From: Vitrella brassicaformis CCMP3155
Taxonomy: Eukaryota; Protista; Chromerida
Length of the DNA stretch: 64,000 nt
Assembly (NCBI GenBank): GCA_001179505.1
Contig: CDMY01000357.1
Location: 39,188-103,187, forward strand
Direction: 5' to 3'
Shown here: piece by piece, positions 1 to 64,000 of the stretch
Position numbering within the stretch: the first letter of the stretch is position 1
How the letters are laid out: every line of letters starts with the position of its first letter
Position numbers and translations under genes: made by a program
Notes under the pieces: generated by a model
Databases searched by the model: none
Seen by the model: only the letters and a program-made list of their open reading frames with translations
What the model was told of the DNA's origin: nothing

Positions 1-199
1 CGCACAGCACGCAGGCAGACATGTGAGTGACACTTGTGTGCAGCCAGCCGTCGTGTGCCATGCCCGGCGTCTCGCGTACCGATGTCCATGCGATACGCTC
101 CACGACCTGAGGAGTGCCCTCCACACAAACGGTGGGACATACAGCCAAAACACGCAACACATCCATACACACGTGTGCGTGGGTGGTGTGTGTACATAC

Positions 200-1712
200 C
201 TCCACTCTATACAGCCGCAGCTGCTGCTGCAGGGTGTTGTGCAGCATCCTCATCTAGGACGAGAGAAGGCACGACAGCTCAATGCTGTACTCATTCGTGG
301 CGTCTTTCCTTACCTAACTGATCCGCGAGGTCGCTCAGTGACTCTCCGAAATCATTATCGCCTAAGTGCACAACCGGCATGAGAAAAGTGTGCTTCTCTG
401 TGCGTTGTGTGATGTGCGAACCGCCTTCTGGAATATCGCTGCAGGACAAAGCCGTCAGGCGGTATAGGCGCTACGGTTCAAACAACAAGACGACATCAGA
501 CACCTCAATGCTATGCATACCTACCCACTCACCATTCGACGACGAGGGGCCGGGCGCGTCATCAAACGGGATGGTGCCTAAACAGCAACGCACAATCATG
601 TGACAAGTGTCAACCAGTCACTTTCTGCATCGTCCGCGTTGTGTTTGAGCATCTCACCAAAGTTGCTGGCGCTCGCTGCAGCACACACGGCCTGCACACG
701 CACAGACACACGCACAGACACACAGTCAAAAAGGGACGTCCGTATTCAAAGGCAAAGTGCCGTGGATCCGTGTCTGCCTGTCTTATCTGTCTTTGGTGTG
801 ATGCCGTCAGTCCGTCCGTCTACCTGTGGCCCTTGGAATGGTGTGTCCTCCTCCTCTTCCTCTTTCTCCTCATCGTCATCGTCGTCGAGCTCCTGATGCA
901 CAAACATCAGCGAATGGGCTTCATTTGTGTGGCTCATTCCAGTGACTGTACGTTCAATGCTGCTGCTGCTGCTCCGAAGAGTCAGTCGGTCGGTGTCACT
1001 GTGCCGTCGACGCGCGCCAGGAAGGTGTGCAGCCCCGTGACGATGTGTGAGTGGGAGGCACTGAGGCGGCGCACAAGGGCTGTGAAGGGAGGGGGAGGCG
1101 CGATGTGCGGAGCCGTCGAGAAGAGTGCAGTGAAGGGCGGAAGGATCTCGGCCAGCCGTCGTTGCTCATCGGCTCTGCTCAGGATGATGGCGATGTCTAG
1201 CTCCTCGGCCTCGATGGGCAGCTCTCGACTATACGTGAGCCCGCCCGCCAAACAGAGAAACCAAACACAAACAGACAGGCCGTGTCTGCTGCGATGGGCT
1301 CGATGCGCGCCATTAGGGCGTCATTGAAGTCCCTCTTCTCTTCGTCGCTCATCGTCATGTCCTCCCCCACAATATTGAGCTCCCTGCGATGAACAATGCG
1401 CTCCTCGGCCTGAACACGACAGCACGCATTCATCAATATCCCGTTGTTCTCTGCTCCCAATGGCTCTTGTCTTCCCCAACCTTCTCCAAGATTGCCTACC
1501 TCGAAAGGCATTCTGTCAACGGCCTTGGCAACGTCTTCATCGGTGGTCCGGTGGGCGGCGAGGACGGCCCGAACAGCCGCAAAGTCCTCAGGCGCCGGCT
1601 GGTTGCGAGGGTCGTTGATCTACCGTCGGTGGTCCTCCATGACTTGCCGGCCGTAGGGGCTGTTGAAGGGGTCGTCGGACCAAATGGCCATGGGACGACG
1701 GCTCGTCGACAT
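200..1712 (-). CDS. Hypothetical multi-exon protein with an acidic tract; boundaries uncertain, may continue past the left edge; 5' frame interrupted by an in-frame TAG
   Basis: GT-AG bounded segments join in frame: ...DRMPFE|AEERIVHRRELNIVGEDM..., SRELPIEAEELDIAIILSRADEQRRLAE..., ELDDDDDEEKEEEEEDTPFQGPQ|AVCAAASASNFGEMLKH. No recognisable family motif. Confidence 0.4.
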
Positions 1713-3240
1713 TTGCACTCTCAAATCTGAAATTCGGAGGGGCGGGAGGGCAAAGCGGACGACACAAGCCAATCGATCAGGCGAAAAAAGAGAAACGGAA
1801 GACCTGTGGCTGGAACGAGAGCTGAATACGTCACCTATTAACAGTTCTGTCGAAAATGATGAAGAAATGCGGGTTTATTGCGATCTCTCTCCGTCTCCGT
1901 TTCTCGGAAAATCTCGCCGCGGTTGAGGGGCAGATGAAGTCAGATTAATTGTCAGATGAGATGTCATGACGTCTTCATTTCTCGCGTCAAGTACTGTACA
2001 GCAGGCTGAGCGCGCGCTGCGTGAATCGTCGCCGCACAACCCTTGTCAATTCATTCTAAGAGAGAGAACCGATGCCACAACGGTAAAGTGAGGTCGAGGA
2101 ACGGCGAGACCAGCTTACGCACAGCTAAAGGAAGCGATGCCACCCAGCCAGCAATGGGACACGCCAAAATCCATCAGTGCATGAGTGCGACCCGACCGCA
2201 GCAATACCCACCACACATTATGTCGGCTGCCTCTCCAGTGTCTCGCTTCCTCTTCGGAGCGAGTGAAGGAGGCAGAGCAGGACATCCAATGGCACCCAAC
2301 AGTGACATATCGATCGACATTCATTCATATAAGCACACAGGCAGACAGAAGAGAGAGGTAGATGCGGTGAGCACGCCAAGCCGGTTGAAAGAAAAATCAG
2401 CACCCCCGTGGATCCTTCAAACGTAAGCGAGCACACGCACATGCAATAAGAGGTGATGTAGGAAGGAAGGACGCCTCTGAGAGGCAGGCACCCATGTACA
2501 CGCAGACACGCACAGGGGGAAACAGACAGGACAAACACTCAGCTAGAGGAGCGCTGACGGCTCCTCTTCCCCCAATCTGTCGGGGCCAACTGTACAGAGC
2601 ACCCATACATCCATCACGCAGTCAGCTAGGTAAGTTAACTGCGAGAGCACCGCATCAAGTGCAGCACTCGCGCGTCGAGCGAATTCAGCGAGAGCGTTGA
2701 GCATGGATGTCATGTCTATGGTACAGCAGGCAAGAAGTATGCATGTCCCTGGATGGATGGATGGATGAAGGGAGCGCGCTTCCCATTTACTCGCTGGGCA
2801 AAAAAAGCGCCCAAGGAAGCAACGCCAGCCGTGTTCGTGCGTGGCACATCGAGAGGAGGGAAGAGACAGGCAGGGGACAGGTAAGTGCATTCATCGGAAT
2901 GCGATTGACCAATCACAGATGGAATCAGAGGAATGAAGACAGAGGAATGAAGAGGGTCAAAAGAGAGAAGCCCGCCCCCCGGCCCTTCAACATGCCCTTG
3001 TTGCTATGTCTGCCCCATGCCTCATCTCGAAGTTATCGCAGTCTCATTCCGCTGTAACTTCGTGATTGCCGCAGGGGTAGTGACACAGCCAACGAGAGCA
3101 ATCGAAGGAAAGAAGAGAACCCGTAACCCTGCCACCTCACCTATTGCGATACCCACACTGACACGCAAACTTCCCGCCCTCTCTACTTCCTTCCTTGGCC
3201 CATTCATTCACGTAGCTATGTACATGTAATGTGTACATAT

Positions 3241-4851
3241 CTATGCCATGATGAGCTGTGCTTCGATCTGCCCTCTCAGGCGGCCGTCCCTGTCGCTCTC
3301 GTGTGTCTTGAAGAGCACCTCGTCCACACTTGTGGTCGAGTTGAGCACAAACTGTGTAGGGGGCCAGGCAGGTACAGCCCTGAAGACGCACATAAAGCAT
3401 GACCGACACATGCCATCCATGACATAGGAATGTATGTGTCCGTGCGCTCTCACGGACCATGAGCAGGCCTCCTCAATCTTGACGGTGTTGGTGTGCATCT
3501 TGGCTCTGAACCAGCCTCGCTCTCCCCAGTAGGTTCCCCAGCTGTTGCGGACGATCCAGTACTCCTCGCCCTCACTGCCACACGAGACAAGACACCAACC
3601 AGAGACAGGAAAGGAATCCATCCACTTGTGTGCGTGTGTGTGTGGTTAGGCTTACTCGGTGACTCCCCATCCGACGACACTGATGATGTGGTTGATTTCC
3701 ACACCAGGGTCAGTCACAATGCCACCTGCACTCACAACCATACCCACGGCACAACACATGCCCGGCCGGCCATTCTCCCTTGCCCCTCTCGTTTTGTCTT
3801 GTCACTCACCGGAGTAATCATCGATGGGATCGGAGTCCACGCCGCATGCGATCGGTCCCCTCTTGTAGATCTCAGCCTTCATGGCCTGCACGCCGCTGAT
3901 GGCGCCGTACTCTGTGACAAAGTACTTGAGATACCGCGGCTGGGGCGTGCAGTTGGTGGGGCCGGGGGGATTCCAGCACGTTAGGCACTTGTGCTTGTCA
4001 CTGCACTTTAGATCTACAGCCTCGTACACTTGGCTGTCAAAGAGACAATGGCAAGAAAGCACCTTGCTTGCATACAAACGCTGTCTGTGCATCCATCTAG
4101 GTTACCATGTGTCGTCAGGGATGCCGTTGTCTGCCACGTACTTATAGGCACCCAGGTCCGTGCCGCCCCAGCACGTCCCCGCCTCCTCGCCACAGTTCAG
4201 GATGTCCTGGATTGACAGATTGCTGCAGCACCGACAGAGGGAGTGACGCGTATGAGAGGGAAAAAACGGCTGACACGTTCGTTGCAGGCTCACATGTCGG
4301 GCCATTCTGCCTTCCTTTTGATCTTGATGCGGTCCGCGAGCGCAGACATCGTCCCATGAGCCCTGAAGGTGTCACAAAGGAACAAACGATCCATCCCTTG
4401 TGCTGCACAGCCTGTCTGTCTTTGTGTCAGCCGGCCAACATGGATGCGTACCAGCAGGAGCCGCAGTAGACGGGGATGTGCTGATTCAGGTCTTTGGTGA
4501 TGAAGTTCGAGCCGCTGACATTGCGCCAATCCCAGGTCTTGGGAAGCTCCTCGGCCATCATATACACGTGGGGTGGCGTGCTGAGGACCATCTGGGGCAG
4601 CGTGGACCTGATGATGTGACACAAACAGACACAAACACACAATAGGTGGAGAGAAGAAGCTACACACACCTCCACATTCTCAGAGCTTGCCCTCCTCACC
4701 TCTCCGGCATCCTGTAATTGGGGTTGAAGCAGCCGTACTTCCTCGTGCCGGCCGGCCTGGGTGCACCTTGCATCCCCTTGGCCGCCGTGTGGCTGCCACT
4801 CACCCCCAACACAACGCCAACCAACACCAGCAGGCAAAGTCGCAACGCCAT
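3241..4851 (-). CDS. CTSZ: Cathepsin Z/X (papain family C1A cysteine carboxypeptidase), multi-exon, with signal peptide
   Basis: Signal peptide [31 protein letters not shown]...[12 protein letters not shown] carries the HIP mini-loop typical of cathepsin X next to the catalytic Cys. Also [24 protein letters not shown] and EEACSWAVP. TAG stop at 3241-3243. Confidence 0.93.
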
Positions 4852-4958
4852 CGTTTGCAGCTGGTCCTTCAGCAATATGTTGCCGGTGAGGGTCCGATTA
4901 ATCACGAGTCGGGGAGTGGTGTAGAGTGGTGTTTCCGCAAGATTCGCTTTTCGGCGGG

Positions 4959-4994
4959 TGCGAGCTTAAAAGGAAGCTCGCAAGGATAGCTCGC
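4959..4994. promoter_or_regulatory. Candidate bidirectional promoter element: three AGCTCGC copies, the first two forming a 9-bp inverted repeat
   Basis: TGCGAGCTT-aaaagg-AAGCTCGCA-aggaTAGCTCGC lies between the cathepsin ATG (4851) and the IMP3 ATG (5035). Confidence 0.55.
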
Positions 4995-5034
4995 GCTTTT
5001 TACCGCTCTCTTCTCTTTCCCCTCCTTTTTTGGG

Positions 5035-6004
5035 ATGCGTCAGCTGAAGCACCACGAGAAGAAGCTGCTGAAAAAGGTTGACTTTCTGTCGTGGAAGTCG
5101 GATGACAATATCCGTGAGGTCAGGATCCTCAGGCGGCACTACATTCAAGACAGGGAGGACTACACCAAGTAAGACAACACCAAACATCGATGGCGAAAGC
5201 AAGGGAAGGGAATGAAGCCATGTGGTTGCTGTGTGTGGAATGTGATGGGTTTGTGCAGGTACAACAAGTTGTGTGGGCTGATAACCAAGGTGGTGGCCGC
5301 GTTGAGGAAGCTCAAGCCTAACGACGAGTACCGGATCAAAATGACACAGATACTACTCGACAAACTGTGAGCAGACACGCATCACGCGCACATCCGGCAA
5401 TGAGCGGGTGTGTGTTGTCCGTGCCTGCCTGCCTGCCTGCATCCATCCATCCGTCTGTCCATCAGACACGGGATGGGTGTGCTATCCAATCGGAAGACCC
5501 TCGACGGCGTGGACAAGATCCCCGCGTCTGCCTTTTGCCGACGGCGGCTGGCCGTGTTGCTGGTGCAGCTCAAATTCTGCGAGAACCTCAAACAGGCAGT
5601 CGGATACATCGAACAAGGACGTAATGATCACACACACACTCACACACGCACCCACATATGATGGCATGGCAGGAAGGCATCTGCCTCCCTCGTTGATGGA
5701 GGCCCAATGGGTTGTGTGCTCTCTGTGGATGCCCCAAATGCAGATGTGCGTGTGGGCCCTGATGTGGTCAAGAACCCTGCCCTACATGTCACTCGTGATA
5801 TGGAGGACCACATCACTTGGGCACAGGGATCTGCCATCAAAAGGTATACACACAGAAAGACATGCACCGGCTGGTCCGGATGACCGGGATGGGACTGGTT
5901 GGTGGGTTTGCCTCTGTCGCCCTGTCTGTCTGTGCGTCGATTCATTCAGGCACGTTAGTCGGTTCAACGAGTCACTGGATGACTTCGAGCTCATGGGCAC
6001 GTGA
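5035..6004 (+). CDS. IMP3: U3 snoRNP protein IMP3 (S4 RNA-binding domain), 5 exons
   Basis: [21 protein letters not shown]...DREDYTKYNKLCG...[11 protein letters not shown]...[34 protein letters not shown]...LDDFELMGT*. All introns are GT-AG. Confidence 0.95.
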
Positions 6005-6247
6005 GCACGTGAGCAGCTTAGCTCGGGGAATCTGAGGGCCGCTCCATACATGCCGCCATTATAAAGGATGGGCGATGCGAGAAATGATTGGGTGTGGATT
6101 GGGCGGCACTTTGCTGAGTGTGGGCTGGGGATGCTCAGATCTCTTTGTGACGGACAGAGAAGACCTGTAGATAGTCTAGCAGGGGCCCCCAGCCAGGGGG
6201 CTCGAGACTTCTTCGAATTTCCTTCCGCTCCTTCCCCAAACGAAAAA

Positions 6248-9146
6248 ATGTCGTTGTTGGTGACATCGTTTGAGTCTCAGCTGGCCGTGGCACTCGACGC
6301 GCCACTCGATGGCCAGGACGATGACAAGCCGGCTCCGGACAAGGACATTCCAGCTCTCACTGGCCCCATGACGGACTCGTGCGTCATGAGCCACCTGGAG
6401 CAATTCATCAGGGCGTTGAAGGACTCCGAGCGAGCCCGTCGCAACCAGCACGCCAGCCGCGTCGTCCATAGAGTGGAGAAGGACCTCAACCGGTTTGTTA
6501 CATCCATTCAGGTGTGCGCCACGCAAGCAACCGTGGGACGCAACCAACCGTGGGGGAAGGAGATGCAGTGCCTTCCTGTGAATGGATTGTGTGTGCAGAG
6601 CAGCTTCGCTGCGCTGCGGAACGAGGCTGAAAAGCTCAGGCACAAACTGCACGAAAAGGTGGCTTACTGTGTGGATGGGTGGCGGATGAATGGGGGATTA
6701 ATTATCTGGGGTGGTTTTGTGTGCATGCAGGACTCTGAGCTTCAGTCCCTCCGGCGTCGGTACGCAGGACTGAAGAAATACGCGAGGTGCGTGTCACTCT
6801 TCAGCCATCCATTCTGAAAGCCCCATAGCCTTGGTGTGTGTGTCTCTCCCTCCGTCAACACAGGCAGCAGGAGGAGTTGGTCAAGAAGTACCAATCGGCG
6901 TCCAGCGAGGATGTCACCAAAGACGTAGCAGCGGCACCAGTTCCGCCTCCCGAGAACCCCCAGGCCAGCACCATTTCATCCTCAACGGTCGAGGCGGCAG
7001 CCGAGCCTGTCTCACCCCGCAACTCACACGCGTCTGTTGCGTCGCTGCCCCAGGAGCCGCAGCAACAGCAGCTTGTTAACGAGAGCACCAGAGTGGAGGT
7101 GCCCCCCGAGCAGCGCCGCGACGTGTTGTTGCGTGCTGTGCGTCGTCAGCTGGAGGTGTCGTGGCAGCAGAATGCCGAACTCAGGCGCACTGTTGAAGCC
7201 CTCAAGAAGGAGAGGGAATTCAGCGCTGAGGAGGCGCGCAACCTCAGATGGGAGGCATGGAAGATGAGAACGGTAAGCAGCCAGCCAGACACCGGGAGGG
7301 AGGGATGGAAAGCATGGATATATGTCATTAATGTCAGGCGCTGGCTCGTTCGTATCGGCCCATGACGTGCAGCTGGGAGACCAAGGACCGCATGAGAGAC
7401 CGGTTCGCCTTCAAGACACGCTACATGCGGTCTGCCGCGGGGCAAAGGACGCCGGACATCCGGCTGCTGCGCCCCCCCACGCATCATACACCGAGAGCGG
7501 CCCTGACCGACGACGAAACCGACTCTGCGACGGAAGACGAGGGCCTGCGGATTGCCCTGGCTCACTCCCGACAGAAGGCCTCTATGTGCCAGAGGCTCAG
7601 TGGCAGCCTCGTCGCCTTCTGCCAGCAGCTGTTGAGCCTCACTGGATGCCCGCTGTGTCAGGAGGACCTGCAGAAACCCATGGTGGTCATCCCGTGTGGA
7701 CACGTACTGTGCCACAAGTGCTGCAAGGAGGTCTTGCAGGTGGGCCGTGAGCACGGGCATATGGAAGCGAAGGATGTCCCATCCCGGACATCCAGCATTG
7801 TCCACGAACCGCGTGAAGTGGTGCGTGGAGCTGTGAGCCTCTCATCTGCACCCCCAAGACAGGTGAGTGAGTATCTGTCCGCCCTCCCAATCGAACTTAG
7901 TAATCGCATCTGGCTGTCTGTCTGTCTTTCTATCTGTGTCGGTCAACGACGGTCATTCAGGAGTGCATAGAGTGCTCTGCGTGTCCGGTGTGTCTGATGA
8001 GGTGCCCCGAGATGGTGCAGCCGTCCTCGAGCATGCTGGTAGAGGTGAAGCTGCTGACCCTGCTCTTGTCACGTCTGAGCAGTCTGCCGGCGACCATGCC
8101 GCCGCTGGAGGCCATGGTCCATCTGCAGGGCGACACACTCAGGCTGAAACGAAGGTGGGGGAATACACAAGCGGGGGGAGAGAGGCACACACAGAGACTG
8201 TCTGTCTGTGTTGGGTGTCTGTCTCATGTCATGATCGATCTGGCAGTATCGCTAGCCAGACGGCGCCTCCATCACGGCAGGGCCGCAGTCGGCACCAGGT
8301 CAAGCAGGCCAGGGAGGTGCGCAAGAGAGTTCGGCGCATATATCAGATGCTGAGGGGAGGTCCTAGGAAGACTCACCTACGACGTTCGTGGGCCATGCCA
8401 TACCCACCGCATATGGGGATGGGCATGGGCATGGGCGGCTTCGGCCTCCCATACCCATACCCCCAACCATGGACATGCCCCCCCTTCTCTGTCCATCCTC
8501 CATCTTCTCTTCCCGAGCCACGCACTCTGTCTGCCGCCCCGCCAGCTGCTGCCTATGGCCCACCACCCGGTATGTCTGTGTCTCTCCCCGTCCCTCCCTC
8601 CGCCAACAAGCGCCCTGTGACAGCTCCAGCGGCAAAGGACACCTCACCCACGGCACATCTGCCGCCCCTGGTCCCCCCGCCTCTGCCCCCCTCCCCGTCT
8701 GTCAACGCCTTTGGGATGCCCGTGCCATCCTCGGAGGGGCAGCCGTCGCCGATGATGATGTCGGCCTCATCGGCCTGGCATCCCTTCCCCCCGCAGCCAG
8801 ATCCACTTGCAAATGGCCTCCCTCCTCTGCCTGTGGGGATGGCGGGCATGCCCCCCTCCATGCCCCCCAACATCCCGATGGGTCTGTTCCACCGGATGCC
8901 GATGGACGAGGAGGTCGATGACGGCAGGGACGACGGCATACCTAACGCATGGCTCATGTCACTACGGAGGGCGGGAGACATGGCCTACAGGTGGGCTGAG
9001 ACAGACGCCTCTCTGCCCTGCCTATACATACCCACCCATACGTCTGTCTCTGTCCCCCCTGTCATGGTGTGTGCAGCCCGAGTGCGTTTGAGCAGCGGCG
9101 ATTGCCCAAGGTGATGCACTCCACCATGACGGTGACCAAAAGGTAG
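6248..9146 (+). CDS. Coiled-coil protein with RING-HC finger and proline-rich C-terminus (putative E3 ubiquitin ligase)
   Basis: Heptad-rich exons (RNEAEKLRHKLHEK|DSELQSLRRRY; QQNAELRRTVEALKKERE). RING ligands CPLC...IPCGHVLCHKC...CPVC, then a Pro-rich region. Last exon PSAFEQRRLPKVMHSTMTVTKR* ends at TAG 9144-9146. Confidence 0.7.
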
Positions 9147-9538
9147 CTCCATCCGCAGCAGTGTAGTGGTGCTCTGAATGCATTCATGGATCGTTTCAAT
9201 CGACCGACTCACAGACGATTTCATGTGTGAGTCCATCTATGGGCGCATACATCGACATGGTCTGCATGTAGTTGGCACAATGCTCGCTGTACATGAATTC
9301 ATGTACCGCCGGCTGACTCGGTGAACATCACCAGCCAACAGCACCAGTCAACACCTATGGGCTGGCGTCACCGACTGACGCACTCATGGCTGGCCGCCTT
9401 TCTGTCCCGCCCCTTGCCCTTCTTGGACCGGAGCGACTTGCTCTTGAGCATACTGCAAACACACACACACACATCCATCCATCCATGCGGATGAAACGCA
9501 CCACCCACTACTCGGCTTCCTCTGCTGAATCGCTTCAC

Positions 9539-12500
9539 TTACACTTTGCCTTCGTAGAGGTCCACCTCCCGAATGTCGATGTTGAGCGCCTTCTCCAGCT
9601 TCCGTATCACGAAGCGCGTGTCGGGAGTGACGAAGTTCATGACCACCCCAGGATTGCCCGCCCGGCCCACACGACCCGCCCGGTGGATGTAGTGCTCGGC
9701 GTCGGTGGGCAGGTCCAGGTTGACAACGTGACTCAGCCACGGCACGTCCAGCCCACGTGCACCCAGCTCTGTGGAGACGGCCATGCCGATCTGCCCGTTC
9801 TGCATCCGCTTGAACACCTCCGCACGGTCGTCCTTGGACGTGAAACCGGACAGCGGGGCCGCTGCAGCCAACAGAAGGCAGTCCAGTGCTGTTGTGGTTG
9901 GTTTGGTTGTGTTGGTGGTAGTGACTGACCGATGATCTGTTTCTGCAGGAGGTGGTCGACGAGCCACTTGACGCGGCCCTGCTTATTGCAGAAACACAGG
10001 ACGCGCTTGTCCACCGGATCTGAACACACACGCATACACACACCCACACAGACAGACACATACCTCGACACACAAACAACCTCCCTCGTGCTGTGCTGCG
10101 TGAATCCGCCCATCCATCCAGCCAGGTTTGGTAGGGTAGGTACCTGTGTGGAGGAATTTCCTGAGTGCCTCTGTGACTTTGTCTTCCCGCACACACATGA
10201 AGATGTGGTGTATGTTGGGGGGGATGAGGGGCACCCCTTCGTCGGAGTGCTTGACGCCACCAGGCCGGATCACGTGCCACACCGGACGCATGTACCTGAT
10301 GGATGGACGAGGGAGGGAGGGAGGCATCGATTCAACATCCATCCAACAAAACGTGTATGTACGCGACAAACGTCTGTAAGTTTCAACTGTCCATACGCAC
10401 CTTTTGGCGGCCTGTGTGACGCTCTTTTGAGCACCGGTGGCTGATGCGAAGATGGTTTGCCTATGTGTGGAGTGGGTGCCCTTGGGGATGGTCGCCATCA
10501 GACTTTCCAACTGGCCCTCATACGGATCCTGCATTCATAGACACACAAACCACTCAAACCATACATGCACGGGTGGAAAGAAACACGCCCTCTGCCCTGC
10601 CCACTTACTTACCCGTATGAGTTGGTCCACTTCGTCAAGCACGAGATACTTGACGCGGCTGAGGTCCACTTTCCGACGGTCCAGCACAAAGTCGTACAGC
10701 CGGCCTGGAGTTCCCACCACCACCTCGGGGCCGCCCTTGAGCTGCTCCAGCTGATACTTGGGGTTAGCACCGCCCAGCAGCATGGCGCACCGAAGACCAG
10801 TCCCTTCCAACACCACGCGACACACCTGACATGACAAACACACACATCAACCAGAGAGGAAGGGTGGGAATGACGAAAAGTACAGCCGTTCGTTCATCAA
10901 TGCACCCACCCTTTGTATGTTTCCTCTTACCTTGGCGATCTGCGCGACCAGTTCCCTCCCGGGCGCCACAATGAGGAGCTCGGGACCCCTCCTCCGCCCC
11001 TGCACACCTCCCCGATTGCCATTGATATCGGTGGCATTGGTGGCAGCCGTTGCCCCATGCTCATTCAGCATGCGCTCGAGCAGCGGCAGGAGGTATGCGA
11101 GTGTCTTGCCGGATCCCGTGTGTGCGTGTATGATGAGGTCGTCGCCCTGCAGAATGCGTGGGATGGCCTTGATCTGCGTGTGGGTGGGGTTGAGGATGCC
11201 GCCACGCCGCAGGTTCTCCACCATCATGGCGTTGCCGATGCCGATGTCCGGGTCGGTGAACCGCCGCTGCTTCTCGGGGTCGACGTAACCCAACTCGGCG
11301 AAGTCAAACACACCGTCGTAGCGGGAAATACGACTGCCCTTTTGTGGCGGCCGCGTGCTCGTCTCACGCTGGTCGGTCACCGTGGCATTCGTCCTGCTCT
11401 GCAACTCTTCAGTGGCTCGCAGGGCCGTCTGGACGAGGTCGTGGCTGGAGCTCTCCACCCCACCCAGGCCCTCATCTGACTGCAGGAAGGGCAGACCGGT
11501 GTCGTCAGAGTCAGCCACGTCAACATCACCACCTGCTTTCTGCAACAACAGATACAGGCAGGTAGGGAGGGAAAGTGTGCATGAGGTGGGCAGGCCGGGT
11601 ACTTGTGTGTGTGCGTGTGTAGGTACCTGCTGCCTCTTCTTCTTCTTCTTGGTCGCGAGAAAGCCGTGTTGTTTCTTCCACTCAATGATGCTGTCTGGGC
11701 GCTCCCTAGTGGACACTGGTGCATCAGGCGACGACCCAGCAATGGCAGCTGAGGCGACGGACAGAGGCCGGACAGACTCGGATGGCTGCTGCGGTGGCGC
11801 TGTTTTGGTGTGCCGTGACCGGTCGGGCGGCCGCAGTTTGAACGAGCGAGTGTCTTGGTCGGTGAGTCCGGTGGTGAGGTACTGGAGCATGGCCGAGCCC
11901 TTGGTCTGCTGGCCGTCCCCCACGTCATCCTCAGTGTCCCGATAGTACCGCCGGCCCCGCACTGCAGTAGGTGAGTCTGACCTGCCGCCCTGAAAAAACA
12001 CACAGATTGTTGAATAGGCAGGCAGCCATGAACGAATGAATGAGAGGGGCGGGATTGACATGTATGAGACTGGTCGCAGTTAGTTAAATACCCACCTGTG
12101 CGGCTCCCCCAACTCCAAACTTCTTGTCCAGCCGTTCCAGCATGCCATCCAAATCCAACCCACGCAACTGAGAAAAGGGCAACACACACAGAGTGATGGA
12201 TGCGCCATCCATCCATCCATCCATCCAGTCAGCCGCACCTGTGGGTCTTTGTCCATTTGTATGGATCCATCGGGTGCCTTGAAGCTCTGCACCCGCCGCC
12301 AGGCTGCCCTGTCCTCGTCGGTCTCCTCGTCCACATCATCCTCATCCTCACCGTCGTCGTCAGATGATGATGCTGCCGACACACCACCACCACTACCACC
12401 TGCACCACCACCGCCCCATCCCTTGTCCATCTCAAGCACGTCACCAAAGGGCTGCTGCCGACGGGAAACAGACGATAGGGCAAGGGGTCGGCGAACGGAG

Positions 12501-12716
12501 CGCCGTGGTCCAATTGCACGCCCATGTGAGGTAGAAACCCGCCTGCAAACACGACGGCGCTCTTGAGGAGGTGTGCGGCGTGATCTGTGCTCTTTGACGT
12601 CACCTGCTTGTTGTTGCTTTGTTCGCGATGAATGCCGTAGATCTGTGAAGCTGCAGACATTCGCGAGGGTCCATTGCTGCCTGCAAGGCGCAACCCGCTG
12701 TCAGCAACGCCTTCAT
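9539..12716 (-). CDS. DEAD-box RNA helicase (DEVD variant), RH47-like, probably plastid-targeted
   Basis: Q motif GILNPTHTQIKAIP, motif I AHTGSGKT, Ia APGRELVAQI, GTPGRL, II VLDEVDQL, III SAT, V STELGARGLDVP, VI DLPTDAEHYIHRAGRVGRAG. The N-terminus MKALLTAGCALQAAM...STAF is followed by a Ser/Arg-rich stretch. The RH47 resemblance is from recall and needs phylogeny. Confidence 0.88.
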
Positions 12717-12733
12717 CCTTTCCTCTGCTCGCC

Positions 12734-12853
12734 AAGCTCGCAAATGCCAAGCTCGCAAAGGATCGGCTTGAAGGCGTTCTGAAAAAGATCTGCACAGCAA
12801 CAAACACTAAGGAGGAGGAGAGCCGCTGCAGCCGAAGATCTGCGAAGATCTGC
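12734..12853. promoter_or_regulatory. Candidate bidirectional promoter: tandem AAGCTCGCAA x2 and AGATCTGC x3
   Basis: AAGCTCGCAA at 12734 and 12749; AGATCTGC at 12786, 12836 and 12846. All lie between the ATGs at 12716 (-) and 12860 (+). Confidence 0.5.
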
Positions 12854-12859
12854 GAAAGA

Positions 12860-14613
12860 ATGGAGGCCAAGTCAGTGCCTTGTCAAGGTTTGCCCAGCAA
12901 GGGTGATGATGATCCGCCGCCGTCGAATCATCGACTGCTGGGGCCTCTCTTGTCCATCGGCGACACTGTGGTTCTCGAGAAAGGCGAGGAGCGAGGCCTG
13001 CCCATCCTCTCCCTGGCTTATTCCCTAGTGCTGGCCCGGGTCTGCGATGCAATGGTCAAGAGACTGCCACTCGAGGAAATCATGAAGACCATGATGCGGA
13101 ATATGTTCGGTGAGGGAGGGCAACGGTGTGTGTGCATGATTGAGTGAGTGACTCTGTACGTGTGTGCCTTTGAATTGTGTTTGTGGTTGGTTCAGGGTTC
13201 ATCATATGGGAGTTCAAGGATGAGGACACATCGCAAAAGCACGGCCATTCTGTGGTGCTTCACATCTTCCCAAGTATAGACACATGCATGAAGGCACATG
13301 CAGACGGGAGGGCGAAGGAGAGGCCATGACCTGTCCCTCGCTTGATTGCTTGTTTGCACGTCGTATGTTATGTGTGCCTTCAGAGATTGTGGATGGGTCG
13401 TTAGAGTATCCGCATTGCCACAAGAGAAACTGGTCAGTCAGTGCACATACTGTTTCCTCATTAATTCATTCATTCATTCATTCTTTGCCATTGGTTGGGT
13501 GTCCGGTGTGTCAGGTCCTCAATCAACATGCACGGCACATACCAGCACATCCTCTACAGCTTCCTCAAACACGACACCGGTAAGCCTCGCAGTGCGCCGT
13601 GCGATGCGTTGCACTGCAGGGTCGGTCATACTCATTGCGAACGTTACTCAGGCGAGGCCATCACGCCGGATCTGTCGCTGCCCGGCCACGCTGCTGAGTG
13701 TCCGCAGCAGAACCTGAAGCTCTTCGAGCACGAGATGGAGACGGGCTGCCATTTCAAAGGACCTGTGAGGGTCGACGCAGTGCAGGTAGGCCGGGGCGTG
13801 TCAACACGTACTCGAGACGGACGCCTGTGCGCCTTGTGTGTGGGGATGATCAGGAGTTCACCTACAAGAAGGGTGTGCTGCAGTATATGGACAAGCGTGT
13901 GCCGCATCGATTGGACAAATACGGTAGGGGGGGAATGGGCAATCGACGAGCCTCCGAGCCTGCCTCCGTATTATGGCTGGTTGTTTGTGTGTCTGCAGAG
14001 AACACGTTCAGTCTGAATGTTCGTGGCCCGCTGGACCCTACACTCAACACGCTATTTACCGTTCTCAACTACAAACCCCTCCCACAGGTGGTTGCCTCAT
14101 TCACTCCCAGGAAATCATCGCACTACACACATATACATGCATTCCATTCCCATCTCGTGTGTGGGCGGATGGGTGGGGCGGATGGGTGGGTGGATGGGTG
14201 CAGAATGCGGACAAGCAGTGGCAGGTGCCGCTGTCATCCCTAGAGCACGCCTCAGAGATCATCCGCCTTGTCACCGCAACACTCGCCGATCCCGATCTCT
14301 CTGCGTTCGCGGCGATGGGTGGCGATGCGGCCAAGCTGGCGTCTCTGCCGATCGACGAGGCGTTCCGCTATGCCGTGACGATCGTCAGCGGCTTCGAGGA
14401 CAGGTACGTGACCATTACAATCAAGGCGGCCGACACACACATGACATGACATGACATGACATGGTCTGTGTGGCTGTGTAGGTTCCCCCTTGTGATGCCT
14501 CTGGACAAGGGCGGTACGATGAAGGCTGGCGTGGTGACGGGTGAGGCCGTCAGGGGCCTCGTCTACCACAGCCTCAGGACCATGCCCGAGGTCCGAGTGC
14601 CGGAGCATGTGTA
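12860..14613 (+). CDS. Hypothetical protein, about 8 exons; start uncertain
   Basis: GT-AG exons join in frame: MEAKSVPCQGL...MRNMF|GFIIWEFKDEDTSQKHGHSVVLHIFP|KIVDGSLEYPHCHKRNW|SSINMHGTYQHILYSF...|EFTYKKGVLQYMDKRVPHRLDKY|ENTFSLNVRGPLDP...VRVPEHV*. Confidence 0.65.
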
Positions 14614-15064
14614 GCTAAGCAGCTGGGGAGAGAGGCAGAAGAAGACATGCAGCTGCGGCACGGGCCGGATCAGCTTGGATCATGCAGGTTCTTTCTCTTT
14701 CACTCGTTTATCTAATCGTGCTGTTTGAGATTTTGGTCGTCTCGCGTGCTTGTCTCGATTGATGCGCCTCTATTGTGTGAGCGCGAGGTTTTGTGTGTGC
14801 ACGTTGTACTGTTTGTGGGAAGGGGGCAGTGCCTGGCCTGTGTCTTATCTTCGCCCTGTGCGTGCGTAGTGAGTGGCCAATGGCTGGGGCGGATTGGATT
14901 GCGCCGACCACGTGTGTGCTGTGTGGCGCCTCTTGGATGCTTGGATGAGTCCAGTCCCCCTCGCATAGCAAACGGGATGTATCTAATCTCAGACATGTTT
15001 ACGAGCAAAGTGCCTGTTTAATCATTCATTGTACATTCAGTCGGTCGATGAGTCAATCGATCAC

Positions 15065-18679
<3,615 letters not shown>

Positions 18680-19554
18680 TACATATATATGAGCGATGAT
18701 GTGTGGAGATCGATGCCAGCTAGCCTAGCTGCCTGTGTGTTTTTCTGTCGTGGTGTGGCGAAGTCGGTCTGTGTTGACTTTTGTTTGTTTGTTTGTTGTG
18801 TACATAATTAAGTGTGTGGACGGCCGGCCGGACGCGGACACGGCGGAGCCAAACAAGGGATTGTTGTGTTGTGAGCCAAGAGAACCATTCACACAAATTC
18901 ATCCATACCTCCATCCATTGAGCGTTGCGTCCAGACAGGCCTGTCTGTCTGTCTGTCTGCACAACGATTCGATTGCATGAAAGTATTCAGCCGTCTCGTA
19001 CGATCCACCCACCCCGCGAGCAAGCAATGCAATGCAATGGAGCCGAGCCAGCAATGGCAATGAAGGAGCCATTCATTCATTCACACAGATGTAGTCACAA
19101 ATAAGTGTAGACAGACCGACATGCAATCAATGCACACCAACCCCCTCTAGTCGCGTTTGTTCACAGGCATCCATCCGTTGTGTACACTGTGGCCACTGAG
19201 GCGAGCCCAAAGAACGAATGAGTGGACCCATCCATCAAAGAGGGGAGGGATAGAGGGGGGGAGGGCGGGAGGGAAAGGGATAATAAGAGTGCCTCAACAA
19301 TACAATACACACACCGCGCATGGCCTGCACACCACACGGCCCTCCCTTTGATTGATAACATCCACATATATGCCGGCCCTTAAGGTATTCATGTCATGTG
19401 TTGTGTGGCATCCATTCATCCACCCATCCTCCCCCCGTCCCACTAAACATTGACGGCCCACGCACGCACCACTCGACGAGAGGGGGAGCGATGGAATGAA
19501 CGATACGGGATCGATGCGGTGGTGGTGCTGCCATACACGTATGTATGTGTCCAT

Positions 19555-22130
19555 TTATTTAATAGCGCGGTAGACCTGCCGCGTGACAATATAAGGCGTG
19601 CTCTCAACCTTGTGGTACCTGCAGCCATCCATCCATCCATCCACACGACAGACAACCAACAACCAACGCTCTGGAGCGAGCTCTGCCAGTNNNNNNNNNN
19701 NNNNNNNNNNNNNNNNNNNNNNNNNNNNNNNNNNNNNNNNNNNNNNNNNNNNNNNNNNNNNNNNNNNNNNNNNNNNNNNNNNNNNNNNNNNNNNNNNNNN
19801 NNNNNNNNNNNNNNNNNNNNNNNNNNNNNNNNNNNNNNNNNNNNNNNNNNNNNNNNNNNNNNNNNNNNNNNNNNNNNNNNNNNNNNNNNNNNNNNNNNNN
19901 NNNNNNNNNNNNNNNNNNNNNNNNNNNNNNNNNNNNNNNNNNNNNNNNNNNNNNNNNNNNNNNNNNNNNNNNNNNNNNNNNNNNNNNNNNCCCCCCCCCC
20001 CCTCCCCATCCCGTCCCCCTGTTAACACACTTACGTACCATGCCATGGGCTGATCGCAGAATGGGCATTTGCGCCTGTCGGCGTGCACCTTCTTGGCGCA
20101 AATGTAGCAGATATCACCGTGGCCACACTCCATTATCACAGTGTCACACACACGATCGTTGCATACTGACACACACATAGCATACACACACACACACACA
20201 TCCAAAGAGCGGTATGTCTGTATGTGTTTGTGGACGTGTGTGTCTGTGTGTCTGTGTGCTGCTTAGTGTGTGTGTGGTGTGGTGTGAGGCCTCCCTCCCT
20301 CCCTCCCTCCCTGCTCACTGGGGCACTCTCCCGTTTGGCTGCCGGGCGTCACGTGTCCCGCCTCTGCGTGTGCCGTCGACTCGGCCAGCAGGGGGGTCTT
20401 CTCGGTCGCACTCAGCCGACTCACATCAGACGGCATCGCCACACCACCCTCCCCCCCAGCAGCTGCGGCAGCATGTTTGGACCCGGTGGCCTCCCCTTCA
20501 ACAGCCCCTGTGGTGGTGCTCGTGGTCGTGGTCGCGCGCAGAGACGTGAGTGCCCCCCCGATGCCCAGAAAGGAGAACACGCCCCCGCCGCCCTCCTGCG
20601 TCTTCTTGGCTGGCGCATCGCTTGGGACGATCTCCTTGAGAGGCCCGGTGTACCGCCTGTACACGGCCCGCCTCACTCGCTGCAGATACCGGGGTCTGCG
20701 GTAGCCGGGTGGAGGGCGCACGGGGGGTTTGTAGTAGGGGGACGCCTGCATGAACTGCCGCACGGACTCGACAAAGACGGCCGATGCGATGCCGGCCAAG
20801 AGGCATGTGATGAGTACTAGAGGGATGATGAGCCAGTGAGGGGTGAGGGGCGAGACGCTGTCCGGGCTGTCCAACCACCATGAGAAGTCCATGACCCAGT
20901 AGGCCAGCATCAGGATGGTTGGCACGGTGATGAGCACCACCAGAGCGGCGTTGAGGCGCCGTTCGGCCAGAGGGGTGTCGGGCTGGTTGGTCAACTCAGC
21001 GTAGGCGAACAGCATTCCCGTGATGAACATTGCACCTGCACACACACACACACACACACACACATCGACACGCATACGCACATTGAACGCTTTAACGGAA
21101 TGGAAGGGCCTTCACTGCTTTTGTGTCTGTGTGTGTCTGTGTCACTAACTCACTGACCGAGTAGAACCAGTAGCGGGGTGAATGCCGGCAGCCATGTCTG
21201 TGATAGATAGCCGTCGACTTTCAGTATGATCAGCAGCAGCTGGGTAAACGGCCAACTGCATCCATCCATCCATCCACACAAGAATGAGAGGGAGGCATTT
21301 CGTGTACATCGGCGGCCCGGCCGACATCCCTTCCTTCTTGATTCGCTTGATTGACTTACACGTGCAGTGCCTGCACAGTGTCGGGCACCCACATCCTGCA
21401 GGCATCAACGAACCAATGAATGCCACAACACACCATACCACACACAACTCTTCAACAGGCTGCCTCCCCTGGCCCACCAACGCACCCCCCCACCCACCAG
21501 CTGTAGTGTCTATCCATGACGTATGCGACGATTGCGTTGACGAGTCTGGCCATGGTGCAGGGCACTATGGCCATACTCAGTGTGTGCACCTGCACCCAGG
21601 CACTCGCCCCCAGGTACCAGCACCACACCAAACCGATGCTGCTGACGTCCAGCACCGTCTCGAGGGTCCGCAGGGCCACCAGTATGCGGTGGACCGACAC
21701 GAAGGATCCGCCCCACCTGCCCGCCAGCAGCTCGGTGATGCCGCACACCACCTTGCCGTCCAGCAGACGGGCCACCAACACTACCACCAAGTAGCCGTGC
21801 CACGGCCATTTCAACACCTTCAGCACCTTCAAATAGCAGAAGAACTGCATTGGTGCATGACATGACACACAGAGTGATGGAGGGAATTCATCCTGCATGT
21901 TGTTCACGATGCGATGGATGGCAAATGAATGATCGGCTTACGGATACAAGGAATGCAGCCACGGCCGCGATGCACTGTCTGGCGCTGCGTGAAAGGGTCT
22001 CCATGAGGGTCTCGTTGTACAGCCACTGCCCTTGCTGGGGGGCGGGCTGCAGCTGCGGTGCCTCCTGCTGCTGGCCATTGGCTTGTGGCGGTGGCTCGGC
22101 AATGTTGACGCCTGCTTCAGCAGCAGCCAT
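19555..22130 (-). CDS. Multi-pass membrane protein (TMEM185-like TM repeats) with C-terminal RING finger; putative membrane E3 ligase. Alternative in-frame ATG at 22160
   Basis: Hydrophobic helices with LKVLKVLKWPW and QLLLIILKVDGYLSQTWLPAFTPL (LK.D...W..F.PL pattern recalled for TMEM185-type repeats). Spliced RING: ECPICNDRVCDTVIMECGHGDICYICAKKVHADRRKCPFC. An assembly gap lies in the last intron. Confidence 0.75.
19691..19990. other. Assembly gap (300 N)
   Basis: Run of 300 N followed by a poly-C tract. Confidence 1.
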
Positions 22131-22317
22131 CGATGACAAACTACTCCCGCCTTCTCCCATTCAAGCTCGCAGGAGCAGAAGAGCAGGAGAGAAATAGGTA
22201 GGCAGGCGGCACACCTCCTGCACGCGAATGTGTATGTCGGTGTTTTGTTTGTTTCTTATATGTACACCAAAGGTCAGGTGACTGAGAGTCTTTCGCCATC
22301 GGTCCATCGTTTCAGCC

Positions 22318-23211
22318 ATGATAGGAGCAGGTGCGCAACGTAGCAAACAACACAAGCAAGAATTGCAAGAGAAACCACACACACATGCGAATTGTCTTTC
22401 ATCCGCATGGCGTCACTCACTGTGTGTTGGCTCCGTCCCTCCCGCCCTCTCTGTCTGCTGTGTGTGTGACGGCGCTGCTCAGGCATGGGTTCGTTCCCGT
22501 TTGTGTCGCCGTCTGAGCGGTGCCTGCAGATCGGGAAGCTGTTCAAGGTCCTGTTGATCGTTGAGGCAGTGGTGCTGGTGGCCATGCTGCTGTTCACGCC
22601 GTTCGAGCTGTGGATCCTGCTGCAGCTGATATCGGTGGGTTTGGGGTGGTGGGCCATCAAGGACGAGGTGGCCTACCGCCCGCCATTCGTCCAGACGTAC
22701 GTCTTCCTCACCGTCCTGGGCTTCATCTTCGCCGCCATCGGGTTCGCCCAGTGGATGGGGGACACCATCAACAAAGCCAGCACCCCCTTGATCATCATCA
22801 CCGTCATATACGGGTGCTTCTCGCTCTTTCTTATCGTCTGTTGCCGCTTCTCGTGGGTTCTTTACAAAGAAATGCTCTCGTGCGAACCAACCGGGCTGCA
22901 GATGGGGGCCTTCGGCCAAATGGGTGGCGGGGCGGGTCAGTCCCAGATGCAGCAGCCCGGTAGCGGCTACACCACATCGTATGCGGGCGGCGGGAGCTAC
23001 TCGCAGGACCCGGCCGGGTCGCAGCCCTCACCCACCGGGGCGGGCGGGCCGACCGGCGGCAGACAAACCACAGGATTCGTACCATTCCAGGCACGGCAGG
23101 GCAGGGTGGACACACAACACAGGGGGTGCAAGCAATCTAATCTGCTGTGCTGTGTCGTGTTGTCTTGTCTGGTGTGGTTTGCTTCAGGGTGAGGGCCACA
23201 GGCTGGGTTGA
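22318..23211 (+). CDS. Small 4-TM membrane protein with Gly/Gln/Ser-rich tail and C-terminal SHP box (p97/Cdc48-binding motif)
   Basis: MIGAG|MGSFPFVSP..., four hydrophobic segments, then ...TTGFVPFQ|GEGHRLG*. FQGEGHRLG matches the SHP consensus FxGxGxxLG when the GC donor at 23091 is used. Confidence 0.72.
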
Positions 23212-24826
23212 GTGGGTGAGGATCAACGCCGTTTGGACCGACCGACCGACCGGTGTTTGCAATGCTAGGGGGGGCTCTCTCTGTTTTGACTGTAGCTAGC
23301 CAGCCAGCTCCGTGGACGACGGCAGGCACGTGTGACGTGTGTGTGTTGTTTCTCGGTGACGACTGACTGATGAATTCATGCATGGCCATCCATTGCATGA
23401 GTGGCGTGATTTTAATTCATCGTTGCTCATGTGGCCTTGCCCTGGCTGGGGCCACCCACCATCCATCCATTCATCAGTCAGTCCTTGGTCCCATCGATCA
23501 ATCAATAGGTCCGTCCGTCACACAACACACAGACATGAGAGGTGAGCACATCACATAGATCATCTAGCAAATAGTCCATCCAGTCCATCCCCTCCAGCCG
23601 CACCCACCGCACATGTCAGTCATGTGTGCTGTGGTGTGCACGTACGTATGCAGAAAGTTAGTAAGCAGTTCCTGGCCTGCCTGTGCCTGTCGCTGCACTG
23701 CAATCCACTCGGCCATCATCATGCCATGCCTCCGTCGGTTCGAACCGACGTGCTGCATCCTTCCATGAGTCACTCGCCTGGCGGGCTGGCTGGGCACGTG
23801 AGAGAAAAAAGACAGCCAGCCATTGCAATCAATGCATATGGATGGATGATCGATCAGATGCACGCGCCTCTGGTGGGTCGGTGGGTTGTTGAAATAAAGC
23901 AACCTGTGGCTGGCTGGCTGACTGACAGACAGATGGACAGACGGCCGTATAGCATCCCTCTCGTGTGCGGGTGACTAAAAATAGCACCGTCCCACAACCC
24001 ACCTCACACTGGCGGAAAAAACGTGTCCGCGTCGCTTCACATCCCTGTCCGCACACCCATTGATTGCTGCTATCAAGACATGAAGGGGAGGGCGTATGCA
24101 GGCTGTGTGGTGATGCGCAATGTGGGTCCCGTCCCGCAAGCAAAGCAAGGCAAAAAAGGGTCCATCCATCCATCGGTACGTCATCCATCCATCGAAAGCA
24201 CAAAGGTAGGTGAGAAAAACGGCCAAGGCGGACGGGCGTACACAAGATGGGTAATGTATTGTATGTATAGCACTAGTAGTAGAGACAGACAGACATGCAG
24301 ACTTCTGGCTAGATCACACACTCACAGGTACAGAAAGTGACTTCGGTCCATCAATCCATCTCTCTCCCTACTTGGTTCGTTTGGTGCCTCACTCCACTCA
24401 TTTGGTCCGTCCACTCCATGCCACCCGATGATAAATATTCCCTCCCTCTCTCTCCGTTGGCTGCCTGCTACTCGTCACAGAGGCTCTATCTGTCTGTCCG
24501 CTACTCGAGCACTCATCGGTGCGGCCCTGTAGGACTCCCTCCCTCCCTCCCTACCTAACTCCCATTCGCTCAGGTGCGCACACACGCATAGCATAAACAA
24601 ACAACCAGACAGCGGTGCACACAAACAGACACTCACGCGCAGACACACACACGCACCACGCACTCACTGGCAGACAGGCTCCCTCCCTCCCTCTCCCTCC
24701 CAGGCAGGCAGGCAGGCAGGCAGGGACGCAAAACTGGTGGATAAACTGCCGGGTGGCCCGTCACGTATGTCTGTCTGCCTGGATGTCTGTATGACTTGCG
24801 TGCGAGTATGTTGTGTTTTGTTGTGT

Positions 24827-26828
24827 TTAGTAGACGTATTTCTTCTCGTACAGCGACTCGCCCGCACCGCCGCCGCCAGCACCACCTGATGCACCACACC
24901 ACACCACAAGCACACACAGGTGCAGTGCAGTGCAGTGCAGTGCAGCGCAGCGCAGACAGATGCCCCCGCCTGGAATACCGCCGCCCGCCTCACTCACTGA
25001 CTGACCTTGGTATTTGCCGAGTTGTGCCTGGCTGTTGGCCTTGGCGCGCTCCAAAAACACCGTCTGTGCCTTGCCCACATTCTCGGGCTTGCCTGACACA
25101 CACACATACACATACACATACAAACTGACTGACTCGTGTGTGTGAGTGGTATAGGTGCGGTGCGGTGGTTCCATGGGTGTGTATCTATGTATCTGTGGTC
25201 TGTACGTACGTACCTCCCCAGGCCTTGAGTGCGGATGCCTGTAGTGCGCGGCCGTACGAGAAGCTGAGGGCGAAGGGGTGGGGGCCGCGCTTGTTCATGG
25301 CGTTGAGGTTCACCGACGCCTCCTCCTCAGACTGACCACCCGACAAAAACATCACTCCTACACAAGCAACACATACATAAGGATACAACACAGCACACAG
25401 ACGTACAAAGTGCTGCTGGTGGTGGCGGTACATTGTTGACTGACTAGCTGACTGACCGACGAGTGAGGGTGGCACGGTGCGGTAGAGGGTGCGGACGGTG
25501 TAGAAGGCAATCTCGCCAGCGTCTGCCTTCTTCGGGCACTCTACATCACACACACACACACACACACACAGGTCCGTCATCGCCTCTGTGGGGGGTCTGT
25601 GTGTGTGGTGTGCTGTCGTGTGGCCATCCCACCCATAGGGACCTACCAGCTCCGGGTGTGACCATGTTGGGTTTGAGGAGGCACCCCTCGAGCAGCACAT
25701 GGTGGTCGTGCAGTGCCTTGAACTGAGCCGCCAGGACCTTCTCAGTCACCTCAGCGCAGTACTCGATGTCGTGGTCGCCGTCCGTCAAAATCTCGGGCTC
25801 CACGATCGGCACCAACTTGTTCTCCTGGCAGATGGCCGCATAACTACAACCAACCAAACCATCCACCGCACCCAGCAGGACATACACATTGACACAGACA
25901 TGATACGTACGCAAGGCAGCTCAGCTGGGTCCCAGCTGTCCCAGCTGCCTGGTGGGCGTTGCTGCGAGAGTACCGCGCGAGTGTGTGTGCGGTTTCCTGG
26001 ATGGAGAGGTTGGAGGGTTTGCCGGCGGCCTTGTCGATGGTCAGCACGGCACGCCACTTAGCGAACCGAGCACCCTGGTTGTAGTAGTCCTGGCAACGCT
26101 TCCCCAGACCATCCAGACCCTGAAGAACAACACAACACAACACACATTCAGACAACCCGATGAAAGGCGCATCGGTCGTGTCGTGTGGAATGTCCCTCCC
26201 TCCCTCCCTCCCTCCCTCACCTGTGTGGCGGTCTCTCCGTCGCTGAGTGGGAGTGGCACGAGGCCCTTGTCGACCTTGATGCCCGGGATGATGCCCTCGG
26301 CCTTGAGCAGGTCCACCATGGCCTCGCCGTTGGCCGTCTTCTGGTACAGGGTCTCCTCGAAGAGAATGGCGCCGCTGATATACTCGCCGCAGCCCTTGGC
26401 CTTGAACAGCAACTCGCGGTACGCCGCGCGGTTTTGCTCCGTGTTCTCCACATTGATGCCGTCGAAACGCTTCTTGATCGTCCCTGTCGACTCGTCGGCT
26501 GCCAATATGCCCTTGCCTGACACAAACACACACACAAGCACAAATGCAGTGGGGCGGCCTAGTGTTGTGGACGAATGTCTGCCTGATAGCGCACCTGGTG
26601 TGGCGATGGCCTCGGCATTGGCCACGAGCTCCTTGGCGATCTCCTGGTCAATCTTCACCTGCACACAAGCACACACACAGCCACCACACGCATTCACGAC
26701 GTGTCAGCACCGCTCGCGTCAGTGAACAGATGCCGTCAACTTTCGGGCGGCGGGCGGCGCCTTTCGCCTTCCCCCCCAGCCTGTGAGTCCCCCCTGCCCG
26801 CCTGCGTGCATCGCCTCCCTCTCACCAT
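24827..26828 (-). CDS. FBA: Fructose-bisphosphate aldolase class I, cytosolic type; the first coding exon is ATG only
   Basis: [56 protein letters not shown] (Schiff-base Lys), [21 protein letters not shown]-terminal [12 protein letters not shown]|GTGAG at 26828-26826. Confidence 0.96.
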
Positions 26829-27143
26829 GGTGTCTCAGCCGTGTGTGTCGTACGGTGGTTCACGGGAGAGTCGTGAGATGGAAGGCGCGCACAGAACGCA
26901 GCTGGTTGAGAAGAGTACGACGCAGACAGACAACCGAGGCAGATCTTTCGCGACCTCACTTCCCGTCTGCGAGCTAGCCGAGAGAGCGACGCCTGTGCAA
27001 GATAGCTGCCAGCAGCTCGTCAGCAGGCTGTGGATCTTCAAAGGTTCCAGCTCATCTCGCTCAGCAACCACAGCATTCATCGCCCTCAGCTGCATAGCCC
27101 GGCGGATTGACGTGAGTGCACTGTGCATTCATGGATCATCAGC

Positions 27144-28888
27144 ATGTCTGAGGCAGGTGCCTTCACAGCTCCGCCCTGCCCGGCCATCGAATCCCGCCGC
27201 AGTGAGGTGATGTCACTGGTGCGCCGGGCGGTGGCGGGGGATGGGTGCGGCAGGGTGGTGGTGGTGACGTCTGGCGGCACCACAGTGCCCCTCGAGAAGA
27301 ACACGGTGCGATTCATCGACAACTTCAGCTCGGGGCTCAGAGGCGCTGCCGCCACAGAGTGAGCTGCACCATCGGTTGCTTGACGGATGGGTTGACTTGA
27401 CGTGTGTCTGTCTGCCTGCCTGCCTGCAGGTATTTTTTGGAGTCGGGTTGTAGTGTGGTGCTGTTCAGTCGGGATTCTGCCATCCACCCGTTTGTGAGGC
27501 ACCTGCACACAGGACCCCTCAACTGCAGGCAAGCAAGAGGGACGACACAGGGCAGGGGGCGGGCCGTCGACATGTGTGTGTCTGTATGTGTGTGATGTGT
27601 GCTAAGTGCTGTTTTGGCTGTGTGCAGTCTGCTGGATCGCATCGAGGCACATGGCACACCAGACGCCGACAAGCAGACAGGTCGGTCAACGGGTAGGTGG
27701 GTTGTCAATGTGGGTGTGGTGTGGACCCACCACAGCACTGTGTGTGTGTGGATCGATGGATGCAGTCTGTCTGCGGCCAGCGTCTGACAGCTTCCATCGT
27801 GCCCTTGACCTCTACAAGAGGACCCGCGATCGATTTGTCCAGATAAACTTCCAGTCCGTCACGGAATACCTCTTTGGCCTGCAGTAGGACACACACACAC
27901 ACAGAGTACACATCAAATCACCCCAGCCACGTACATATCCCTTCCTCTGGCTGGCTGTAGGATGTTGTCTGAGGTGTGCGAGCCGTTGGGGGCAGGTGCG
28001 GCCTTCTTTCTTGCAGCCGCCGTGTCCGACTATTTCATACCCCCACAACAAATGGTCAGTCAGCCACCCAGGCGACCCCTTGCGGACGGACTCACACACG
28101 CCACGCACACACGCACGGACGCGACGAGCATGGACAGGACGGCTGAATGAATGTGTGTGTGTGTTTGTCAGTCCGAGCACAAGATTGACAGTCGGTCTGG
28201 CGAGGGCCTCGACCTCCACCTCAGCCAAGTCCCCAAGCTACTGTAAGCACCGCACGTAACACAAACACCTCTCGTCGGAAGTGTCTGTCGATGATGGATG
28301 GACGGATGCCGTCATTGGGTGCATGTATGTGATGCGTGCACTGCAGTGGTATGATCCGCGACAAGGCACCCAAGGCATTCATTGTGGGCTTCAAGGTAAG
28401 TAAGGTGCACATGACATGCATCCATCCCATCCCCACACCCGGCCATTGGTTGATTGGCACACACGGTGTGTGTGGCGGGTGTGTGCGTGTGTGTTTGCCG
28501 ACAGTTGGAGACGGATCTGTCTCTGCTGAAGCCCAAGGCATGCAGATCACTCGCCAAATACAACCTCGACATGGTTGGCACACACACACGCACACGCACA
28601 CGCACACGGACAAGAGCGCACCGCACCCTCCATGCATGCCCTTTGTGCAGGTGATAGGGAACGAGCTGCACACGCGGCGCGACAAGGTGGTGTTCTTCTT
28701 GCCACAGGAGCGGGAAATCACCATCACACGGACAGGCGAGGTGAGCAGCACAGGTGATCGGACATGCATGATACTTCATGTGCTGCTGCTGTGTGTGTGT
28801 GTGTACCTTGTAGGTTGAGCTGGAGAGGAGTATAGTGGAGCGGTTCAACGAGCTGCATGCCGCAAAGATAGAGACAGAGGCACAATAA
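27144..28888 (+). CDS. PPCS: Phosphopantothenate-cysteine ligase (CoA biosynthesis, eukaryotic PPCS)
   Basis: [83 protein letters not shown]. Confidence 0.93.
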
Positions 28889-29364
28889 ATAGCCTTCAAT
28901 GCCAGCCAGGAGGGGAGAGAGACAGCCTCGGAGCTCTCCTCGCCCACAAATTGTTGGTTGAGAGGGCAAACAAGCAATGTCTTGCGACGCTCTGCATACT
29001 TGATGAATGCAGCCCTGAGTTCGTGTTAAACATATTAGTGGCCGGGCGGTCGACATGTCGTGGCTCCTGCGAGTCACTGAGCATACGCTGCATTCAGTCA
29101 GTCAGTCCATCGGCCACCCGTGTGTCGCCAGCATGTACGTACGTACGTACGCACAGCACACAACGCATACACACAGACCACACAGATTGATTCTCATGCG
29201 GTACAGAAGAAACAACCATTTGTGCCAGCCGCCCAGCCCAAGGCTACAGCCCATCCATTCATCAACCTCACCCTCACTCACACAACGAACGGCGAAAGTG
29301 GCATACCCATCAGTCAGTCCCACTCCCCTCGGCCTCCCCGCCCGTGTCTCATGTAATACAGCTA

Positions 29365-32300
29365 TCATGTGGTGGTGGTGGTTGTCTCGGGGCCGCCCTG
29401 GCCCTCTCGCTCCGCCTTGAGCTTGGCCAGCTCCTCCTACAGGAACGTACCACCCAGACACACAACGCACCGCACATATATACCGATTGAGTGTGTGCAT
29501 ACAAACTTGGCTTGAGGGGCATGGCATACGTACGTCGCAGGAGGAGACGAGGTTCTGCCAGCACCGTGTGTTGTCACGCGAGTTCGACACAAACTCCTGC
29601 ACACACAGACACTCACACGTGCAGTGCAGGCAGCCCCTGCCTGCCTCTCTCTCTCTCTGTATCACTGCCTGACTGCTTACGCACCCACTTACCTCGCATT
29701 TGGTGGAGTATCTGGCGATTTGTTCAAAGAATGGCAGCCACACGACGTTGATGAAGAATATCTGTGCCTTGGCCATGTTGGTGTTGTACCGGTCGAAGAT
29801 CGGCAGCGACACACCCAAACCCAGCGCCTGCTCTGCACACACACAGCACAGCAGACAGAGGACAGAACGAACAGCATGAGCGCATACCATACACATCGAT
29901 CGGTCCTTGACGGAATGAATCATCAATCGCTTGCCTTTGTCTCCCTGGTCCCAGAATTCGTTCATGCACATGCTGGCCCACTGGGTGGCCAGCTGCCACG
30001 GCTTGCCTGAAAAGCGATACATACAGACAGGGAGCGACACCACACCCGCCCAGCCACCAATGTAATGGCAAGACAGACAGATATGGATCAGATGAGGGTG
30101 TTCGGTTGGTTAGGCAGCCTGTCCTGCCTGGGTTAGAAATGTCGGCAGCGTGAAGTATGACGGAGAAGAACAGCTCACGGTCACTGGCATTGCCGCCAGC
30201 CTGCGGCATGAAATCTGCATATATATATGATATGCAGCCAGCAACAGTGTACATACCTATGATATGTGTGTGTTCATGCCATGCAATGCGTGTGTCTCTC
30301 TCTGTGTGCGTCTTGTCTTGGTCGCCTTGCCTTGTGCGTCTAGTCTCGACTTGAGATGGTTCTGAATCAACGTGTGCTTGGACATGTCAGCTGCACACAC
30401 ACACATACACAGACAGACAGCCACACGGGTGCCGTGTGTGTCTGCAGTGAGTGACTGTGTTTGTGGGTGGTCATATATGTCTTACTGTCCAGGACCATCC
30501 TCATCGCCAGACGCCGCAAATCACGGCGCCTGATCACAAACAGAGGCACAGACATGGCTGTGCTGTGCTGTGGTGTGCTGGGGCACTGCAAGCCTGTCTG
30601 TCTGTGTGTGTATGTCGGGGGCGGGGTGGGGCGTGTGTGATACTGAACTGTTCGTTGTCCCATTGCTGGAAGAGCCCCCCGTGCGGCAGGCTGAGCAGCA
30701 GCTCGAAGGCTGACGCCACGTGGTAGTTCTCCAGCACCGACTGATCTGCATGTATGGGCCACACACAGCACAGCACAGCAGAGCACAGTCAATCCCACCT
30801 AAAGCCATACATACAGTGGGTGTAAGTCAATCCCCTACCGTTGTATCTGATTGCGAGGGGGTGGTTGCTGTTGACTGCGAACTGGTTGTTGAACCCCGGG
30901 TGTCTGAAGTCGTGGATGGCCGCAGAAAACAAGATGGCGAACACCTCAAACGGACTCATCTCCACTTGCTGTCAGCCACACACACACAGAGACACACATA
31001 CATACACAGACAGACATACATACATAAGTGGGATGGCTGGGTGTGTGTGGGTGTGTGTGTGTGTGCGACCCTCCTGACTGACCTGTGCGAATTGTGCCTC
31101 AGTGAGCATCCAGAAAGATGTGTGGACCACATCGGCGGCGTGGATGTTGTTGTGGAACAACTTATTCCTGTCGTACCCTGCACACACAGAGAGAGACACA
31201 TGAGCGAGCGACCAAGGACACCCAGTCCGTCAGTCCTCAATGCATGGATGGATGCATCCATCGAATCCGCACCTCTCTCGATGTAGTGAAAGAACGCCAA
31301 CAGATCATCTGCTGGCAGGCGCAACTGACACACACACGCAGAGCACACAGCACACAGCACACAGCCCAGCCACGATTGATAGATAGGTGGTCGAGTGGCT
31401 GTCTCCGATTGATTCCCCCTAGGCCTGTCTGAGGCCTCCACACCAACCTGTTGTATGAGGTCGAGTTTGTTCATGAGTATCCAGCATATGTTGAGCAGCG
31501 GGTGCCCGCCGCACATGTCGCTGAACTTGAAAATGTCAAACGACATACTCCCACCACTCTCACCGAAGTACGACGCTGCCTGAACCCACCCAAGCATACC
31601 ACATATAACATTGCCCTCATTTGCTGCGTCCATCCGTACGTCCAACTAGCTATCTATCGTCACCTCACCTGGGCGCTCAGCAGTCCTCGGATTCTCTCCG
31701 CTTCCTGCCGAACGCTCGTATCGCGTGGAAACAGCAACGGCTCCAGCTCCCTGCAATGCAAATCCACCGCACACAAAGCATATACATACCACGCATAGAA
31801 AGTAATCGATCGCCAACCGACTTGGGCAAGGGTGCTGGGGATGGTTGCGACTCAGAGTCGTCCGCTTCGGGCCGGTCGCCCTGCTTCTTGTCCTTCGGCG
31901 GGCCTGCAGATCACCAGAGGATCGTCCAAGAACAGACCCTGCCCTGATCAAAGCTCACTCTTCTCTCTTATTACCGTCGCGGACACTGCATGAGAACGAA
32001 CACACAACCAGAGGGAAGGATGCCGAGTGAAGGAAGCATCAAGAGACGTGCCCGGCTGTGTCTCTCTGTGTGAGCATACGCGGGGCTTCTGGGAGGGAGT
32101 GCGTCGTGTGTGATTTGGCTGAGCCATGAGAAGAGCTCCCTCTCCTGGCTCAGCTCGGGGTTTCCCTGCAGCTCGCCCATGTACGAGAGGTCATCGATAT
32201 ACCAGTGCTGAGACGACAGCTGCTGAATCGCCTTCATGCACAGGCTCAAACGAGACTGAATCGCTGACAAAGAGAGAGATACACACACCACCAACCCAAC

Positions 32301-33850
32301 CACACGCATCGCATCAAGCAGAGACACACGTGTCACTTACTCACACACGTGCTCGTGTGTCTATCAAGTGTGCGAGTTCCCTACCTGCCTGTCTGCCTGT
32401 CTGAGTGCGTATCCGTCTTGCTTACTGGGGTTGTTAGCGAATTCGTCCATTTGTCTGAGGTCGTTAAGGAGGTCGAGTGACTCGGACGCCGGGCCGTGGA
32501 CTCTGCCCAGCGTCTGCTTGACCACATCCAACACGTGGTTGATCTTCACCGACGGGCGCTCCGGCTGACCGCCGCGGCGGGACCCCTGGCTGCCGGGGTC
32601 AGACACCTACCGAACGAAGGGATGGAGACATACGTTCATGCCATGATGGACGGACAGAGTCCGACAGACAGACAGGTCTGTCGGTATTCTTGCTTGCCTT
32701 GAGCATGTCGGCGGAGGTGGGGATACTGGGTGTTGAGTGTCTTTTCTTGGCCAGGTCTCCCCCTATCCACAGTGACGAGTTGACGCTCGACTGCACCCGC
32801 CCCTTGGTGGTGCGACCCGCCCCCAGAAACCTGTCCTGCTCGTCCTTGGCTACCACCGAAGGCAGAAACGTGACTACACCTCCTGTGCCGGCCCCGCCGC
32901 CCTGCACCGACCCAATCGATGACCCCGGTGTGAAGTCGGGGGCCGAGGCCGATGTGGGCATGGGCTTGGTGTGGAGTGAGAACTGCAGCTGCAGATGGAT
33001 GGGCGAGCGGCCCGGTGCGGTGGGGGGGTTCAGGTGGGCGGGGCTGGTGGCCGCAGAGGCGGACGCAGTCGGAGACACCTGCTCGGGGGCGGTGGGCTGG
33101 CTGGGCAGCGTCTCTGACTGCTGCTTGTACGCATCCTGGCTCGTGTGTAGTGCAGACAAACAAGGGAGACACAAGTCAGTAAGCGTGTGCGTGGAATACA
33201 TACATGTCAGCTCGGCATTATTACCAGTGAGCTGAGCAGCTGCGGGATGGTGGATGCATCGAGCTTGCCCGCCTCTGTGAGATGCTTCTCCAGAATCCTC
33301 TTCAGATCCTCCCTCTGTGTGAAAGGAGAGACGAAACGCGACAAAGTTAGAATCGATCTGTCTCTCATGCCCGTCTCGCTTACCGATATTGAGAAGCGGG
33401 TGAGCGCTTTGTCCCCTGTGCCCTCCCCGGGCTCCTTCCCCTCAGCGCGGTACCTCTCCTGACAGACAGACAGACAGACAGCCACACCGCACAGTAGAAC
33501 CAGACCGATGGGGGCCTGCCTCTGCTCCTTCCCAAGCTCCCTCGGTGCCGCTGACTGACCAGCTTGTGCATGAGTTGAGGCAGCTGCTGCAGTCTCCCGT
33601 CGGGCCTCCAGTGGTCGTCTAGCAACTTGCGGAAATCCTCCTCCTGCACAGACAGACACGCGCACACAGACACACTCGTGGCGGTTACCAGAGGGCTGGC
33701 CCCACGGGCGCCAGGGGTGGTGCTTGTCGGAGGTAGTACCACGATGGTGTATGTGCCCAGCCCCATGACCCGCATCATGGAGTGTTCGGTTGCCATTGGG
33801 GTGGCCTCATCTCCCGCCTCCTCGCTGCTGTTGGACCGGGAAGCCTCCAT
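29365..33850 (-). CDS. Class I 3',5'-cyclic nucleotide phosphodiesterase with long low-complexity N-terminus
   Basis: Catalytic signatures FHNNIHAADVVH, AAIHDFRHPGFNNQF, SVLENYH, ILHAADISNP, EFWDQGD, AKAQIFFI. The upstream exons are open and spliceable from MEASRS at 33850. Confidence 0.9.
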
Positions 33851-33933
33851 AGAAATATAACTTATAGGCCGGAAGGAAGCAACAAGACCCACAACCCGAT
33901 GCAGGCACAATGACCGACGCACGCAACGAATGG

Positions 33934-33958
33934 TTGCGAGCTTCTATTAGCGAGCTAG
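33934..33958. promoter_or_regulatory. Candidate promoter motifs TTGCGAGCTT and GCGAGCTAG
   Basis: Located 84-108 bp upstream of the PDE start codon (33850, minus strand). Confidence 0.45.
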
Positions 33959-34721
33959 TCGAGCTGACCCTTTTTCCTCTCGGTTTGCACCTGCAGAGGG
34001 TTACGAAAGGCACTTCGCGAGGCCTCGATCATTGAACCACATGCAACCCGACCATATGTGTACCGTAACGTATGTGTCCTCCCCCCACCCCACCACACAC
34101 GCAGATCACTGCGGTGAGTGAACAAATAGTGAGTGCATCAATCATGACATGGACTTAGGCAGGCAGGGAGAGACAGAAAAGTATGCATGTCATTCCTTCT
34201 GCCGGCAGCAGGCACCTCACCTCACCTCGGCCACAAAGACGAAGGGAACCCCGAAAACAACGAGGGGATGGCATTGCAATGCATGTGCAGTGCATGCATC
34301 GATACGTGTGGACGCACGCACGCACAGCCAGCTGCCTGCCTGCCTGCCAGATCGAATTAGGAAACTGCCAGCTCTGACTGGCCGCTGGCTGATGTGGTCT
34401 GGTCTCCCAACTCCAGCTGGCCATCTCCATCCACCCGTGACAAGACGAGTCAATCAATGGTGGATCTGATCTGCCTTATTTATTGACTGCCTGTGCTGGC
34501 TGCCTGTATGGGTGTGCGTCCGTCGGCGGATAGCTGCGACATGGACTCCTCAAACAGGTCAGACGGCAAGTGGGCGCTCCCCCACTGTGCCATGCTCACA
34601 TCGTCGTCTTCACCAGTCACCTGAATCAATCAGGGCACACACGACACGACCATGGGATCTCCATACATAAAGTGGGTGGATGGATGGTGAGTGTGATAGT
34701 CGCTAGGTAGGTACCTGGCCA

Positions 34722-37700
34722 TCATTGTCCGCCTTGGGTGGCAGCCACATTCGCCCCGGCCTGTGCAGATCGTCGGGTGGGTCGCTGCACGACCAGCTGG
34801 TGGATTCGTCCCCAGCCGCTGTCCTCCCATTGGGCGATGGTGGTGCCACACCCACACCCACCCCGTCTGGCTGCATGCCCTGGCCGCCCTCGAGCGGCCC
34901 CGTATGCCTCTCCACCTTCTCTATTGCCGTGTTGACGGGCTGCTGCGGCAGCGGGTACTTGAGCGCCTGGAAGAGGGGCGCGTCGGCGTTGCCGAGGGAG
35001 TAGACGCCCTGGGCGGCATAGGGGTACTTGGCGCCCGCCTTCTTGGGGCACTCGAACGGACACACCTGCAAATGCTTGACGAAATCTGCATGTATGCAGG
35101 ACACGCAAAGGATGAACAGATAGATATCAAAGGAGGGCGAGGACCGCATTGAATTCGATGTGATATGTGTCCCTCCCTACCCGTGGCCATTCCCGTCCAC
35201 AGACAGAAGCCATGCTTCCTGGTGGCGTCCTTGCCCTCCCCGCCCGACAAGAGCGCCTCCGCAGGGCTGCTGTTGGGACACCGCACCTTCAGACTCGCCA
35301 TCAGCTTGTGAACCAGACCTGCAGGCCCCTTGCTGTGCTCGTCGACGTCGGTCACATCGTCGAGAGGCACCAGCAGCCTGCAGGCCGGACACATGATGCG
35401 GCTGATGGTGAGGGGCTCCGACTTGTCGATCTCGCTGTCGTGGTGGCTGACAGGTTGTGTGACGTCAGGCTGTGAGGCGACCCTGCGAGGGTGGCCGTGG
35501 GTCTCTGAGGGTGAGGAGTGGGCGGATGGGGGCTGCAGCGATGTGGGGGTGGCGGGGAATGAGGGCGGGGAGGGCGTGGTGCTGCTCACACCACCGGGGA
35601 TCTGCGAGGGGTCTACATGAGCCGCCAGGTCACCCACCCACTTCTCCCAGCAGTCGCCGCAAAACACGTCGCAACATGGAAGCACCTGACCCATCCATCC
35701 ATCACACACAGCCCGTCAGACCTTCTGTATGCACGTCTTTCCAGTGTGTCTGTCTGTCTGCGTGGTCCCTCCCCCGCCCACCTACCTACCCTACCCACCT
35801 TGGGTTTGTGTGCGACGTGTATGCGACAGAGTTTGCAGAGGACCTCCGGTAGCTCTGAGAGGAGCAGCTCCCCGAGGATCTTGTACGGCTGCTTCGTGGG
35901 CTCGCTGCACGTCAAACCAGCACCACTCCTGCTCATGCTGTACGTCGCCTGCGTGTCACAACAAGGTGGGCGGGCGGGCATACAGGCACACACCAATGCA
36001 GGGCACCGTTGGTGTGTGTCACGTACATCTGATTTGGTGGACGGCAGTGCCTCTTGAATGAGTGTGTCAGACTCCTTAAGGTCGCCCTCACGCAGCGAGT
36101 ACTCCACCGGCGGCCGCTGGTGCACACCACCCCCACTCCCACCGCCAGGCTGACCGCCCCTGGCAAAGCCCTCAGCCGGCGTGGGGCGAGCTGCGAACAA
36201 GGGCTTCACCTGCAGCCAGGCCACCCAAACACCCGTCAAACAACGCCAACTATGTATCCATCAATCGAGGCCCTGTCGAGCTGTCCTCCCTCCCTCCGTC
36301 CCTTTGTGGCCTGGCCTTGCTTCTGCCCGTCGATACGATACCTGTGTGTGCCAGCTGGATGCGTCTTGGTGCGACGTGCCGTTGCTCCTGTTCGCAGGGC
36401 CCATCGCGTCGGCGTAAGGCGAGTAGGGCTGCCCCCGCTGCTGCTGCTGGTGCTGCAGCTGCTGCTGCAGCTGCTGCGATCGATGCTGGTGGTGCTGATG
36501 GTGGTGTGGTCCCCGGGGGATGTCATAGAGCTGACCCCTCACACCAATATGGCAAGCATTCGTGTTGTTGATTTTGTTGCTGTGGTGATGCTGGCTGCCC
36601 ATGACAACAGAGGCCGATGAGGCTCCAGCAGGGGGTCCGCCATCACTGTCTCGCCTGTCGCGCTTGACGACCACGAGTGATTGCTCCTCTAGGGGCGTCA
36701 TGTGTCCCCCGCCCTTGATGCTGTCGTCATGAGGCGAGGGCGACACGGCCAGCACACTACCGCCGTCGCGATTCCGGTCAAGGCTGGGGGCGGAGTCGGA
36801 CGGGCCTGTGACGACGTCCACGGCCGCAGCGGCGTTGTTCTCGTGAGGTGCGGTGTTGCGATGGTGATCGGGGGCTGACTGCATGGCAAGGGGGGTGAAC
36901 AGGGGTAGCTCGGAGGCTGGTATGGGGTGGTCTTCCGCCACTGCTGCCGTGGCGGGCGACTCTCGGGAGTACGAGTCCTTCCTCGCCCAGGTGGCCCGAA
37001 CACGGCTGCCCCGGATGCGAATCAAACCTGACACACATACAGACAGACATACACACACGAGGATATGACATGGGTGTGTGTGTCCAAGCCAAGGGCCGGT
37101 GGGCAGCAGCTCGGCAGGATGCCTAAAGTACCTGCCTCCGCTGCTCGCAGTGCCGACTCCGCCATCGGGTGCGTCCCGAACCTCACGAAAGCGTAGCCTA
37201 TCAACACACACACATTACACATAAGTCAAGTCCACGCTCGCGAGAGTGAATGCAATGCACTTGGCCTGCCCCCCCGCATGAAGACGTGCGGACCCAGATG
37301 ATCCATACGTACGTACCAGCAGTGGCGGTCCACTCCTTGTTGGGGTGCCGGCTCTTCTTGTCGCACACCACCATGGCCAACTCAACAGTGCCGTACCGTC
37401 TGAACCGACAGACACATTGAAAGGAAGGACACGGACACCCCCCCCCACTGCACAGACAGACATGTGGTGCAAGGCAAGGCCTCGCACACTCACTTGAATG
37501 TGACGACGAGGTCCTGGCGTCTGCACAGCACAGAACAGCAACACACACAGTCAACAACTACTGCAGGCGTCGCATCCCAAATGGCTGGCTGAAGTCCTTA
37601 CGTGGTGGTTGGCGGTACGTTGACAATGACGGTGAGCATCGCCCGACCGCCGCCCATCGACAGCAGGTGGCCGCCGCTGCTCGGCGGAGCCGCACCAGGG

Positions 37701-37738
37701 GCAGCAGCGCCATGGTGATGCGTGTGAGAGGGAGGCAT
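34722..37738 (-). CDS. RRM plus RING-like plus TRAF-type zinc finger protein; ends uncertain
   Basis: RRM assembled from four small exons: MLTVIVNVPPTTT|RQDLVVTFK|RYGTVELAMVV...TAG|YAFVRFGTHPMAESALRAAEAG|LIRIRGSRVRATWARKD (RNP1 GYAFVRF). Then poly-Q/His, CKLC...LPCCDVFCGDC...CPAC and LKVRCPNS...CLWTG...DFVKHLQVCPF. Confidence 0.72.
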
Positions 37739-38790
37739 CACACAGCTGCTGCACACACATAGGCAGGGCGACAGAACATCGTCTGTCTGCCTGTCACTGC
37801 TGTGGTCCTTGCCTGCCTTGCGAAACGCACCTCGGCCTGTGTGGATAGTTGTGTGTGTGATAGAGACCGGGCGACGGTGCCATATCGTGGTTGCGATGGC
37901 GGTTCTGCTGCATCACGTCATGACTCGGTTGTGCGTCGCATCTCCTTCCCTCCCTGGCGTTGCGCGCTTCGTGCGAGCTCCGGCAGAAAGACGTCCGAGA
38001 GGTGGATCCACACCAAGTGGACGCTGCTTGCCGCACACTTTCCCTTCGTCCCTCCCTCTCATACCGGGCCCCCCACCAGTCTCGCGTCCCCTCCTGCATG
38101 TGAGCGTTCTGCCCCTACCCCGGGCGCATCCTCACATCTCACAGCCCCTAGAGGTCCCCAGAGCGAGTGGGACGAGTCTTGGCGAAAAACACAGCCGCCC
38201 TCCCCTCCACCAACCGAGGGAGTGACCCACCCAAAGGCGGCTCTCTCTTGGCTGTTTGTACGCGAGTAGAGCATTTCCCCTGCCGGCCCTCCTCTGGCCG
38301 CCCTGCCCCGCCCAGCTGTGTCCGTAGCGGCCAAAGGGGCACACACCGCTGACTGACCGACTGATCTCCAACCAGTCCAGTCCCCCCCCCCCACACCAAC
38401 GTGTGTGTCATGGCGCAGCCGGGTGTTGGGATGAGTGCTTTGAAGATGAATCTGGCCCTCACCCTGAGGGCCAAACCGCAGCACCAGGCCACCGTCACGG
38501 GCATCGGATCGGTGCAAACCAAACACACGCAAAACCACAGATAGATAGATATGTTTGTTCGTGTGTGAAGTGTTAGTGTGTTTTGCATCATGATGTGTGT
38601 GCGGATGCATTGCAGACGGGTGAGACATTGGACACATCTGCGCAGCAGTACCAGTGGCAGCCCCAGTCGGCCACTACCACCCCGCAGCGGACACCCAAAG
38701 CCAAAGCTGGGTGGGCCAAGCCAACCGACACACACCGCAGCCAGCCAGATGGACGTGGGCCGGACATGTGTTGTGTATGACTGCAGTGTG

Positions 38791-41700
38791 ATGACGTTGG
38801 GTGACGAGAAGAGTGGCCGCATCGACAAGAAGAAGGGCGGCAAGAAGGGCACCTCCGCCCCCCCGCCGCCCTCCGGAGTCGGCGGCACCATCAGTAGAAG
38901 CGCCACCAAAGAAGACTCACAGTCGCCGACGTGACAACCACACACACAGACGGAGACACGACATAGCCGCCGACCATTGGATGAGTGTCTTTGTGTGTGT
39001 GTGTGTGTGTGTGTCATTTAGTGTCGGTGGGCCGCGTGCCCAGTCAGCTCAGCCGCAGCCAGCGGGTGTCGGTGAGGGGCCCGAAACACAGCCGGCTAAA
39101 AAGGCCGCTGGTGCCAAAAAGGGCTCATCACCAAAGAAAGGGTCAGAGAGGGACGGAGGGAAGCAAAGCACGGAGAGAGAGATGGTGCTCCGACAGCATA
39201 CCCGTATGTGTATGTGTGTGTGTATGCGTGTGCTGTGTTCAGTTCTGCGAAGAAGAAGGCCGGCGATGTCAAGACGAGTAAAGTGTCGTTTTCCAAGAGT
39301 GGCGGCCGGCTGTCCGTCACCAAAATGAACATGGAAGAAGATATGCAACGACTCAGACAGGTACACACACACACACACACACACACACACCGTGTGCATG
39401 TGGTTGGTGCACCACATGCACTGCAGACCGCTGAAGGCGGCCAAGCGGAGGGAGACCTACAGGAGAAAGGTAGGCGAGGCATTTTACTTCACCCATCTTG
39501 TCTGCAGTGCATAAGTACTGACTGGCGGATGGGATAGAGCAGCCATGGAATGGACGTGACGTCTCTCTGTCACTCAGTATCGATGGATGTCGAGGATTAC
39601 CACAAGCAGGCTGAGGAGCACCCACCGGGCACCACCGGCACATCAGACGTCATCATGTCCCCCATCCAGCAGCCAACTGACCAACCCGTCATCATCCAGC
39701 CCCACGTGTCGGTGCCTGTGGCGGTGCCCCCGCCCCCGATGCCCATCACCACCCAGCAGGAGGCACAACAGGGTGAGTCTTTGGCTGCGGCAGCTGCAGC
39801 ACAGCTGCCGGCCCCACAAGTGAGTGTCACGCTGCCACCACCCAACAACAACAACAACAAGACACGAAACAACGTCATGGTCTCACTCCCAAGCATACCG
39901 GGTGGGTACGGTACGCCCACATCCACTTATGTACGCCAGACACAGAAACAAGTGTATGTGTGTGTGTGTGTGTGTTGGCACGACAGAGGGTGAGCAGGCC
40001 CAAGTCAAGGAGGACGAGGTCAAGGGTGAGGTTGGTGTGGGTGTGGGTGGCGTGCCGGGCCTCATCGTGACCGACAGCAAGCGCAGCTCATCCAGTAGCA
40101 TGGACGACGCCACGCCCGCCAGCTCGGCCGCGGGGCTGTCGCCCGTCAAGAAGGACATGAGCAAGATGGATAGCGAATTCGATCTCGAACAGAGAGTACA
40201 GGTAAGGTATATACATATGCGGAGGGCTCATGGATGGATGGATGGATGGATGGATCCCTTCTCCCTTGTCCCTCCTCCCTCCCTCCCTCTGTCCTGCAGA
40301 TGATGCAGAACAGGATGAGTGCGTTGGTTGAGGCAGTGGAGAACCGAGACCACGAGGCCATCAAGCGCATATCGACTCTCTCCCAGCATCCCGGGGCCAA
40401 GACGGCCGCCAAGCCCGACCGCGAGCCCATCCAGCGGGCCAGCCAGGTCACCAACGTGGCGCCCCAGTTCGCCAAGAAGAAGCGGGAGATGGCACGCATG
40501 GGCACCAACCCTGATGTGGCATTCGGACTGGAAGACAGCCAGGGCAGCCGAGCCGAACTCGCCAGATCGTGTCCGCCAGACCAGGAGGAGGGGGCGGGTG
40601 GTAAGCGTCGCGTGACCATAACGCTGCCGGACGGCTCTAAGTTGAAGAAGGGAGCCACGGGGCTCACAGAGTCGGGCTCAAGCGACGCCTGGGGCGAACC
40701 TGGCTCGCTGCTCGGATCGCCCAGAAAAGACCAAGACCCGGTATTTAGGAGGCTCGGGTGCATGTGTACACAGATCGCATCTGTCTCTGTCTCGCCTCGC
40801 TGCTTGTGTGTGTGTGTTACACGGTGTGGTGTGTCATGCGCATCAATCAGTTCAACGAGTCAGCCACCCGGCGTCAGTCGGTGCTGGTGACCGGGCGAAT
40901 GCACTCACTTATGAGAGTCCTCAACGTATGGATGGATACACATACATACACAGAAACAAACAGAGGCGCGCAGTGAGCAGATGGGTGAAGCATATGTGTC
41001 CTCTCCTCTCCCCCTCCCTTGCGTCTGTCTGTCTAACAGTTTTTGCAGCAGGGTGACCAGGACGGTGAGATCGAGTTGGACCCGGCTGATGTGGACGAGT
41101 TGCAGTCACTCCACGTCCAGTCCACATCATTCGTTGAGGAGGACGAGCCCGCTGCCGGCGAGGGCGACACAATAACCGCCACTCGAAGACTGAAGAGGGA
41201 GGAACTCGAAAAGGCAAACTCACACCACACCACACTCCACTACACTACACATGAGACACGAGACACGACACGCAGAGTGCAATGAATGACTGAATGAATG
41301 AATGAATGTCCACATACTAGCTATCGTCATTATGACGTGTGTGTGCAGGAGTTGGATGTTGTGCGTCAGCGTGTGGTTGAGCTTGAGTCACAGCTGCACG
41401 GCACCAAAAGAGACACAGACACACTATCAGAGGCCGAGGTCACAGCTAGCTGTCACATACATATACATACCACACATACTACACCATCCAACACATTCGG
41501 CCCACGAAACAAACAAGGCCTTTCTGCGTGTGCAGGTGTTGCGCACCCAGTTGTCGGGTGCAGAGGAGCGGCTTCGCGAGTTGAGCCGTCGTGCGGCGAC
41601 CTTGGCAGAGCAGGTGGTGAGCCTGCAGGCGGAGAACCAGACGCTCCACACATGCCTCAAGGACCAAAAGAAACACCACCAACACGAATGCGCCGTAAGC

Positions 41701-43313
41701 ATACATACACACTTGATGATTGGGAAGCGTGTGTATGCTCTATGATGGATGTCATGGCTGTGATGTGCTTGATTCGACAGCTGCTGACCAAGGAGTTGCA
41801 GGAGGTCCGGCAGCACCTGGACAAGTGCCGTGTACAGGCATATGAGGTCAGGGGGGGTCCCCCGCACCCATACATACCATACCCCCCACAAACAGACAGC
41901 ACACAGATTGTCACGTCTCTGTGTATGTGTATGTGTCTGTGTGTATCTGTCTGTCTGTGTTTGATTGGTGGGTCGATCAATCTATCAGATGTTTTCGATG
42001 GAGATGGACAACGGCAGGGCCCGGCCCACCGCTGCTGGTGGTGGTGGTGGTGAGCGGGAGCCAGGTGCCAACCTGAGGGGCTTGGACGAGTCGCTCATGG
42101 GCAGACAACCACCGGGAGACCTGCAGGTATCTGATAGACAAACTCCCATATATTCGTTTCTCTCTCTCTCCATCATGGGTGTGTATGTATGTATGTACGT
42201 ATGTATACATTATCTTGGCCCAATCAATGGGTGCCTGGCCTGCAGATGTTGCTGTGTGGATTGAGTGAGACCCAGGACCTGCTCAACAGCCTGCGGCAGT
42301 CCATTAAGCACAGCCCGCGGTTCAAGTCACCACCCCCCCAGCCGTCCCCCAGGACAGTGGCACCCTTCGCCTCAGCATCGGTCGCCAGCCTCAGACCCAC
42401 ACACTCCCCGCTCATCGCCAAGGTCCCTTCCCCCGTCGTGCAGCGCATCCACTACAAAGTCATGCAGTCGCCACCCCCATCCCCCACCCTCCCCCACCCA
42501 TCATTCAAGCGTCCCCGAGGCTCATTGCAGCTGGAGCAACACCCGCCCCCTCCGCCCTTCATCCGCCCTCGCTTCATCCAGACGGAGACAGTACCTGCTG
42601 TGTCTCTCTCGGCACCGCCCCCCAAGAGCACCTCCCTGCTGGCCAACAAGAAGAAAGACCACAGGGGAGACAGAGACAAAATCGATGCAATCGACATCGA
42701 GACCGCCGTGAGAGATGTCAAGCACACCCACCCACTGCCGCCAGTATCCGGCAGCCACCCAGGCAAGCAGGCGGCCTGCACCATCTTCCGATGCACCAGC
42801 CCCTGCACCCCACTCAACCAGGGGCCTCAGGATTCAGCGAGATACACGAGGCAGTTCCCCAGGGACAACACCACCATTCAGATACGGCAGAGATCGCTGC
42901 GTCCCCGCCCAGAGCTGATCCGGCCTCCTTTCAACCGTCTGCGGCCCGCCACCCTGTCTCCCCCGCCACTCAGACCCCCACCGCATTTCGGTGGAGGTCC
43001 GATGAGGCCGCCCCCCGGCCTACTGATGTCTCCGGGCATCGGCCGGCCGCCGCCCTTGTCGCCTCGTGTGAGTGTGTTTACACAGCAGCATCACCGCTAC
43101 CCGGACCAGCAGCCCAACCAGCAGCAGCAGCAGCAGCAGGTGCGTGTGGCGATATCGCCCTCACCGTCCACCAGTGCGTTGTCGCCTCCACAGCTGAGAC
43201 CGCCGCCACCCACCTACACCTACTCGACCAGTGCCTTGGCCAGCTTCCCAACGCCGGCATTGGGCACACCTGAGCCGCCGCACACCCTGCCGGCGGCGGG
43301 GGCAGGTAGGTAG
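38791..43313 (+). CDS. Large hypothetical protein: Lys-rich and low-complexity N-terminus, coiled-coil middle, Pro-rich C-terminus; start uncertain
   Basis: About 14 exons join in frame, e.g. AKKAAGAKKGSSPKKG|SAKKKAGDVKTSK..., ELDVVRQRVVELESQL...|VLRTQLSGAEERLREL...|LLTKELQEVRQHLDKC. The final long exon ends AAGAGR*. Confidence 0.65.
39363..39390. repeat. Intronic (AC)14 microsatellite, representative of many in the window
   Basis: acacac... directly after a GT donor. Similar (TG)13 at 49561-49586, and GGAT, GACA, GGGA and GTAC tetramer runs throughout the introns. Confidence 0.9.
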
Positions 43314-43868
43314 AAGGGCCCGCTGGAACGGGACATGACTTGACTGGGGTGTGATCATGTTTGGGGGTGTGGTGGTGTGGTGTGGTGGGAGACCGAGTGA
43401 TAGAATGCTGTTGCCTGGTGGACTGGGTGGATTGTGCTCACTGGTGCTCGAATGGGAGTGTGTGCATGGGTGTGGGTTCGGTTCAGGGGAGGCAGTCGGA
43501 AAATGGCGCCCGTCTGAGTGTTGGGTGCCGTGCCGTGCCAAGCCAGAGACGAGACAGACATGCGTGTGAGGACTCTGCAATCCAAAGTTGAGGCGTGCGT
43601 GTGTGTGAGCACAGCAGGGTGTAGATTCTTTTTCATGTATATGTCTGTAAGAGTCTCGCGCAGTGCAATGACCGACAGAGCCAGTACGTACGTACGTACG
43701 CACGTGTACGAGCGTACCGACCGTCCGCCTACAAAACACCCAGGCGAGCCCAGCACTGAATGGACGGACGTATGTACGCCACGCCTGTGTGCTGGCTGTT
43801 TGTCTGTTCATCGCCAGTCAGTCAGTCAGTCACGAGGCGAAAATCTCCTAATATGTACTCAGTGAGTG

Positions 43869-43907
43869 CAGATCAGACGTACACCGCGGCGGTGTACGTC
43901 TGATCTG
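43869..43907. repeat. Perfect 18-bp inverted repeat (hairpin, 3-nt loop)
   Basis: cagatcagacgtacaccg-cgg-cggtgtacgtctgatctg; the arms are exact reverse complements. Confidence 0.95.
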
Positions 43908-44253
43908 ATCCTCCGCCGCCGGCAAGTTGCCGATACGCATCGCACCGTGTAGTGTGAACAGACAGACAACCGTGATCGAGGGTGGCAGGCGAGGTGCAAG
44001 AGGAGGCAGTCGGTATTCCTTCCATTCAATGTCAGGGATCCATAGTTGCGTCCACACATTCACACATAACATACGTACGTACATAACACGCACACCCACC
44101 CCACCCACATCTCTGTCAGCTTGGCAGACCGAGACCTCCACCCACCCACCCACCCCCTCACCGCACCGGCCCACCTGGGGGGCCACCAAGGGCGCGGCGC
44201 CCTTTACTACTTCACTTCACCCATCCATCCACCATACCATACATACTCGCACC

Positions 44254-44553
44254 NNNNNNNNNNNNNNNNNNNNNNNNNNNNNNNNNNNNNNNNNNNNNNN
44301 NNNNNNNNNNNNNNNNNNNNNNNNNNNNNNNNNNNNNNNNNNNNNNNNNNNNNNNNNNNNNNNNNNNNNNNNNNNNNNNNNNNNNNNNNNNNNNNNNNNN
44401 NNNNNNNNNNNNNNNNNNNNNNNNNNNNNNNNNNNNNNNNNNNNNNNNNNNNNNNNNNNNNNNNNNNNNNNNNNNNNNNNNNNNNNNNNNNNNNNNNNNN
44501 NNNNNNNNNNNNNNNNNNNNNNNNNNNNNNNNNNNNNNNNNNNNNNNNNNNNN
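44254..44553. other. Assembly gap (300 N)
   Basis: Run of 300 N in intergenic sequence. Confidence 1.
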
Positions 44554-45905
44554 CCCCCTCGCCGTGCGTACGGTAGATACGTGTACACAGACATCCCTAC
44601 ACACAGGCAGGCAGCCAGGCAACGCAGGAGAAAAAAAGAACGACCGAACATTCACATAACAAAAACAGCCCCTCACGACCCAAACACAACACCTTCATGG
44701 TCATGTAAGAAGGTAGGCAGCCGGTAAGAGACGATCGACGGCTGGCGTCTTGATCCGTCGACTGGATTGGCTGGGCCGCAGACACAGACAGGTAGGCAGG
44801 CAGTCACAGAGACATCACAACGAGCGAGGCATCCACCCCAACTCACCCGCCAGCCATTAAAACCAGCCAGGATGGCCGCACGCGCAAACACAGGTTGGAA
44901 ATAGTTGTTTGTAGTCGGGCGGCCAGTTTATTAGTCCATGCAGGCAGCGAGTACGGTAGGCACGGGTCCACCCGGCAGGGAGGACGGCTGGCAGGGAGGT
45001 TAGGAAGCTGGCCTCCCCTGTCTGTCTCTTGTCTGTCTGTCTGTCTCAATTGTGTTAGTTAAACTGCACTGCGCACCCCGTCTCCACCAGCCACCCACAT
45101 CCAGACATCGAGTCGGCCAGCCGTCGCACACGTCCATTGTCCCTTCACTCATCCGTCCATTCCATCCCATCATTGATTCATGTGTCTGTCTGTCCGACCA
45201 TCACTGCTACTGGGCAGCCAGTGAGAGCCAGACAGACACACACAAAGGAAGGAGGAGGAAGGCAGACAGGCAAATGGGGATGGCATGGCGCAGGGAGGGA
45301 GGGAGGGAGGGATGGAGAGAGCCGCAAAAATACAGCCCCCAACCCGCCCAAACTTTCATTTTGGTGTGTCCTGTCTGTCTAAAGTGAATGGCGATGTCAC
45401 GTGTTCCTTCCCCATCGATGCAGTCAGTCACACATACACCTAGACCCTCCCCTCCCCCCTCTGTTTGTGTCATGTGTGTACAGGTGTGGGTGTGCATGGT
45501 ATGGTATGGTATGGGGCAGGGCAGGGCAGCACAGATGGATGGACTGCATGGATGCATCCATCAGTCGTATACTTACAGAGAGGGAGACAGACAGACAAGG
45601 GGAGAGGACACCACAGGGCTTGCCGAAGCAGTTGATTGACACGCATAAAGGAATCAATCAAGGAATCATTGAATGAAAGAACTGTCGTCAGGCAACACGA
45701 CAAATTTCACACAAACCCCCAGCCGCATTGGCCTGCCTGCCTGCCAGCCTGAGACGACCACCCCACCACCTATCTGTTCTTCGCATGTACTTGTCACACA
45801 CAACACATCACGCATCCAGCCATCCCCCCACCCATCCCCCCAAGGTGCGTTTAGGCCATGAGTTGTTTGAGTGCGGTGGAGAGTGTGGGCGCCCCGCCGC
45901 ACAGC

Positions 45906-48311
45906 TCAGCACACAGCGACTGCTCGTGCGCCGGTGTGAGGAACCCTGGACAGGTCAGACAAGACAGATGGACATCCACTGTGATGTCGGCTGCTGGGGC
46001 GGTGTTGTGGTGTCGGCGAGGCACTGACCTTCACTCTCTGCCGTGTCGAGTATCTGGGCGGCTCGTTTCCTGATGATGTGTGGGCCCTGTTTCTCCACAC
46101 ACCGCCGCAACAAGTCGCCCAGAGGAGACGCCAGCGACTGCACCAACACCTCGCCCAGGCTACTCCCATCTGCACATCACCCACACACAGGCAGGCACGC
46201 ATGCATTGCATACCTGAATGAGTGCGTGTGGATATGGGTTTGTCTGTCGCGCATCGGCGTACCGGTTCGCGGTGTCTTGAGGATGTTCTGGATGGCGAGT
46301 AGGATGGGGTACAGTATGGCCACTTGGTCATGCTCGGCGCCGAGCATCATGGCCATCAGCTGCAGGCCCTCCTCACTCACCAGCGACTGCAGCGACGACA
46401 ACAGCGACGGGGCGCCCGGCACAACCAACGACGGATCACGCACTGCATGACACACAGACACAATTACTTACGAGATGATGCCGTGTGTGGGTGTCTACGG
46501 CTTGCCTTGCTTACTGGTGATTTGTGCGATCATGGAGGCGGCCTCCTCGGCAAGGTGCTGCTCCCCCGACTCGGCCATCTCAACAATGGGCTTCAGCAAC
46601 GATGCACTAGACAGGCCCTCTACCAGACCTGATATTTAGTAGACAACACATACACCCAGGGATGAGTCAAGGCGAGCTCCTGATCAATGGTGTGCCTATC
46701 TGGTGCTCACCCTGCTGTGCCTCCCCCCTGCCCAGGTCAGCCCCCCGCTCCCCGCCCCCCATCTGTCCCTCTGCCGCCATCATGTCGTCGATGACCCCCT
46801 CCAGCTCCGTCTCGTCCCGCATGCTGTCCACCGCCATGCAGTTGCTGGGCTCCCCGCCGGGCTGCAGGGGGGTCAGGCACACAGACGTCCTGGAGTACTC
46901 GGACGTCCCAGCCATGGTGGAGGCGCCCTGCTGCAGCAGCGAGGCGGCGTCGCTGTCCTTATCGAGATACCCCAGGCCGTCCAGCCGCTTGCGGAGCTTC
47001 TCAAACACAACCACGAACGACACGCTGTCGCCCTGCACACAACACACATCACAAGATAGGATTCAAGGAGGATGCAGTGGGTGAGATGGCGATTGTGTGG
47101 GGTCATCACGGGTAGGTAGGTACGTACCATCCAGCGTGAGGCTTCGAGTACGAGCCTGTGTTGGTGGACGTAGAAGTTGAGCGCTATCAACACTGCCTGC
47201 GACTCTACGAAGAACGTGCCCTTGATCTGCAATGCATCCCACACACACACAGATGCACGCATTAGTCAGTTGTCCATCCCATCCCTTGTGTGTGGGGTCG
47301 CGTGTCGGTGTCTACCTGAAAAATATCTGGTACAGCTGTGACGTCGCATGGTATGAGTGCCTCGCTCTCCAAGTCGTTCATGAGCTGGTTGGCTATCTCG
47401 CAGGCCAGCGGGCTGCCCGAGGCGCCCGCATCGCCGCGCTGCGACCGCAGGAAGAGCGTCGTGGCGTTGAGTCTGAAGAACGGACTGTCGGGCGTCGACG
47501 GCACGTTGGGGTGATCTGCGGCAGGCAGGTAGGTAGGCAGAGAGGGGCAGGCAGGCAATCGATGAATGAGGGCGTGTTGCGCGTGTGGTTGTCGAGTAGG
47601 TAGGTAGGTAGCTTACAGAATGGGTTGAAGTATCTCCAGGCCTGCTCGCTCTCCAGCCTGGCCTCGTGCTCCAACACCCTCATATCGTGCTTGCTTTGCA
47701 AGCCGAAATGCGGGGAGAGCGGACCTGACACATACACACATCACCACACACCCCATTAGTGGTCGCCGGTCGGTCTGTGTGTGTCAGGTGCGTGACATGT
47801 CCGTCCCATCATTCATTCTTTGTCTGTCGGGTACCGTACCTGACTGCAGTCCTCCCACGAACCCCTGTGACGGCCTTTGTTTGCTGTACAGGTGCGGCCT
47901 GCCCGCCGCCATGCCGTCCTTGCCGCTGCCACCCATCCCACCACCCATCAAGTCGGACGGCAGCGCGGGAGACGACACAGCCGCCACACCTCTGAGGGAG
48001 GGAGAGAGGACACACACAAGCACAGCAAGCAGAGACACACGAGACACGTCCACCACCAGATCCGAGCCACCACACCGACCCCCCTCCCGATCTTTCGTCT
48101 GTGTGACCTTTGTGCGTGTTGTGTGTAGAGCTGACCTGTACACCGGTTCCTCCCCGTAGGGATCACTCCCCGCCCTGTGTGGCGACATCCCCGGCACCGT
48201 CCCCATCCCCCGCCCCATGATGCCGCTGTCGAGGTCATCGGTCTCGTGCCAGTCCCGAAACCGGTCATGTGGCTTCCCCAGAGGGAAGGGGGGTCCCCGA
48301 TGACCGGACAT
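45906..48311 (-). CDS. Hypothetical protein with a KA1-like alpha/beta domain followed by an ARM-like helical region; 3' end uncertain
   Basis: Exons join in frame: MSGHRGPPFPLGKP...|GPLSPHFGLQ...FNPF|YHPNVP...FFRLNATTLFL...LACEIANQLMNDLE...|IKGTFFVESQAVLIALNFY...VLEASRWM|GDSVSFVVVFEKLRKRL, then amphipathic helical exons (LLKPIVEMAESGEQHLAEEAASMIAQI; HIIRKRAAQIL). The domain labels are pattern-based inference. Confidence 0.6.
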
Positions 48312-48711
48312 CCTCTCAGATGCGGCCTCACTGGCCACACGTGGGGATCAACGTCGGAACTAGACAACCACGTTGGTCTTATTGTGACACGAGGACTGTC
48401 CTTTCTCACACACACACGAGAACAGTGACAACCACTTCGGGAACTGTGGTAGACGCGGAAGACACAGGCAAGGTGAAACCCTACCCGCGAAAGTTCGACA
48501 CCTTAGGGTTGAACTGCCTTGAAGCGTATCAACGGTATCAGCAGCGTGCGTGTGCAGGTGTGGAGGTACTCTGTTCATCCTGCAGGCGTGGCCGCATTTG
48601 AGGCAAGATCCATGTCGTTCCCTACCTCCTTTCCACACCGCTTCCTGCCTGTCTGTCTGTCTGTCTGTCTGCAGCGGCCCAGCAAGCAGTGAGTCCATTG
48701 GTGGTTGATAT

Positions 48712-50074
48712 ATGTTAGGTGGTCAGCCGAACGGTACGGATCGTGACCCTCGTGTGCCACCACACCACCGCGGGCTGCGGGATGAGAATGAGGTTGAGTT
48801 TGAGGACGAGAGCGACGAGTACAGCAACAGCGAGGAGGTGACGCCCAGCAACAGCGGCAGCGGCAGCGATCTGGACGAGGAGGTGACCTGGATTGAGTGG
48901 TACTGCCGACTCAAAGGCAACGAGTTCTTCGTGGAGGTCGATGAGGAATACGTACAGGTGAGTGAGGTCAGCGAGGCAGGATGGCAGGGAGGGAGGCGTG
49001 GCGTGGCGGCCACACCACCGTCATACATATACAGCCACGTTGGTTGGCTGGCTGTATGGATGGATGGTATGGTGTGGTATGTGTGGATGTCTGTCTGTGT
49101 GTATGTGTGTGGATCAATAAATGTCAGGATGACTTCAACTTGACAGGTTTGAGCAGCCAGGTGCCGTATTTCGACCAGGCGCTCAACACGATTCTGGACG
49201 CCGAGGACGACACGAGTGCGCAGGAGCAGGACGCCGACATTATGGGGCGGGGCGGGGCGGGGGCCATCGAGGACCGGCAGGCCATCATCGAGAACAGCGC
49301 ACAGGTGCTCTACGGCCTCATACATGCCAGGTTCATCATCACCAGCAGGGGCATGCAGCTCATGCTACACAACTACCAGAAACAGGTCTTCGGCTACTGC
49401 CCAAACGTCGCCTGCGAGAACCAGGCCGTCCTCCCCATCGGCATGTGCGACACACCAAGGCATGCCGGCGCTAAAGTCTACTGCCCCAAATGCCAGGTAC
49501 GTGGGTCCTGGGAGGGGGACAACACGGCAGAGGGAGGAGGGGAAAGGGCACAGACAGACCTGTGTGTGTGTGTGTGTGTGTGTGTGACAGGAGTTGTACA
49601 ACCCCCGCGGCAATCGTCTGGGCATGCTGGATGGCGCCTACTTCGGCACGACGTTCCCCCACCTCTTCCTGCTCACCTACGAGAACCTCGTATGTAACCA
49701 CTCCACCTGACAGGGCAGTCAATGTGTCGGGATGTCATGTCTGTCTGTCTGTCTGTGTGTCAGGTCCCTCCTCGGCCACAGTGGTACGTGCCTCGCATCT
49801 ATGGGTTCAGAGTGTCCAAGACAGTCAAGGACAGGCTCAGGTGCGGTGGGGCGGGGCCAGGCAAAGGGAGGGAGGGAGGGAGGGAGGGAGGGGCCTGCTG
49901 GCTGCGACGACCCACGCCGGCCACGTGTGTGTATGGGCTGTGTGCAGGCAGCAGCAGCAGCAGCGGTACCCGGCAGGTGATGGTTCAGCCGCTGCGGGCG
50001 GCGGTGCTGCGGGCGGGGGCGGCAAGCAGATCGCCGGCCGTTTAGAGGATGAAGATCCGTCGTCATCCAGGTAG
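48712..50074 (+). CDS. CSNK2B: Casein kinase II regulatory beta subunit
   Basis: [24 protein letters not shown]|[20 protein letters not shown], zinc ribbon FGYCPNVAC...[30 protein letters not shown]. Confidence 0.96.
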
Positions 50075-50487
50075 GTCGTGGAACCAATGCATCAATCCAT
50101 TCATGGTGTGTGGTGTGCTGGGGTATTTATTGTCAGCGAGCAAGACGACAAGTGACGACGATCGATCGACCGTGCGGTGCGGTGCGAGCAGCGTGGGAGT
50201 GATTGCAGGTTGGCTGATTGTGTAGCGTGCACTGCAGTCACCGACTTGCATTACTCACATTCATACATTCAGGGGGGTGTGGTGTGCACTGCACGACGGA
50301 CGGCACCAAGACAGAACACGACAAACGTGTTTTTCTGTTTGTTTGTGCTACTAGTGAGTGAGTATACACAGATAGACAGACACGCCGACGACTCCATGCA
50401 TTGATCCGTCCTCGTCCTTCTTCTACGTACGAACGTACGCACAGCCCATCCACCCACCGTGGGGTGCAGTGCAGCAGAGCTGTGCTG

Positions 50488-51157
50488 TCACTTCTCTAGG
50501 TTCCACCGCCACCTGACGTGCTTGTGCTGAATCTTCTGTCGGAACCAAGCACACACAGCACACAGGGAGGGAGGGAGGGAGGCACACCACACCAGAGGGG
50601 TAAGATCAGATCTTGGTTTGCTGGACTGGATATGTGTGTCACATCCATCACAAACACACGTCCATCCGTCCGTCCGTACGTTCCATCTGGAGGGCGGTTC
50701 GCAGTGTAGAAAGACCCTTCCCCGTTCGATGCCCGCCGCCTCCAGCTCCCGCTGCACCAACTCATGCATCTCCTTGTAACTCTTGCCCTCGAACAACGGC
50801 GAACACAGCAGGCCCTGCAATGAGATGCACACCGACAAACACACATACACACATACACATCAAGCAGGGAGGGAGGGAGGGAGCCCTCTGCAATTAGTGC
50901 AATGGGTTAATTAAGCTGTTCGTGTGTGCCAAGCTTGTGGGTGGGTGGCCGGCGGCTCCCTCACGCACGTAGAAGTGTTTGTCGTAGACATAGTTGCCCA
51001 CAGTGTAGTCATTCTTGATGGCGAAGTGTACTGGCTGCATCTTTTGGTAGACGGTGCGCTTGATGGTGTCCAGGTTGGGCGTCGGCCCGGCAGCAAACTT
51101 GTGAGCATGACGCACACGTCCGCAGCACACGGGCGCCAGCTGCCTTGCACTCTGCAT
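50488..51157 (-). CDS. BolA-like protein, possibly mitochondrial
   Basis: MQPVHFAIKND...DKHFY|GLLCSPLFEGKSYKEMHELVQREL matches the BolA HF..S..FEGKS...H.LV pattern. The N-terminal extension is basic. Confidence 0.75.
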
Positions 51158-51342
51158 CTCAATCAGCCGCCATCACAGCGCGACGTCTTCCCTCTGCTAC
51201 TAAGTAGCTCGCAGATCTAAGGCTTGCGTGAAACCGCTCTTTGTTCAGGCCTCCCCTTACGAATCTCCGCCAGCTGCTGATCCATCTGAGGAGCAAGCTT
51301 CATGAGAGGAGCACAGCAGCAAGACTCAGACGATTGCCCGAC

Positions 51343-53276
51343 ATGTCGGCGAGAGTGCTGTTTGGCGTCGGCATCATTATCCTCGTGCATCTCGCGGCAT
51401 CTCGTGAGGCCACCACGCTGCGAGGGGCTGACGACCATGCCTTCGGTGCCCAACCTGGGCAGGAGTTCCCGCTGTTGCTTTTCCGGAGCGAGTGGGACAC
51501 GAAAAGCCGTCCCAGCAACCTCTATATTCGGGTGGAGGGCAGATGGAGGACCGTCTCCGCCGCCAACAAGACCTGTCTGACATTTCGGCCCGTCAGAGGC
51601 GACAGGCCAGTCCCTCAGAGGAGACGGCTGGCCGGCAGAGAGGACGCCACAGACGCTTACCTCTTCCCTGACTCGTGCGACGACGCTTTTCGGCGGGCGG
51701 GGAGTGCTGCTGGTAACGGTTCCGAGTGGCCTGTGGTGTGTCATCCCGACCTGCGCCACAGCAGCATCCATGGCCATCTCGCCTTCCGGCTGCCCGCGGC
51801 GGTGCTGATATGGCTGGGCAACCTGACCATCCCCGAACGCATCCCCGATGAGAGACCCACCCTCCCGCCCCACAACGACTCGGATGGCCATGAAGAGCCC
51901 ACAGTGTCCATCCCTGAGCCGGCGGACAACAGCTCCGCCCCGCCCAGGCCGATCAACAAAGCAGCTGCGCCGATATGCGTCCCGGACACCGAGGGCGTCA
52001 CTCACTGCAGCCCCCTGGGCGAGGAGGAGGGGGACCAGCCGTCGAGTGATGTTGAGCCGCCATCCCCGTCCCCTCCTCTCCCCCTGCCCGTCCTCCCCTT
52101 CCCCGTCCTCCCCTTCCCCGTCCTCCCCTTCCCCGTCCCCCCCGTGTCGCACATTTCTGTGTGCTACCGAGACGAAGAGGAGGCCAACGGCGCTGTCGAC
52201 GTTGGACCCCTCGTCTTCCACGACCGTAAGAAAGACCGACTGGCCAGGCCGACACACAAACATACATGGAATGAGTGCCATCCATCCATTTGGTTTTGCG
52301 TGTGGGTATGTACAGCTCCCGTGGTGCAGCCGCCGCTGGTGGGTGGGCAGCGGGTCCCCGTGAGGATATTCCTCAACCCTGGGTGGGAACTGGCCCTCAC
52401 GATACGTACGTACGCACAGGCATTCACTACACAACCACGTCATTTCTGGCATGTGAGCCACCGAGGGAGGCCTGTGCGTATCCGTGTGTGGTTGGTTGGT
52501 TGGGTGGTTGGTTGACACACAGGAGGTCAGAGTTTCTCTCAGCACAACATCATCGCTCTCAAGGAGCGGATGTGGAACTGCAAGGGCTTCGCTGATGAGA
52601 ATGTCTTCCACGCAGCCACACGCCCCAAGCTGGCCGAGAAGTATAATCGCCAAGCGACCTTCGGGTACGCACAGGAGAACGAGAAAGGAGGACAGACAGA
52701 GGAGAAACCGCCCGGATTGCATTGGATGTGTGTTGCGGTGCGGCGTGTGGTGTGGTGTGTGCAGGTTCAGCCAGGACTACCGTGTGTACCACGGTGAGCT
52801 CAAGAGGTGGCGCCACAGGTTCCAGCACATGCAGTGGTTTGAGGTCTGCTTCTACGCCGACCACAACCAGCTCAACGGCACCGTGGCAGGCGAAGTCGAA
52901 TTCCTCATGGGTCCGTACCAACCAACGAATGCCTGCACAGCACGCCACAGCACACCACAGTAGAGTGACTCCATCCATTCGTGCAGTGCAGGCATGGGAT
53001 GGGTGCGGCTGTTGTCTCTCTGCTCTGTGGTCAGACCACCGCGACGCTGCCGAGCTGGTTGGGTTCATCATGTTTGCGATTATGGGTGTGCCCTTCTTGT
53101 GTGGCGCGACGCTGGCCTGCTATGCATTCAAGCACAGGCGACTGCGGCGGCGGCACAGACGCGTATTTCTCGTCCAGCAACAGGACCGCATAGAGGCCCG
53201 TCTTCTACGGGCCCTTGGCCTGCCCGAGTATGAAGGAGCCGAGGCCAGCGAAAGCGGGACTACCAATGCCAGCTGA
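51343..53276 (+). CDS. Type I membrane (secretory pathway) hypothetical protein: signal peptide, ectodomain, single TM, short basic cytosolic tail
   Basis: MSARVLFGVGIIILVHLAAS signal peptide, a long open first exon and Pro-rich repeats. TM segment LVGFIMFAIMGVPFLCGATLACYAF is followed by KHRRLRRRHRR. Confidence 0.7.
52087..52131 (+). repeat. Coding 15-bp tandem repeat x3 encoding (PVLPF)3
   Basis: CCCGTCCTCCCCTTC occurs three times in tandem, plus a partial fourth copy. Confidence 0.9.
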
Positions 53277-53864
53277 CTGACTCACAAGAGGGCGGGGCGG
53301 AGTGACCGATGGCTGGCTGGAACAAACGAAGCTCTGCTGGCAAGGGCTGCGCACATGAGGCAGGCATTCAGGAAGCCAGTACGTACGTACTTGTGAGACG
53401 TGCATTTGATCGGGGCTTGATACATGTCAGGCAGGTCGGTCTTACATCACTCACGGGACGGACAGTACGTACGCATCACGTTGATGTCAGCTAAGAGTGT
53501 ACATTACTTGCTTACTCGTTCATGCATTGCAATGCATTCAGCCCATCCCAGCCAAACGGAAAAAGAGTTCGTTCATTGCCTTACACAGTCAGCGTACGTA
53601 CGTACGTGTTGGTCAACAGACCACCGCACCGGTCGGTCACACGACATGTCGCACCGCACCCACTGAGTCCGTCTGGCCTGTCTACACAACCCACCCACCC
53701 AGCATGCCTGCATGCCTACACACGGTCGAGGATTCCCTCCCTCCCTCCTTCCTCAGGTCGGTCGGTCGGTCGGTCTTGGGTGGACAAGACTCAGCCACGC
53801 ACACGCATCGCATCGATGGATGTGACGGATGGATGGATGGACATGTCGCACATTGGAGGGGTAG

Positions 53865-56800
53865 CTAGACTCGCCTGGCTTTACCCACATTGAGGAAGAT
53901 CCGCACCCGCCCACGCCAACTCGCGGCCACGAACCCCACGTACTCGGCTGTGTACCTGACGCCAACGAGATAACGACCACACCGAGATAGCCACACTGTC
54001 CACACGTCAGTCACGTCTGATTAATGGGATCGCATCGCGTTCAAGTTGGTACCGTACTGTACATACATACCCATTGTCGGCCAAGAGGAGCGAATCATTT
54101 CTGGTGAAGGCTTGAGAGGGTGCCTTTGTGACGTGTCCTCCCTCTGGCTGTGCGTGGCTGGCTGCCCTGGAGATGCCCCCCGCGCTCCTGCCGGTGGGTA
54201 GTACCCCTCCTGGCCTGCCCCGCCACAGCTGATTGAGTGGGCCCCGCCTCCTGCTCTCCGATGTCTGCCCCAGCTGCGACGGGGGCAGTGGAGGCACGCC
54301 GCGAGCTGAATATGACACATCGCTCCGGGGGGTCGGCGGGGGGTCTTCGGCCACGCAAGGCATGGACGACTCTGGCTGTGTGGCTGATGGTGCTGCCGAG
54401 GGCGGTGGTGCAGGGACGACTGACGAGGGGGAACGGGTGGCATGCTGTGGGGGGTGGAACACCTCGTTGACCAGCAAACTGACAAACGATTGAGGGGCCA
54501 CGATACAGGCTGTCAACACCTCGTCAAAAGCTGCAATGCAAACAGACGCCACACACACACAGACACAAGATCTTGATCACAGACAGACAGACAGACGACA
54601 CAGCTCGAGGGCTCTAGTGCTCTGGGCGTCTGTCTGTCCTGTGTCTGTCGACCTCGGAAGCATTCGAAGGCGGCATTAGTGGTCTTCTTGCTGAACCCAA
54701 ACCTGTTTCATTCAACCGCAGACGAGACATGGAATCCAATTGATCCACCAGGGGGCAGGTGTGTGTGTGTGTGTCGATTGGCTGCTGTGTGAGCGACTGA
54801 CTGACTGACTTAGGATTGATGGCGGGCACTGTCGGGTTTTGTACGTCCCACAGGAAAATCAAACCGTTCTCCGAGCCACAGATGACGTGCTCCTCAGTCG
54901 GGCTGCCAGACAGACAGACAGACGGCCAACCAACCAGAACGCACGTTGGTGAGTGATTGGATGTGTGTGCGCTGCCCTTACGAGAATGCGGCGTGAAGCG
55001 AGAACTGGTCGTTGACATGTCCCTTGAACTTGGACACATCAGACAAGTCCTGAAACAAGGAGACGATAGGGTCGCAGTGAGCTCTTTGGCAGCTCATCTC
55101 AGCTGAGCTGACCGCGAGTGAGATGAGTCTGATTCTGGAGTCCGTGGTGGTGACGCAGAGCCCCGTGCTGTCCTTCTTCCACACGAGTCCGCTCACTTTC
55201 TTCCCCTTGGCGTGCTTCCCACGACGATTGCGACAGTCCTTGGCGTAGCGAAACTTGAGCGTCTGCACAGGACAGGACAGGACAGGTCAGCCACACACAA
55301 GCCAAGAAAGTGCCCAGTCCTCCCGGTGATTGAGTGAGAGTGACGGCAGTGTTTGCTCAACGTGCTGTGCTCAAGCAAGTCAGTACCCACCCACATACCT
55401 TAGCGTCGTAGAAGACCACACTGCCCTTCCGGCAGCCAACCGCCAACAAACTGCCACTGAAAAAAGAATGAAAACCAGAGCGAAGCGAGAACCTGACCTG
55501 ACAGACGCTGTGGTCTGTGGTGCCCTCCCTCTCCCCTCGCTGACTCAGTGACTCACTCACTCAGGAGAGATAGAGAGGGAGGTGACCCACTCATCCACGT
55601 TGATTCGTTCGATGATTTTGCCCTCGTAGAGCAGGTCCTTGTCCCCCCTCTCCCCTTGGCCACCGACGTTGCCGCTGCTGGGGCCCCTGCTCTTGGCCAG
55701 GGGCTGTAGGCGCCACACTTGGATGGCCGCCTCCAACGTGCTGGAAAAGACCACATCCTGCCCACACATCACATTCATGCATTCATATACACACACATAC
55801 ACAGCACATAGATAGGTCACGAGGGGTTGGGGGTGGATGATACGGAGATCCCATCCATCCATCCGTCCGTCCCAGTCTACCTTGTAGAGTGGATTGAAGG
55901 CCGCCGCAGTGGGGTAGTCGGGACACTGAAGACATGCAATGGCCCCATCTCGATCGACACGCCACAAGCGGACAGTCTTGTCCAAGCTTGTCGACAGAAG
56001 CCGCTGATTCTGCCAGCAAGAAGAGAGAGACACGCCAGGCAAAACACACAAAAATCTGTGTCCATCTCGTTGGCTGGCTGGCTGGCTACCTTACTGACTG
56101 ACTGAGTACTCTGTCTGCCCCATCCGATCCCTCCTCCCTCTGCTGTCCCTCCCACCGACCTGCGGCCTCGGGTCCCAGCACAGCATGATGATGGATGCTT
56201 TGTGCCCCCTGAGTGTCCTGGGAGGCATCTCGGCAGAGGAACCGCCGCTGCTTGACGCATCCGTGCTGTGAGTGGATAAAGCTGTGCCATCGAGCCCCCT
56301 GGGAAGCGGAACCGGAGCTGGCGCCGAGTCTGTCGTCGCCTGGTCGTCGTCGAGCGGCATCGAGTCGGAGTCACGCGACCTCGCGCGCCGGATGCTTTCC
56401 TCTTTGGGCGGTGGGGGCGGGGGCGACAGCGGCGCAGACAGGTGCTCTGAATGAGTGATCAATAACGCACACAGAGGCTGGGGTGTGTATGTACGTAGGA
56501 TGCAAGTGTGTTTGGACGTGTCGTGAGCACACCCCGCACCCACCCACCCACCCACCCACCCTTGAGGTTCCAGAGCCTGATGGCCCCATCCATCCCCCCC
56601 GCCGCCAGCCACCGGCCGTCAGGTGAGATCGCCAGAGACCACACGGGGCACTCCTCGGGCAGCTTCAGCTGACGCACCAACCATACGCTGCTCAACTCCT
56701 GAACGAATGAATAAACAACAAAATGGACCAAGGCACGACAGACGGGCGTATATATACGTCCACACTACGGGTGAAGCAAGCGTCTCGACCACCGGGCTCT

Positions 56801-58596
56801 CACCTTGAAGGGCTTGTTCGCCGTGCGCACAGGAACAAGGCGGCTACCTTCCACCTGCAGCGAGTAGAAGAACAAGTATATATAGAGTCCACACACATCA
56901 GTTAGGTGGAGGAAACACACTGCATTTGGGCATTCATTCTTCCTTGGTCACCTCCGGGTCAGGGAGCGCCCCTGCAGTCCCGTGTCGCTTCTTCCCCCGC
57001 TTCACGTCAGCTGAAGCAGCGCTCTGCACACACACACAACCGACAACACGTCGGGCAGAATTGACCAGCCGGCCACTCGTCCTTCCCTCCGCCCTTTCCC
57101 TTACGGCAGCAGGCCCCCCGGCTCCCTGCTCCTCAGCGGTTGTGGGAGTTAGGTTGATATCTGACGATGCATTGGACGTCCTCTGCTCTACCAGCATGTC
57201 GCCACTGTCCTCTGCCGGGATGCGACCGCTTGACCGGGCGGCAGGCACGCCACCGCGACCTCTGAACGGGTTGAAGCGAGATAGAAGGTTCTTGCCTCCT
57301 CGTTTGGCATCCCTTGGGTCCGTGCTGTGCCCTCCCTCAAGAGACCCGGCATCCGGGTTGGTTGACATATCTACACACAGATAGATGACGATGGCGCATC
57401 CAGCGAGCACACGAGGCATGTATGTCGTTGACTCCCGTCAGCCACCCCACCCCGCCTGCTCTCATCTTTCCTTTACCCACTTACCTACCTGAGATGGACG
57501 CCTGATCGAAGGCAACTGAAGTGGCAGTGCGGTTGAGGGTCTGGTTCATGAGCTCCGCCTGGTTCTTGCTGAAGGTGTCGAAGAGTTCATTCTGTGCCTC
57601 CAGGTACTCGAGTGAGACGACCTGCCTCCTAGCCATGCCGGTGTCGTCGAGATTGCTGAGCAGCAGTGCCGACCTGTCCTCAGACCGAGTGTCGTCATCG
57701 AGCAGAGGGCTGCCCTCGGAACCCCCGTCAGTCCCCGTCCCCTCCTTCTTGGAATCATTGTCGTCGCTGTCCGCCCCTTCCTGACCCTCTTCGTCCAGGT
57801 CACCCTCTCCTGCCTTGGCCAGGCTGGCAGCCAGCAACTCAGTCGCAGACGCTCTTCTGTCCGGCGACCGGCTCGCTGCGGGCGCCTCGTAAGCCGTCAC
57901 CATGCTGGCATTCAACGATGAGGACAGCAGCTCGAATGCCGATGATTGGGAGATGGCCGAGGCATCGTCAGCGGTGTTTTCGGCAAAAGACACCCTTCTT
58001 GGTTTGTCGGAGGTCGACGGGGAGACCGACGAAGGAGATGACTTGGAGTCCGACGTGGCATGCCACGGATGAGCACCATGGATATCGGGGCTCGAACCGT
58101 CGTCTGTGGGCGCAATGAAGGGACACCACCAGCAGACCAACACACACATGAGTCAGATGAGCGAAGGGAGGAAGGAAGGAAAGAGCCTGCCTGCCTTCAC
58201 TGAGTTGCCTAAATGAAACGCACCTCTACGCTCTCCTCCACTTGCGAGCAGCATATCAGGTGCATTGGACGAGGTCGACGTGCCTCTGGGCGACTCCTCA
58301 TCCTTGCATGGTGCAGATTCATCATCGGCCGACAGGGATTGTGAACGCCAGGCGCTCATGTGGCTGTCGCGCTGGTTCGGCACCGCACACGCCCGGAAGC
58401 GACGGATGAGATCCGACTCGGCTTCGACGACCGTTTGCTCCGCTTGAGCCCTGGCGTCATCCAGATCAACTGAATCTCGCCACTGAAGGGCAGGCATCAG
58501 GCCGAAGAGCTGCTCGTCGGTCGAATGGCGGCCGGACGATGAGTCATCCAGAGATTCGGATGAACCGCGAATAGGAAGCGCTTCTTGGTCGGACAT
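53865..58596 (-). CDS. WDR44: WD40-repeat protein, WDR44/Rab11-binding-protein-like
   Basis: VWSLAISPDGRWLAAGGMDGAIRLWNL, GHKASIIMLCW, LLSTSLDKTVRLW, CPDYPTAAAFNP, KFKGHVNDQFSLHAAFS, VICGSENGLIFLWD, C-terminal FVAASWRGRVRIFLNVGKARRV*. The N-terminus is long and acidic/Ser-rich. The WDR44 assignment is from recalled motif order. Confidence 0.8.
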
Positions 58597-58829
58597 GGTC
58601 CTCAAACCCGACTCCCGCCGCCAGTCGTGAAAACACAGTTAAGGGTTTGAAGGGTTACAGGGGGAGAGAGCTCTCCCCGATCTCTTGTCCCTTTTGTCCC
58701 TCCCTCCTTTTCTTGGCTTCCCTCCCTCCGCCATGCTGCTAATGTGAGCCTAAACCACAATCGGCCTGGAATCACTCATTGTCTTCTGTGGGTGTCATGA
58801 GCAGCTCAGGCTAAGAGGACGTGGACGAG

Positions 58830-61800
58830 ATGAGTGCTGTCGATAGCGACGTCTTCTTCTCACCGCGCGGTGGGTCGGCTGCCAGCGCACAAGCAATACA
58901 TGTGTGAGTGAGAGCGCACAAGCACACACTGCGTGGTGTGGTGTGTTTCTTAGGCGACGAGGTGAATGATTCCCGTCGCCCGATGAATGAACGACTGCTG
59001 GCTGTGTATGGTGACAAACCATGGCACCGTATGCTGCTGAAGCGGTCTCACACCATGGCTGACATAGTCTGTCAGACGTGGCTGGATCTCGAGGGCAGGC
59101 CCACCGCCCATGTGACGTACCGGCAGATGAAGCAGAGGGTCTTCGACTTGTCGGCATATTTTGTCAGTCACCTTGGGCTCCGTCGTGGGGACAGGGTCCT
59201 CCTCTGCTTCCCACCCGGTGAGTGAGGCAGTGACACACACAGACAGACAGACAGCACACACGGAGAAGAGAAGAGACCAGGACGGTCGACTGACCGACTC
59301 GCCTCGAAGGCATGGTTTGCTTGCTTGCTTGTGTGTGCGCAGGTGTCGACTTCATTATTGCATTCCTTTCTTGCATGGTTTCTGGCATAGTGGCTGTTCC
59401 GGTAAGGTCGCTGCGACGGCAACACTGCCATGCACACATATCAGGGCCCATAAGCAGACACACTGGGCGTGTAATGTTTCCAACAGGTATACCCTCCTGA
59501 CCCGCGTCGTTTGTCTATCGATGTTCCCCGTTTGTGCGAAATCGCTCACTCCTCACAAGCCACCTACACCCTCACCAACCAGTAAGTATCACACACGCTC
59601 TTCCACATGACTAGTCTATCTCTCCCTCATCGCGCGTGTCTGTCATCTGCCTGTGGTTGCCGTATCAGGATGTACAAGCGAGTGACCTTGCTGATCACCC
59701 TCCGTGCTCGGTCACTGGACAGTCGGTGGACCGCTCTGCAGTGGGTCAGCACTGACAATCTCACCAACGACGGCGCAAGTGAAGACTTCGTGCCACCAGC
59801 CATCCCTTTCGACTCAGTGGCGTTCTTACAGTTCACATCAGGTGAATGGGAGGGAGGGAGGGAGGGAGGTGCGAACGGACGGACAGGCACATGCGTGTGG
59901 CCTTGGCTCCTTCTGCTCTGCCTGTCTGTTGTAAGGTTCCACTGGCGATCCTAAGGGAGTGATGGTGACGCACGGCTGCTTGCTGCACAACATCCACGTG
60001 TGCGCAGCAGTCTTCGGCTTTAATACCTGTATCGATGCCCCCGACGCGCCCGACGAGAGCCTCACCCTACTGCCCCTGGAGTCATGGCCAGCATTCACCG
60101 AAAGGAGACATGCCCTCAGTCTCAAGACGCGAGGGCACAGACCGCGTACCTTCTCATGGTTGCCCGCGTACCATGACATGGGTAAGTACGGCCGACGTGC
60201 GTACACTGGCCTGCTCGCTCCATACATGTTGTGTCCGCACTGCAGGCCTTATCGGGTGTTCGCTCTGCCCAATGTTCTTCGGATGCGAGTCCTTCTTTGT
60301 CTCGCCTCTTGATTTCCTGAGACGGCCGAGCTTGTGGCTGGAATGCATGTCTCGCTACCACTGCAGCGCTACCGCCTCTCCTAATTTTGGCTTCGAGCTC
60401 GTCGTGAAGCAGCTCGACAGGCCTGAGATGAAGGAGATCTTCGACCAGCTCGACCTCAGCCACGTCTGCGGCTTTCTCTGCGGCGCAGAGCCAATAAGAG
60501 CCAGCACTGTCAACAAGTTTATCAAGAAATTTGAGCCAGCCGGTCTTCGTCGAAGTGCCTTCATCCCTGCATATGGCATGGTAGCATGCACAACACGAAA
60601 GGAGTCCCTCACGCACAGAGAGGCTTACCTTGCCTTTTTTGCCTTGTATAAGGCGGAGCACACGCTGCTCATAACGGGTCGCTGGGGGTATAGCTACGAC
60701 CCACTCATCGTCACGGTCGATGCAAACAAGCTGAGGACACAGGTCAACACACACACACACACACACACATACACCCTCCCACCCGCATACACACGGGCTG
60801 CCTGCCTGTTCCCCCGACCGTCCTGTCTGTTGCTTGTTTTGGTTGTGTTCTGTCACTCATGTCAGGGTGTGGTTGAGCTGGTGGATGGTGAGTGTCCCCC
60901 CTCGGTGACCCCGGCGGCGTTTGTCGGGTGCGGCTGCCCTCCCCCCATCTCGGGTGCTGACATACGAATCGTGGACCCTGAAACCCTCAGGGAGCTGCCT
61001 CCAGGCCGCATGGGTGAGATCTGGGTTCGAAGCGCAAGCACGGCCGCCGGGTACTTCAACTTACCCGAGAAGACCGAGGAGACCTTCCACGGCTGCTGTC
61101 GGTACCTCACCGGCGAGCTGTCGACGCCCAACTACCTCCGCACGGGCGACAGCGGATTCTTCCACCAGGGGGAGCTGTTCATCTCTGGCAGGATCAAAGA
61201 CATGCTCATCGTGCGCGGTCGAAACGTCTTCCCGTCGGACGTAAGCTCACATATCTGTCTATGGCTCGGCTCATGCAGGCATGCGTGGCTCGGTCTGTGT
61301 GCCGTTGACTCATATATCTCAGATCGAGGAGGTGATAGAGGATGTGCCTGGGGTGCGCAAGGGCTGCAGCGTCGCCTTCGCTTTGGATGTCGACGACACG
61401 GAGCAGCTGGCCCTGTGCGTCGAGCTCAAGCAGCCACAGGCGGCCAGCCTCCTCACCTGGCTCACTGGAGGCGGCCAAGAAGAACCCGACTATCACAGCA
61501 AGGCAAAAGAGATCGCAAAGGCTGTATCTGTTCGGATTGGCATCCCCGTCTATCGCATCTGGCTTGTCAAGCCGCGCAGCATTCTTAAGGTGAGTACGTG
61601 TGAAGACAGACAGAGGAGTGCACACGCTCCTGTCGGTCGTGTGTCGATGTACTACTCGTGTGTGTGTAGACGACCAGCGGAAAGGTGCGACGTTCGCTCA
61701 CACGTGGCGCCATCCTGGATGGCAAGCTTTCAGGCGTGCTGCACTCTGAGGTTCTCGACGGGGAAAGCGAGGCCTGCTCACGGGAGAGATTCCCGTCCTT

Positions 61801-64000
61801 TTCCACCCACCAGTCCTCCACAACAGCCAGCCCGTCCTCAAGCAAATCAAGCCTTTCGACAGCCAACACCCCTCTGTCGCTCACCCCTGCCAGGGACGCC
61901 ATCACGCAGGCACAGATCAAGACTGTGGAAGGAGCCATATTTGAGAGCGCGAGGACCGTCTTCGGCGTCACGGAAGGGCTTGACTTGCATGCACCCATAC
62001 AGGTAAAGCGATCGACACAGATGACACCTGTGCATCATGTGTTGACAAACGTATGTACGTATGTATGTGTTGCGACGCCAAATTGAACAATGCCTTGCAG
62101 GAATTGGGGGTGAGTAGTCTAAAGGCGGTGCAATTCGCTGAGGCGCTTTCGAAGGCACTCGGGCAGAACATCGACGTCACATTATTGTTCAGCTTTGAAA
62201 CACTCCAGCAAGGTGAGAAACGCTCACAGACGCATGACTGTCTTGTGCCTCAAGCGTACGCCCCTCTTTCTTGTCTCGTCTTGTGCCTGTTTCGTTTAGT
62301 GGTTGCCTTCCTTGTTCAGGAGATGAATGGCGGTGAGTCCCAGTGTGTCTCCCCAACACCCTCCACCGAAATGTCGGACAGGGCCGCGCAGGTCGCCATC
62401 GTTGGTGCAGCGTGCCGCCTGCCGGGAGGCATTTCATCCATGGCTCAGCTGTGGAATGCACTCAGCAGCGGCATGGACGGCATCGACGAGATCCCCCAGA
62501 CAAGATGGGACGTCGATCAGTTCTACGACAACAATCCAGAGGCGGATGGACGCATGTATGTGCGGCAGGGCGGCTTCATCAAGGATGCAGAGATGTTCGA
62601 CAACGGATTCTTCCGTGTGTCGGACGTGGAGGCCAAGTCCATGGACCCGCAGCAGCGCATCTTGCTCAAGGTGTGTTACGAGTCGCTCAACTCTTCTGGA
62701 CTCGACAAGAAGGCCCTCATGCAGAAGCCCGTCGGTGTCTTCGTCGGCTGCTGCTCATTCGAATGGTCGTCCATCCAGACCAAGCTGGGTGCTGGTGCCG
62801 TCAGCTCGTACACGGCCACCAGTGCAGCGCCGTCCATCCTCGCCAACCGCATCAGCTACATCCTCGGCATCCACGGCCCCTCCCTGACTGTTGATACGGC
62901 CTGCTCATCTTCCCTCGTCGCCATCGATTCGGCTTCCATGGCGCTCCGCAAGGACGCTGATGGCTGCAGGACCGCCGTGGCTGGAGGGATAAACATGATG
63001 CTCAGCCCACACACGACAATCGCCCTCTGCAAGGCCCACTTCATGGCACCAGACGCCAGATGCAAGACGTTCGACGCATCGGCCGACGGATACGTCCGCG
63101 GCGAGGGGGCGGGAGCGATCGTGCTGAAGCGCCTTGACGACGTGGTTGCTGAGAGCCGAAGCAATCAGGTGCTAGCGATGTTGCGGGGCGCGTCTGTCAA
63201 CCACGGTGGCCGTGCGGTTGCTCTGACAGCGCCCAGTGGCATCTCCCAGCAGAATGTGATAAAGGGAGCCCTGCGGAGTGCAGGGCTGAAGCCCAATGAC
63301 ATATGCTACATCGAGGCGCACGGCACCGGCACCGCCCTCGGGGATCCCATCGAGGTCGCGGCGCTCAAGGCCGTCTTCGCCAAGAGCCGTCGTGAGGTTG
63401 ATGGGTCACCACTGCCGATCGGAGCCATCAAGACCAACATTGGGCATCTGGAGGGAGCAGCAGGTAGGAATGATGGACGGCAACGGTCGTCATTCGCGTT
63501 CTTGACACTTGGTCTCTGATGCGCTTGTCTAATCTCTCAGGGATTGCAGGTGTGTTGAAGACCATCTGCTGCCTCCAGGTGCAGCGTGTGCCGTCCAACC
63601 TGCACCTGAGGACACTGAACCCTAACATCAACATTGAGAACTTCCCCGTCGTCTTCCCGTCTGGTGGTGATGGCTTCCAGCTCACTCCCAACAACGGCGG
63701 TGGGCTCGTGGCAGGCGTCAGCTCCTTCGGCTTCGGGGGCACCAACGCACACGTCATCCTCTCCCTAGTGTCCGTGCAACCTGATGGACAGGCGGCAAGA
63801 GGCAACGCAGTGCTGCAGGATGACGCCAGCCTCATGTGGGATCGTCGGAGCTTCCCGTGGACAACCAAGGGGCACTCATTGCTGGGGCCCGCCACATTTT
63901 CTGACCATCACCACTACGAGGCACGTTACGAGGCGACGTTTGAGCGTCGCGTCCGTCGGGACGTGTTGCGTATGCTGAAGGACCATGTGGTGTCTGGCGT
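58830..64000 (+). CDS. Type I PKS/FAS megasynthase, 5' part: FAAL - ACP - KS - DH (no AT); runs off the right edge
   Basis: FAAL: AFLQFTSG|STGDPKGV, SWLPAYHDMG|LIG, GAEPIR, PAYGM|AE, YLRTGD, GRIKDMLIVRGRN, TTSGK. ACP: ELGVSSL. KS: DPQQR, DTACSSS, EAHGTGT, KTNIGHLEGAA|G, SSFGFGGTNAHVIL. Then WDRRSFPW...HSLLG...LKDHVVSG (DH). Confidence 0.95.

What the first reader, a model, noticed from the sequence alone, without database searches (positions are those of the whole stretch)
58830..64000. AT-less type I PKS with a FAAL-ACP loading module: KS fused directly to DH
After the KS end (GTNAHVIL, about 63770) a single continuous exon gives only about 25 residues before WDRRSFPW...HSLLG...LKDHVVSG, which is a post-AT-linker remnant plus the start of a dehydratase domain. 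There is no room for an acyltransferase or a KS-AT linker (seen in sequence). The KS triad is intact: Cys 62902, His 63319, His 63445. The characterised apicomplexan megasynthases (Cryptosporidium CpFAS1/CpPKS1, Toxoplasma PKSs) share the FAAL-ACP start but have cis-AT modules, whereas AT-less modules are reported for algal and dinoflagellate PKSs. Inference: a fatty-acyl-primed trans-AT assembly line making an unknown lipid-polyketide hybrid, which needs a stand-alone AT encoded elsewhere.
Basis: partly seen in the sequence, partly recalled or inferred. Interest (0 to 1): 0.85.

Follow-up and report, generated by a model that had tools for sequence, protein, structure and literature searches.

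The report
Algal polyketide synthase gene missing its acyltransferase
This is the front end of a large lipid/polyketide synthase gene, probably from the alga Vitrella brassicaformis, whose first module has cleanly lost its acyltransferase while a sister copy of the gene keeps it; the loss is real, but such acyltransferase-poor synthases are already catalogued in these algae.

Summary
Window 58,983-64,000 (+) holds at least 13 exons that encode FAAL-ACP-KS, and all are open.

After GTNAHVIL, about 25 residues in the same open exon lead to WDRRSFPW...HSLLG...LKDHVVSG. Contigs from two DNA runs span this junction at single-copy depth.

The closest relative is a paralogous gene in the Vitrella brassicaformis CCMP3155 assembly. 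Its KS is 80% identical in protein, its introns sit at the same places, and dN/dS against the window gene is about 0.2. That paralogue carries the KS end, an intact AT, the post-AT linker and the DH start in one 564-codon exon. The window copy lacks about 350 of those codons, in frame.

The KS is sister to the AT-bearing paralogue, inside the chromerid/apicomplexan first-module clade and far from bacterial trans-AT KSs. The same compact junction occurs in Chromera, another Vitrella gene and Chrysoparadoxa.

AT-less modules in chromerids and algae are published (PMC7464705, PMC4661987). This scan had already reported the same thing on other DNA of this genome. This is a new member of a known kind.

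The need for a stand-alone AT is not shown. I could not obtain the sequence beyond 64,000.

The parts
58983..61750 (+). FAAL-type adenylation domain on exons 1-10. Exons: 58983-59217, 59343-59401, 59487-59581, 59669-59841, 59936-60181, 60246-60580, 60653-60742, 60866-61240, 61323-61589, 61670 onward. The start codon at 58983 is a guess.
   Evidence: Pfam AMP-binding on several exons. The best NCBIfam matches are fatty-acid--AMP ligase families, below cut-off because only pieces were given. Splice sites were chosen by GT/AG, open frame and best fit to P0057 and P0273. The A3 motif FLQFTSG|STGDPKG is rebuilt across intron 59842-59935.
61900..62212 (+). Acyl carrier protein domain, on the end of exon 10 (to 62002) and exon 11 (62101-62212). 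The LGVSSL motif is at 62104-62121 and the likely phosphopantetheine serine is at 62116-62118.
   Evidence: Pfam PP-binding. Introns 62003-62100 and 62213-62299 are supported by the paralogue's protein (...HAPIQELGVSSIKAV...).
62362..63463 (+). Ketosynthase, main part (within exon 12, 62300-63463). Cys at 62902, His at 63319, His at 63445.
   Evidence: Pfam ketoacyl-synt 9e-83 and Ketoacyl-synt_C 1.9e-32. Codons checked. 80% protein identity to the paralogue's KS.
63464..63540 (+). Intron of 77 bases (GT..AG) inside the KS C-terminal part.
   Evidence: Read from the sequence. It is the best-scoring junction and the paralogue has an intron at the same place.
63541..63761 (+). End of the KS (exon 13), finishing with GTNAHVIL.
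   Evidence: 77% identical to the paralogue up to 63764.
63762..63836 (+). Residual linker of 25 residues, at the place where the paralogue has about 375 residues (the short KS-AT linker plus a whole AT).
   Evidence: Protein alignment with the paralogue's single exon L065:16956-18647. DNA identity stops at 63764.
63837..63872 (+). Post-AT-linker remnant (WDRRSFPWTTKG).
   Evidence: It aligns with MKWDHQVYDW of the paralogue, which follows that gene's AT. It also aligns with FDRKFFPW...HPLLG after the AT of T. gondii module 2 and with W.R.FPW in AT-less Chromera modules.
63873..63998 (+). Start of a dehydratase domain (HSLLG ... FERRVRRDVLRMLKDHVVSG), cut by the window end.
   Evidence: 16 of the last 20 residues match the paralogue's FERRLSRDVLRMLSDHVVNG. 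That sequence continues TIIVPGA and lies in a Pfam PKS_DH_N match. The window piece alone gives no Pfam hit.

Best explanation
This is the 5' part of an intact, selectively constrained gene for a fatty-acyl-primed reducing type I synthase of the chromerid/apicomplexan kind. It is very probably from Vitrella brassicaformis.

It arose by duplication of a gene whose sister copy reads FAAL-ACP-KS-AT-DH-KR-ACP-KS-ACP-R. After the duplication, an in-frame deletion of about 1 kb inside one exon removed the whole AT and the short KS-AT linker. The KS is now joined to the post-AT linker and the DH. These steps are shown here.

The working mechanism is inferred. The FAAL adenylates a fatty acid and loads it on the first ACP. 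The KS, with its Cys-His-His intact, takes the chain and condenses it with malonyl-ACP. The DH, and probably a KR, then process the product. The module's ACP has to be malonylated by an AT outside the module. The likeliest source is an AT domain of another module or of a sister synthase such as the AT-bearing paralogue. A dedicated free-standing AT seems less likely.
For: Domains and catalytic residues are confirmed. The gene has at least 13 open exons with GT/AG sites. It is collinear with the paralogue locus L065 over 58980-63797, with introns at matching places. dN/dS against the paralogue is 0.17-0.28 and dS is 0.5-1.7, block by block (NG86).

The paralogue's exon L065:16956-18647 holds the KS end, then Acyl_transf_1 (8e-45) with GQGSQ and GHSLGE, then PKS_DH_N. 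The window lacks about 350 of those residues. Reads support both forms as separate loci.

In the KS tree the window KS is sister to the paralogue (SH-aLRT 100). Both lie in a first-module clade of 9 sequences (100) inside a clade of 38 sequences, all from eukaryotes where the source is named (98). That clade is separate from the bacterial trans-AT clade.

First-module ATs look dispensable in this family. They have lost the active-site serine in the T. gondii, Chromera Cvel_3424 and Cardiosporidium proteins, while later ATs in T. gondii and Cvel_3424 keep it. Cvel_19857, CEM36439 and the Chrysoparadoxa protein combine AT-less KS-DH modules with one AT-bearing module.
Against: The DH and everything after it lie beyond the window, and I could not fetch them. 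The rest of the architecture is therefore unknown, including whether any AT is present. No RNA run was found that holds this stretch, so expression and splicing are unconfirmed. dN/dS is averaged over both copies, so a recent loss of function would not show. If the downstream part mirrors the paralogue (KS-ACP-R, no AT), the protein has no AT at all, and loading by a foreign AT domain has no direct support.
Confidence: 0.72

Rival explanations
1. This is a true trans-AT system. A dedicated free-standing acyltransferase gene elsewhere in the genome malonylates all ACPs of this synthase, as in bacterial and chlorophyte trans-AT PKSs.
For: There is no AT in the module. If the downstream part resembles the paralogue's KS-ACP-R module, there is no AT in the protein at all. 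Shelest et al. 2015 infer free-standing ATs for most algal multimodular PKSs (PMC4661987). Tomcala et al. 2020 count 29 genes with AT domains in varied arrangements (PMC7464705).
Against: No such gene lies in the 59 kb upstream. The only stand-alone AT named in PMC7464705 (Vbra_21812) is predicted to be plastid-located. The KS is not of the trans-AT clade, and the long stretch after the KS seen in bacterial trans-AT modules is absent. Relatives keep one integrated AT per protein.
Confidence: 0.15
2. This is a decaying duplicate. The AT deletion disabled the synthase, and the gene is on its way to becoming a pseudogene.
For: An essential domain has been lost while the sister copy keeps it. There is no RNA evidence.
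Against: All 13 exons seen are open with conserved splice sites. The KS triad, the ACP serine and the adenylation A3 motif are intact. dN/dS is about 0.2. The deletion is in frame and ends exactly at the post-AT linker. The same layout is kept in Chromera, another Vitrella gene and Chrysoparadoxa.
Confidence: 0.1
3. This is an assembly artefact. An AT-coding segment was collapsed out of the assembly between 63764 and 63837.
For: The KS region is repetitive in this genome. Contigs break inside it and depth peaks at 63324-63497. The paralogue's locus does contain an assembly gap with duplicated flanks.
Against: An exact 226-base contig spans 63731-63956 in two runs under two organism labels, at single-copy depth. 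The AT-bearing continuation seen in the reads is the paralogue's own sequence.
Confidence: 0.03

Closest known systems
Vitrella brassicaformis CCMP3155 paralogue: CEL96742.1 (1204 aa) plus the adjacent 3268-aa model on CDMY01000244.1. From the matching lengths 1204, 3268 and 330 aa, these are probably Vbra_12047, Vbra_12045 and the elongase Vbra_12050 of PMC7464705.
   Same: It has the same FAAL-ACP-KS start and introns at matching places. Its KS is 80% identical in protein and 83% in DNA. Its post-AT linker and DH start are homologous to the window's.
   Different: It keeps an intact AT (GQGSQ, GHSLGE) between the KS and the DH, in the same exon. It lies next to a Patched-type transporter and an ELO elongase, which the window locus does not.
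AT-less KS-DH modules of other chromerid and algal synthases: Chromera Cvel_19857 (two modules), Cvel_6161, Vitrella CEM36439.1, Chrysoparadoxa australica CAM9593565.1
   Same: The junction is compact: 31-46 residues from the KS end to HPLLG, including a W.R.FPW-type motif. Pfam PKS_DH_N or PS-DH follows and there is no AT.
   Different: These KSs are only 45-55% identical to the window's. They sit in other branches of the KS tree beside AT-bearing sisters, so the losses look independent. None has been characterised.
Bacterial trans-AT polyketide synthases
   Same: The modules lack an integrated AT, and the KS is followed by a DH.
   Different: Their KSs form a separate clade. In them, 150-200 residues separate the KS end from the DH start (88 cases in my set), against 40 here. 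A discrete AT gene defines that family and was not found here.
Apicomplexan FAAL-primed type I synthases (T. gondii 'type I fatty acid synthase', Cardiosporidium, Cryptosporidium CpFAS1-type)
   Same: They have the same FAAL-ACP start and belong to the same first-module KS clade, at 55-58% identity.
   Different: They keep the AT fold in module 1 (Pfam Acyl_transf_1). In the T. gondii and Cardiosporidium proteins examined, its catalytic serine is replaced by glycine. CpFAS1 itself was not examined here.
Algal multimodular AT-less type I PKSs (Shelest et al. 2015, PMC4661987)
   Same: These are eukaryotic multimodular synthases that lack integrated ATs. The authors propose evolution by duplication and AT displacement.
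   Different: That survey does not mention Chromera and gives no pair of paralogues with and without the AT. The window and its paralogue form such a pair.

Membership tests
Chromerid/apicomplexan FAAL-primed type I FAS/PKS megasynthases | N-terminal fatty-acyl-AMP-ligase-type adenylation domain followed by an ACP | tested here: met
   Pfam AMP-binding and PP-binding. The best NCBIfam matches are FAAL families. The A3 motif and the ACP serine are present.
Chromerid/apicomplexan FAAL-primed type I FAS/PKS megasynthases | KS with the Cys-His-His triad | tested here: met
   Codons at 62902, 63319 and 63445. Pfam match at 9e-83.
Chromerid/apicomplexan FAAL-primed type I FAS/PKS megasynthases | KS groups with first-module KSs of this clade | tested here: met
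   The KS lies in a clade of 9 sequences with SH-aLRT 100, together with Vitrella, Chromera, T. gondii and Cardiosporidium first-module KSs (quick tree, LG+G4).
cis-AT module | Integrated AT domain between the KS and the DH | tested here: not met
   Only about 40 residues lie between the KS end and the DH start. No AT-like sequence occurs in the window.
Bacterial-type trans-AT PKS | KS belongs to the trans-AT KS clade | tested here: not met
   The trans-AT KSs of five bacterial proteins form a separate clade of 30 sequences (97). The window KS lies in a separate clade of 38 sequences, all eukaryotic where the source is named.
Bacterial-type trans-AT PKS | KS followed by a stretch of about 100-200 residues before the next domain | tested here: not met
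   The distance from the KS end to the DH start is 150-200 residues in 88 bacterial cases and 40 here.
Bacterial-type trans-AT PKS | Discrete AT protein encoded with, or expressed with, the synthase | tested here: inconclusive
   None lies in the 59 kb upstream. The downstream sequence and the rest of the genome could not be searched.
PKS dehydratase (double hot-dog) | HPLL-type start and the HxxxGxxxxP active-site motif, with a profile match | tested here: inconclusive
   HSLLG and DHVVSG are present, but the window ends before the proline. There is no Pfam hit on the 42-residue piece. Homologous positions in the paralogue and four other proteins do reach PKS_DH_N.

The most novel reading that the evidence does not exclude
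The synthase has no AT in any module, and its ACPs are malonylated by the AT domain of the sister synthase that kept it. That would make two paralogous eukaryotic megasynthases share one integrated AT. The pair would then be a caught-in-the-act stage of the 'AT displacement' route proposed for algal PKS evolution.
Probability: 0.2. Interest if true: 0.5.

Novelty: new member of a known kind. Interest (0 to 1): 0.3.

Why it matters
The absence of the AT is expected for chromerid and algal synthases. What this locus adds is a clean natural experiment. Two paralogues share the same exon structure. One keeps the KS end, AT and DH start in a single exon. The other has the AT excised in frame, exactly from the KS end to the post-AT linker, and both remain under purifying selection.

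The pair shows how an AT-less module can arise from a cis-AT one in a eukaryote. It also marks natural boundaries at which an AT can be removed. Both copies can be tested: does the paralogue's AT load the orphan ACP? The product and its role in the cell are unknown.

Tried and rejected
1. I could not find the window's own annotated protein, which I wanted in order to fetch downstream DNA.
- The representative search with the junction piece did not return it.
- Three homologue searches failed: P0057 for lengths 662-2107 aa, P0147 region 1-1460 for 2474-7871 aa, where multi-KS bacterial proteins filled the list, and the KS exon for 268-854 aa.
- An exact look-up of the 488-aa ORF found nothing.
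2. The metagenome scan with the junction peptide matched only generic FGFGGTNA sites in other organisms.
3. Pfam on the last 52 or 84 residues gave no DH hit because the piece is too short.
4. I looked for scan notes on the same scaffold downstream; none was returned.
5. I checked whether the paralogue's neighbours (Patched, ELO) also lie in the window; they do not.
6. My first motif rule mislabelled dead-AT modules as AT-less. This was corrected with Pfam and an alignment.
7. I rejected three readings: an assembly collapse, membership of the bacterial trans-AT family, and an AT displaced to a nearby gene upstream.
Full report
**What is in the window**

The region is eukaryotic, with about 58% G+C and short GT..AG introns. 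On the + strand from about 58,983 to the window end lies a gene of at least 13 exons.

Pfam finds AMP-binding on several exons, PP-binding, and both halves of a ketosynthase (ketoacyl-synt 9e-83, Ketoacyl-synt_C 1.9e-32). The adenylation exons match NCBIfam fatty-acid--AMP ligase families best.

I fixed the splice sites by three criteria: GT/AG ends, an open frame, and best fit to two relatives. The resulting exons are:
- 58983-59217
- 59343-59401
- 59487-59581
- 59669-59841
- 59936-60181
- 60246-60580
- 60653-60742
- 60866-61240
- 61323-61589
- 61670-62002
- 62101-62212
- 62300-63463
- 63541 to beyond 64000

All are open. The adenylation motif FLQFTSG|STGDPKG and the ACP motif LGVSSL are intact.

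TGC at 62902 lies in DTACSSS, CAC at 63319 in EAHGTGT, and CAT at 63445 in NIGHLE.

After the intron at 63464-63540, one open frame runs from the KS end to the window end. GTNAHVIL is at 63738-63761. After 25 residues come WDRRSFPW (63837), HSLLG (63873) and LKDHVVSG (63975-63998). There is no room for an AT. A tblastn search with a related AT finds nothing in the 64 kb.

The 42-residue DH piece is too short for a Pfam hit. The DH assignment therefore rests on homology, described below.

**Assembly check**

Contigs of four public runs were laid on 58,800-64,000. All behave as DNA, because the introns are covered. An exact 226-base contig spans 63731-63956 in X1 and X3, at depths of 21 and 14.5, equal to the local single-copy depth.

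A contig in X3 leaves the window at 63764 with TCGCCATTCGACGCCCCCGA. That string sits right after the KS end of the paralogue described next, at L065 13914 and 17184. The reads therefore show both forms as separate loci. No RNA run holding this stretch was found.

**The closest relative and the deletion**

The representative search with the junction piece returned P0057, which is 77% identical over the KS end. P0057 is CEL96742.1 of Vitrella brassicaformis CCMP3155. Its locus L065 (CDMY01000244.1) is collinear with the window from L065 8914 / window 58980 to L065 13946 / window 63797. The coding blocks keep their order and near-constant offsets, which means the introns sit at matching places.

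The KS exon is 83% identical in DNA and 80% in protein to the paralogue's. dN/dS is 0.17-0.28 and dS is 0.5-1.7 over five blocks. This is an old duplication, and both copies are constrained on average.

In L065 a 300-N gap with 865-base duplicated flanks (98.5% identical) splits the paralogue into two gene models. Read through, one 564-codon exon (L065:16956-18647) holds four things in order: the KS end, Acyl_transf_1 (8e-45), the post-AT linker, and PKS_DH_N. The AT keeps its GQGSQ and GHSLGE motifs.

Aligned to that exon, the window matches up to NAHVILS. It then lacks about 350 residues and resumes at MKWD / LMWD. The end is nearly the same in both: FERRLSRDVLRMLSDHVVNG in the paralogue and FERRVRRDVLRMLKDHVVSG in the window. 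After this stretch the paralogue reads TIIVPGA, which completes the dehydratase motif.

The window gene is therefore the paralogue's layout with the AT and the short KS-AT linker removed in frame.

Further along, the paralogue reads DH-KR-ACP-KS-ACP-R, ending in NAD_binding_4. Its second module also has no AT.

**Is this layout known elsewhere?**

KS ends followed within 31-46 residues by a W.R.FPW-type motif and HPLLG occur in several proteins, each with PKS_DH_N or PS-DH directly after:
- Chromera Cvel_19857 (twice)
- Chromera Cvel_6161
- Vitrella CEM36439.1
- a Chrysoparadoxa australica protein

Across the 499 proteins fetched, the distance from KS end to DH start falls into three classes. 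Under 50 residues there are six cases, in these eukaryotic proteins and one unnamed assembly. At 150-200 residues there are 88 cases, the bacterial trans-AT type. At about 350-500 residues are the cis-AT modules.

**Phylogeny**

I built a tree of 84 KS domains (IQ-TREE quick search, LG+G4, SH-aLRT support only). The window KS is sister to the AT-bearing paralogue (100). Both lie in a clade of nine first-module KSs from Vitrella, Chromera, T. gondii, Cardiosporidium and one unnamed assembly (100). That clade lies in a clade of 38 sequences, all from eukaryotes where the source is named (98).

The trans-AT KSs of five bacterial proteins form a separate clade (97). AT-less and AT-bearing modules are interleaved. 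For example, CEM36439 KS1 (no AT) is sister to its KS2 (AT), and the two AT-less KSs of Cvel_19857 are sister to its AT-bearing KS. AT loss therefore happened several times within a cis-AT lineage.

**How it probably works**

Three things are shown. The domain order is FAAL-ACP-KS-DH. The catalytic residues are intact. The AT has been lost relative to a sister gene.

The rest is inferred. The FAAL loads a fatty acyl chain on the first ACP. The KS extends it with malonyl-ACP. The DH, and probably a KR, then act on the product.

The module's ACP needs an outside AT. In this family a first-module AT seems dispensable. The T. gondii, Cvel_3424 and Cardiosporidium proteins keep the AT fold in module 1. 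In those ATs, however, glycine replaces the active-site serine (GVGLGE, GHGVGE, GVGVGE). Later ATs in T. gondii and Cvel_3424 keep GHSLGE.

Proteins with a compact KS-DH junction whose later modules could be read keep one AT-bearing module elsewhere. Loading by an AT domain of another module or of a sister synthase is thus the most economical reading. A dedicated free-standing AT remains possible. I could not decide between these because the sequence after 64,000 was out of reach.

**Comparison with the literature**

Tomcala et al. 2020 (PMC7464705) list the chromerid KS-bearing proteins. Among them are models of 1204 and 3268 aa and a 330-aa elongase, which match the paralogue's locus. [quoted passage not shown]

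Shelest et al. 2015 (PMC4661987) report that almost all multimodular algal PKSs lack integrated ATs, and they propose AT displacement as the route.

Two follow-up reports of this scan reached the same verdict on other genes of this genome. The finding is real, but it is a new member of a known kind. What it adds is a paralogue pair with and without the AT, together with the exact limits of the excision.

**Limits**
- The organism is inferred from the paralogue's record and from earlier scan notes.
- The tree is a quick one.
- dN/dS is pairwise.
- Expression is untested.
- The downstream architecture is unknown.

Noticed in passing
L065:13566-17700 (V. brassicaformis CDMY01000244.1, reversed): A 300-N gap (16536-16835) lies between two 865-base copies (13566-14429 and 16836-17700) that are 98.5% identical. 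It splits one FAAL-ACP-KS-AT-DH-KR-ACP-KS-ACP-R gene into the models CEL96742.1 (1204 aa) and a 3268-aa protein. A 204-aa minus-strand model lies between them, and a 178-aa AMP-binding model lies upstream.
   Followed up: yes
P0346:1350-1690, P0273:1285-1600, P0360:1260-1580: The first-module AT domains of the T. gondii 'type I fatty acid synthase', Chromera Cvel_3424 and a Cardiosporidium synthase keep the AT fold. In all three, glycine replaces the active-site serine (GVGLGE, GHGVGE, GVGVGE). In the T. gondii and Cardiosporidium ATs the GQGSQ motif is also changed beyond recognition. Later ATs in the T. gondii and Cvel_3424 proteins are intact.
   Followed up: partly
L065:21480-24367: The paralogue's second module is KS-ACP-thioester reductase (NAD_binding_4), with no AT, DH or KR. 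One AT therefore already serves two KSs in that gene.
   Followed up: partly
L065:1-8005: The paralogue sits beside a Patched/sterol-sensing transporter gene (minus strand) and an ELO elongase gene. The window locus has no counterpart of either.
   Followed up: partly
window 58800-64000, runs X10-X15: Marine sediment metagenomes from 2023-2025 hold this stretch. X10 covers 44% of the sampled words, with 11 base differences listed over the pieces laid. This organism or a very close relative therefore occurs in marine sediment. The junction itself is not covered there.
   Followed up: no
window 63324-63497: Contig depth rises about six-fold here (154 against about 23 in X1), and contigs break at 63428-63461. 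This KS C-terminal stretch is shared with many paralogous KS genes of the genome.
   Followed up: no
window 16604-17548 (+), 10850-12079 (-), 29105-30109 (-), 48966-49694 (+): Other genes in the window, by Pfam on open segments: a thiolase, a DEAD-box helicase, a cyclic-nucleotide phosphodiesterase and a casein kinase II beta subunit. None is linked to the synthase in any obvious way.
   Followed up: no
window 19691-19990 and 44254-44553: There are two assembly gaps of 300 N each.
   Followed up: no
window 60743-60865: The intron between exons 7 and 8 carries a (CA)n microsatellite and stays in frame with its flanking exons. A raw ORF therefore reads through it as THTHTHT. Contigs of all runs break there.
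   Followed up: no
P0326:4055-4090: An unnamed 5327-aa hybrid from a Logan assembly has AMP-binding, condensation, KS and thioesterase families. It has the same compact KS-to-DH junction (RFSRRFLPWRRLPHPLL). Its organism is unknown.
   Followed up: no
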